A stretch of 64,000 nucleotides of DNA from Paraspadella gotoi (lineage: Eukaryota > Animalia > Chaetognatha). Location: the NCBI GenBank assembly GCA_051294375.1, contig CM119264.1, forward strand, positions 8,528,211-8,592,210, given 5' to 3'. The notes beneath the pieces are model-generated. The model made no database searches. It saw only the letters and a program-made list of their open reading frames with translations, and was not told the DNA's origin. The position numbers and the translations under genes were made by a program. How positions within the stretch are numbered: the first letter of the stretch is position 1; the number at the start of each line of letters is the position of its first letter. Shown in pieces: positions 1 to 64,000 of this stretch.

Positions 1-275
1 AGCACGTTTTTATAAAAAAATATATCTTAACAAAACACACTCAACATGGTTTGATATTAACCCCTGCTTGACTTGTTTTGGAATGAGCAATGGGGATGCG
101 TTATCGCCCCCTGGCATCACTTCTAAAAATAGAAAGAAAAAAGTTTGAGTTGCGATAAAATTTGATGGATGAAGAAGCAGGAACGAAGATTGAATTTCAG
201 TTCGGATCAGATTTGAATTCTCCCTTTTTTTTTGGTGGGGGACGAGAGAAAGAGGGAGAACTGGGGAGGAGTTCG

Positions 276-397
<122 letters not shown>

Positions 398-774
398 GAC
401 ACAGAGAGAAATAATAAAAGAAAAAGGAGGAACGAAGAATAAAATGACAATTTTTTTACTCCAGCCGCGCTAAAATTCTCCCATGAAAAGTAAACAAATC
501 TATTGGCAGAAAAGTGAAACAGGAGATTTTTTTTTCTTCCAAAAAACAAATAAATGAATCAAAAAAAGAAAAAAAAATAGAAAAAAATAGATATTTTCAA
601 TCTTTTTTTTTTCCGAAATAAGGTTTCTCGACATTGACTAACATGGAACAAAGCTCTTGAAAATACTGTGAGGCAGGAAAAAAAAAGCGGACTGTTCTTC
701 TCTGCAAATGAGTCGGGAGAAAATGTAACGGCGTTCAATAATGAAACGCCGTAGGTTTGTATTAGAAAAAATGA

Positions 775-847
<73 letters not shown>

Positions 848-862
848 GAGAGAGAGAGAGAA

Positions 863-902
<40 letters not shown>

Positions 903-905
903 CGA

Positions 906-953
<48 letters not shown>

Positions 954-1118
954 AGAAAGAGAGAGAGAGAGAGAGGAGAGAGAGAGGAGAGAGAGAGAGA
1001 GAAGAGAGAGAGAGAAAGCCTCTCATGGAGTTCATCAGAGCCTCTAGTTTTCCTAATGGATAAAACTTGCGCAGAAATTGATGAAATAGCAAGAACCGTT
1101 GATGTTAGGCGAGGGAGA

Positions 1119-1193
<75 letters not shown>

Positions 1194-2161
1194 AGAGAGA
1201 GAGACGAGGAGAGAATGAGAGAATGAGAGTGTGTATCGGATAGGTGGCAGAAGGAATATGACAAGCGAACGAGGGGAAATGGCGACCGAAGAACATTGTG
1301 TGTGTATATATGTAAATAATCCGTTTGATTAATTAAATTCGCTCGACACTGGGAGAGATTAGAAACGCCGTCGCCGCCTCGAATGACAAGCGGGGTAAAT
1401 GGAGAAAAATTAACGCCGCGAGCGTCGTCCGTCAATAAGCGCCAAATAAATTCCGAGTAATTTCGTTACGCGGACAGACTTATTATTTTTTTCTTTTTTG
1501 CTTAGTCTAGAACAGTGCCTGGGATGATAAATGGCCAATCGCTTGGCGACTCGTATTTGGCAATTATTTTTTCTTAAATATTAACTATAGATATTTGCCT
1601 CAACACTGTAGTGCAATTCAAAAACTAAGTCTTTTTCCTCAATTGGCTTAGAAACCTTAGCCGATTCGGGCACCACCGTCGCTACTCCTTTCGAATTACG
1701 CGAACACAAACACCAGCGTAAAAAAAAACAAAAAAAAAAACCTCCGGTCAGACACGGCAAGAGGGTCGTAGGGTTCCCTCGGGTGCCAAAGGGCAAAGGG
1801 CGCTGCCGCTGCAGCAGCGATTAAGGCGAAGCGGACGCTGCCGCCGCGACCGCAGCAGCAGCCGTTACCCTAAAGCCGAGTCTTGTTTGCGCAGTCAAAA
1901 GTCGCGCGATGAGACACGAGATCGAAAAGGGAATCGATGATCAGAGATGAACGGAGAAATGAAAAAAAAAAATTAGATGTAGATCGATATTTTGATAACG
2001 AGATTTACTATAACGACGTCGCTTCTTCGATCTGCAGAATAAAAACCACTTTTTCAGGATAAAAAGTTGAGAGTTTGAACCCGACGAATGTGACTGCCGG
2101 TTGGAGGTCAAGGCGGAAACGTTGACAGAATAAATGCAAGACTAAATGTTAACTCGAGTAT

Positions 2162-2259
2162 GTTGACGTCGGATGGTTGACGTCGGATGGTTGACGTCGG
2201 ATGGTTGACGTCGGATGGTTGACGTCGGATGGTTGACGTCGGATGGTTGACGTCGGATG
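2162..2259. repeat. 14-bp minisatellite (GTTGACGTCGGATG) x7
   Basis: Seven consecutive identical units read directly, with no spacers. Confidence 0.95.
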
Positions 2260-3161
2260 GTCGCCGGATAGTATTTTTGATATACGTAGATTTTTTTTAT
2301 ATACTTATACGTAGAGATACGTAGATATACGTAGATGCCCTAGATGCCGTCGATTCCGTAGAAATTAATATCATTGAAAGGTCTAGCGTTTGTGCATCGA
2401 TCATTTTCACTCTCGGACCAATTGGAGATAGAACCGACGGCGTAAAAAAAGAATAGCTGCGCGATGTTCCTCTTCCCTCGGGACACTCACCCGGCGTCTT
2501 CTGGGAAAGGCGCCACCGACGAAACCCGCTCTTTTTTTCACGGAGTGACTCGTTCCCTTGGAAACGCGCCCTCTCGGCGGAACGACAAAATGCAAATCGA
2601 TCGAGGAACAAAAGAACAAAGGAATATTCCCGTTCGTTTTTGTTTCCGAATCCCCAGGGATCCAATTTGTACACCGTTTTTTATATAATATTTTTTTTTT
2701 CTCGTGTCCCGTCGCGTCGACGCATCTCAATTTATTGAAATTCCTTCTGGTCGGTCGGTCAGTCTTCACGTTGGCCAGACTATCCCGCGGTCAGGAAAAC
2801 AGCAGGCAACAGTTAAGATAGCAGTGGATTTTCTGAGTTAAGCTATTAAGGCGCGGTCGTAACGAGTCGAGCCTCACGAGTCAAGGCCGACGTGAGATTT
2901 GAGTCGAGAAGGAATTTAGGTCGCGAAAAGAAATAAAAAGTAAAGTTGAGTTCTTTTCTCTGTTAGTTTATTGTGATTTTTAAGTATTTTATTTCTTTTT
3001 TTTTTTTTTGTCTTTTTTGCATTGTTAAAAATTAATTTAAAATCATTCAAATCACAGTTTTTGAAAAATCTATCTTTATACTTTTATAAATTAGATTTAT
3101 CAAAAATATTTTGGCGTTCTAATTTATATTTTCCTTATTCTTTACTATTTCTGCCTTGCCA

Positions 3162-3223
<62 letters not shown>

Positions 3224-3250
3224 TCATAGAACGTTACTTATCCTTACCAG

Positions 3251-3450
3251 CTGCCAGAGCGACGCCAAACCGGCCATTTGGAAGATGGAGGAGCGAGAGA
3301 AGTACCTCTCCTTCGGAACCGATCCCTGGGACCCGACCATCGACGCCTCCAAGTTCCGGTTTCGCCGCCGCGGGGGGCGTTTCGACCTCACCATCGTCGA
3401 CGCGCAGCTGGAGGACGCGGGGAAGTACCTCTGCAACAACAGGCTCAAGG
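3251..3450 (+). CDS. Ig-superfamily membrane protein, internal exon: V-set Ig domain (CQSDAKPAIWK...FDLTIVDAQLEDAGKYLCNNRLK)
   Basis: ttaccag acceptor and G|gtaagt donor. B-strand Cys, C-strand Trp, LTI strand and DxGxYxC motif are present. Starts in phase 2, so upstream exons are needed and were not found. Confidence 0.92.
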
Positions 3451-4136
3451 GTAAGTCGGTGAGGGAAAAAATCCTTGCGGCAATTCAAAGTCATCAGCAG
3501 CAATAATTCGCAGAAAACATATCAATGTGACCAAAAGCCCTGTGGGTGATTTGGAGTTTTGTGGGGTAACGTTTAGATTTAGAGATTAAGTCTGAAATAG
3601 AATGAGAAGAGTTGGTAAGATTAATATCTGGATCAAAGAGTTCGAACGCCAAGTAGTGAAAGTAAGAGTCGAGATGAATCTTTCAAACTTTGCGCCTTTG
3701 ACGGATTGACGACGAGTTGATAACTGCGACGGAAAGAAATGGGATCCAGTTTCAAATAGATGGCACTAAACCGATGTTTACGGCGATAATCTCTCCTTTC
3801 ACGTTTCCAAAATTTCCTCTTCTGATGGTCGTAACCAATTCACGAATTTCTAACGTTATTTACTCGCTTATCGTGAATATTTCTTTTGGAAAGATTCCTA
3901 AATTATTAAATAAAAGAATTTTATATTTTTGGAAGATGGAATTTCGTAAAAACGTCAGGCGAGTTTAGCCAAAAAAAGAGAATAAATGAACATCGACGGT
4001 TTCTATTTTAACCGAGGAAAGTTTCTCTCGTTCTCGGTTATGGGCCGCGCGTTTGTTTGGGAAGGAGATCTGGAGAAGAGGTGAAGACTGATATAGAACC
4101 CGGCGTGGCCCATTCTGTCTCTCTCTCTCTTTTTTT

Positions 4137-4236
<100 letters not shown>

Positions 4237-4894
4237 TTGTTACTTTGCTCTCTCGTTTCCGCTGTTGTCTGTTGTCTCCATTCTGTTGATATCTGAGGAT
4301 ATTATTACCTCCGTTATCACCGTCATTCTCGATCATCACGTTGTCGTCGTTGTTGTTGTGGTTGTCGTTTTCTCGAAAGAGAAAATTGTCATCCTCATCA
4401 TCGTCGTTTACTCCCAAGCACGGAGCGAGGGAGCGTCTCCTAGCGACAGGCCGAAGCAGGTGCGCGAGCGCGTTGGGCAGCGATCCAGCGATTGACCTTG
4501 ATCCTGCGAATTTGTCGCTCGGTACATGACCCGATAAATTTCAAAACTGACAAACCTCGTGAAGTTCACTCAATCCTTACTTTGGTATTTTTCATACGAG
4601 ACAAACTTAGTCAACAGCCAGCTTTGGTCATCCTCTGGAACCACCTTGTGTTTCAAATGATGCAACAACTCTGCGCAGTGCACAATGCGTTAGAGGATCT
4701 TCACTCCGATGAGTAACCATGAGAGGAGGAGGACGCCACTCGATGTGGACCGGATGAATCTCGCACCATAAAACTAGGAGATCGTAAAATCACATTACGA
4801 ACAGTGGATGACGCTCTTTTCCTCGCGACTTGTTCTCTCCTCTTCTCGCTCTCTCTTCCTCTCTCATCTCCTCTCTCTCTCTCGCTCTTTCTCC

Positions 4895-5053
<159 letters not shown>

Positions 5054-5263
5054 CTCCCAGATGCGCCTTCATTCCTGACTAAATCGCGTTGTATCTTCGC
5101 TTTGTCGTTTTGAGGCGACGAAGGTTCGCGAAGCCAAAACTCGATTTGCATTTTAAAAGGATTTTGGGGTCAGACGAGAGTGAGGCTCTCGATTCCGGGT
5201 CAAGTTTTTCCACCGGCTTTTATCTCTCTTTTTCTTTCTTTCATTTTCTACTTTTTTTGTTTT

Positions 5264-5370
<107 letters not shown>

Positions 5371-6469
5371 CTGTTTATTTCCCAAACCCTTTTCGACTTT
5401 TTTAAAATATATGTTCAAATTTTACCATTGTATTTCGTATCCCAAACCTTTTTCAGTCGTTCGATACTCTTTTTAAAAACTTGAAACGTAATTGCCTTTG
5501 AAAAAACTTTGCTCAACGATTACGTGACAGGAAAATGAAATGAATTTGTGGCTTTTTTTCAATCGATCGTTGGCGTGCTCATTTGTTTGCATGTTCATTT
5601 CTTGGTTGTCGTCTCACTTGAAAACCATCAAGAGTCGCCCGGTCTCATTCCGTCGAATCCCTTGTCTTTTGTATTTTGATTTGGTTTGCCTTGAAGAGAT
5701 GTATACAGTTGGTCGACGACATATAGTGAAATATAGCAGGAAGACTTTTTGCGCGTATTGTGATGGTAGCTAAACAATCATAACATTTTCTCAGTTTGAC
5801 TTCTTTTTTAAAACTTTGCTCGGAAAGAAAAAAGCGGTGCCACCGAGAACGCGAAGATAAAAAAATTTAATGATGACAATCAAAACGTTGAAAAGGACGG
5901 AGGCTCTTCTTCGCCTCGGAATCGATTTCAGGCCTAATCATTTCAACGCTCGGAATCCGTATGGCGCTGCGTTGTGCCGTCGCCTGACGTCAGCGGAAAT
6001 GTTTTGTTCGATATTTGCCGTCTATTGCTTTGTTTGTTTGTTTGTTTGTTTTCTATTTTTTTCTTGGTGTTTTCTGGTGTTTTTTTTTTCTTTTTTATTT
6101 TTATTTTTTTTTTTCCTCTTTTTTCTTTTTCTATTTCTTTCTTCTTTTTTCTTTCTTTTCTTTTCTTTTTCTTTTCTTTTCTTTTCTTTTCTTTTCTTTT
6201 TTCCTTTTTTATTTTCCTTTCTTTTCTTTTTTTTCTTTTCTTTTTTTTTCTTTTCTTTTCTTTACTTTTCTTCTCTTCTCTTTTCTTTTTTTCCATTCAA
6301 ATTAACAGAAGTAAATAGATTTATGACAGAAGAAAAAAATGCTATTTAAATGTAGAATCATGTGAATCAACCTGTAAATTATTTAAATCACTTTCATTTC
6401 CCCCCCTTTGCACTTCCCAACACCACCTCAAAACCTTACCACCCTACCACCCCGCCTCCACGGAACCAG

Positions 6470-6708
6470 CGGTGCTCACGGTCTTGCAACCCCCAACATG
6501 CAAACCCGTCCCTTCGGTCCGCCTCATCGAGGAGGAGCCCCTGCTGGTGACGTGTCAGGTACAGGGCGTCTCTCCCGCCGTTCCGCCGGAAGCGGGCGGC
6601 GCCGCGTCGTTGGAGGGAGCGCCGGCGCAGCGGGGCGGCGTTGGCGGCGACGCCGGGTCGCCGACGCAGCTGCTTTGGGTCTTGGACGACAGAACGATGG
6701 AAGCCAAG
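6470..6708 (+). CDS. Ig protein exon: end of D1 and start of C2-type D2 (AVLTVLQPPTC...LLVTCQVQG...TQLLWVLDDRTMEAK)
   Basis: accag acceptor in phase 1 matches the previous exon; AAG|gtgaga donor. Contains the LTVLQPP linker plus Cys and Trp strands. Confidence 0.9.
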
Positions 6709-8264
6709 GTGAGACCGGGCGAGGTTGTTATCGGGGGAAAGGGGAGATAAATGGGCAATGGGCATTAGGGTGAAGTGAAAGTTTGGAATCAAAATTTAGC
6801 AATTCAATATTTTTTTTTAATTCTGAAGACACATAAAGTTCCACATCAAGTTTATAAAAGAAAATATATAAAATATACATATAAATATATTTAAAAAGTT
6901 ATGTCATTACTTTGGTCAAAATAGAAAAAACATTTTTTCAAGCTCAAAATTTGAAGATAAGAAAAGTGTTCTTTGTTTTCACAATGAAGTTTTTAATGAA
7001 AGTTTAATGAAGTTTTATTATTTTCACATCACTCTTTTGGGTAAGGGGAAAAGGGGAAAGTAGGAAGAGGAGAAAGAAGAAGTTAAAGAGATTAGACAAA
7101 GAATAGGAAAGGAAAAAAGGTGAGGCGGGCGGAGGAGAAAGGGAAACGTAAGAGGGCGCAAGAGATTCGTCGACTTTGTTGTATTTTCTGGTTCTAAAAA
7201 TAACTCGGATCGTTTTCGTCCGAACGAATTACATTCGCCTCGAAGGTTAGATTCTTTGTGGCCAGAAATCTAATTTTAAATCTTCATAAAAAAAAAAACA
7301 CCAAAAAAACACAAAAAAACAAAAACAAATTCAATTATTTCAGGTGCGAAAAGTAATTAAATGAGATTAAGAAATATTCACTTTAAAAAAATCATTTAAT
7401 TTGCCGTAAAACGATTAAGCTTTTATTTATTTTTTTTTCCTAAAATTAATTTACGCGGAGTCTTGAGCTGACGTTAGAGAAGAGTAATAAAGTGTCCCCC
7501 CTTGAGTGGATTAAAGAGGCTTCGATTGAAAGATGAAATTAAAAAAAAAGGACGAAGGACGAAAAATTAATCGCGCGGTGGCGGGGGGGGGGTGGGCGTG
7601 GCGCGGAGGAGGAGTCGAACGCCGACCAGGAATTGTCTGGCGTAAGTGACGCTGTCATCGTCGTCGTTGTCGTCGTTTGCGTTGTTTGGTAGCTCAGCGT
7701 TTTTTTCTGATTTGTATTAATTAAAGTTTTGTATTGAGACAATTATTGATCTACTTCCACAGTCGCTAATTACTTAGTCAACTATGAGCGCAAGGGTTTC
7801 ACGTATATGTAAAACTCATTAAACTACCCTTCAATAGTATAAGCTACAAGAAATCTGTTCGAAACATCTTAACGGCAAAAAAACAAAAACAAAAAAACAA
7901 AAAAACTACAAACTACCTATAAAATCTTTTCAGTAATGAAATCTCGGCCCCTGGGACTTATTCGGGACCGATCTTTAAACCTTTCCCGCAGCCAAGCGAC
8001 GGTCGTCTGAGTCATCTGGCGTTGTCGTCGTTGTCGTTGTCGTTGTCGTCCCCGACGTCGTGGTTTTTCTCCATTTTTCCTTCTCCTTTTCCTCCCTACC
8101 TTTCCCTTTCCTTTCGCGTCGTAAAATTCAAATTTTCATCCGACGCTTGAATCGACGAATGGGAAGACGACGACGACGACGACGACGACGATTAAGACGA
8201 CGTCGACGACTTTAACGAATGAAAGTGCCCCTCATTCCTTTCGCGGGCGCCAGGGGGAAAGTAT

Positions 8265-8373
<109 letters not shown>

Positions 8374-8498
8374 CGTACTTAATTAACGCCGTCGCCGGGA
8401 GCGAGGAAACAGTAAACTCGAGATGGAAAACCTTCCGCCATTAATAGGCCGATGAGATCGAGAGAAATTCGAACGACGAGAGAGCAAGAGAGAGATAA

Positions 8499-8597
<99 letters not shown>

Positions 8598-9056
8598 AAA
8601 AGAGATAGAGAGAGTTGATCTGATTCCAGCTTTGAATAGAGCCAGAATTCGTTGGAAGAGGGCGGGGCGCTCTAGGGTATTTATGACAGGGTGGGCGTGG
8701 CTGGGCGTCGGTCGTTGGTATCGACGGCGGCGGCAGCGTCTGCGTTGGCGTTGGCGGCGGCGGCGGCGTTGTCGACGTTTGAAGACTAAATCTGATTAAG
8801 CATTTAATTAATGACGTCAACGAAGAGAGCGGAACACGGGGGCGAAGACGACGACGACGACGACAAAAATGACGACAGCGACGACGACGATGAGATGCGA
8901 CGCTGGAGCTTTTTCGATTAGAGCGGGACCCATAGACGGAGCCAGATTTCTTAAAGAGAGAAAGCTGATTTTAATACGCACATACTACATAGTTGAAATA
9001 ACTAACTATTCCAATGCAATTTACTTTTCTACTCACCTCGTCCCTTATCTCCCAAG

Positions 9057-9134
9057 GTCCGAAACTTCGGCAACGTCACAGTCTCCGAATTCGTTTTGGA
9101 CCCAAAGGCCGAGGATAACCGGAGATCGCTTAAG
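9057..9134 (+). CDS. Ig protein exon: D2 middle (VRNFGNVTVSEFVLDPKAEDNRRSLK)
   Basis: Polypyrimidine/aag acceptor and AAG|gtgaga donor; 78 nt, phase 0-0. The SxxxLxPxxEDNxxxLxC pattern is typical of nephrin/Kirrel/nectin-type C2 domains. Confidence 0.88.
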
Positions 9135-10528
9135 GTGAGACGAGTAGAGGTGGACCGAAGTGGGGCGGGGTGTAAGGCTGCTTGGTAGGGGGTGGGTCAC
9201 AGAGCTAGCTGTGGTGGAGGGGCAGGAACAACGACTCGTACTTCAACAGATCAAGCTATTGGGAGACAAATTCTTTTTTACGAAGTAGTTAAGAGTTAAT
9301 AATTGTAGTATTTTTCCCTGTCCAAATAGAAGAAAAAATATTTTTTACAGTTAAAGCGAACAAGAAATTATTACGAGTATTTAGTGAGGAGTAGCTCAAT
9401 AACTATGATCGCTTACATGCACACACAACGATAGAAAAAGAGAGAGAATGAGAAAAGAGAGAGAAAGTGAAAAGAGAGAATTTTATTCCCAGCAAATCCC
9501 TATAATCCGTGAAACAAATTCTTTCTTGGTTTATCTTTTATATGTTTCATTGTCTGAGAAAGTCCCCCCGAGTCTCCACGTCTTTTTTCCTTCAATTTTC
9601 CTTGTTTCTATGGAAAGAAAAACTTAAATGATTAATTTGACGATTCTGTTTATCCTCTTTATTTGTTAATCTGTCAATTATTATTGTGTGGTTTTTTAAA
9701 TTATTTTTTTAGTACAATAATTTTTTTAAATTAGATTATTTAGATATTTTATCGATGTTAAGGGCCTAATTCGTATTGCCGCTTTAAAAAGCCGCTATAA
9801 ACGAACCTCGCTGTAAGTTCCACCATATTGGTACATGACCTTTTAGTCCCATTTTCCTCTAATCTCGGACGATAAAAGGTTGAGCCTTACCCCCCCTCCC
9901 CTCGTTGCCAGTTTTACTAGCCTTTTCCTCCATTGTTTCCTTTACTATTGATCCGTTTCCTTCCTTTTCCCCCCATTTTTATTTTGTTCCTTTTACTGTA
10001 TTAATCCAGTTTCCTTTTTCTTTATTTCCCTTTTTTCACTTTCGTGTTGACATATTTTGCTTTTACCCCTTTTTTTCCCTTTTCTCTCTTTTTCCCCATT
10101 TTTTTCGTTAAAAGTTTTTATTCTTTTCTCTTCTCTTTCTATCCCTTTTCTTTTTTTCTCCTTTTAGTATTAATCCTTTTATACTTCTTTTCCGTTTCTT
10201 TTCTTTTATATCGATCTCTTTTTTTCTTTTCTTTCCTTCCCAATTGATCCCAAGATTCTTTTCTCTTCTTTTTCTCCGTTTTAAACGTCACGCCTCCTTC
10301 CTTTCCTTCTCCGACCCACCCTCTCATTTATTTTTTACATTCCTTCTTTCGATCTCCTTTCTACCAAATTCGCCATTTTCGCTGCTTCGTCACTCTCGAT
10401 CTCGTCCAATCATTTTAACCTCCGTCCCTTCCTGCCGTTAACTTCTCGGTTCCAGCATCGCTCTCTCCCTCCACCTTTATTTCCTTTCTTTCTCCTTCTC
10501 AATCTTCCACATCCTCCCCCCCTTCCAG

Positions 10529-10658
10529 TGCCACGTTCTCCATCCCCACTGGAACGCCTCACTTCCGGTTCCATCTTGCGGCTTCGACGAACTGGAGATT
10601 CTCTTCAAACCAAAGATAAAATGTCCCCCCTACGTGGTCGTCGAGGGAGAGGCCGCGG
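10529..10658 (+). CDS. Ig protein exon: end of D2 and start of D3 (CHVLHPHWNASLPVPSCGFDELEILFKPKIKCPPYVVVEGEAA)
   Basis: ccttccag acceptor and G|gtaagt donor, phase 0-1. Supplies the D2 F-strand Cys. Confidence 0.88.
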
Positions 10659-12057
10659 GTAAGTCCTTCTGTCCGGTCAAATCCCTCCCTTTGTCCGTGC
10701 CATTATTTCGTTTGTCCCTTCTTTGTTTCTATCGATTAAAAAATAAACTCACAAAAAGATTCTTTTACAAGTTTTCATCCGTTGATCTATTTTAAGGTTT
10801 TTTTTTCATTTTGATTATTTTTTTTCTATTATCCTTTGGTCTGTTTCTTTTCAGTCCCTTGGTTCGTTTTCTTTTCGATTTTTTTTTTTTTATAAAGTCT
10901 GTTTTCTGCTTGCCCTTTGGCTTGTTTCCGGGACGTCCGTCCGTCTGTTTTCTGAAAGAAAACAAAAAAGAAGGGAAAAAAAACATCATCAAATCTCAGG
11001 GACGATCTTTGCCTCGTAAAGTCCTACTGGGGGTAAACAAGAAGCGAGGATTTGGTTTCATTGATCTCGTTCGTCGTTGTTGCAGTTATATATATATAAT
11101 AATAATATCGACCTTTTTATAATCACTTTTAATTTAACCAAACAAATATAGGAAATCGTTATCATATATTTTGCGTCTATTTTTAGGGAATTCGGTCTAC
11201 GACGAAAAAGACGCGGATTACGATGATTCTTTCGTCTCAGAATTTTACGCAGAGCAAAATTCCTCCGTCTTCGTTCTCGGTCGTGGGGTTCCGAGTTCGA
11301 AACCCGCAAAGGTACGATTTTTTTTTTAGTAGAATTTTCCAATAAAGTAGCCATCAGCCAGTGGTTTTTTTCTCTTAGGGTTTAAGGTTACGATTTTTAA
11401 AGTCTTGTTCATGTTCAACCGAGATCCGATGTTGATATGAAATTAAGAGGATTTAAAATATTTTTTTTTGTGTGTGGAGTTTCTATCTGTATCACTATCA
11501 TATCTCTCTTTCTCTCTTTCTCTCTGTCTCTCTTTTCTAATTTTCGTTAAAGTTTTCTATCCCTCTCCCACTCTCTGTCAAAGACTATAATCCGATATTG
11601 GATTTTTTTTCAAACAGCCAAATTATTTGTTTTCAATGAATTTTTTTTTCCCAGTTAAAGCCGATGCACGATGAATTCGCAAACCAAGTTTTCAATTCTC
11701 CCAAGAGTAAGTTTTTTTTTTCAAATCTAATAAGATACGATTTGGCAATTATAAAAATATTGATAAACAAAATACAAATTAAAAAAAATTAAAGTTAATT
11801 AATAGATTGCCTTTTTCTACTGGTAAAAAAATAATATAATTTAACGATATGAAAATGATTACAACTCTCATCAGATGTTCTACGTTTTCGAAAATATGAA
11901 ATATGCCATTATAAAAATTTAGACAACTGATTTATATTTTCTATTCAAGCCTTTTATTATTTCACGTTTTCATCCATCTCATTCTTCGTTCACTTTTTTC
12001 TTCTCCTTTATTTATTCCCCTTCCTCCTTTTCTCTCCCCTTTCCTTTCCTCCTCAAG

Positions 12058-12154
12058 GCCTTCCTCCACTGTTTAATCTCAGCTGCCGAGTGACGGGAAA
12101 TCCTTCAGTCAAACTCTCGAATATTTCCTGGAAAGTCAAGTTAAGCGAAACCAG
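12058..12154 (+). CDS. Ig protein exon: D3 (GLPPLFNLSCRVTGNPSVKLSNISWKVKLSET)
   Basis: Long polypyrimidine tract plus aag acceptor; AG|gtgagg donor; phase 1-2. LSCxVxGNP...ISW is an I-set pattern. Confidence 0.88.
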
Positions 12155-13314
12155 GTGAGGGAGAGAAGAAGGAAGGGAAGGGAAGGAAGGGAGAGGAAGT
12201 GGGGAAAGGGAGGAAGAGAGGTAGGAAAGAAAGGGAAGAAATGGAGGAAAAGGGGGTGGAATAGAAAAGGAAAGAAGGAAGGGGAGAAAGGAGAAGAGGA
12301 AGAAATGAAGAGTAAAGAGGTAGGAAATACCTGCATGGAGTAATGGGTAAGGGATGGTTTAAAAAAGTTAAGGAGGTTATGGTAAGGTAAGGTAAGGTGG
12401 TGACGAAATTCTTGGAGGAACCACTTTTCCTCTGGTGACGATTATACTAATTCAGCGGGGTTGGGCGCGATGTGAATAGAGGGAGACTGCGGAGCGAGGC
12501 TGTGGGTAAGTGTGGTGGTTCAGGGTGAGGTCTCTCGGTTTCTCTCCGACGTTTTTCTCGACAGTTTCTTTGTAATCGTAGATTTTGACGTCAATTTTTT
12601 TTCTTTGGCGAAGAATTTCCGGTCGGAGGAAAAAAAAAAGGAGAGAAGAAGTGAGTCGGGGTTTAACGAGGAAGTGATTCGCGTGAAATTCAGTGAAATT
12701 GACTCTTTTGTCCGCCTTAATTAGATGATTAAATAGAATGGCAAAGAAGGTCAGATGGGTATCGGTTCGATAGTAGTGAGTCGCGAAAAGATTGTATCAA
12801 AACTAACCCTTACGCTGCGTAGAAGTGAGTAATGAGTTTAAAATTTTCACATAAAAGGAAATTTTTTTTTTGGTACTAAAATGGGGTTTGGGTGAGGCGA
12901 GGATTTTCCCCCCCAGAAAGTTTCCTCCCGCCCGAATCACAGACTGAAAAATTCTTTTTCGGTCGAGTGAGAAAATTCACAAGCGCGAAAAGGAGGAAAG
13001 AATGAAGCGCGAACGCAAAGAGATTGGAATCGCGAAACAGCGCGAGTTGCGCCCCCCCGCACCGCCCCCCCGTTCTCTTTTGGGTGAGGATTTCCTTTTT
13101 TCGTCTTACGTTTTCCTTAATGTAAAATGTGATAGGAGAGAAATAGATTAATAGTTTTTTCGTCATGTTATGTAAAATATCAATACATACGTTATAAATA
13201 AACTCAATTCGCTTCTAGTTCTTAAATTACCGATAGATTTGTCAATTCTAAATGAATTAGGATCGCTTTGGTTAGTTCGCAATATGCTGAGAGAGAGAGA
13301 GAGAGAGAAGAGAG

Positions 13315-13378
<64 letters not shown>

Positions 13379-13953
13379 CGACAAAAACGCTCTTTCTGCT
13401 GCAAGATTGATGAAAGTCTTTCGCAATTCTGCCGAGCTGAGTTGATTGGAAATGCCTTCCTTTTTTTTAAGGCGAAAGAACGTTCATGGTTTTTGGCAGG
13501 TGCCCTGACGCAGTTTTTAGAAGGTTCTGTGACGTAGTTTATTGCAGGTGTTTCGATAATTCTTTTAGAGGATACCGCTACATTTTTCATAGTAGGTGGA
13601 TGGTAGTATTAATTCAAGGGTTTAATTCACAATTCTAATTATTTTTTGTCATCACTACTTATACTAAAATACTGTACAAACAAGTCTCGTCAAGTTCTTC
13701 ACCCTACCGACTCCCGTCATTTAGAATTTGTTTAGTTCCCGCGGCATCGACTCCGACCTTCAAGGTCTCCCCGATTTAATCTCACCTCCGAGGTTCTACA
13801 ACGAATCAGGGGAAAAGAAAAGGAGAGGAAATAAAAGATGACGGAAAATGAGGGAAAGAGAATTACAAAAAAAAGTCCGCGCTGAGAATTGGAAAATAAT
13901 TAAGAGAGAGAGAGAGAGAGTGAACATGAAAAAAAGAGAAAAAGAGGGGGTAG

Positions 13954-14076
<123 letters not shown>

Positions 14077-14190
14077 GAGAGAGAGAAAGAAAGAAATAGA
14101 AACAGAGTGAGTGAGAGGTAAAAAGATAATAATGTTACTTGCTGCGCAATTTCAAAGGAAAATTTCAATCAAGCAATCGAATCTGTTTAG

Positions 14191-14394
14191 ATCGGCTCAT
14201 CCAACCCACGACCCCAAGATCCCCGAGAAACTCCCGCGCGATCGTCGGCCTCCCGTCTCGCCCCACGCCCCCACCGAGGTGGTGGTTCCGCTCCCCCGCC
14301 GACTCCTACAGCCCTCCACCCCTAACGCCACCCTCTCACTCAAGGCCGAGAACATCTTGGGCATCTCGCAGGCGAACGTCACTTTGGTGCTGAG
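14191..14394 (+). CDS. Ig protein exon: end of D3 (RSAHPTHDP...NATLSLKAENILGISQANVTLVL)
   Basis: gtttag acceptor and AG|gtgagt donor, phase 2-2. AENxLG...VTLxV is the F/G-strand motif. Confidence 0.85.
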
Positions 14395-15527
14395 GTGAGT
14401 CATTTTCAAATTGGTCCGAACCCTCAATAATCCATTATTGCTTTAGTATTTTTGCGGGCTGGGCTATTGACTAATTGAGAATAGCGGTGTCACAACTAAA
14501 AGAATTAGCTCTAACTGTAGATACGTAATATAATAATATTGAAATGTGATGGAAAAACTGACAACGACTCAGCGCGATTTGTCGGCGTTTTTCCGAAAAA
14601 AAAAATGGAATGTGAGTTGCGACGCATTTGAAGGTCTAAAAGCTCCTTTAACCCTGACCATAAACTACCAAAGAAAAAGCATCGGCTGCTCCAGCGGGTT
14701 TTTACCTTTCTATTATTGGCAGTCGTCAACTCGTAATGTTTCCATTTCGGTTGGACGCAACCTTAGTCCCGATAGGAAGGGCGTTAGTCGCTTAGAGTAA
14801 GAGAAATGGGTCGAAGAGTTAAAGACGAAATGACAACGAGAATTTTATTTTCAAGCGTACTAGGAACTATGTACATACAAAGTTTGTCCTTAAAAATAAC
14901 AATAACAAATTGATACGTATAAATAGAAAAATCCACAAAAATCGTTGCCGAGAAAAGGTTTAAGTTTGTTGTGGTTTTTATGTAATCGTCGTCTTTACCT
15001 TCGTGGTCGTCATGATCGTCGTCGCCGTTGGATTGAGGCCATTTGCGAAAATCGTTGGCGACTCGGAAGTCAAAACAGGAAACTCCCATCGCTCACCTCA
15101 CCTCACACCCATCCCTCACCACACCTCTCATCCATCCCTCACCTCACCCATCACTCACCTCACACACGCAAGGCCCCTTCCCTCCCAACCGCGTTGATGC
15201 CATGAAGTTTCCACCTGAGCCAACCCGAGTCATTTCCATTGCAACTTGCAAGGTGAGTCGCCACCAACATCCCGCGTCGCCCTCCACATTCCAGGTTTCA
15301 ACTTTCTAGGGTGAAAAAACAAAAGTGGGAGGGAAAATATTGAAAGTATGAGATCATTATAATAAAAAAAGATAAAATAATATGAAATGGAAGTAATAAA
15401 CAAAAAAAAAACCAAAAAATTGGTGGACAAAAAGAAGAAAAAGAAGAAGCGATGGTTTTGTTCGGATGTGGAGGCTGAGGCCGCTTCATAAATTATCGCG
15501 ATGTTAAGGGTCATTTCTTTACGGCTT

Positions 15528-15638
<111 letters not shown>

Positions 15639-16497
15639 CTCCTATTTTTTTCTGAATATCATTTTGTTGCCGTTTTTGGCTGCAGTTTTCGGGCTTCCTT
15701 AGGGCCCGAGAAAATCTGCGTTGTCTTTTACCGATAGCTTGGTGAGAGTGAGATTGACTCGAAATCTACTAAAACGAATCACTAATTACAATCAACACGA
15801 AAGTTTAAATAACATTAGTGGTACAGAATCTTAACAAAAACCTATCCTGCATTACGTCGGTTAAATTATATTTAAGTTTATAACGTTTTTACTTTCACAT
15901 TGGCACGACACTTGCCTATTCAGCCTTGACTCAATCTCTATCGTTGAGTCGACTTTTTCTCGGTCTCGACTTCCGCCATATTTTCGGTTGGAAGTCCTTT
16001 GCCCACGGTAGGCAGATTATCGATGAGGTTTGAGGTCAAGGGGTTACGACCTCGATAAATCAAGAGCATTAAGGAAAAAAAAAAAAGGAAAGGAATAAAA
16101 AGAATAGCTAAAAAAAAAGGAAAAGAGAAGATATTTTATTGGGGAATGCAAAAAAAAAGAAGAAAGATTGTATCAGAAATATCAGAAAATGATAAAAAAA
16201 GGAAACAAGGAAAACCCGTTCAAGCCCCCCCCCCAAAGAAAATAAGAACAACACAGAGAGCTTACTCACTTAAAGCTGGACCACGTTATTTTTCTAGCCT
16301 CGACGACACAATTAAGAGGATGTATTTACGATATCTGTTTGTCAGAATTTACTTACCATACAGTATCTGTTTGTCAGTTGACTCAAAAATGAATGAAAAA
16401 TTCCTCCTAACTCAACTCTGTAAAAACTTAAATTCATTACGATAAATACGCGATATTTACCTTCGTACAGATAAGGTACCTTCTCCGATTCGTACAG

Positions 16498-16718
16498 ATA
16501 CGGCCCCGTGATCGATTGCGACGAACTTCACGTCATCGACGTCGGATCGACGACAACGACGACTACAAAAGCGACGGAATTCAACGTCACGTGCGACGTC
16601 ATCGCCAATCCACCGATAACCGCGCGACATCTCTCGTGGAAAATGGCGGAGATAGACGAAGATTCAAACAAAAGAACAATCGATCCTAGGGACGCAGAGG
16701 CCCTCTGTCGATTGACAG
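16498..16718 (+). CDS. Ig protein exon: start of D4 (RYGPVIDCDEL...FNVTCDVIANPPITARHLSWK...ALCRLT)
   Basis: gtacag acceptor in phase 2 gives the canonical linker VTLVLRYGP. VTCxVxANP...LSW is present. The donor G|gtctga is weaker. Confidence 0.85.
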
Positions 16719-17009
16719 GTCTGACAAAGATTCGTAAACTCGGAGAACGTAATTGTAATTCAATTTTAAGATTTTATGTTGTTTTCGCAATAAAAACTGG
16801 TTTTTTTTCCTAAGATTTTATGTAAATTTTTAGTCACAATTTCCACAATGATTAGTGTTTAAATGGATTCTCTTCGTAATCTATATTACATAACTAAATT
16901 CACAAGAGTACAAAAGTCAATTCATTACTTATAAAATCACGAATTCTATATTTATTCAATGTCGCATTCACCCTCCTCAACTTTTTCCCTTCCCGATATT
17001 CTATCACAG

Positions 17010-17222
17010 TTCTCCCCCACACGCTGCCTTCCCGCCAACTCCCTCGTCAACGCGTCGTCCTCCGAATCGACGCTCGTCTCTTCAGACTCCACCGACGCCG
17101 CCTCTTCTCCGTCTCCCTCTTCGAGCGCAACCATCGCGACTCCCTCCACCGAAGTCTCGCCTTCAGTGACTTCCGGTTGCGCGTCGTCGGGGACCTTCAG
17201 CGCTTCGTGGATGACGGGAAAG
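17010..17222 (+). CDS. Ig protein exon: probable end of D4 (phase 1: VLPHT...RVVLRIDARLF...FSVSLFERN...DFRLRVVGD...DDGK)
   Basis: atcacag acceptor and AAG|gtgtga donor. The phase-1 frame is open with alternating beta-strand patterns. A Ser/Thr-rich phase-0 frame is also open, so the frame is not certain. Confidence 0.6.
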
Positions 17223-17261
17223 GTGTGAGGTGGCACTTGGGGAGTTTGCCTGTTGTTGGTT

Positions 17262-17351
<90 letters not shown>

Positions 17352-17710
17352 ACCCGACATCAAATTAAAAATCTCTTTTTATGCTTTTCATTTCAAAAAG
17401 GAATAAAGGTCCTAATTCATTTTTATCTCTTCTTATCAAATTCCTAGTATTCAGACTTCCCACCCTTCTTTTTGCTCTGCCTCTGTTCTGCCTCCCTTTC
17501 TCAGCCGCCGGACTCTCGCCCCCCCCCCAGTGCCACTGGTGAACCTGGGGGCACCGGGTGCCACCTGGGGGCACCGGGTGCCACCTGCCGCCAAAGGCCG
17601 CCGCTATCGTCAGGGCGGCGATGGCGGCGAAAACCGGCATCGAGGCCGGCGGTTGTTATGATGACGATGTTGTTGACAGCCGCTTTTATGGGCGCATCTC
17701 GGAAGCGAAT

Positions 17711-17782
<72 letters not shown>

Positions 17783-18233
17783 AGAGAGAGAAATGCCAAA
17801 ACATTCGCCGTTGGCTTTGAAATGAAATGGGTGAATGAGAGCAACAGGGAGTTTTCAACGACTCAAAAGGAAGGAAAGGGAAAGGGAGCGAAAGAAGAGG
17901 AGAGAGAAGGATGAGGAGAAAGAGAGAGAGGTAGTAGAGGAGAGCGTGACGCTTGGGTTCAGACGTAGAGCACGAAGCCTCGTCTCTAATTTCCTAGCGA
18001 TTCGGGAGATCAGAAGTAAAAAAGGCGGAAATAGTCACGAAAGTCAACACGTATCGTTCAGCAGAAAGAGAGAGAGAGAGGAAGGGCTTGCAAAAAGAGA
18101 GAATGAGAGAGAGAGAGAGGGGTTGACGTTGACGGAAAGCGTCCCCATCGCCACTCTCACTCTCTCACAATTTCGTTTCCCTTGAAAAATGGTCGCCTCG
18201 TTTTGATCCCGAAGGTTTGACCATTTCTCTCCC

Positions 18234-18235
<2 letters not shown>

Positions 18236-18326
<91 letters not shown>
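18236..18326. repeat. (GTC)n trinucleotide microsatellite, about 30 units
   Basis: Perfect run. Shorter GTC/GAC runs are frequent across the window. Confidence 0.97.
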
Positions 18327-18897
18327 CAGTCGGTGACTTTTGCAATGAGGCCAAAAAGGGCACAGATAGCTGAGGCGCAAGCAGAAAAAAGAAATGTTGC
18401 GATATGAGTGAGATTTGGCGAACAAAAGAGTCGGAGCTGGAAATAATAATAGAGGCTCTCCTATGAAAACTTAAAACACAAACATTCAATTGTGAAGCAA
18501 CGCTAAATATATTTGTTTCATCGTCATTGTCATCCTCTTCTCAGTCATCATTCTTTGTCATCTAGAAGTTAACGTTTCTCGTTTTTTTGTTATAATCACG
18601 CTCGTCATCTTCGTCGTTATCGTCGTCCATGCAGTTTGTCGATGCTAGGAACGAAATCGCCGCGACCTCTGTCGACCTTTGAAAGGAAGGAAAAGAAAAA
18701 CAAACGAAGGAGGGGATAAACAAAAGAGCAGCGGGCGACGACGACGACAACGACGACGACGACAACGCTGCCGGAATAGAAAATATGGCGGATGAAAACG
18801 AGATCGCGCCTCGGAGGTTGCATGAAGTTGGCGCCGCCCCTTTCGCTTCGGTTATTGTTGTTAGGTTTTTTTGTTTTTGCTCCTCGCTCCCTCGCTC

Positions 18898-18976
<79 letters not shown>

Positions 18977-19173
18977 TTTCATTGTTTTCCTTCAGGCGTC
19001 GGTCATCTTCCATCGTGCCTCTTTCGGCTTCTCCTTGCCTTCCTCCTCCTCCTCCTCCTCTTCCTCCTTCCTCTTCCTCTGCGCGACCCGTGTTCCCTTT
19101 CGACCGTGAAGGGCGCCCCCCGTCGACTCCCCTGTCATCCCTGGGGCGGCGCCTTTTCCCGGGCTAACGCCAG

Positions 19174-19303
19174 GAGCTGGCGGCGCCTTTCCTGCCACCG
19201 ACGGCGCCGGTTTTGGCTTCGACGGCAGCCTCGTGACGCTGGTTGCTGCGCTGGCGTTTTTCTTCTCGCTGCTGATGCTGCTGGTGGTGCTGGTGGTTAT
19301 GAG
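19174..19303 (+). CDS. Ig protein transmembrane exon (...GFGFDGSLVTLVAALAFFFSLLMLLVVLVVM)
   Basis: About 24 hydrophobic residues, followed after AG|gtaagt by RRK in the next exon. The 5' boundary is uncertain, with candidate acceptors at 18996, 19112 and 19174. Confidence 0.8.
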
Positions 19304-19551
19304 GTAAGTTAATCCTCGGTTCATCTAAGAATGCGATAAGGAGACAAAGACATATTTTATAATTGAAAATAAGAAGTTGTAATGAACATCCCTGTATCGT
19401 ACAGAATTTACCAAACAAGAATTGTAAACTCTTTCCCGACAAAAACAACCAAATCTTCTCCTTCCAAAAATAGCTCCTTACGCACAAAAATGTCCAAATG
19501 TCCACTTTCCCCACAAACCATCATCCTACGCCCCCCTTCCCTCCATCACAG

Positions 19552-19771
19552 ACGCAAAGAGTCGCTCTCGAAGAGCCACGACGTCGCCCGCGGGATCCAC
19601 GCCGGTTTCGGCGACGTCGAGAGTCTCGATTCTGACGTCACGCCCGGCGCCACCCACACCTACTCCCTCGACGGGACGATGGTGGCGGTGCTGTCATCGT
19701 CATGGCAACAAAACCACAATCCTTTAAAGAATGCCGACCTCAACTCGTCGGTCGGGCGGACGAGCAGTTTG
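19552..19771 (+). CDS. Ig protein cytoplasmic exon (RRKESLSKSHDVARG...THTYSLDG...SVGRTSSL)
   Basis: catcacag acceptor in phase 2 gives a basic stop-transfer sequence right after the TM; TTG|gtgagt donor. Confidence 0.82.
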
Positions 19772-19926
19772 GTGAGTTCGCGGTGTAAGGGGCTTCGTGA
19801 GGTGGTTGACGTAGATGACGTGGAAGAATATGAATGTAAATATCAACTTATTACATTTTATGAAGAATTAAGCACGACTAAGTTTTATGTTGTTTTTTTT
19901 GTTTTGTTTTTTTTTACATTTTTCAG

Positions 19927-20049
19927 CAGCTTCACAACGTAAAATATATTGATCGCGAAGGGACTCGAACCCTCAATCTCCTGATCCGAAGTCAGGCGCC
20001 TTATCCATTAGGCCACGCGGTCGGCCACTATTTGCCTTTCATTATTTAA
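19927..20049 (+). CDS. Candidate terminal exon of the Ig gene (QLHNVKYIDREGTRTLNLLIRSQAPYPLGHAVGHYLPFII*), antisense to the tRNA
   Basis: Strong T-tract plus cag(cag) acceptor, phase 0 compatible, open to TAA at 20047-20049, with AATAAA about 30 nt downstream. Confidence 0.45.
   Translation, partial: QLHNVKYIDREGTRTLNLLIRSQAPYPLGHAVGHYLPFII
19950..20022 (-). tRNA. tRNA-Arg (anticodon TCG)
   Basis: Reverse complement is GACCGCGTGGCCTAATGGATAAGGCGCCTGACTTCGGATCAGGAGATTGAGGGTTCGAGTCCCTTCGCGATCA. It forms a cloverleaf with A/B boxes and a CCTGA-CTTCGGA-TCAGG anticodon arm, followed by TTTT. There is one acceptor-stem mismatch. Confidence 0.93.
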
Positions 20050-20869
20050 GAGATCATAATGTAAATTTAACATCGATAAATAAATAAAGATAAAGACGTG
20101 GAAATTTATCATTTATTGATTAAACAAGAATTGATTCTTTTAAGATACATTTAAGATACATTCACAATTTCCAGTTTTAATTGACTTTGATTATAATTAT
20201 ATACAATTAGGACGGTAACAATTACAACTATTATGACATATTAGGGCGTAGTGAAAGTTACATACGAAAATTCAAAATGTCAATTATGAACAACATACCA
20301 TCAGTGATTATTAATTTGTAAAAAAAAAAATTTATGTTCTTCAATTTTCGTAGTAGGCTATATTTATATATAGTACTATCCTTATAAAATCGAAAAATTT
20401 CAAAATAGGCTTTTCTTAATTTTGATTGCAGATTTGAATTCCTCGTCAAAAGTTGATTAAGTGGGTTAAATATTAAAAAAAAAATATTTAATACATAAAA
20501 TTTTAATTTTCAGCTTAAAATATAAGTTATTTTAATATTTGATCAACTTAATGAAAAAAAAATTAAAAAAGAGTTATATTTCTTTATGTCAACTTTTAAT
20601 GACAAATCCAAATCTTCAAAAAAATCTTACAAAAAAATATTTTGAAATTTTAACATTTATTGGATTAGTACTAGTATAAATAGGTCCTACTGCGTAAATT
20701 GTAAAATGTATTATAAAATTTGTTTACACATAAATGTTCATTAGTATAATATTATTCGTTCCTCACTTTTAGAATTTTAATTAAAGTTAAATTTAGAATT
20801 TTTACTCCGCTTTAATACATATAAAAGTATTGTTTACAACGAGGAAACCTCGAAATGGTCGAAATCAAA

Positions 20870-21145
20870 TCAAATCTTGTCTAGAATTTTCTCCAAAATT
20901 CTTTCGTGTCGCTTCGCGTCGACTTCGCAAACGACCAACGCCCACAACGCCCCCATCGAGGGTTGAAAGTTCGACGCCGTCAACGACGACGATTCCGACT
21001 CCGACTCCGCAGCGACTCTCAGCATCCTGGGAAGGGTGTCGTGGACGAGGAAGTTGATGAGTCCTTTGATTCGACGAGTTGTGTTGGACGGAGGGAGTCG
21101 ACGAGCGGCTTGGCGAAGGGACGCTTCGCACCTCTCGACGTCATT
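20870..21145 (-). CDS. Uncharacterised type II membrane / putative helical-cytokine gene, terminal exon (NDVERCEASLRQAARRL...RRIKGLINFLVHDTLPRMLRV...MGALWALVVCEVDAKRHERILEKILDKI*)
   Basis: cccccttcttcag acceptor, phase 0, 91 codons to TGA, with amphipathic helix periodicity. Confidence 0.7.
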   Translation of the reverse strand, partial: NDVERCEASLRQAARRLPPSNTTRRIKGLINFLVHDTLPRMLRVAAESESESSSLTASNFQPSMGALWALVVCEVDAKRHERILEKILDKI

Positions 21146-21342
21146 CTGAAGAAGGGGGCCGGGGGGGTTTCAATGAGTTGTCTACGGGTATCTGGAGTGG
21201 CAGGAAAACGTGAAGACCCCCTTGGTCTGGTTTATATCGGATTAGGTACAAAACAAAACTCGAATTTCTCCATTTCAATTGAAGAAAAGCATCTGGGACT
21301 AGCAGTCATTCAATCTCCCTTGATAAAATTCCGAGGAATAAC

Positions 21343-21595
21343 CTTCATATGCTTCAGTTCGTGACACTCGTTTCCATCGCTGGAGCCGCTCCAGTCGACC
21401 CCGCTCCTGAAGTGCGATACGATCGATGGAGCGAATTCTCTTTCGGCTGCGAATTCGTGGATGACACCATCGATTCTCGAGCGAAAGACGCGACGCGAAA
21501 TGAGAAGACCAAAGATTTGGGAAGAAGTGACGTCGTGGAAGACGCAGGGATGAGGAGGAGGAGGAGTCGTCGTCGTCGTCGTCATGGTCGATGAC
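21343..21595 (-). CDS. Same gene, middle exon (GSSTMTTTTTTTPPPPHPCVFHDVTSSQIFGLLISRRVFRSRIDGVIHEFAAEREF...GNECHELKHMK)
   Basis: aatag acceptor in phase 2 matches the upstream exon. AAG|gttatt donor in phase 0 matches the downstream exon. Both splice sites are weak. Confidence 0.65.
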
Positions 21596-21789
21596 CTATT
21601 TTTTCGCGGTAGTGGAGAAATATGTAAAATAAACATACCATAGTACATATACTGTACTATCTTATATTCATTGGTATATTCAAATTTGAGAAATTAGGAT
21701 ATTTTATTGTAGACGAGTTAACTTTTTAACTCGGCTTCGAATTGCTCATCATTTTCTGTGAGCAAAGGACGTCTTCCCATTAAACTTAC

Positions 21790-22033
21790 CCGCTCCGCTT
21801 CATTCGGCTCGAGTTTGTCTCAAAATCGTAGGCGTCGTTTACGAAAGTTTCCGTTCCCCTTGAAGTTTTCTGACTCGGCGTCGTCGTCTTCAAACTCGAG
21901 TCGTTGACGGCGATGGTGACGACGCTTCCGAAAGCGAATCCCAAAACGACGGCGACGACGATGACGACGACGAAAACGACGACGAAAACGACGTTTTCTT
22001 TGTGGACGCGTCGACGAGAAAATTCTTTCTCCT
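21790..22033 (-). CDS. Same gene, signal-anchor exon (EKEFSRRRVHKENVVFVVVFVVVIVVAVVLGFAFGSVVTIAV...ETNSSRMKRS)
   Basis: tttttccag acceptor and GG|gtaagt donor. Basic residues precede a long hydrophobic stretch, and an RxKR furin motif closes the exon. Confidence 0.7.
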
Positions 22034-22381
22034 CTGGAAAAATTTATCAGTTAATATATATACAATACGTATAATATGAAATTTCTCATTCACGCAATAA
22101 ACAAGCTATTTTTTTTTCTTCTCTATTTGAACAGACTACGGTGAGATAATGCCTGTCCTTGAAATAAAAACCACCTGATCTTTGATCGTCTTCACTTTTT
22201 CTCAGCATTAACGCTTTTTGGCCCGCAAACTCTGACGCCATCTTAAGTTCAAGATTTGTTACTTTTTGGAATAAAATTCGATTGATTTAGATTAAATGTT
22301 ATTGATTAAAAGAATTGGTACAACCGCGTTAAAATTTTCGGATTAAATGCAGGAGCAAAGGATGAAAGTTTCTTCTTATAC

Positions 22382-22415
22382 CTTGGCAGTATATATAGGG
22401 AAGTTGGAATACCAT
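22382..22415 (-). CDS. Possible first coding exon of the same gene (MVFQLPYIYCQ)
   Basis: An ATG in frame with an AAG|gtataa donor in phase 1, compatible with the 22033 acceptor. It is short and has no other support. Confidence 0.3.
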
Positions 22416-25400
22416 TTTCTCATAGCTCTATTCTGTGTGGCCATTTAAATCCCTGGCTAGTCCTGGATGCCAGGAAAATCCTTACGACATCCACTCTTCA
22501 TATTTTGCCGCGAAATTTCGACGACCTTGATTTACTTTCGGGTTCTCGTATGTTGCTTCCATTCTACGTAAGATGAACAATAGGGAAATTTTCTTTTTAA
22601 TAACATCTCGAGGATAAAGTGTAAAATTGACTAATTACTTAACTTCCTGTATGACCATGAACTGCTGTAAAAGCAGAAAGATCAGCAATAGCATCGTGAT
22701 TCCTTCACTTATATACTAGATGTCTCGAGAGCCTATTTCTCCACAAAATACTTCAACTCGCTATGTAATAAACTAATCAACATTCTATTTGTTATTCCTT
22801 CTCTTGCAGCGATGTTCCTTTGTTTCATTCGTTAGCTCTTTTTTCTGACTTCATCATGTTTAGAATTTTTTTTTTCGTTTTGATCATGCAAAGTGTAAAA
22901 AACTATTTTCTTTCCAATCGGTCATCGCATGAGATCTTTGATCTAGGGTCTCCCTTTCTCTCTCTCTCCTCTCATCCTCTCCTCTCTCTCTCATCTCGTC
23001 TCTCTCTTCGTCCCCCTTTTTTTCCGATAATCCAGTCATCCTTTCTCATCTTGGCCGTTTATTTAATAACGATTTTTCGCTAAGTCACTCTAGTTTGTCG
23101 AAGCTCGTTTATTTAATAGAAAGAGTTTCTCCACTAAACTCGGTCTCTTTTCTGCGATGGAAATAAGTCTTTTCAGGGTTTTCCTTTTACTTGCCCTAGT
23201 CCGTTTTTTTTTTTTGTGATGGCATGAGTTTTTTTTGTTCTATTCGGTTTGAGTCTTTTCAGTAATGGAAGGAGTTTTTGCCACAGTTGGCTGGATTCTT
23301 CTGGTAATGGAATGGGTTAAGGGTCTTGAGAGAATTCCTATTTTTATTTACTCAAAAGTAATGAAAGGAAAATGAGGTCTCCCGGTCCACTCTATCCCAA
23401 TCGGGTTACGTGAGTTTTGTTCTTTTCTCAAATTGAATGAGATCGTTGAAAAACTTATGTAGTTCCAAAAAAGTTAAAACGTGTGCATTTTTNNNNNNNN
23501 NNNNNNNNNNNNNNNNNNNNNNNNNNNNNNNNNNNNNNNNNNNNNNNNNNNNNNNNNNNNNNNNNNNNNNNNNNNNNNNNNNNNNNNNNNNNNNNNNNNN
23601 NNNNNNNNNNNNNNNNNNNNNNNNNNNNNNNNNNNNNNNNNNNNNNNNNNNNNNNNNNNNNNNNNNNNNNNNNNNNNTTTTATGAGTCCCTTTTTTTTCA
23701 GAGGCTCCATTACTGACCTCTGTAGATGTCGCCTTCGCCATTCCCGATTTTTTTATCCCCTTTGTTGTTTTGTTTTTCGTTTCGCGCTTTTTTGTTTTTT
23801 TCTCTCCTTCTTGTTTTGGTTTTTGCTTCGAAGCGAGACGAGAATACATTTTTTTTTGGTCCTCGGTCGCTATGATACCTCAAGTAAATAGTGTGTCGTT
23901 TCTTAACGGGAATTAATAATATTATTTTCGCTTTTTAACACTATAAGATCCCTACCTCGCCCTTTTCACATAAACTCACATAAAATCTTTTATTTAAGAT
24001 TTGATTACACACTCAAACCGTGTTACTCTTTATTACTCCGTTATCGTCGTCGTTTTCATATAAATTTCGCGATTCTCTCTACGAAGCCGAAGCCACTTGT
24101 TTTGTCTTCTTTTTTTCCTCGTCCGTCGACAGAGAGCGTCTGAAGAGGAGAGGATTTGGGTGGGACTGTGGTGGAACTCGGGTGGGACTGTGGTGGAACN
24201 NNNNNNNNNCTGTGGTGAAAGGGGAGGGGAACCTCGAGGCCGCCGGAGGCCGACTCACGTCCGCCGGTGATTCAAACTCAATTTTCTCGCGTCTGGTGGA
24301 ATTCGGCGGTATTTTGGCGTGATTCAACTCCAATTTTTCTTCGCCTCGCCACGTCTTCTTTTCTTTTTTCTCTCTTTTTTTTGTGCTCTTCTTTTTTTTA
24401 ATCTTTCCTTTCTTCGTCTGCCTTCAACTCGTTTCTTTTTCTTCTCTTACTTTTGCTTCAAATCGTTCTTTCGATTCTTGTCTTCTACGTTTCGTACTGA
24501 AGAGAAAAAAGAAGAGAAGAGAAGAACGGGAAGATGAGAGTAGAGATGAGAGAGAGGAGGAGAGACGGGCGACGGGAGGTGAGAGAGTTTCTTCGAATCA
24601 TTTGTCTAAAGCATTTATTTGATAAGTGTTGTGGCACAAAAACGTTACCGTTTATCGCGACCGAAAAAGGGAATGGGGGGGGAGGAATGAGAGATGAGAA
24701 GATGAATTTGTTTTATTATTATGCAAATGTGGAACTGTTATTAACACAGTAACAATTTGTGTAACAGTTAATGGCCGACATACATGTTTACACATTTTAA
24801 AATTAATAATTACAAAAAAAAAATTACAAGTGGCTATAACATAGTTTAAATTTAGTTTATTTACACATAACCTCCTTAACGTTCCACTCTCTCTTCCGAA
24901 TCATGATATCTTTATTCTTCTATGTTATTAAGTAATAATCAGAAAACGATATTTATCAAGATAACATAAGTTTATGCTTCCTTTATACAAATAATTAAGT
25001 ATATGTTCTTCATATCTTCTGTTGCATTTTTTCACAAGATTTGATTTTTAAATTATAGTTTAGCCGCGCACTCAAGCATCCATATCTGACATTAGAGGAG
25101 AGAGAGAGAGTGAGAGAGAGGAGAGAGAGGAGAGAGAGGAGAGGAAAGAGAAAGAAAGAGGGAAGAGAATNNNNNNNNNNNNNNNNNNNNNNNNNGAGAC
25201 AAAGACAAAGAATGGGGGAGAAAGACAGCAGGCATCGACAATAATAGTTTAAAGCGAATCAATTTTATTTCTTTTCTTTCGTTTGCGGATTTTCACGATA
25301 AAAAAGTTTCTTTGTTTTCAGTTTTTCAGTGAACAATACTGCCATATTTTTTAAATATTCAAGTTCAATACATAAATGAAAAACAAACCGAACTCTTTCT

Positions 25401-26264
25401 CTCTCTAGCTCTTTTAGTAAGGAAAATTAAAAAAGGACTGATAATTAAATTAAAGCGACAATTGGTTTTGGTTCTCTTTACCCAGAAGGTCGTAATCAAT
25501 CTCACCGCAGCAGCTTTTAGTTTACTATAGGGAGAAAAGAAAAAAATCGAAGTAGAAAGGGAACGGCTTAGTTTCACACTGTCACATGCTTTTTCGGTGA
25601 CTTTTAGCTTTTAAGAGAGAATCAATTATGAAAGAGTTGGGGCAAAAATCTATGGGCGAAAATAAAAAACCCCAACTTACCTACTAACACTTAACTTCCG
25701 CTTCTTATGGCTAATAGATCACAAATAAAATAAAATATTATTGAATAGAAAACTACGACAAACTAAAATAGAAATTAAGAAAAAAAGGAAACAAAAATGA
25801 AGAAGAGGAACGCTGCGCATGCGCAATAAACGGTCTCTTTTTTCCGTCGGACTCGTAGACGTCTTCACAGAAAATCGCCGGGGGTCTTGTTTTGTTGACG
25901 CCGATTCTGCTGGAGGAGGCAAAACAAATAAGAAATAAAAAAAGAGGATTATTCTTCGTAGTGATAGTGAGAACTCTTTTTCTTTTTCTTCTCTTCGTCT
26001 CTGCTCTCATTCTCTCTCTCTCTCTTCTCTTCCTCTCTCTCTCTCTCTCTCTCTCTTCTCCTCTCCTCTCTCCTCTCTCTTCTCGCACCTCCTTCGTTTC
26101 TCCATCAAAGGAAATCAAGGTTACACGCCGTCGGCCCTCGTGGGCCCTCCCGCAATTAATCACCTTATCTGACTTCTGCTGCATGCGTCTCCTATCTGCA
26201 GATGCTGTGTGCTATTTCTCTCTCTCTCTCTCTCCTCCTCTCCTCTCTCCTCTCTCCTCCCCCT

Positions 26265-26300
<36 letters not shown>

Positions 26301-27256
26301 TTTTTATATTTTTAATTTTCCTTTTTTGATTAGGGACTCGGGCAACACCTTTGCAACCTTTTTTTTACCGAGATGACTATTTTTAGAAACGATATTGGCC
26401 TCCGAATTTTTATCTTTATTTCTCTTTCTCTCAAATAATTTTTATTTCTTGTTATTTTATTCTGTATGTATATTATAAATTATCATATGTTAGAAATTCG
26501 GTTATTGTTAAGCCAAAGACTAATACATACATTAGTCATCGGTCCTTCTCAACCCGAAAAACGTGTGAAATTGAGACTTTTTTCTTTTACTACAAGGCGT
26601 GAAGAAAAAATGAGAAACAAAAAAAGAACATTTGTACAAAACTCAAAAAACAAGAAAAAAAACTCGTTGTTTTCGCGTCACAACAAAAAGTTTAATGTCG
26701 ATCATTACGCGCACCTTTTTTTCTCTCCGTCACCTCGAGAGAAAGACCTCGACGAAAGTCTTCCTTTTTTTCCTTTCCTCCTTTTCTTTCCTTTCCTCCT
26801 TTTCTTTCCTTCCTCCTTTTTCTCTATCTCTCTCCGATGATGACGGCTTTTTCTCTCTCCATTTATTTTCATTGCTCTTTTTTCTTTCTTTTCTTTTCTC
26901 GTTTCTGGTTTCCGTCACCAACGAAACTAAAGTTTGTGGCGTCGTCGTTCTCGTCTTTTTTTTTGTCGTCGTCGTCGTCGTCGTCGTCGTCATCATTTTC
27001 AGCGCGTTTTCGTTATCGACAGCGTCACTTTTGAACGACCCGATCGCTCGTAGCGTCGTTTCCGGTTTCTTTTATTGTTTTCTTGTCGGGTTCTTTATCA
27101 TCGTCGTTTATATCGTCGTCGTTTTCCCTCTTTCTTCGGCATCGTCTTTTTCCTCTTCGTCGTCTTCGTCTTCCACCGTTAAAACGCGCGCGCGCCTCTT
27201 ACCTTCCGCGACGCGTCCGCAATAATCGCATGCAATCGCGCGTGTGCGCCAGAAGC

Positions 27257-27305
<49 letters not shown>

Positions 27306-28409
27306 TAAGACAAATGTGGCGTCGTCGTGACGTCGGTGTCTTCCGGTGTTGTCTTTTGTCGTCGTTGTTCCTCCCGCTTATCTGTCGCAGTTTGTGTTGA
27401 TTGTTATGATTGAATTTTCGTTGTCATAGTGACTGTTTGGTTTACATATTAGGACATCAACGAGAAATGTTATTTATCCGTTGATCCGTCCATTATAAAA
27501 TCTGACACGTCCGAAAAATAGCGTAGCTAAATATTTTGGAAAAATGAAAATTGATCCTTTAATTCTGACTGTATTTTTGTATCACATGTTCCATATTTTT
27601 AATCGTCGTTGTCCTTTTGTCATTGATAAAGTTCTCGCTGTCGTCCTCGTCGTTGTCATCTTCCTATCTTTCGGCGTCGTTGTCGTCTTCGTCATCTTTC
27701 TCGTCGTCATCGACATCGACTAAGTTCGCCTTCGTGTTTTTTGAAAGAAGTTTCTTTGCTAATTTTTCACTCGAAATGATTTCAAAAAGTTTCTCTTTTT
27801 CAATCCGCTTCTCTGTTGTGGCACCAGGGGAGATAATTTTCACAGCCGGCGGTGGGGAGGGTGGGAGGAAGGAGTGGGAGAGAGTGGAGGAGAAAGGGAG
27901 AGTGTTGAAGAGATAGGGAGAGATTGGGAGAGTGTTGGAGAGTGTGGAACAGTGTGGTAGAGTGTGGGAGAGAAGGGATGGGAAGTCGAGAGGATGGGAA
28001 ACAGTCAGAGTGTTAAGTTTATACTTTTTTTTCACTAGTAAAACAATTATATTTTAACTTTTCTTTATATTCATACTATAATATTGAATTTAAAAAAGTA
28101 TAAGCGAAAAGAGGCATATGGCTCTTTATTATTTTATATGAAAATCAAATGCCGCCGACGCCGCCCACACCTCCAACGCCCTCCAACGCGGCGTAAACAA
28201 ATTAAATCTACTCCTTTTCGCTTTCCTCTTTGTGCTTCGATCTCGAGTTCGAGCCCCCAATTTAAAAAAAAAAAAAATTGTGAAAATGTCTGACGTTAAG
28301 TTTATAGAGTCATCGCATGCACTGTTTAAATATTGATTAAAAACGTTTATTTTGGGTTCAAGTGCAAAATTTTCTGACCCGCTGCAAGGCAAAGGCATTT
28401 AACGGTACG

Positions 28410-28510
28410 TCTGCTCAAAAGTGCTCATGCTGTCCAAAAGCAGTTGATGTCGGTGAAACTAGGCGAAGCTGCGAGACTCGTACTGCGAAGCACAAGAGAG
28501 CGGTCGATAC
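28410..28510 (+). mobile_element. Degenerate GIY-YIG endonuclease fragment, Penelope-like retroelement remnant
   Basis: Translation CSCCPKAVDVGETRRSCETRTAKHKRAV resembles the PLE pattern CxxC...YIGETxRxLxxRxxEHxxAV with decayed key residues. Confidence 0.6.
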
Positions 28511-29536
28511 TCGGTTAATTTTTCTTTCGATCGATATAAAAAACGTTTGGAAATTTTTAGAAATTTTACCGAAACCCAAAATGAAGGATTATCATAATCA
28601 GATTATGACTCCTGACTTTTGACAGTTTTTGCCCTTGATTTATGAAAATGTAGGATATAGAAGCAAAATGTCTCACACATCCGCTCCAGAACTGTCGACT
28701 TTCTGACTGCTGTAAAAGTGGTAAGAATGGCAGCATTTTCAATGGGCGCGGTAGCAATAGCATATGCCGCCTTGCCTGGACATTTCGAGAAGGTGAAATA
28801 TTTTAATAGATTGTATTCTCCTAACATTTTTGCATATCATTATTGTTGTTTTCCAAAAGAGCTGGACTTCCCTGTACATTGTATGATTCGGGTTCTGGCT
28901 ATTTTGACGACACGTACAGGTCACGGTTGTCACCGGTTGTGAAGCATTGATGATGGGTACAATGGGTACGATGGGTACAACAACGACGACGAATACGTCG
29001 ACGACGACGATGACGACGAAATCGAGGACTATTAAGGATAACTGTCCTCGAAGGCGACGACGACGACGGCGACAACCATTACGACGAAATGGACGAAGGA
29101 AAATGGAATAAAAATTTTCAACATAAAATTCCAATTTAGACATAAAAAAGAGAATTGGGGGGGGAGTGGAATGAAGGCAGGGAGAAAAGGGATTTGTTGA
29201 AGAGGAAAGAAAAAGGAAGAAGAAAGAAATGGAAAGTGAGGAAGAATAAAAACAGGATAATATCATCGTAAAGAAGCATTCTCTCTCAAATATCATTAAT
29301 TAAAATATTGTGCGAGAAAAATCGATAATTTAATATGATATACCGTTTTTCGTTTTATCGAGGCGACTAAACGTCAACGTTTCTGTCAATTGCATCATTT
29401 CAATTCTTCGCAAAAGTGATATTCCATTCACGGCACAAATCCCGCTTCACAAAAACATAAATCCCCTTATCTTTCCCGAACTCGAATTGTCTCACTCCCT
29501 CTCTTTTTTTCTGAGTATTTGGCTGTCTTAGCCTTA

Positions 29537-29662
<126 letters not shown>

Positions 29663-29975
29663 ATCTTCTGTAAGCAGAACACGTGTTGCCACCGAATGGA
29701 ATCAAGAGAGCATCCAAAACTAAATGCTCTTTTGTTGCCTTGTTATTCCCTTTTGCTTTTATTATAAATTTCTTTCCTCAGTTGTATTTCATTTTTTCAT
29801 AAACTGTCTTTTCAAATAAAAATCCTAGAAACGTGTGGCTCCCTATTTGTTTCGTTTCTGCTCTTTTATCTCTTTCCTTTTTTTATTCATTGTCCACGAG
29901 ATTTTACGCTTTCATCGTTTGTATCTTTCACTCGCCAGTTCAGCAGTATTGTCCATTTATGTCTGTTGACTTTTG

Positions 29976-30076
<101 letters not shown>

Positions 30077-30349
30077 TCCATCGCTCTCAACAATATTCCT
30101 ACATCCTTCTCACCCTTTGCTCTTTTGTCTTAAGGGGAGAGACGATTCGTAATTCATGGCCGCCATCGCCGAGTCTAGACATCCAAGCTCAAGATGGCGC
30201 TCGCCGATTTTTTTCCTTCAAAAAACTTGGGTTTATTGTTTCCTTTTGTTTTTTATTGTTAAAAATCAGATTTAATTTCCAGCCAACACATTTTTTCTTT
30301 TGTAAATTATTTTAATAAGATACATGATTCATGAACCTGCTTGAGTTGT

Positions 30350-30449
<100 letters not shown>

Positions 30450-30576
30450 TTTCTGTTTTTCTTTTCGCTCTAAAGTTTTTTTAATTTATCTTTCTTTTTT
30501 TATTCCTTTTTCCCCCTTCATGGGAGGCCCCTTTATGGTCCATTATCAATTCTGAGTCGAAATACAAAACAGGATA

Positions 30577-30652
<76 letters not shown>

Positions 30653-31905
30653 CTCTCTCTCTCTCTCTCTCTCNNNNNNNNNNNNNNNNNNNNNNNNNNN
30701 NNNNNNNNNNNNNNNNNNNNNNNNNNNNNNNNNNNNNNNNNNNNNNNNNNNNNNNNNNNNNNNNNNNNNNNNNNNNNNNNNNNNNNNNNNNNNNNNNNNN
30801 NNNNNNNNNNNNNNNNNNNNNNNNNNNNNNNNNNNNNNNNNNNNNNNNNNNNNNNNNNNNNNNNNNNNNNNNNNNNNNNNNNNNNNNNNNNNNNNNNNNN
30901 NNNNNNNNNNNNNNNNNNNNNNNNNNNNNNNNNNNNNNNNNNNNNNNNNNNNNNNNNNNNNNNNNNNNNNNNNNNNNNNNNNNNNNNNNNNNNNNNNNNN
31001 NNNNNNNNNNNNNNNNNNNNNNNNNNNNNNNNNNNNNNNNNNNNNNNNNNNNNNNNNNNNNNNNNNNNNNNNNNNNNNNNNNNNNNNNNNNNNNNNNNNN
31101 NNNNNNNNNNNNNNNNNNNNNNNNNNNNNNNNNNNNNNNNNNNNNNNNNNNNNNNNNNNNNNNNNNNNNNNNNNNNNNNNNNNNNNNNNNNNNNNNNNNN
31201 NNNNNNTCAAATTCAGAACGATTTCCATTGTTACGGTTCCATTTGAATCGCGTTTCAGAATCGCTGTCGCTGCCATAGCAAGCATTTCCTTGTAATCACG
31301 ATTGTGCTTCAGTTGTCACAATTGTTTTCAACGAACAACCTCATTGTCGCCTGATTTTAACTTTGTCTTAGTCTTTTTTTTTCCTCAAGAAAACAAGAAA
31401 GCGGGTTTTTTTTTTGTTCCAATTTATATTACTCCTAAAAAAATTGAATTTATTTTCCTGTGAAACTATTCGCAATAACCCACTAAATCCCGCTACATCT
31501 TGACTACTTTCAACTTCTCGCAGGAGTCGTCTACGCTCCAGTCAGTCGACTCCAGCGAGCTCTCTCCTGTCTCGTTACTTCTCCATTTCGTAGATATCGG
31601 ATCGGCGCGAAAAGCCCAACGTCCCGCCCTCTGCTCCTTCCGCGCCTCCGACTGTCCCCATCTCCCCCGCCTGTCACCCATTCCGCCTCTCACTCTCCCT
31701 CTCACTCCCTCTCATCACCCGAACTTCATGCTCACCTCACTCCCGTCTTTTCCCCAATTTTCTCTTCCATCTCTCATCATCTTTTCCTCTTTTATCTCTT
31801 CCAGTTTCATCCCATCCTTTCTCTTTCTGTCATCTTCCTCCTTTTCCGGACACCCTTTCCCCCCTCTTTTTCATTCTCCCCCCCTCTTCCTCCTCTTTCG
31901 CCCGA

Positions 31906-32067
31906 TCAGGTGCACTTGACGGGCGGGCAGTCGTCGGGCTTAGGCGGCGCCGTGTCTCGGCAATAGTCGTCGGCGACGCAGACGTCGCAGTCGCCGTCGG
32001 CGTCTTCGCGCGTGAGGACGGCGCTGCTGAAGCGCGAGTGGTGGTTGCCGAAAGAGAAGGACGGAGC
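31906..32067 (-). CDS. ODF3: ODF3/CIMAP1-family (SHIPPO-repeat) protein, terminal exon (APSFSFGNHHSRFSS...DCPPVKCT*)
   Basis: ccccgcag acceptor, phase 0. APxFSFGxxHS is the conserved ODF3-family C-terminal motif. The assignment is at family level only. Confidence 0.85.
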   Translation of the reverse strand, partial: APSFSFGNHHSRFSSAVLTREDADGDCDVCVADDYCRDTAPPKPDDCPPVKCT

Positions 32068-33458
32068 CTGCGGGGTGGTAGGGGTGGTGGAAAAAAGGGG
32101 GTAGAATGTTGGAATGAGTAGTGGTGGTTAAGGAAGGATTATGACGGAGCTGGGGGTGGTAAGGGTGGTGGCAAAGTGGGTTAGGAGGTTAGGTGACGGT
32201 AGCAGAGGGAAGTAGTAATAACGGGTTGGTAAGTTAAATGTGTTTAGTTCGAACCGTTCACAATTTCTCGTCAAAATATCACAAGTGTTTTATTTGGATG
32301 TGAACCTATGGCAGTCCCGTCTTTTTAGTGAAAGTCAGTGAAAGACTTTGACTTTAAAGCGAAAATACCTACGTTTGTGATAGCAAGAATTACGGAGACA
32401 ACGACGACGACGACGACGACGACGAAATTCACCTTCACAGCGAAGACGACGACAAAATTATGCAAAAAAACGAAAGAAAAAAAACGAAAGAACGACAACG
32501 ACGAAACGAATAAAGAAGATGAAGAAGACGACAGCGACGAAGAAAAAGAACTCTAAGATAACGCCGACGATGACGACGACAACGACGACGACGACGACGA
32601 CAATTTCCATGCAAAAAATTTTCTCTGCTTCATTCATTTTTAAGCCCAGAACCACAAAAAGAAAAAAAAATAGCAAAGAAAATACCAAGATAAGTCAAGG
32701 AAAAAGAAAAAGGGGAAAAAGAAAGGAGAGCGGGTGGATCCATCGTACGGAGCTTCTCTCTCCTTCGCTTTAAGAATACAGTTATCGTGATTCCTAATTC
32801 ACTGAGATTATGCAAATGAGCAGCGGAGAGAGAAGAAGGTGTTTCGGTTAAAAGCGTCAATGGTTGATGGGAGATAATAGGAAAGGGAGCTCTCTCTCTC
32901 TCTCTCTCTCTCNNNNNNNNNNNNNNNNNNNNNNNNNNNNNNNNNNNNNNNNNNNNNNNNNNNNNNNNNNNNNNNNNNNNNNNNNNNNNNNNNNNNNNNN
33001 NNNNNNNNNNNNNNNNNNNNNNNNNNNNNNNNNNNNNNNNNNNNNNNNNNNNNNNNNNNNNNNNNNNNNNNNNNNNNNNNNTTTGGAAACTTCCTACCAG
33101 TTTTGTTTTTTTCAATTTCTGGTACTCATGTTATGAAATGAATGTAATTTAACTCCACGATAAGAAAAAGACTAAAATATTCGCGGCTCTGTAGTATATG
33201 AAATTGGTACAACCAAAATAAACAAGCTATTGATTATTGAACGAATTTCCATAAAAACATCCGTTATCATCACTTTTCCTCTATAATTTTCTTCTTGTAC
33301 TAAAGCATTTGGATAAGGTTTTAAAACTGGAATAATTCAGAATAATGGATCGACGTCAGAAAATAGACCCTAGAATTTCTCTCAAAGCGATAAAGATTTT
33401 ACAAAATGGAAAGAGGGAAAAAGTAATTTAAATACGAAAGCTATAAAGAAAGACAGAA

Positions 33459-33513
<55 letters not shown>

Positions 33514-36500
33514 AAGAGAGAGCAAAACAAAAAGAGTCAGACAGAAAAACAAGAACGGTAATTCCAATGTGTTGCGTCGCGGGGACATTATTTTCATACG
33601 TATTTCCCTTTCATCACATGATTTGACATGACATGATATGACTAAAAAATTTTTTTTGCCCTTGTATTTATGATATGCATCCAAAGTCCGTCTTTTATTC
33701 CTTATAGTTTTTCGGAATTCCTGAAGGCGGCGCGAGCAGCTCCTTAGATTTGAGTTTTTTTCTGTCTTTACAAATAAGCAACCAGATATAGGCAAATTAT
33801 ATGCATTTTAAACTAAGTGGGACAGACCGACGGACCGTCAGACGGACCGACAGACCGACCGAAATGTGACTTTTGTGACTCCGCTAGTACTCGCGGCGCA
33901 ACTAAAAATTGATTAAACATCTTTTAGATGCTCAGTTCAAATTAAATAAGAAAATGACGAGCTCGCTTTTCTATGCTGCTTCTCAGAGACTTTGACATTA
34001 AATTTAAGTTTCCGCACGAATTAAATTATTTAACATTAAAGCACTTCCGTCATCATAAGCAATTTTTTTTTATTTTCCGTTGTTGTTAGCCGAGACATTT
34101 AAAACATCGAAAAACAAATAAGTAATTATGCGGAAAAAAAGAACACAAAATATTTTCTCTCTCTCTCCCTTTCTCTCTCTCTCTCTCTCTCTCATCTCTC
34201 ATTCTCCTCTCGCGACCCATCTCTCTCCCTCTCTCTCTTCTCCTTCTTCCTCTATCATCTGCATTCTCTTCTCCTCTCTCTCTCCTCTCTCCTCTCCGTC
34301 TCCTCTCCTTGCCTCCTCCTCTCTCGTCTCTCGTCCTTTCTCCAAGCGTAAGCCGTCATCTCGCGAGGCAAAAACAGAGACAACCGCCGCACACCAAATG
34401 ATTCCTCTTATCCGGCGCGCGCGCGCCGCATCTATCTTACATGCTTCCCTTTCACTCCACATTTCGCCGTTCTCTCTTCTCTTCGTTTTCTCTCCTGCCT
34501 CCTCTCTCTCGTCTTACGTCTGTCAGTTCGTCCGTCTATCTGCTCTCGATTTCTCCCGTCTCTCTCCTCATGCTTCTTGCTCCTCTCTCTCGTCTCTCTC
34601 TCCTCTTCTCTCTCTTCTCTCTCTCTCTCTCTCTCTCGTCCTCTCTCTCTCCTCTGCTTCCCTGCTTTTTCTTGCTTTAAACCTTTTTGTTTCTCCTTCC
34701 TCGCACTTAAGTTTTTTCTTCTCTCTACTTTTCCCTATTTTCCTCTTTTTTTTTTTTTTCCATTTCCGTTTTTTCCTTTGTTTTTCACCTATTTTTTTCC
34801 GAAACTATTTCTGCTCTTATCTTTGCTTTATTTCTTTGGTTGCGGTGATTGCATGTTTTATTACCCTCCCGCATTTCTCATTCATCATTTATTCTTCACC
34901 GTTTCGTACCGCTTTTTTCCGTGTTTTATCCTCTGTTTTTGTTCTCTTTTCCTCTGTCTAATTCTCTGGGTTTCTTGTTCTTTCCTCACATTTTCAGTTT
35001 TTTAAAAGAGCTTGAAGTAGTTGAGACGTTGTAATACTGACTCTCTCGTTTTTTCTCTTTTCCATGAGGTTTTTTCGTCTTTATCTTTCTTTTTTTTTTT
35101 TTTTTTCATCGTTATGTTAATATTTGTAATGCTATTTATATTTAAATTTAGATAATTTATATATTTAAATATTGATTTATTTTAATATTTATTATTTAAT
35201 TATATTGTAAATATGTTAGTATTATAATTTAAATTTTTATTAAGCTTTAGATATTTAATATTATTTAATATTATAATATTTAATATCTTAGTATTTAAGT
35301 TTTATATATTTAATTTAATATTTTTGTATTTTTAATATTATATAATCAAATGCTTGCCTCTTTATCGCTCTTAATAGCAAAAGTGGCTTCCCTCTTTCAT
35401 CTATTTCCATTGCGTCTTCGTAAGTTAACCCATACATCGTTTCTTTTCTTTTTCGACCTACTCGCGTTCGCGAATTCGTTCTTCGTCAGAATTCCTTCTC
35501 TGAATAATTTCACCCAAATTAATAATTTTACACCTCGCAAAATTTATTAAACGAACTGACATCTTATCCGTCTTCAACGTATTCCCGTCTCCGGTCAGGT
35601 GTGCTGTACGACGAGCGGGCGAGGGGGCGATCACAGTCGTCTTGTTCTAGAATGGGGGTGTTTGGTACTCGAAGATGTGCGAAGGAGGGGCGTTGTCCCG
35701 TTACCTTTGTAGTGGAGAGTTTCTATGGTCCGAGGATCAAGGATACGTTGACGTTCGGGTACCTTGCGGGAATTATTGTTCAGTTTCAATGAATTTAATC
35801 GAGTTTAGATGTTGCTTTTTGAATTATTTTGAATGTAGTCACAGTTTATAATCGGGACTTATTGGATTTCATGCTGAGGTCATGGTATTTTGTTTGTGCT
35901 GTTATAAACTAAATGTAAATTTATTCAAGTCATTGATTTATTTGGATTGATTTTTAAATTTGATCATAGNNNNNNNNNNNNNNNNNNNNNNNNNCTTATT
36001 ATATAAAGAATAACTCAGAATTTTCTTAAACCACGGACCAACGGAAAAAACTCCACGACAAAATCTCGCAACTGTAAATTGGTACAGACGAACTTGAAGG
36101 CGATTATTGTATTCGAGAAAAAAGCGCGTAACTGAAATAAAATAGGCGGACGAGATAATAAAAGTTTTTAGAAGGAAAAAAAAGAAGACGTAAAGAGAGA
36201 AGAGAGATGAGAAGCAACTGAGAGAGAAGAAAAGAAGCTGGACAAGCCGCTGTGGACCGCCGACTGGACCGCCGCTGCAGAGTGAACTCACTTTTCGAAC
36301 GAATATGAAGTAGGGACCACCTCTTCTTCCTTATCTATAAAAAATTTCAAAATAAAAAATATTTGGGTATAGAGCCACTATAAAGGAAAATTTCTTTTCA
36401 CATGTTTAACATTCGATAAGTTATATAAATTAAAAAATGCATCAAATTTTCGTATTGTAATCCACTTAAATAAGCCGAACTTGAGCATGTTTCCCATACT

Positions 36501-38744
36501 AAACTTTTCGATTCACCCCATTCGAGAGGGAGTCTACCCCTATTCAGAAGAAAAAAAAACTTAGATTAAAGCTCAACTCTTTTTCAAAATAATAACATCC
36601 AAAATTATATCCCTATTAACAAAATCATATAGTTGAAAATTTAACTCACTTAACGACTATAGAATATTTCTTGACTATCCAAATATTTTTTTACTTACTT
36701 CAAAAAAAAAATTTTATTCCTCATTTTAAAAAATTTTAACTCTTGAATGACAAATTTTTGCATTGCTTCTTTTTTTAAGAACAGATACCACCAGACCGAC
36801 GGTCAAATTTTATATTTGCTACATATTTAATTATTCATATAATAGTCTAATCACAGCTCAAAAATTATTATTTAAAAAAAAAAAGATAAGAAATGATTAA
36901 ACTATATACACTAAACAAATATTAATCAATTAATCAATCAGTAAAAATTATCAGAAATAACAAAAAAAGTAAATGTTTCAATTGACTATATCTCTCTTAT
37001 ACAACTCCTATTTAAATAAATTGCCAATAGTGGTTGCCAACCGGTTCAAAGTCTACAATAATAAATAAATACATAATAATGAATAAGTCACATTAGCTAA
37101 TTTACATGTTGACAATCATCAGTCCAATATAAGTTATTCTTTTTCCACTTTTTTTAAAATGTATCCACGACAAATCTCGGATGTAAATTTGGGATTTCAA
37201 TATTAATTGCAGAAAAAAAGCCCCGAATACCAACGTTTTTTAAGAAAGATAAAAACATAATCATAATTTTTCAAAAAAGGATAGCGCATACACGCCAGAG
37301 AGACGAGACGAGAGAGAGACGGAGATCAGAGCAGAATAGAGACAGAAAGAGAGAAAGATAGAGACGAACAGAGCAGAGGGAGACGGAGGGAGAGCAGATG
37401 AGAGCGCCTCGAACTCGTTTTTTTAACACGATTTCAGAAAAGCAGCGCCTGAATCAAATATATATTTTTTTAAGAAAGAAACACTAATCAGACTTTTTTA
37501 AAAAAAACGAACGATCACGCATGAGACGTACAGAGAGAGGCGACAGACGCACACAGAGAGAGACTCGAGAGAAGAGAGACTGAGAGAGACTGAAGAGGAC
37601 CCTGAACTCGTTTGAAATTTAAAAAGAAAAAACACTAATTTCTTTCCATTTATATTATATATTATTTTATACACGTAACGTTTCCATTGCCATCAAAACG
37701 CCTTTTTAGGGTCATGTTCCTTGACCATTCCACGAAATCCAGCGTTCAAGTAAGTTATTCCTTCACAATTTCTCTCAAAAAGAATCCACGAAAATCTCAG
37801 CAATTAAATTTGGGATTTTGTATTGAAAAAAAAGCGCGGCACAATAAATGGCGGATAATAAAAGTTTTTAGAAAGGAAAAAAATAATCAAAAAATTTTCA
37901 AAAACGAACACGATCACGCAGAGATCGTTAAAGAGAGAAAGAGACAAGAAAGAGACGAGAGAAGAAGAGAAAAAGAGACAAAGGCTGGCACAGCTCTTGA
38001 AGGCCGCCTGTACCAGTCAGTGCCAGACAACTGAACTGCAAACTAACTACCGTTTTTTCTGAAATAAAAGAATAAAAAAATAAAATAAATAAAAGAAAGG
38101 CACAAAAAAAATGTTACAATGGTTTTACCAATTGGAAATTTTTCCAACCTCCTTTTTTCCAATCCGCAGCTGTGTAAAAGATTTTAATCTTTTATTTGTA
38201 TTAAAATTTCAAGATATAGCTATCTCCATAAAAAGTATATTTCTTGATTCCTCATTTTCTATATAAGATTTAAAAAAACTTTTTTGGAATTTCATTCCTC
38301 TCCATATTATATTACTGCAATATGTAAATTAGAATTAAACAGCATTTCTACTATACTAATTTGGAGTTGATACATTGCAGTACATAATCCCATTTGGCAT
38401 ATTGCAAGTAAATCATAATGAAGCTGAATCTCAAACAAAAACTAATCACAAATGTGAATAAGAAATATCAAAGCTATTTCAAGATGAGAAGCATATCTAA
38501 ATTTTTACTTACTATGAATGCGACACTTTTGCTAAAACTTTATCATAATTCATAATAATTTATTTTTAAAAAAAACGGTAAGTCACAGCCAAACCTATAA
38601 ACACGCGGTTTAGTAGTTTTTACTTATAGAAACAGCGTCGTGACGGACGACGACGACGACGACCGACAACGACTACGGTCACAAACGAAGCTCACCCGAA
38701 TCAATATCAAGCCTGCAACCGGCTTCGCCCGGTCACTGCTTGAT

Positions 38745-39445
38745 AAAAACAAAAAAAAAAACATAAAAACTAGTCGTGCTTAATTGCTTCTAAAAATGTA
38801 ATAAGTTGATACATTTACATTTTCATATTCCTTCCACTTCAACCACACTTCCACGAAGCCCCTTACACCGCGAACCTCACCAAACTGTCTCGTCCGCCCG
38901 ACCGACGAGTTTAGCAGTCGGCCATTCTTAAAGGATTCTGTGGTAATGATGCCAGCATGACAGCACGCCACCATCGTCCCGTCGAGGGAGTAGTGTGGGC
39001 CCGGGCGATGAACGGACGTCAGAACGAGACTCTCAAACGTTCGCCGAAACCGCGGGGACCGCCGGGCGACTGTCGGGCTCTCGAGGGCGACTCTGCGATC
39101 GTGATTGGAGGAAGGGGCGTAGGCCAGACTAGGATGATGTGTGAAGTGACATGGGGAGGTGAGAGCTGTTGTGGTAAAGAGGCTCTACAGAAGAGAGATC
39201 TTGTGTATATGTCGAAAGAGTACACCACTAAATATGATACGAACAGCGGATGTCACTACAACCATTCATAAATTCTGCCTATCGGCCAGTCACTAGATGA
39301 ACGAGATTAACTACCTCATAAACCAACCAGCACCACAGCGCATCAGCAGCGAAAGAAAACGCCAGCGCGCAACTCCAGCTCACAGATGCCCGTCGCCCCG
39401 AACCGGCGCCGTCGAGCCGAAGCGCGCCAGCTCCGTATAGCGACC
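38745..39445 (-). other. Inverted, indel-rich copy of about 19165-19910 (Ig gene TM and cytoplasmic exons with introns)
   Basis: The reverse complement matches, e.g. ...ggtttatgaggtagttaatctcgttcatctag and ctcgtcggtcgggcggacgagacagtttggtgag. It includes intron sequence and is frameshifted throughout. Confidence 0.85.
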
Positions 39446-39622
39446 GCGCAGAAGTGAACCGTGAAAGTCCTGCTTCTATCTCTCTCGGCAAACAACAACG
39501 AAAACGGAGAACAATATGATTTATCCGCGCGCATTATACACTGGCTTCCTTCACTCCAATTTTTCGCCTTCTTCTCTCTCTCTCTCGTCTCTCTCTCTCC
39601 TCTTCTCTCTTCTCTCTGCCCT

Positions 39623-39654
<32 letters not shown>

Positions 39655-39948
39655 CTCTCTTGCTTATTCTTGCTTTTCAAACTCTTTTTTTCCCTTCCTC
39701 GCACTTAAGTTTTTCTTTCTCACTTTTTATCCCTATTTTCCTTTTTTTTCCCTTTTCTTTTTTTTCACTTTTCTCTTTTTTTCTTTGGTTCGGATTCATT
39801 TTATTCCCTCCCCATTTCTCTTCACCTCCTTTTCCTTCTTTTCCACTGTTTTTTCTTTCCTCAATTTTTCAGTTTAAACTTGAGAGTTGAGACGTTACAC
39901 TCTTTTTCTCTTTCCAGTTTTTTCCTCATTATCTTCATTTTTTCTCGT

Positions 39949-40040
39949 TAATATTTAATATTTAATATTTAATATTTAATATTTAATATTTAATATTTAA
40001 TATTTAATATTTAATATTTAATATTTAATATTTAATATTT
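39949..40040. repeat. 7-bp (TAATATT)n tandem repeat
   Basis: About 13 perfect units. Noisy counterparts lie near 35120-35345 and 52930-53020. Confidence 0.9.
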
Positions 40041-40228
40041 CATCCTCATTATTATTTTTTCGTATTTTATTTTTCCTATCCGATGTTTCAATATTTTTAT
40101 ATCTAATTATACAAAATGCTTCCCTCTTCATCCTATTTCCATTCGTCTCAAGTTACCAACATTCTTTTCACTCCTGTCGCAAATCGTCTCTCAAATTCAC
40201 ACAATTTCACCAAAATTAACAGACTGAC

Positions 40229-40386
40229 CATCTTTCCCGTCTTCACGTATCCGGGTTCAGGTCTGTACGCGAGCGGCGAGGGCGTCAAGCTCTTGTCTAG
40301 ATGGGGGTGTTTGCTCGCAAGACTGTACGAAGGAGGCGTTCCCTTCTTGTAGCGATTCATGTCCGAATCAAGATATGTTCCGGGAC
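40229..40386 (-). CDS. ODF3: ODF3-family penultimate exon (GPGTYLDSDMNRYKKGTPPSYSLASKHPHLDKSLTPSPLAYRPEPGYVKTGKM)
   Basis: tcccag acceptor in phase 1; ATG|gtcagt donor in phase 0 joins the APSFSFG exon. GPGxY and PxYSL SHIPPO motifs are present. Broken copies lie near 35555-35765 and 53430-53705. Confidence 0.85.
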
Positions 40387-43300
40387 CTGGGATTAATTTC
40401 AGTTCATGAATTAATCGATTAGATTGCTTTTTTGATTATTTGATTAGTCAGTTTCATCGACTTATTGATTCATTGAGTCATGTATTTTTTGCTTTACTAA
40501 ATCAATTCATTAAATCATTGATTTATTGATTTTTTAATTGATCAATCATAACATCTTTAAATGGATCATTGATTGATTGATTGATCTAGCTTTATCCTCA
40601 CCAGGATTCTTGTTCCTCAACGGGTCAGGATAACGACCTGACAGAATCGCCTCCGGTGACTGAAAAAAAAATTTAAAAAGGGGGAAAACCATTTTTTTTT
40701 AGTTCTAAACTTTAAACAAAAGAAGAGGTTTACGAGAAAAACAAACAAAAAGTCGTCGTCGCTCGGTGTCTCCATAGTCGCCGTCGTCGTCGTCGTCGTC
40801 GTCCGGTTCCCACTCAGTCTCTGTTTCGCTCCGCGTCTCCCTCTCGTTCGCCCTCGGCTTGGAATCAATAATGCAGCGACTTCGCCTACGGTTTGTTTAC
40901 AGAGAATCGATCCCCCTTTCCCTACCCTGTCTCTCTGTCTCTGTCGCTCTCTGAGAAGATATATATTATATTAGAAGAGAGACGAAAAATTTCGGATTGA
41001 GAGTTCGATTTTTGTTTCTGACGAGAGAGAGAGATGATGGGTCTGCAAGACGGCAGCTGCCGAATGGGAGAAGGAGGAGGAGAGGAGGGGAGGGAGAAAG
41101 AGGGATGAGAGGAAGGGACGAAACGATCTATGAGGAGGCGAAGGAGGAGACGATAAGACGCGAGAATATGAGAGGGTAAGTCAGGCGTTCCGAAACTGTT
41201 GAAAAATAAGGGGAAGGTTAGGGTTATCATTAAGCCGGGCGGTTAACGGCTGGTCTCCAGCGTTTGGTAGGCGGGGAGACGGGAGGATGATTGTGGGTTG
41301 ATAGATTAATTAAAAGGGTGGCAGGGGGAAGGGGAGAGGATGTCCCGGCTCGAAGCTCGTATCCGACGTCTATACGTTAACATAACAAAATAAACAAAAA
41401 AAAAAAAAAGCGCGCAAAGAAAAACAAAAAAAACATAGGAAAAAAATTGTTGTTAAATCGAAAATTGGGAGAAGACCCGAATGAAGATAGGGAGAGAGAA
41501 GAGACGATGATACGAGATACTTTCATCCTCTCTCTCTCTCTCTCTCTCTTCCCTCTCTCATCTCTCTTCTCTTCTTCTCTCTCTCTATAGACTACCCCGA
41601 CTGTATACAGTTTGATAATTTTTGTAGGATTGATGCGTTTTAGTATTTATACTTTGTATAACCAAAAAAGCGGTTTGATTGTCACCTTGAATGACTTTTT
41701 CTTGTCATCTAGAACTCGGAGATATTTTTTGAGGATACTCGGCTTGGCCTTTTGAAAGGAACCTTCACTACCAGTTAATTGTTTTTGGTATTTCAGAGAA
41801 TTTCTGGGTACTCATGGTATGAAAATGAATGTTAAATTTTTATTAAACTCCGTACGATAAGAAAAAAGGACTAAAAATATTCGCGGCTATTGGAGATGTT
41901 TAGTATATGAATTGGTAAACCGAAAATAAAGGCAAGCTGGAGATTGAGATTATTTGAACAGATGACGAATTTTCGCCAATGAAAAAAGGCAACCTCCCGG
42001 CGGGATAATCATCCAACTGTTGTCCTCGATGGACGTATAATTTCCTCTTGTAGACGTAAAAGCATTGGATTGGGGAGAGGAGATAAGGTTTGATTTTTTA
42101 AAACGGTGAATGAATTGGCAAGCGGAAGTAATGGATCTCGACGTCAGGAGAAAATAGACCGTAGAGATTTTCTTCTATCAAAGCGATAAAGATTTTGACA
42201 GAAATGGTAAATGAGGATGAGGGATGGATGGAAGAGAAAAGGAATGAGACCTATGAGTTTATATGATATATGGTTACAGATTCAGAGAGTTTTTTACCGG
42301 AAAAAGGTGAAGGGCTTAGTAAAGAAATGCAGGCTGAAAACTGTAAACTTTCATTTTCTCATAATTGTGCAAATAAGCTCAAAGAGCAACGACCCAACGA
42401 GGAGTTTTCTTCTTTTTCAAAGTGATACTAAATCAAATATAGACCACACGATGGGTGATAAGATCAAAAAATAACATTTTTTGTTTTAGTTTTTTTAAAA
42501 ATCATTTGTGGAAAGACGAAACAACCAGGCGAATGTAGGACCGGTTTACGAAATGGTTTTTTAAGAGGGCAGGACATCTGGATTTTTGATTATAACTTTT
42601 AACCAAAAAAAAAAAAAAGCGCAAGAAGATAACTGGTCGTGTATCAGTAGCCAAAAAAAGACAGAAAAGTATTAGACCAACGATTTCGTGCCAGGGGGAT
42701 TGAAGAACGAGAGAGAAAGAAAAAGAGAGGAGAGGAGTAGAGAAAGAGAAGGAACAAGAAAGAGAAAAAAAAAATTGAAAAAATGAAAAAAAGAGAAAAG
42801 AAAAAGGGAAAATGGAATGAAATAAGAGAAGAAAGATATAGGAACAAAGAAAGAAGAAGAGAGTATAACAAAAGGAACACGGAGAAGGAAGAGAAAGAAA
42901 AGAGAAGAAGAAGAAAAGTAATAAAGAGTAGGAGGGAGAATGAAAGCAAGACAGAAAGAAAGAATGGAAAGAAAGATATAAGAGCGAAGGATGAATATGA
43001 TGACAGGAAGAGGAAAAGAAAAAAAAAAAGAGAGAGAACGAATTAAACGACAACCAGAAGAAAGAAAGAGAAGAAAAGGAAAGAATGAGAAGAGAAGAAG
43101 AGGAGGGACGAAGAGAGGAGAGAGCGAGAGAGGAGAAGACGGGGGAAGAGAGAGGGAGGAGGAGAGAGATGGGGATTAGAAAGGTTTTCGACTTTATGGC
43201 TTCAAAGGAATCAAGAAGGATTTTAAGAAAATACGCCTAATGTGAAACTGTTGGTGCGACGAGTTCCGTGCAGAACGTCGCGGTTGGTGCCCGAGTAGTT

Positions 43301-46300
43301 GAGAGTAGGAGTTAGCGAAGGGAGATATGGGAGAGTGGGGGAGAGGATGCAAAGAGATCATTCTCAGGTCGGCAACGCGAAAAAAGTCTGTGAGGCAGAA
43401 GTGAGGGGAATGTGGCGAAGTCAGCAAGTGGGAGTGACAGGTTTGGGAGACCCGGCGTTGGGCGCAGAGGAGAAAAGAAGAAACTCGGAGCGATTTAATG
43501 AGGTGGACGGTTGCGCGATGGAGTGTGGCAGATGGTTGCAGGACAGTTAAGAAATGAAGACAAGATACGAGGCATATCGCCAGGGAGAGGTCGCTATAGG
43601 GCGATGGGAGAGCCACGTCTATGGTTGGCAAAATGGGTTTCTACCGAGTTGAAAAAGACCGTTTTTTCGTAATACACAAGTTTAACCTCGCGATATTTAA
43701 ACAGATTGAGATACAAACGTAATAAAACAACAATTATAAAAATATACAGAAGTTATCAGCGTCTGGAATAGGACTAAGATTTTGTTGCCATAATATGCTT
43801 TACTGCATTTCATTTCGAACTTGCGGTTAGCTTTTCAAGCATTAACGGAACATCAAAATTCATGTTAAAACTACCAAGGAATGAAACATAATCTCTTATT
43901 TTTAAGCCCAAAGATATCTTGTCTCAATATTTTTTTCTAAACTCAGGACCTTTTATTCACACAATACCGTATTTATTCCAATATCTCGTTGACTGAATTA
44001 CGGTTACCAACTGATACGACCAGGTTATGTATCGAAACAATGTCTCCACTTCTCTTTCTCGGAATCTGACTTCATTTCGCCTCAAGCCAACGCGTCCACA
44101 CTCTCAGAATGACCGACTTTCAGAGCCGCTCATCTCTTGCCCGCCGTGCTCAACGCACGTCTCCGCTCTATAACTCCCCCTCGCGCCGTCGTTCAAAATC
44201 GCAATTATCTTGGTTTTTTCTGTTTTCTAGTCCAAGAAGATTCCAGATCCTTCGAGGCAAAAGCAGATCTGCCAGCTCTTTTTTTTTTCTTCCCGGATGA
44301 TTCCGAAAAGCCTCGAGGGAACTGAACAGGCGAAGGGACCGGAGAAGTGAAGGTGAGCTCGGGGAGGGGAGAAGGTAGATCTTGAGAGTCGCGACGTCGG
44401 AGATGACGAGATATACGGGTGGGATGTGATATAAGTCAAAGAGTGGAAGGAACGAACTTATGGTGTGAGGAAGTTATTTATGAGGTGGGGGCGAAATATC
44501 AGAACGAATGGATTAGATTTTCGACGAAAAATATGACAAGAAGAACAAAGAGGGGTGCGAATAATGGACGGAACGGTAAACTGTTGAATTGCGGGAAGGA
44601 CCGATGACGAAGGCGGACGGAGAAAAAGGTAGGTATGACAGTGACGTAGGTTGATATTTGTTGAAGGTAATTAAGAAAGTTTCTTAACTTAATGATAAAA
44701 ACTTAAATTTAATGTGCACGGTTATGAACGACGGAACCCGAACGATGTCCTGACGCTCAATCACTACGAAGCCAAGACTGGTGATCGAAGTCAGGATCAC
44801 GGGTTTGAATTAAATGAAATAAAAAAATAAAAATTAGATTAAACAAGAAGATTTAACAGTCGATTTTGGTCGACGAAGTTGATTAAAGAAAAGGATAAAG
44901 ACGCAGCAGATGTCCTTTCTGTTTTAGTCTGCAGCCAGAACGGGACTAGTAAGCTTGACGGAAGAGCAAAACTCTATAAGTCATTTCTCGAGTAGGGGTC
45001 TGTGGTACGGTGATCTAGTCGATGAGTCCTTGGTCATCGGTTGGTCCGAACTTACAGGTTAAACAATTAAACACAATGGAAAAAGTGAACGTGGAGCAGA
45101 GAAGAAGACGAGGGATCTACTGAGATGATTTTAGATCCTAGTTGGAATTAAAATGTTATAGGAGCCAAGATTACAATTTGATCAGCGAGATTTTAGCCAG
45201 GGGTAAATATGGGTGACCGATGAATTTAACTACCTGGACATATCTGCTATCTGGACATAACTTGACCCGAAGATCAAGCAAAAAAAGCTAACGAGATCAA
45301 AATGAGTAAAAAAGAAATATGAATGCATAATTTATAGCTCGAAACGGCTCTTACAATAATTAAGGACATGTGTATAAATGGCAAAAGAAAATATTGGAAA
45401 CTATTATTTAAAACAAACTATTTAACAGATAACCTAATAGACTACGAGGGGCTAGTATGAATGATATTTTCACCATGTACATTTCCTAAATTATATAATT
45501 GAATAGCTGTTGTGGTAATTAGTCAATTAATCTAAAATAACAAGTTCATGGACGAAATTCATTTTCAATTTCCTTTACTAATAGGAATTGGGAAAGGTTT
45601 TCTCGTGAGTCTTACTCGCACTTGGATGGTCTAATATTTTATATTTACAAGGTGAGTAGGTTTCAGAAAAACCGGTTATATAAGTATACTATATTTTTCA
45701 CTATTTTTGTAATTCTTTCAAGACCAAAAACAACATCAGTAAAATTTAATTAAAAACATGTTTAAATTATAAATAAAGAAATTGATGGAATGATTTTTGG
45801 CGAAAAAAAATATTTTGAAACTTTAAGGAATAAGTGAATTATGAGGGTCAAGGGGCGAAAAGAAAATGTGTGCAATTCTAAAAAAATGGAGCGGGTGCGA
45901 GGCGACTTCGATGTTGTATCTACGATGGCTTGATTGTTGTTGTGGTGTATTGTTTTTGAATATGGTTTAGATTTTCTGATGCAAGAAAACCATTGGATTC
46001 TACAAATGAGTCAGTGGGTCCAGGGATAATAAATTTTTGTCCAACAATTTAAAAAAAAAAATGTGGGTATCAACTTTATAATTAGGGCTTTGTATTGAGG
46101 AGACGAATACACGCCGGGCAAAGAAATTAATAGAGAGAGGTGTAAATAAGTTAGAAAGTAAAGTTATAATACGGATGCATACATCTGAGAGGAAAGTGAT
46201 ATGGTCTCAATAAATGACCAGAAAAAAATTTCTTGCAAGTCTTATTTTTAGAAGAGTATAGTATGTGTGACGCAGACAGAAATAGAGTGAGATATCCCGC

Positions 46301-49300
46301 TTTGCCGAAATTGTTTTTATAAGCAAAGATTTTAAACTTTTAATTTTATTTAATAACTTTGGAAGAAGAAAGCCACAGCTAATAACGAGACAGCGAAGGC
46401 GGGTGCAATGGTGGGATGTGAGATGGGTATACAAATTAAAAGCCCTAATCATAGGACACTTTTAAGGAGTTATGAAATTAATCCAGTAAATCTTTACACA
46501 GCTTTGTTTAAACTCAGGAAGTAAAAGAGGTATAACAGTTTTTGCTTTTCAAAATTTCGTTGAAGACATATGAAATTTTTTCTCTTTTCTTTTAAAGAGA
46601 AATTGATGTTAGACAACGATTTTATTATTAAGATCTGACAACTGGTTTCGATCTAGAGATTTATCGGAAGTAGTTTTCATCACGCGCTTTGTGTAGATCT
46701 TTAGAAACTACATCAGAAATAAGGACACAACTGAATTACATATATTTTTTACTTATTAAATTTTTTTTATCGCCTTAAAAATGCTTATGATTTACAGTTA
46801 AGAGTTAAATAAACAAGAAAAATCTTTAAATGTGTATTTGACCATATAAATTATATAGTTTAAATATAAGACATGAGTATCACGAATACAAGAAAACTGA
46901 TTTTACGGCTTGATGGTATAAACTGTCTGGAATCTTACCTTTTTGTTCATCTGATTTAAGAAAAATAAAAAATCGATGCTTTTTCCTATCGTATTAAAAC
47001 TGGCAAACTAAAAAGCTTGACACACGTGCCGCGTTGTTATCGTATTAGAAGAGAGAAGTTGGTAAAACGAATAAAAAGACAAAATAATGATAGCTACGAA
47101 AATATTGAAAAGCCAAAAATCATGTATTAATTTGAATATTGATAATTTTTTTTTAAAAATGATAGCCGAGGCCAATTTAATTTTATTATTTTCATCCATT
47201 GTTAAGTTGAAGAAAAAATATTTGCTGTAATAGCATTGAAGGGTTCATTGAAGCTGACTTAATTGATGAAATTTTTTAGATTTTTCTGCCCCCATTTCAC
47301 AAGGAATATTTAAAAGTCATGGCTTATCTGTCCAGTATAAGAGTCACAACGTAGTTATTGTACCTTTCTGCAACCATGCTTCCACATGTTTCTTTTATTG
47401 TCGCCTTTCAATGTATTAAATTAAAAAATAAATTTGTGACGAACATCGGGCGTAGTAAGAGTAGAATGCCATAGGTCGTAAAGCTTACTGTATAACAACC
47501 TCACTTCCGGACTCGAAATATAATTCATGCAAGAGGTCGTTCATTGGCATCTATATTAGAGAACCTTAACTCTACATCTATTCATCTAATTTCTTTAGTT
47601 CGATTTACTGATGACAGAGCTGCATATCGTATCAGAACTATGGACATAGTAACCTTTAATGCTTAATAAAGAAATTTATCATATCCTTCACCACGTCTAT
47701 TCAGTGGTAATAACATAAATCAACATAATACAAAAAAAGATTTGCATTGAGGATCATTCGCTTGGAGGTATCAAATAGGCATATGAAATAACTAGTATGA
47801 AAAGCGTTTCAAAAACCGGATAATCCACAAAAAGGAACCAATATAAAATATTGCAAACGCAGTAAATCATTGTTGTTCTTATTAGCACGCGGGCCACAAC
47901 AAAGCGAAGGTAAACTGATCTAATCGGATCGCCCCGATTATACACTGTAGGTATTAAGCCCGGAAACCAACTACGCCCAGCCCCGAGGATCGCAATATGG
48001 AATAATTTGAGGGCTGAGAACAGCGTTCATCTTATATGTGAAGAATTCTTGATGAGTGCCCTGTAATGTCCACTATTACGCGCGCCACCGCCTCGATGGC
48101 GTGTGAGGCCATCTAAAAGCAGCACCCCAACCGGCGACGGATGCCATCGACGCACGGGGGCGTAGCGAAGAAGAGAAATAATATGGAGGCTTAAAATCTA
48201 AAAGGTGGACCTGGAGTCCGAGTACCGCAGAGCGTAGTCAGAAAAAGAGAGACGAGAGGACAGGATTCCTAGAGGAAAGATTTGAGAGAGAAAGGATGGA
48301 ATGAATATGCATGTCATAATGAATAAGTAATCAGGCAAAAAAAAAAGTAGGTTAGTGTATAGCGTGACATTATTGTGAAATTATCATGTAGGATTGGGAT
48401 GCATATTACATAGGTGGATCAGAAAAGGGGAAAATACACATTGGAAGAAAGTAAAGCAGAGAGTCACTGGAGCAAGAAGACGACAAAAGAGGACAAGAAC
48501 ATATAGAAGGATTAAAGCAAAGCAGAGGTTTTTGGTTTATGATTGCAGCAAAAGGGAGAATTTCTCTTAAAAAGAAGTGTAATCTTCCAGATTAGATAGG
48601 AAGTAGAACCTATTTCTGTCAAAATATAAATGCACAAACGAAAGAGAAGAGTCGTCTGCTTTTAGTAACGAACGGACGGTTAACCATTCAACCTAGAGAA
48701 GGAAAGCAGAAGCAATAGTATCATACGGGTCATTCAATTCGTAGGGAATTTGCCCGGCGAGTATATTCTCTTCCGGTCGACAGTATTCGCCCGGGATGGG
48801 AAGACAACGACCTTTTACGAAGGATCGGAGCGCGCCTTCGATTTTCAATTACCGAAGAGAATGAGAAAGGAAAGAGGGATTGAGAGAGAGCGAGAGGAGA
48901 GTATGGCGGGGGGCGGTTTATGGATTAAAGCCTCCACTTTCATAGAAAGAATTATAGGAAAGATGGAAGCGATTGTTAAGGGTTTTATTCTCTTAATGGA
49001 ATGTTAAGGACCCGAAAAAAAACAAAAAGATGGTTAAGATCGATTCTTGTGAGATAGAGGAAGAGAGAGGAGAAGGAGATGAGAGAGAGAGGAGAGAGAA
49101 AGAGAGAGAGACTGAAAGTGAAGTGAGGACGACGCAGGTGGAAGAGAGAGAGAGAGAGAAGGAGAAGAGAATCACGTGCTGCGAGGATGTAGTATGAAGA
49201 TGGCTGACGAAGGGTGATGGTGGGTGATGTGTAAAGACCGCGGAGGAGGCATATGGATCTCGCTAGAGGAGAAACATAGCCTGCGGGGGTTGGTAGATAT

Positions 49301-52300
49301 CACTCCTCGGGGCCCTGACGAACTGGTGTGAGCGTGTGTGACCGATCCTGCATGGTCAGAGGCCGCTCGTCTGACGAATTCGTCATCAGGTCTGCGATGC
49401 CGCCGCACGCAGCCACCGGAAGGTCGGATTATCAAATTGTGCGAGCTCAGCAGTGCAAGCAGGAGAGTGGAGAGGAGAGATGAGAGAGGGTTGGGAGAGG
49501 GTTACAGTGGAACGCAATGGGGTCGGGTCCGGGTGAAGATGTGTGATGGGATGGAGGAGAGAGGAGGGGAGTGAGGAAGTGAAACAGGAGAGAGAGAAGG
49601 AGAGGAGAGCAGATGTGATCGAGAGAAGAGAGAGAGAGAGAGAGAGTGGCGAAAAAGCCCCGACCACTCAGCCCCGGTGGCGGAGAAGTCGTAGACCCCT
49701 CCACCGACGAATGGGCCCCAGATCCGCAGACAGATGAAGGGTATGATTATTAATGTAAAATTGGAGGCCCCCGAAGATTCCGCGGCCTTCGATGGCACTC
49801 CCCCCCCCTCATCTCCCCCCTCTTCCCCTTTCCCGAAATAGCCTGATCGAAGGAGAAGAATGTTTTTAGAAGTGAGAGGAAGAGAGGGAGAGAATTTGGA
49901 GAGGATGAAGAGAGATAGGAGAAATTGAGAGTGGGAGGCGGTAAAGGGGGTGTTTAGGGTGCGGAGGGATTTGATGGTTCTAAAAGGGGTGTGAACGGTG
50001 TGGGGGGTACAAATGAATGGAAGAACAGAATAGAAAGAGAGGGAAGATGATGACTGAGTATAGAGCAAAACAAAAAGAGGGGAGTCAGCATTTCTATGTA
50101 TAAATCCCCCAAAACAATTCATTACACTCTTACAGTGAACCGTCCTATCATCTCTTTCTTCCTCCTTAACTTCTGTGTCTTGCAGTGTTGCGCTCTCTGC
50201 TCGCTCCTCTCTCTCCTTCCGTGCACATTCCTCCTTCTATTTCTATCAGCTTTCATTTCTCCTTCCTCCCCTTTGCTTCATCACGATTATCGCACCCCTG
50301 AATTAATGACATTACGGTAGAATACATAGTTGACCTAAAACATATATGAGAAAGGTGTTAGTGTGGTGTTTGATGCAGCGCTCTCAGGCTATTTATTTTA
50401 CGGTGATATTGAGGTATTAGTGGCAATCGATAGTGTCATTCCATAGAAAAAGTCCGTCCCATTTTCTGCTCCTGATTCCTTATAGTTGTTCGGAATTCCT
50501 GTAAGAGGATCCGGTCGTGCGTGCGGAGCGCAGCTCTCAGAGGTGTTGAACCCGTTTTTTCTTCCTCTGTTTCCACTTCATACTCCCAAGGGCCAACTAA
50601 AAAGCAACCCGAGATAGGTGAGGCGTAAAATTTATATGGCAAATGAGATTTCTGGTGTGGCTTTCCCGGGTAAAACTAAGTGCCGGCTCCCTGGCCGCAT
50701 CAGATCTCGAACGGCGAGCGCGTCAGGACTGACACCCAGTCCGACAGATGCGCGGACCGAGCGCGAAATGCTGACTGGTTGTGACCTCCGCTTAGTACTC
50801 GCGGACCAGCACGCCAACCTTAAAAACTTAATAGGCTTTAAACAATTGCTTTCTAGCCGAGATCTCGCTCTCGTGGAGCTGTCTGTCTCAAAGACTCTGT
50901 AAAGTGGCAACCGAATAGGAGTCGTTACGGGCACGAGCGGTGCCGCGCGTCCCACTCTCCTCTATGACTCGGCTCCTCCTCGAGAGGCGCCAGCGTTTGA
51001 CCACGGATCTCAAAGACTATTGGTTAAAGGGTTCCCGCTAGCGGAGACTATTGTAAAACTTACGTGTTAAAGTATGTTAAACATGTTTCTTAGCAGAGCG
51101 AGAGGACTAGTAGTGCCGTGGGGTACAGAATTTTCCTTTATTATAGATGCAAATTTTTTTTTTATGTGCTTACTTTTCCGGGTTCTCTGTTAGGTTAGCG
51201 GTAGACATCTTAAAACTCAGGTGTCTGTGAAAACCAACAAAAAGGTTTTGAAAGAAAATAGACCAAGTTTAGTAGTGAAAATTAAATGCGAGAGAGGGAT
51301 CGAGCAAATAAGCGAGCACAAAATATTTTCTCTACTCAGGTTCATACAGGACCTATGTTCCGGTTTGAACGGCGAGTGCAAATTGCTCATAATACTCGCC
51401 CAGATACTCGTTTGAGCGGTTATACCCCTGGTTTCTTCTTCGGTTTGTTATGGTCCATATCCGTGATCGTGCTCTCGCTACTCCTCTTGCTCTCTATCTC
51501 CGTACTTTGCTGCTCTCTCTCTGGTCTTCCCTACTCTCGGGCTAAGTCCTGGGAATAACAACAGGAAACAGTTTGGGGCGGGCGTGATTTTAGGTGGAGT
51601 AGCAAAAGGAGCTTTTCAGTCAAGGTCAGAGATACTCTCGGGACGGCAGATTAGAAATATCACAGAATACACAAATACTCGAACTATCGAAGGAAACAGA
51701 ATCGAAAATTATAGACTATTAATATATTAGTGCCAGGGTCGGCAATATCAATACGGGTCCGAATTTCTTTTTCCAGGGGCCTTTCCATTAAGGCGATTGC
51801 GTATTTAATCCGCACCCAACCCTGTTCTCTGTAAGGTCTATCTCTTATGAAATTGGCTAACATACTTCAAACTCACTTGTGAGGTGTAAAAAAATCTGTC
51901 CTCGCTTTAAAAATTGATCCCAAAACATCCTTCCGTTTTCGGATTCGCCCCATTACCTGTGAATTGCTCTTTCCGTAGTCCGAGGTGTTCTCCTGCTGTC
52001 CTATGTCATTACCTTCCTCCCCGTAAAGAGCAAAAAAGTATGATTTTACAGACAATATAAGGTCAATAGTGTAGCAGCATCGTAACTAAGGAAAAGAACT
52101 GAATAACTCCGGTTTATCTTACTCTTGGTTTCTCAACTCTCTCTTGTTACATCTAAGATTATTCCTTCCTCTGCTCGTCACTCGCTACCTTTGCGTCCTT
52201 GCAATCTCCGTGAAAATATAGATTCCGACACCCTAGACAGATAATCTCTCATCAGCTCGATTTTTGATTCTCGGATCGTATCGCCGGTATCTCTCTTCTT

Positions 52301-55188
52301 CCTCGTGCCAGCCCCGATGAGAGCGAGTAGTCACTGGAGACGATTCTGTCTGACATGGCTACGGAGGATGGAGCGCAGAGTTCCGATAGCTCGTGCGTGC
52401 TTGTATAGGTGAAGATTCACATTGTTTCTATTAATTTGTGAGAAACTCTATTCGGATTGAAGAATACGAGATTATAAATTTGTGTTTTCCAGAACGGTGT
52501 TGGCCTGCTATGATGGGCGGCCACTTATATATGAGTTGTAGTTGCTATTTTACGTTCACTGCGCACACTTGTAGATTCAGGCGCTATTTTGCATGGTGTT
52601 TTTTCCTCTGAAAATCGTTGATATTTCATTTTTTCATTTTTTCTCGCTTTTGTGGTTCGTGGATTTGGTTCGGTGTTAGTGGTGGCATATATATTAGGTT
52701 ACCATCACCTTCGGCTCCTCATTCTCTTGCACCGTCGACATTTGCCCTTGCTTTGGTGACGCGCACACTGTTTTCTTTCCCTCGCAAAGTATTTGATTCC
52801 CGCGGAAGTATGATGTATATAACGTGTAGAGGTTTATGAACGAGCTGCTCGGTACTCACTCCATTAAATAATTTTTCTTGCTTTCCAGTTTTTTCCTCAT
52901 TAATCTCATATTTTTTCTCGGGTTCACATTTATTTAATATTTAATACATTGTTATTAATATTTAAACTATATCTGGATAATATTTAATACTTTGCAATAT
53001 GTAATAATTGTAAAAAATATATTGAAATAGATGATTAAGATAGTTTATGTAAGTGTTAATCGGATCTCTCCGGAATTTATTATTCATTCTCATGTTCGTA
53101 CATTTCTTATCTTATTGGTTTTTTCGCTCCTACTGCCACCTCTCCTCCTCGGGATGTTGGTTCTAAATAATAAAATATACTTTGAAATGATATAATTAAA
53201 ATAGATTACTCGGGAGGCGAATAGAAGATTAAAATACCAACTTCGTATCTTGTTATCCGGTCTATTAGTCCACTCCTCTTCGATACTCGTCATTCATTTC
53301 ATCGGTAGTCCGCGAAAACATAACATGACACATGAAATTTACTCTTTGTTCCACTCCGGGAGGTCAGCGCCCATCGCCCACATTCGATCGTGCTTTCAAA
53401 TTTCTCACAAATTTCACACCAAAATATAACAGACGTGAAACAGCGGAGGTTTTTCCTTTTCTTCTCCCGTCTTCTACGCACCGTATCCACGGCCGCTCAA
53501 GGTCTTGGTACGCGATCGGCATCCGCTGAAGGGGCGCGTCAAGCTCTTGTCTAAAGATAGCTTTCTCAATGGGCGCGAATCAAAGCTTGCTAAAGAGGCG
53601 CGTGTTTGCTTCGCAAGACTGTTACGAAGGGAGGCGCGTTCCCTTCTTGTTAGCCGATTTTCATGCTCGCTCGATCAAGATCAATGTTTCAACGGCGGAG
53701 ACCTGAAGGGAAGTATAATGGGTTTCAGTTCAGATGTGGCAACATTTAATCGCATTAGATTTGCACGGATTTGTGGGTATGATTAATGCTTGAAAATTAG
53801 TTCATCGGAGTTAAATACCGAAGGTACGAGAACTTATTAGAGATTAATAATTAAGATCGGAGGAAGGATTGCAGAGGAGAGTCATCTGAGTATTTTTATC
53901 CTTGCGTTTATTACTCAAAATCGAAAATTTTTCAAATTAAATCATTTTTGATCAGTTATTGCAATTTTTTTAATTTTGAATCAATGCATAACATCTTTAA
54001 ATGGATCTCATTGATATGAATTGATTCGATTTAGTGATTTATCCTCAGACCAGAGGAGGAAGATTTGGTGGTATAGATTACGCATCAGACCGGGAGGCAA
54101 GTAGAGAATAATATCAAGAACAATACAACGGCATCCATTGAGCATGAAGAAATCGAATGACAGGCCTTCACCTCTCCGTCATGTTGAACATGGGAAACCG
54201 CGAAAAAGATCATGTTTGTGAAACATAAGGTGCGGTAACCCACCGCCGAGAAAGTTTTTCATGACCATATTTTTTTGTAGCGTTCTTTCCTAAACCTCTT
54301 GTTTTAAACAAATCTCCCGTGCCATACCGCAGCTTTACCCCTCAGATTCTTCGATCGAAAACTAACACCTCTAAACAAAAATAAGTCCTCCGTTTCGTTC
54401 TTCGCTCGCTCTCCTCTCTTCTCTCTCTCTCTCCTCTCATCTCTCATCTTCGGTATATGTCTCTCTCTCCCCCCGCATTCCTCCTTCCCGTTATTATAAA
54501 GGTTTCGATCTTGTGCCTGTCTGCAAGGCCCCGATCGCCTCGGCCCGTCCATAAGTTGCGCCGTCGTGGGGTTGTCGTTTCCGAATACAGTCATTGAGAT
54601 CTGTTGCCGGCTTCTCTCACTTCGAGTCCTTCTGCTTTCTCTCGTCGCACTGCCGCGTGCCGGTCTCCAGACCTCCCTTAAGTCCTTCGTGTACCTCGGC
54701 GCTCGACGCACCGGAATCCCGCGGTGAAAACTATGTCGGCAACCGAATCTGAAAGGTAATAAGTGAATCATCGCCCGCGAGGAATGCGGAAGCTTTCCGG
54801 ACCACCGCGGATCACCCCCATAACTTGAGGGTTATGATTTACAGAGAACTCGATCGCGACTCCCCCGTTTCACCTAACCTTTTCCTCTGCTGTCTTTCTG
54901 TCGCATCTTGCTCGTCTCGTTTTGTCTCTGTCGTCATTTACTTCATGTCTCCTCTCTCTCATCCATACTCTCGGTCTCGTGGCCCCCTCATCCTCATCTC
55001 TCATACTTCTCTCCTACTATCATTGACTCCTCGGCTCTCTCTCCTCTCTCTCGTCTCTCTCTTCTCTCTCGTTCTTCTTCCCTCAATCTCCATTCCGGAT
55101 CCGTCTCGCCATTCCACTCATNNNNNNNNNNNNNNNNNNNNNNNNNTCTTGCTTCTTGTCTTCTTTATTTGTATCCTCTTCTCTCTCT

Positions 55189-55248
<60 letters not shown>

Positions 55249-55741
55249 TCTCCTCTCTCTCGTTCTCTCTACTCTCTCTCGTTTCTTCTTCCTCATTCCA
55301 TTCCGTCCGTTCTCGCCCATTCCATCTTACCCTATGGGTCTCGGTCATGTTCAATCTGTTTGTGACGTTATTATGGCGGGAGTGTACCTGCAGTCCGCTG
55401 ACGAACCAGCCCTGGCTCCCTTTCTCGCGTGCTGGCGGAGGACTACCGAGGGCGTGCGGGGACAGGCTTGCGCAAAAGCTATCGGACCCAGGACGTTGCC
55501 CTGCAGAGGACGAATAATAAGAGGCGGTGACGGGGTCTAAGTTCAATTTTTTTTTGTTCGACCGGACAAAAAAGAAACTACGTGACACGTATAAAGATAA
55601 AACGTGACACTCAGGCGCTACCCGGTGCGTTTAAGTGCGAGCATTCTCTCGGTTACCCCACCAAACGCGGTCCTAACGTCGCGCTCTTCACTTCTAGCTT
55701 ACTATCCTCTCATGTGATCTCTCTCTTTCCCATCCACATAC

Positions 55742-55879
55742 CCTATGGGTCGTCATGTTCATGACTTGTTTGTTGACGTTATATGCGGAGGGTCCTGGTC
55801 CGCTCGACAGCCTTGGCCCCTTCTCGCGGCTGGCGAGACTCGAGGCGGGGGCGTTGCGCAGCTTCGACCAGACGTTGCC
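55742..55879 (-). CDS. ODF3: ODF3-family internal exon (GNVWSKLRNAPASSLASREKGPRLSSGPGPSAYNVNKQVMNMTTHR)
   Basis: tctccag acceptor and AGG|gtatgt donor; 138 nt, phase 0-0. APxxSLxxR...GPGPxAY is a SHIPPO repeat. Confidence 0.87.
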
Positions 55880-56505
55880 CTGGAGACGATAAAAAGGCGG
55901 ACGATGTCTTAAGTTTTAAATTTTTTTTGTTCGACGGACACAAAAAAAAGTGACGCGTATAAAATAAAAAAGTGACACTCAGGCTACCCGGTGGCGTAAA
56001 GGCGAGCATTCTTGGTTCCCACCAAACGGCCTAACGTTCGCGCCCAATTTTTCTTCGTAGCTACTAAGCGGTAGTTGGGGACCGCGGTCAAATCTCATTT
56101 CTCAACTTAACGAAAAACAGACGGTCATTTGTCCTGCATGTATGGCACTAAAAGCAGTTGATTTTAATTGTGCACATTTCATGGGATCAGAAGAGAACTG
56201 ATTAGAATGAGCTAAGGAGAGCATGGCGACCTCCTGCCGGGCCACGGCCAAGCAGCAATCGATCGAGTCAGTCTCTCGCCATTCTCAAGAGGACTTGGGT
56301 AACGGTCTCTCTAATTCATAGCATCTGAACTAAAGCTGGGGACTCCTCCGGCTACAACTTAAATTCTTTCCCGTCTCTCCTCGAGGGTAGCACCGCTTGA
56401 CATTGTATATTGTATAAGCGCAGCTCTTAAACGCTCATTTATTTAATAATTTTTTTTTCATTTATCAATATATATACCATCCACATTAATCCATATTTTT
56501 TTTTT

Positions 56506-57251
56506 NNNNNNNNNNNNNNNNNNNNNNNNNNNNNNNNNNNNNNNNNNNNNNNNNNNNNNNNNNNNNNNNNNNNNNNNNNNNNNNNNNNNNNNNNNNNNNN
56601 NNNNNNNNNNNNNNNNNNNNNNNNNNNNNNNNNNNNNNNNNNNNNNNNNNNNNNNNNNNNNNNNNNNNNNNNNNNNNNNNNNNNNNNNNNNNNNNNNNNN
56701 NNNNNNNNNNNNNNNNNNNNNNNNNNNNNNNNNNNNNNNNNNNNNNNNNNNNNNNNNNNNNNNNNNNNNNNNNNNNNNNNNNNNNNNNNNNNNNNNNNNN
56801 NNNNNNNNNNNNNNNNNNNNNNNNNNNNNNNNNNNNNNNNNNNNNNNNNNNNNNNNNNNNNNNNNNNNNNNNNNNNNNNNNNNNNNNNNNNNNNNNNNNN
56901 NNNNNNNNNNNNNNNNNNNNNNNNNNNNNNNNNNNNNNNNNNNNNNNNNNNNNNNNNNNNNNNNNNNNNNNNNNNNNNNNNNNNNNNNNNNNNNNNNNNN
57001 NNNNNNNNNNNNNNNNNNNNNNNNNNNNNNNNNNNNNNNNNNNNNNNNNNNNNNNNNNNNNNNNNNNNNNNNNNNNNNNNNNNNNNNNNNNNNNNNNNNN
57101 NNNNNNNNNNNNNNNNNNNNNNNNNNNNNNNNNNNNNNNNNNNNNNNNNNNNNNNNNNNNNNNNNNNNNNNNNNNNNNNNNNNNNNNNNNNNNNNNNNNN
57201 NNNNNNNNNNNNNNNNNNNNNNNNNNNNNNNNNNNNNNNNNNNNNNNNNNN
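56506..57251. other. Assembly gap (N run)
   Basis: Other N runs lie at 23493-23677, 24200-24209, 25171-25195, 30674-31206, 32913-33081, 35970-35994, 55122-55146 and 58452-58909. Confidence 0.99.
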
Positions 57252-57870
57252 TTAACGGAGTAAAGTAAAAACTTGAAACGGGAGAGAGAATAAAGAAAAG
57301 GTTTTTTAATTACCAATTAAAAATAAAAAAACAAGAATTACTGAGTCCAACCACGCTTCTTCATCACTCAATTTCTTGAGACATCCTCGTCGCAAAAGTC
57401 CCCGGTTCAAGAATCAAATGTTGTTTGCCCACGGGCCTCTTTCTCATCCTCATCATCATCCATCTCCTCTCCTCTTCCTCCTCCTCCTCCTCCTCTCATA
57501 ATTAGCCGAATACATCCCTTCTGCCAAATCCAATCCACCAAAGCACAATTCACTGAATTAAGGACAACTAAGTACGAATACATCAATTCCTAATCAAAAT
57601 CAAAAGCAACTAAATCCACTGAAAGGCAAATCCTAATTCACCAGAATCAAATCTGCCAACTAAAAACTCCACTAATCCGAAACCACAAAAAATTCCACTC
57701 CACTAAACCCAGAATCCACGTATGTATGAATTCGCTTCCACCTAACCTTTCAAACCACCCAACAAACTCCAAACAATGCCCTCTTGAATTTCCACCCTGT
57801 GCTTTCCACCCTTTTCCACCCACCTAGCTCTCCGCCTTCCACGACCGCCCCCCTCTCAACACGGACTCGC

Positions 57871-58069
57871 CTTGACGGACGTGTCGTAGTCCGTCGGTCC
57901 GGGAGTCTTTTTCTCCAGAGGATCCTTGGGCCTCCACGTAGCGAAGGCGTACGGACCCCCGTCCCTCCCGTGGTGCGTGTACTTGGGGTCGGGCTTGTAG
58001 CCCGCTGGGCCGGGACCCGGGGTCTTGTCGATGTTCTTGGAGTAGGCCGTGCCGATGGTGTAGGCGGGA
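57871..58069 (-). CDS. ODF3: ODF3-family internal exon (PAYTIGTAYSKNIDKTPGPGPAGYKPDPKYTHHGRDGGPYAFATWRPKDPLEKKTPGPTDYDTSVK)
   Basis: ctctttag acceptor in phase 2. Contains PAYTIG, two TPGP..Y repeats and the ODF3-typical PKxTxxGxDGxP. The donor is AAG|gcgagt (GC). Confidence 0.92.
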
Positions 58070-59359
58070 CTAAAGAGGATTTGGGGGGGGGGGGGAAGGA
58101 AGGGAGAGAAAGAGAGGGGGAGGGATGGAATGATGTTGCTTGGTCAGAAATGGAACCAACTAAAATGTCATTAAAAAAAGGACGACGAAGTTGTCGACGA
58201 TCGCGACGAGGACAAGGACAACGACGTCGACAAAGACAACGATCACGACGACAAAGATGATGAAGATAAAATCCTTCCTTTGACAAAGACATTGACGGCG
58301 AACGAGAAAGGACATCAGGGAAGAACCTTTACGACTCCATCAGGACAATGTCGATGACGACGACGACGACGAAAACTCAGACGAAAACGACGACGCCGAC
58401 CAACGACCACAACACAAAATGGCGGCCACAAAAATGGCGCCGCTGCGGCGGNNNNNNNNNNNNNNNNNNNNNNNNNNNNNNNNNNNNNNNNNNNNNNNNN
58501 NNNNNNNNNNNNNNNNNNNNNNNNNNNNNNNNNNNNNNNNNNNNNNNNNNNNNNNNNNNNNNNNNNNNNNNNNNNNNNNNNNNNNNNNNNNNNNNNNNNN
58601 NNNNNNNNNNNNNNNNNNNNNNNNNNNNNNNNNNNNNNNNNNNNNNNNNNNNNNNNNNNNNNNNNNNNNNNNNNNNNNNNNNNNNNNNNNNNNNNNNNNN
58701 NNNNNNNNNNNNNNNNNNNNNNNNNNNNNNNNNNNNNNNNNNNNNNNNNNNNNNNNNNNNNNNNNNNNNNNNNNNNNNNNNNNNNNNNNNNNNNNNNNNN
58801 NNNNNNNNNNNNNNNNNNNNNNNNNNNNNNNNNNNNNNNNNNNNNNNNNNNNNNNNNNNNNNNNNNNNNNNNNNNNNNNNNNNNNNNNNNNNNNNNNNNN
58901 NNNNNNNNNTGCAAAACTGCTAAGCCGGGGGGATATCAGGGGGAGGTGATAGGGGAGAAACGCAGCGGGGGAAAAAGGGGGAGAGATTTTCCTCCTTCCA
59001 ATATGCAAATTAAGGTGTCGCTTTAATTTAGGACGGCGACCGTGACGTCGAATTTTTCAGGATTTAGCGACAAACAAAAAAGTGAGAAAAAAAAAAACTT
59101 TCTCTTTCGACGAGAAAAATTGGGACTGGCAGGTGGTTTTTTTTATCTCCCCTTTTTTTTTATAAAATTGTGCAATTCTTAACTGTCAGGTAAAATATAG
59201 ATAAATATAGATTTTGGAATAACGAATAACGAATAACGAATATGCGCCTTTAGAATTTTTTTTAATCACCAGCACGTTAGTAAGCCATAATATTTAAATT
59301 ATTCAACATCGAATTTCTTGAAAAGAAAATGAAAAACTCGCAGAGAAGGATTGACTTAC

Positions 59360-59381
59360 TTTCGGGTAAGTCGTTCGCCAT
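59360..59381 (-). CDS. Probable first coding exon of the ODF3-family gene (MANDLPE)
   Basis: accATGG Kozak context followed by a perfect gtaagt donor in phase 1. The next exon is expected inside gap 58452-58909. Confidence 0.5.
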
Positions 59382-60934
59382 GGTCCTTTCGCGCTCATCT
59401 TGAATGGAATCGAGAAAAATTGGGCTCCTGCCGAAAAATCTAAGCTTTTCGACGCTTCGACGCTACGACGCTATAATAATAAAAATCTACAATCTTATTT
59501 TCGTTGTCGATTGTGTTATTTAATTTATTTAATTTTTAATGTTTATCAATCGCACTAATCGCTATTTATGAAATGTTCGTCGAGAATTCTTCAGATGTTT
59601 GCCCAGCGACGGAAAAGAGATGGCGGGAAACAGACAGACAGACTAGACAGACTAGACAGACATTGATGCTTGACTTGAAATATCCGGTTTTTTAAATTTT
59701 GGCGAAAGCAAAGAGAAAGTGGGGGCCATGTGTGGACCGAAGGAAATAGAAATTAAGTAAAATAATTTACTATTTCCCTTCATTTTGTAAAAAAAAAACA
59801 AAACAAAGATGTTAATTAAAAAACCTTCTATTTAATATTAAATAAAGGCGTTGAATTTGGGAAATTATAATAATACATAGTTCAAATATTTAGTCATGAA
59901 TTAAGCAATATAAGATACTTATTTTCGATTTGACTATTTATAACGAGAATAAGGAAATAGTGTGGCAGTCGAAACGATAAAATTTAAAACGCTTATACCT
60001 TTTTTTTAGTATTAATTAAAAAACGTCGTTTGTACGCAGAAGCGGGAAAAATAATCGGATAAAACGAGAGACTGAAAACTTATAATTGTTTTAAAACTTA
60101 GAAAAAAAAAAGAAAAAAAAACGAAAGTCGGTACAAATTTATTCAGACGAAACTCGATACGAAGGAAGATAATGGAAAAAAGATCAAGTTAAAAATAGAT
60201 TATTGGACTAATCAACGCCTACGATTATGAGGGAGGAAGAAAAAAAAAAAGAGAAAAAAGGACGAATCTTCTTATTCACTCATTTTCAAACAAAGAATTC
60301 TTTAATTAAAATCACCCCTTTTTTTTCCGTTCCCCCTTTTTCTCTCTATTTTCTTTTTTTATATTTTTCTTTTTTCGTCCCGAGAAAAGAAACGGACGGA
60401 AAGGAAGAAGCCGCCAAGTTTGTTGTCGTCGTCGTCGTCGTCGTCGCCATCGTCGTCATCGACGACGCGTAAAAACAAAATTGTCATAACAAAGACGTTG
60501 AAACAATGAGCGGAAAGAGAGAGAGTCGGAGAGGGAGGGAGAGAGATGTAAAGAGGGAGAAAGATAGAGAGAGAGAGGTTTAAATTAGATGCGAGAAAAG
60601 AAAATTATGTCCATCAAAAGAAAAATAAAAAGAATAAAAGAAAAAGATTTTATGATATTGTTTTTGAGTCATTTTCCCTTTTGATCCGTTTTTTTTTGGT
60701 GTTTTTTTTTGTTGAATTCGAAATTAAATAAGTTTAGACTGTTTAATTTTGTCATTGTTTCTATCTTATTTCGTCGAAGCATTTTTAATTTTGTCCTTTT
60801 GTCCTCTACTTTTTAAATCTTACTCGTTTCTTTTTTTCTCTCTTTAGTTTTTTTAAGTTTCGAGTGTACGCGCCAAAATTTGAATAAAAATATGTTTGCC
60901 CGGCGGTTATTGTTTTTGTCGGTTTGCGTTCCAG

Positions 60935-61110
60935 ACTTCGGTGGCGGCGTCGTCTACGGCCGCGGCGGGGTCTTTATTGGCGGCGTCTTCCGTGGCGTCC
61001 TCCTCGATGGCGGGATCTTTATTGGCGTCGTCTTCGTTTGCGTCGTCTTCCGTGGCTGCGTCTATATTCGCGGCGTCTTCGGAGGCGGCGTCCTCATCGA
61101 CGTCGTCATT
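60935..61110. repeat. Degenerate 15-bp-period GC-rich repeat
   Basis: Units such as ggcggggtctttatt, ggcggcgtcttccgt and ggcgggatctttatt. Confidence 0.65.
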
Positions 61111-63963
61111 TTATATTTTTTTTGTTTCTTCCGCCATCTTTTTTTTTCGCCGTTGAATTGGTTCTATTTTTATGACTCGTCCCAAAACGCCTCGCTCGTA
61201 CATCTCGTCTTCTTTTCATCTTTTAACCTCCTCTTTCTTTTTCTCGGCATTCTTTTCTTCTTCTTCTTCCTTTTCTACCCCTAGTCTAGTTCTTTACTTC
61301 TGTCTTCCCTTTTCTTTTCTCCTTTCTTCTTTTTTTTTCTCTCTCTTTTTCCCAAACTACTCTTTCTTCTTCCTCCATTAGTTTTCTTCTCTCCATCTCC
61401 TATTCGTTCTCCTTCCTCCATCTAATTTCTTTCCTTTATCATTTCCTCTTGTTTTCTTTTCTTTCTTTCTTTCTTTCTTTCCCCCACTTTTCTCTCCATT
61501 ACTTTTCCTTCTACCCCTTCCTCATTTCTCCCTCCGCCCTCGTTCCCTTTCATGACGCTCGGTTTCGCTTCTGTAACGACCTCAACAAAAAACAAATACG
61601 AGAGAATAAACGATTATGACATAAGCCTCCACTAACAAAAACATGACGGCGACGTTCGCAAATACTATCATTATTATTTTCATTATTATTATAATAATAT
61701 TATTAATTTTATAAAAACATACCATATTGAATAAAAAGAGAAGATAGGCTAAAAAAAAGTGAAGGAAAACTTGGACCGCTGCGAAGAAGGCCTTCGAAAA
61801 AAAAAGAAGAAGCGGTAGAAAGTAATAAAAAAAAAGAAAAAAAAAGGAATAAACGTTAAGCGAGAAAAAAAAAGAGAGAGAAAATATAAAAGAAGTTTAC
61901 GATGGAAATTAAGCGGCGGGAAAGGCGTTCGCGCCTTCTCTCGGTTCCATTAAAAAACTCTTTATTAAAAACTTCCTCAATCAAAAAACTGCTTTATTAA
62001 AAAAAAAACCTCTCTTTTTTTCGTCTCCCCCCTTTTGGCGCCTTTATTAAAAAATGTTTTTAAATTGTTTTTTCCGGGTTTTTTTTTCCTGCGGATTTCA
62101 AGCGCAGGATGTGTGTACCTTTAGAAATTCATTTGATTGGACGATTTATTGTTTTCTTGAAAAACTGATGTGATCCCCGAGTTAGTTTAAATAACGTTGC
62201 TATGGACGACCGCTTACCTGAAAACAATCTGTCCAACGCATCATCTTCACTAACGTAAAATTCGGGGAAGAAATTTTCATTAAATTTTTAACCTTTTGTT
62301 CTTTTGTTTGCCGTTTGACTTTTGTCATTATAATTGGCTTTTCATCAAGACTACTCGAGACATCTCGAAATTGATCACGTCAACTTGCATTTCAAACTCG
62401 AAAGTTAATCACATCAGACGCAAGCTTCTCCTAATTGGCAAAAGTAAATGAAAGCTAAAGAAAGAAAGAAAGAAAGAAAGAAAGAAATGAAAGAAAGAAA
62501 GAAAGAAAGAAAGAAAAAAGAATAAAAAGTCGAAAACATTTTGAAAGACGTTAAAACTCGCAAAGCGGATAATTTGTTGACATAACCGTTGAGGGAAGAA
62601 CAAAGAGGAAAAGACGGAGAGAAGAGTGAAGGAAAAAGGAGAGGGAGGAAAATAGGAGGAAAATTAGAGGTAGAAATTCTCGATGAGGAGGGAGGAGTTT
62701 CGGAGGAAAAAGGAGAGAAGAATAAATGAACAAAAGATAAAAAGAAAAAGAAAAAGGAATGAAAGATTTCGAGAGGAAAAAGAAAAAACGAAAATACATT
62801 AGAGCCAAAAAAAGTTGAAGAACCTTAGAGGAAAATGTGAGGCAATACGAGTTCAGCTTATGGATGTTGGGAAACAATACAATAAAGTAGTCGATTGAAA
62901 TGAATCATATTAAAAGTTTAAAACTATCTAATTTACACTTATGATTATTTATTTATGAATATTAACTTACCAAAATTTTGAAATGCGTTTAAAGAAGCAG
63001 GACAGCTTCAACGACCAGAAACAATCATTGCACATTGACAGAGAAACGTGTTTTGAAGTAATCTCAAGATTTTTCCATATGGACGCGGAGACCAAACCGG
63101 ATTGTATTCCATCGAGAAGCCAGCGAATCAAGAGAACGATTTAAAATGCAATTAGGGAAACCGTTTGCAATTTGCATACAAAGCGCGGTTTTACTCGGCC
63201 GCATTGAGAAGCGAGATTGAGCCACGGGTTTTGGTTTTAATTTTCTCGATGTATCTGTTTTTAAAAACCGAAGAAAATACCGTTGTTCATTATTTTAGGA
63301 TTTAGGTAAGCTTAATGCCAACTTATTTACATTTATTATGTAAGAGTTGGATATATCACGTGACTAAATCTAATCAGTTCACTCTTCACGCTTCACTTCA
63401 CTTCACCGTCGGTTCTGGAATCGTGTTTCGAAAAAAAAAGAGTGAAAATTCCAATTCACATTTGGGTGAATTCGGGAGAAGATGAAAGGCGAAAGGCAAT
63501 TTATTTGATTGGCGATCATTTGTACGCGAGGGGATGAGGGTGTTGGGCGGGGGTAATTGGAAACGGGGAAACAGGATATTTTAATGTTAGAAACATGGCA
63601 TTTTAAGCGGAAATTAAACATTTATAGAATAGTTAAGGAAGAGTGAATGAAGTGTCTTGGAATATACTTTTTTTCTCCGATTCGTTTGTAGCCACGTTGT
63701 GCCACTTAAATGTGTGTCAGTTAATTTATATTTCAGAGAATGGTTCGGCGAAAGATTTAAAAATTTCAATGCTCGCTAAAGTTTTTCACTCTTTCTCTCT
63801 CTACTATATGAATTCCATTAGCCTTTCTGATTTTAATAAATCGACACGCCATTTTTATCACGATCCAGTTTTTATCCACTGTTACAGCTTTTTCTGAGCG
63901 AACGAACCTACAGGACCAAAGAGAAAGGTATGTGGTAAAGATGCCTTTTAGGTTCGGCGATCG

Positions 63964-64000
<37 letters not shown>

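Follow-up and report, generated by a model that had tools for sequence, protein, structure and literature searches.

A predicted three-exon gene of the chaetognath Paraspadella gotoi as a candidate precursor of a membrane-anchored helical cytokine

Does a group of short minus-strand open frames in Paraspadella gotoi encode a hidden gene and, if so, could its product be a long-chain four-helix cytokine released by furin from a membrane anchor, as an earlier note on this DNA proposed? We addressed this question in the window, which is the whole stretch of 64,000 nt that was analyzed. The gene is likely real and likely fast-evolving, and the chances that its domain has the long-chain cytokine fold are, judging from fragment models, about evenly balanced. 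The best explanation, in which a fast-evolving gene encodes a precursor of predicted type II topology and a furin-type cut frees a disulfide-tied long-chain four-helix bundle, is tentative and falls somewhat short of an even chance.

Splicing of the three proposed minus-strand exons (Table 1) bore out their coordinates, phases and GT..AG ends, and gave a single frame that stays open for 256 codons before TGA, in line with the approximately 255 residues claimed. The other two spliced frames had 9 and 2 stops. The hidden gene was thus recovered as a three-exon frame, with no start codon inside the proposed exons. Upstream of exon 2, 9 AGs were examined, and 21595 alone gave phase 2 and an open frame; 2 of the 15 examined upstream of exon 3 fitted, 21145, which has a pyrimidine tract, and 21133. 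The intron-1 donor was perfect and in the correct phase. The intron-2 donor (AAG/GTTATT) was off consensus, without the +5 G that was present in 10 of 10 neighboring donors examined, and kept AAG on the exon side. GC content was 52–55% in exons vs. 31–45% in introns, and CpG frequency was 0.115–0.156 per base vs. approximately 0.03; both contrasts followed the exon ends.

Table 1 Coordinates of the candidate gene and of its neighbors in the window
Feature	Positions	Strand	Description
Short tandem repeat	2150-2260		Unit of ~14 bases
Ig-domain type I membrane protein gene	~3250-19900	plus	Multi-exon; several Ig-like exons; Ig matches
Membrane segment of Ig-domain gene	19224-19301	plus	Cytoplasmic tail in last exon
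tRNA-Arg(TCG) gene, single	~0.85 kb beyond candidate stop codon	minus	Between Ig-domain gene and candidate
Presumed 3′ untranslated region	20656..20869	minus	AT-rich; ATTAAA at 20816 and 20781, AATAAA at 20661
Exon 3 (last exon)	20870..21145	minus	Rest of helix B, BC link, helix C, CD loop, segment D, TGA
Intron 2	21146..21342	minus	197 nt, phase 0, GT..AG, after residue 165, between Cys158 and Cys171
Exon 2	21343..21595	minus	Thr/Pro linker, Met85, Cys98, helix A, AB loop, Cys158, start of segment B
Intron 1	21596..21789	minus	194 nt, phase 2, GT..AG, 31% GC
Exon 1 of the earlier note	22033-21790	minus	Basic cluster, hydrophobic run, stalk, RMKR; acceptor TTTTCCAG, donor GTAAGT
RMKR, furin-type R-X-K-R site	21795..21806	minus	Residues 76-79
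Hydrophobic run	21906..21992	minus	Residues 14-42, 29 residues, Val-rich, uncharged, GTC-like codons; predicted type II anchor or long signal
Candidate first coding exon (uncertain)	22175..22241	minus	22 codons and 1 base, phase-1 donor, 141-nt intron
ODF3-like gene	59398-31909	minus	SHIPPO repeats

A three-periodic coding model, for which 8 exons of the two neighboring genes served as the training set, favored the proposed frame of each exon over the other minus-strand frames. After splicing, the proposed frame scored −2.8 and the two others −65.0 and −70.8; none of 1000 base shuffles reached −2.8. By part, the frame preference was clear in exon 3 (P = 0.004), borderline in the domain part of exon 2 (P = 0.056) and absent in the stalk (P = 0.33); the high coding score of the anchor was due to its GTC codons. 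Exons 2 and 3 are very probably coding, and exon 1 is probably so. That the predicted three-exon unit is a real orphan gene is highly probable.

Introns of the window were GT-AG, exons were rich in GC and CpG, spacers were AT-rich, and GA and GTC/GAC repeats were abundant. The candidate lies tail to tail with a gene for a single-pass membrane protein with Ig domains, and downstream of an ODF3-like gene. Similarity of the Ig-domain gene was weak and confined to Ig domains of the Robo/NCAM type, and no cytokine-receptor feature was found in the exons examined. The ODF3-like gene spreads over 27 kb, with one GC donor (57870), and its protein had 11 relatives at 52–75% identity; two expected segments were not found within the window, one of which falls at N gaps. 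Its unusual Cys-rich C-terminal tail was common to metagenome-derived relatives. Within one of its introns, the last two exons of the Ig-domain gene recur as an inverted copy (38771–39414, minus, vs. 19199–19880, plus; 74% identity, 16% gaps). The error pattern and a 25-N gap near this copy suggest that it is not a real duplicate but an uncorrected long read placed there by gap filling. Parts of the assembly are noisy.

The C-terminal domain was modeled with AlphaFold exon by exon, that is, as half-domains, and all models were of low confidence (pLDDT 54–60). The exon-2 model (pLDDT 54.2, pTM 0.27) had a helix at residues 105–132 (21525–21442), the same limits as those given before for helix A, and a short helix at 137–143. 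The exon-3 model (pLDDT 59.5, pTM 0.46) had helices at 167–180, 186–213, 226–237 and 246–255. Both fragment models were all-helical, without strands. Helix C was reproduced at 186–213, whereas helix B was recovered in its later part (167–180) and was coil at the chain end (158–165), and the C-terminal segment D was helical but not unbroken, being interrupted at 238–245. On the sequence, segment B runs to 181, C covers 186–213, with a sequon at 186, and D covers 226–256, the CD loop being rich in Ser and Glu. These helix positions, taken with the sequence, resulted in loops of approximately 25 (AB), 5 (BC) and 12–16 (CD) residues, which upholds the long–short–long order described earlier, with CD at the short end. 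The up-up-down-down layout requires long loops, according to the available text of PMC7378365, and the predicted order would be compatible with it. The four segments had also been described as amphipathic; at 100 degrees, amphipathicity was significant for segment B (157–181, P = 0.016), which spans the splice junction, but not for A (P = 0.92), C (P = 0.28) or D (P = 0.11).

The domain contains exactly the four Cys claimed, at 98, 158, 171 and 238 of the spliced translation. Their bearing on topology was evaluated with a crude axial geometric model over sets of registers. In all 729 register sets, the AB and CD loops could span an overhand crossing; the BC link excluded up-down-down-up, and loop length permitted both other layouts. 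With helix B at 158–181, the up-up-down-down layout could accommodate two disulfides (98–158 and 171–238) in 15 of 27 register sets, and up-down-up-down in 0 of 27. Of 400 random Cys placements, 48 gave this up-up-down-down-only result and 45 its opposite. With helix B starting at 166, two disulfides were possible in both layouts (27 of 27 for up-up-down-down vs. 18 of 27 for up-down-up-down), so the Cys argument hinges on the start assumed for helix B. Cys geometry would thus modestly favor up-up-down-down, bound to that assumption.

Homology searches were performed with single exons. A word-index search of longer proteins confirmed none of 122 candidates for exon 3 and none of 15 for exon 2 at E up to 10, and none of the pattern matches that the half-domain queries had in metagenome contigs (593 and 595) was confirmed. 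Against PDB sequences, the best E was 0.32 for exon 3, and exon 2 had no match. The Pfam families IL6, LIF_OSM, CNTF, Leptin, Unpaired and TNF gave no match to the single exons (half-domains) at E up to 10. The best ESM Atlas values for single exons were 0.87 and 0.89, in unnamed clusters with low recognition. No paralogs of the candidate were found within the window. These blanks are weak because every query was a half-domain. Separately, a phmmer search of 1.84 billion representatives with exon 3 returned one match (E = 5.9e-4), to a tandem-repeat protein over 11–19 residues, which was rejected as spurious.

The earlier note had also suggested a fold search, and the exon-3 fragment was used for it. 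Its matches were generic helical bundles. With Foldseek against the PDB, none of 20 rows had E ≤ 0.001, and a viral structure search gave none among 23. In a wide structure search, none of the 48161 chains reached Z ≥ 8, and no cytokine was among the 50 matches listed. The best structural match (Z = 6.9, rmsd 3.1 over 88 residues) was in simple antiparallel three-helix bundles. For predicted helical models such as these, generic-bundle matches would mean only that the arrangement is a common one. Together with the split of D into two helices, and with single exons that had no family match beyond weak sub-threshold rows in Pfam, NCBIfam and PHROGs, this nearest match would point toward a product with a simple or five-helix bundle. 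The same gene evidence would then belong to a lineage-restricted protein, secreted or in the membrane, whose ectodomain is helical and disulfide-tied without being a class I cytokine, for example, a surface, matrix or gamete protein, or the ligand of another receptor type. We consider this unlikely: the packing of the exon-3 fragment is unreliable because it was modeled without helix A and without any alignment, and the helix lengths, the long–short–long loops and the Cys positions suit the cytokine plan and are unneeded in a simple bundle.

The front end of the spliced translation followed the order described earlier, from basic cluster through hydrophobic run, stalk, RMKR and Thr/Pro linker to the domain. 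Residues 6–11 are basic, and RRRVHK precedes the hydrophobic run, whose best 19-residue hydropathy was 3.61. The stalk (residues 43–75) is Thr/Ser-rich with sequons at 43 and 73, and the linker comprises residues 80–97; all three sequons (43, 73 and 186) are C-terminal of the hydrophobic run. In shuffled versions of the first 55 luminal residues, the probability of a furin-type motif by chance was 0.046. Anchoring and furin release are read from these motifs and would require exon 1 to be translated; exon 1 as untranslated GTC-repeat sequence is a live alternative. The six frames of the window contained 8 long uncharged runs, of which 5 had at least 26 residues: that of the candidate, the membrane segment of the Ig-domain gene and three presumably non-coding repeat products (27–34 residues), which the candidate run, built from GTC repeats, resembles. 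In addition, 19 of the 62 hydrophobic 19-mers in the window were Val-rich.

The abundance of such runs, three of the four others being presumably non-coding, and the lack of frame preference in the stalk and N-terminal part would suit an arrangement in which exons 2 and 3 code, 22033–21790 is 5′ untranslated and translation starts at Met85 (or Met77). Met85 lies at 21585, in exon 2, and its good start context (ACC-ATG-A) makes a leaderless product a live rival. This product, of approximately 172 residues, would be helical; it could stay in the cytoplasm or, like CNTF, leave the cell without a signal. Such an arrangement is nevertheless distinctly unlikely, since exon 1 has just one frame open across its 80 codons, the one leading into exon 2, ends in RMKR and a perfect donor of the right phase, and has its basic cluster, sequons and furin motif in the order of a type II precursor; the even number of Cys also suits an extracellular domain.

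A start exon for the full precursor must supply a phase-1 donor and an upstream ATG. The best and nearest candidate is uncertain (Table 1) and would result in a product of 279 residues. Its ATG is preceded by AAG, as is that of the neighboring ODF3-like gene; its donor (CAG/GTGGTT) is off consensus, and its frame was not favored by the coding score (P = 0.84). Two alternative first-exon candidates end at 22382 and 22526. All upstream donors able to supply a start were off consensus, which also argues for the leaderless product. Farther upstream, an ATG-initiated minus-strand stretch (22562–22485) contains a Tyr-Glu-Asn-Pro motif and closes with a phase-2 donor of consensus sequence (GTAAG). 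Its phase prevents direct joining to the acceptor at 22033, and no linking exon was found.

Run X1 (contigs; word share 0.00), whose RNA nature is a guess, had a depth of 4–9 over 20820–21155 and none over 21156–21491, and the 15 joints listed out of its 18 included none at either intron; we base no conclusion on this run. That there is no functioning gene as modeled, the exons being chance GC-rich islands, a pseudogene or not spliced together, would agree with the absence of homologs to half-domain queries, the weak intron-2 donor and the noisy parts of the assembly, and is very unlikely given the frame-specific coding signal, the GC and CpG contrast that follows the exon ends, the matching phases at both introns and the 256 codons without frameshift or stop.

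For the preferred reading, an anchored precursor of a helical cytokine, the steps beyond gene anatomy (exon–intron structure, open frame, motif order and four Cys) are what we infer. An upstream exon would supply a short cytoplasmic N-terminus, and the protein would enter the secretory pathway and insert in the membrane with its basic cluster inside and its C-terminus outside. The stalk may be glycosylated. A furin-type protease would cut after Arg79 and free approximately 177 residues with a Thr/Pro-rich N-terminal arm; the product from Ser80 would be the same whether the hydrophobic run is retained as an anchor or cut as a long signal. Disulfides Cys98–Cys158 and Cys171–Cys238 would tie an up-up-down-down bundle, and the freed domain could signal through a cytokine receptor, for which the gp130/Domeless type is the simplest candidate, and so through JAK/STAT. 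An anchored, furin-released long-chain cytokine of the IL-6/Unpaired type, shed in the way of TNF/EDA, is possible, and clearly below an even chance; the whole chain from the gene through JAK/STAT signaling is likewise possible, at rather less than an even chance.

Domeless/gp130-type receptors are widespread in invertebrates, and their ligands are reported mostly from flies, in the available text of PMC5385356 and PMC9195186; that of PMC9601804 gives no invertebrate matches for LIF, OSM and CT-1. IL-1, another "missing" cytokine class, was recently recovered in invertebrates by structure-guided searches, as far as the available text of PMC13736523 goes. If the preferred reading is true, a testable invertebrate helical cytokine ligand would be gained, with an anchor and furin front end that is an unusual release route for this fold. 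It would join TNF-like release to a JAK/STAT ligand fold, and both contact-dependent and released signaling would be possible. Should the fold prove wrong, an unremarkable orphan protein, membrane-bound or secreted, would be left.

With its domain of approximately 160 residues and predicted helices of 24–29 residues, the candidate resembles IL-6, IL-11, LIF, OSM, CNTF, CT-1, G-CSF, leptin and IL-12p35. It shares with long-chain class I cytokines a long AB, a short BC and a longer CD loop, a short helix in a loop and few Cys. In the IL-6 and G-CSF genes, three introns fall within the domain, one of which is of phase 0 and separates two Cys where helix B begins. The one domain intron of the candidate is also of phase 0, after residue 165 and near the start of helix B, as in long-chain cytokine genes, and it stands alone instead of being one of three. 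In IL-12p35, a Cys before helix A is bonded to a Cys before helix B. Long-chain cytokines typically have a CD loop of approximately 20 or more residues, and a cleaved signal peptide or no leader; the candidate has a short CD loop, and its front end is predicted to be a type II anchor with a stalk and a furin site. It also differs from them in having no sequence or structure match (half-domain queries) and no Lys of FXXK. A Phe before D is shared with LIF-type cytokines, in which the F of the FXXK site is at the start of helix D, according to the available text of PMC9601804. The FXXK site III of the LIFR-binding LIF, OSM, CT-1 and CNTF was not found in the candidate: Phe225 lies just before D, and the residue at +3 is Ser.

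Drosophila Unpaired 1–3, the ligands of Domeless, are modeled as four-helix bundles and diverge fast, and Upd2 homologs were found in Drosophila species only, in the available text of PMC5385356. The candidate is likewise invertebrate and fast-diverging but, unlike Unpaired, had no Pfam match with single exons. Among the papers listed by a literature search that covered few subscription journals, none dealt with a type II anchored long-chain helical cytokine or with Upd anchors. The membrane-anchored short-chain helical cytokines CSF-1, KIT ligand and FLT3 ligand have a type I anchor, C-terminal of the domain, shorter helices and loop strands, and act on receptor tyrosine kinases. Like them, the candidate would be a helical ligand that is first made in membrane-bound form and then shed, and it differs in its predicted type II anchor. 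The precursors of EDA, BAFF and Eiger, of the TNF superfamily, are shed from a type II anchor. Unlike these, the candidate has a predicted all-helical C-terminal domain without strands, no TNF beta-sandwich and no Pfam TNF match; like them, it would combine a basic cluster, a single N-terminal anchor, a stalk, a furin-type site and a low-complexity linker with a C-terminal domain of ligand size.
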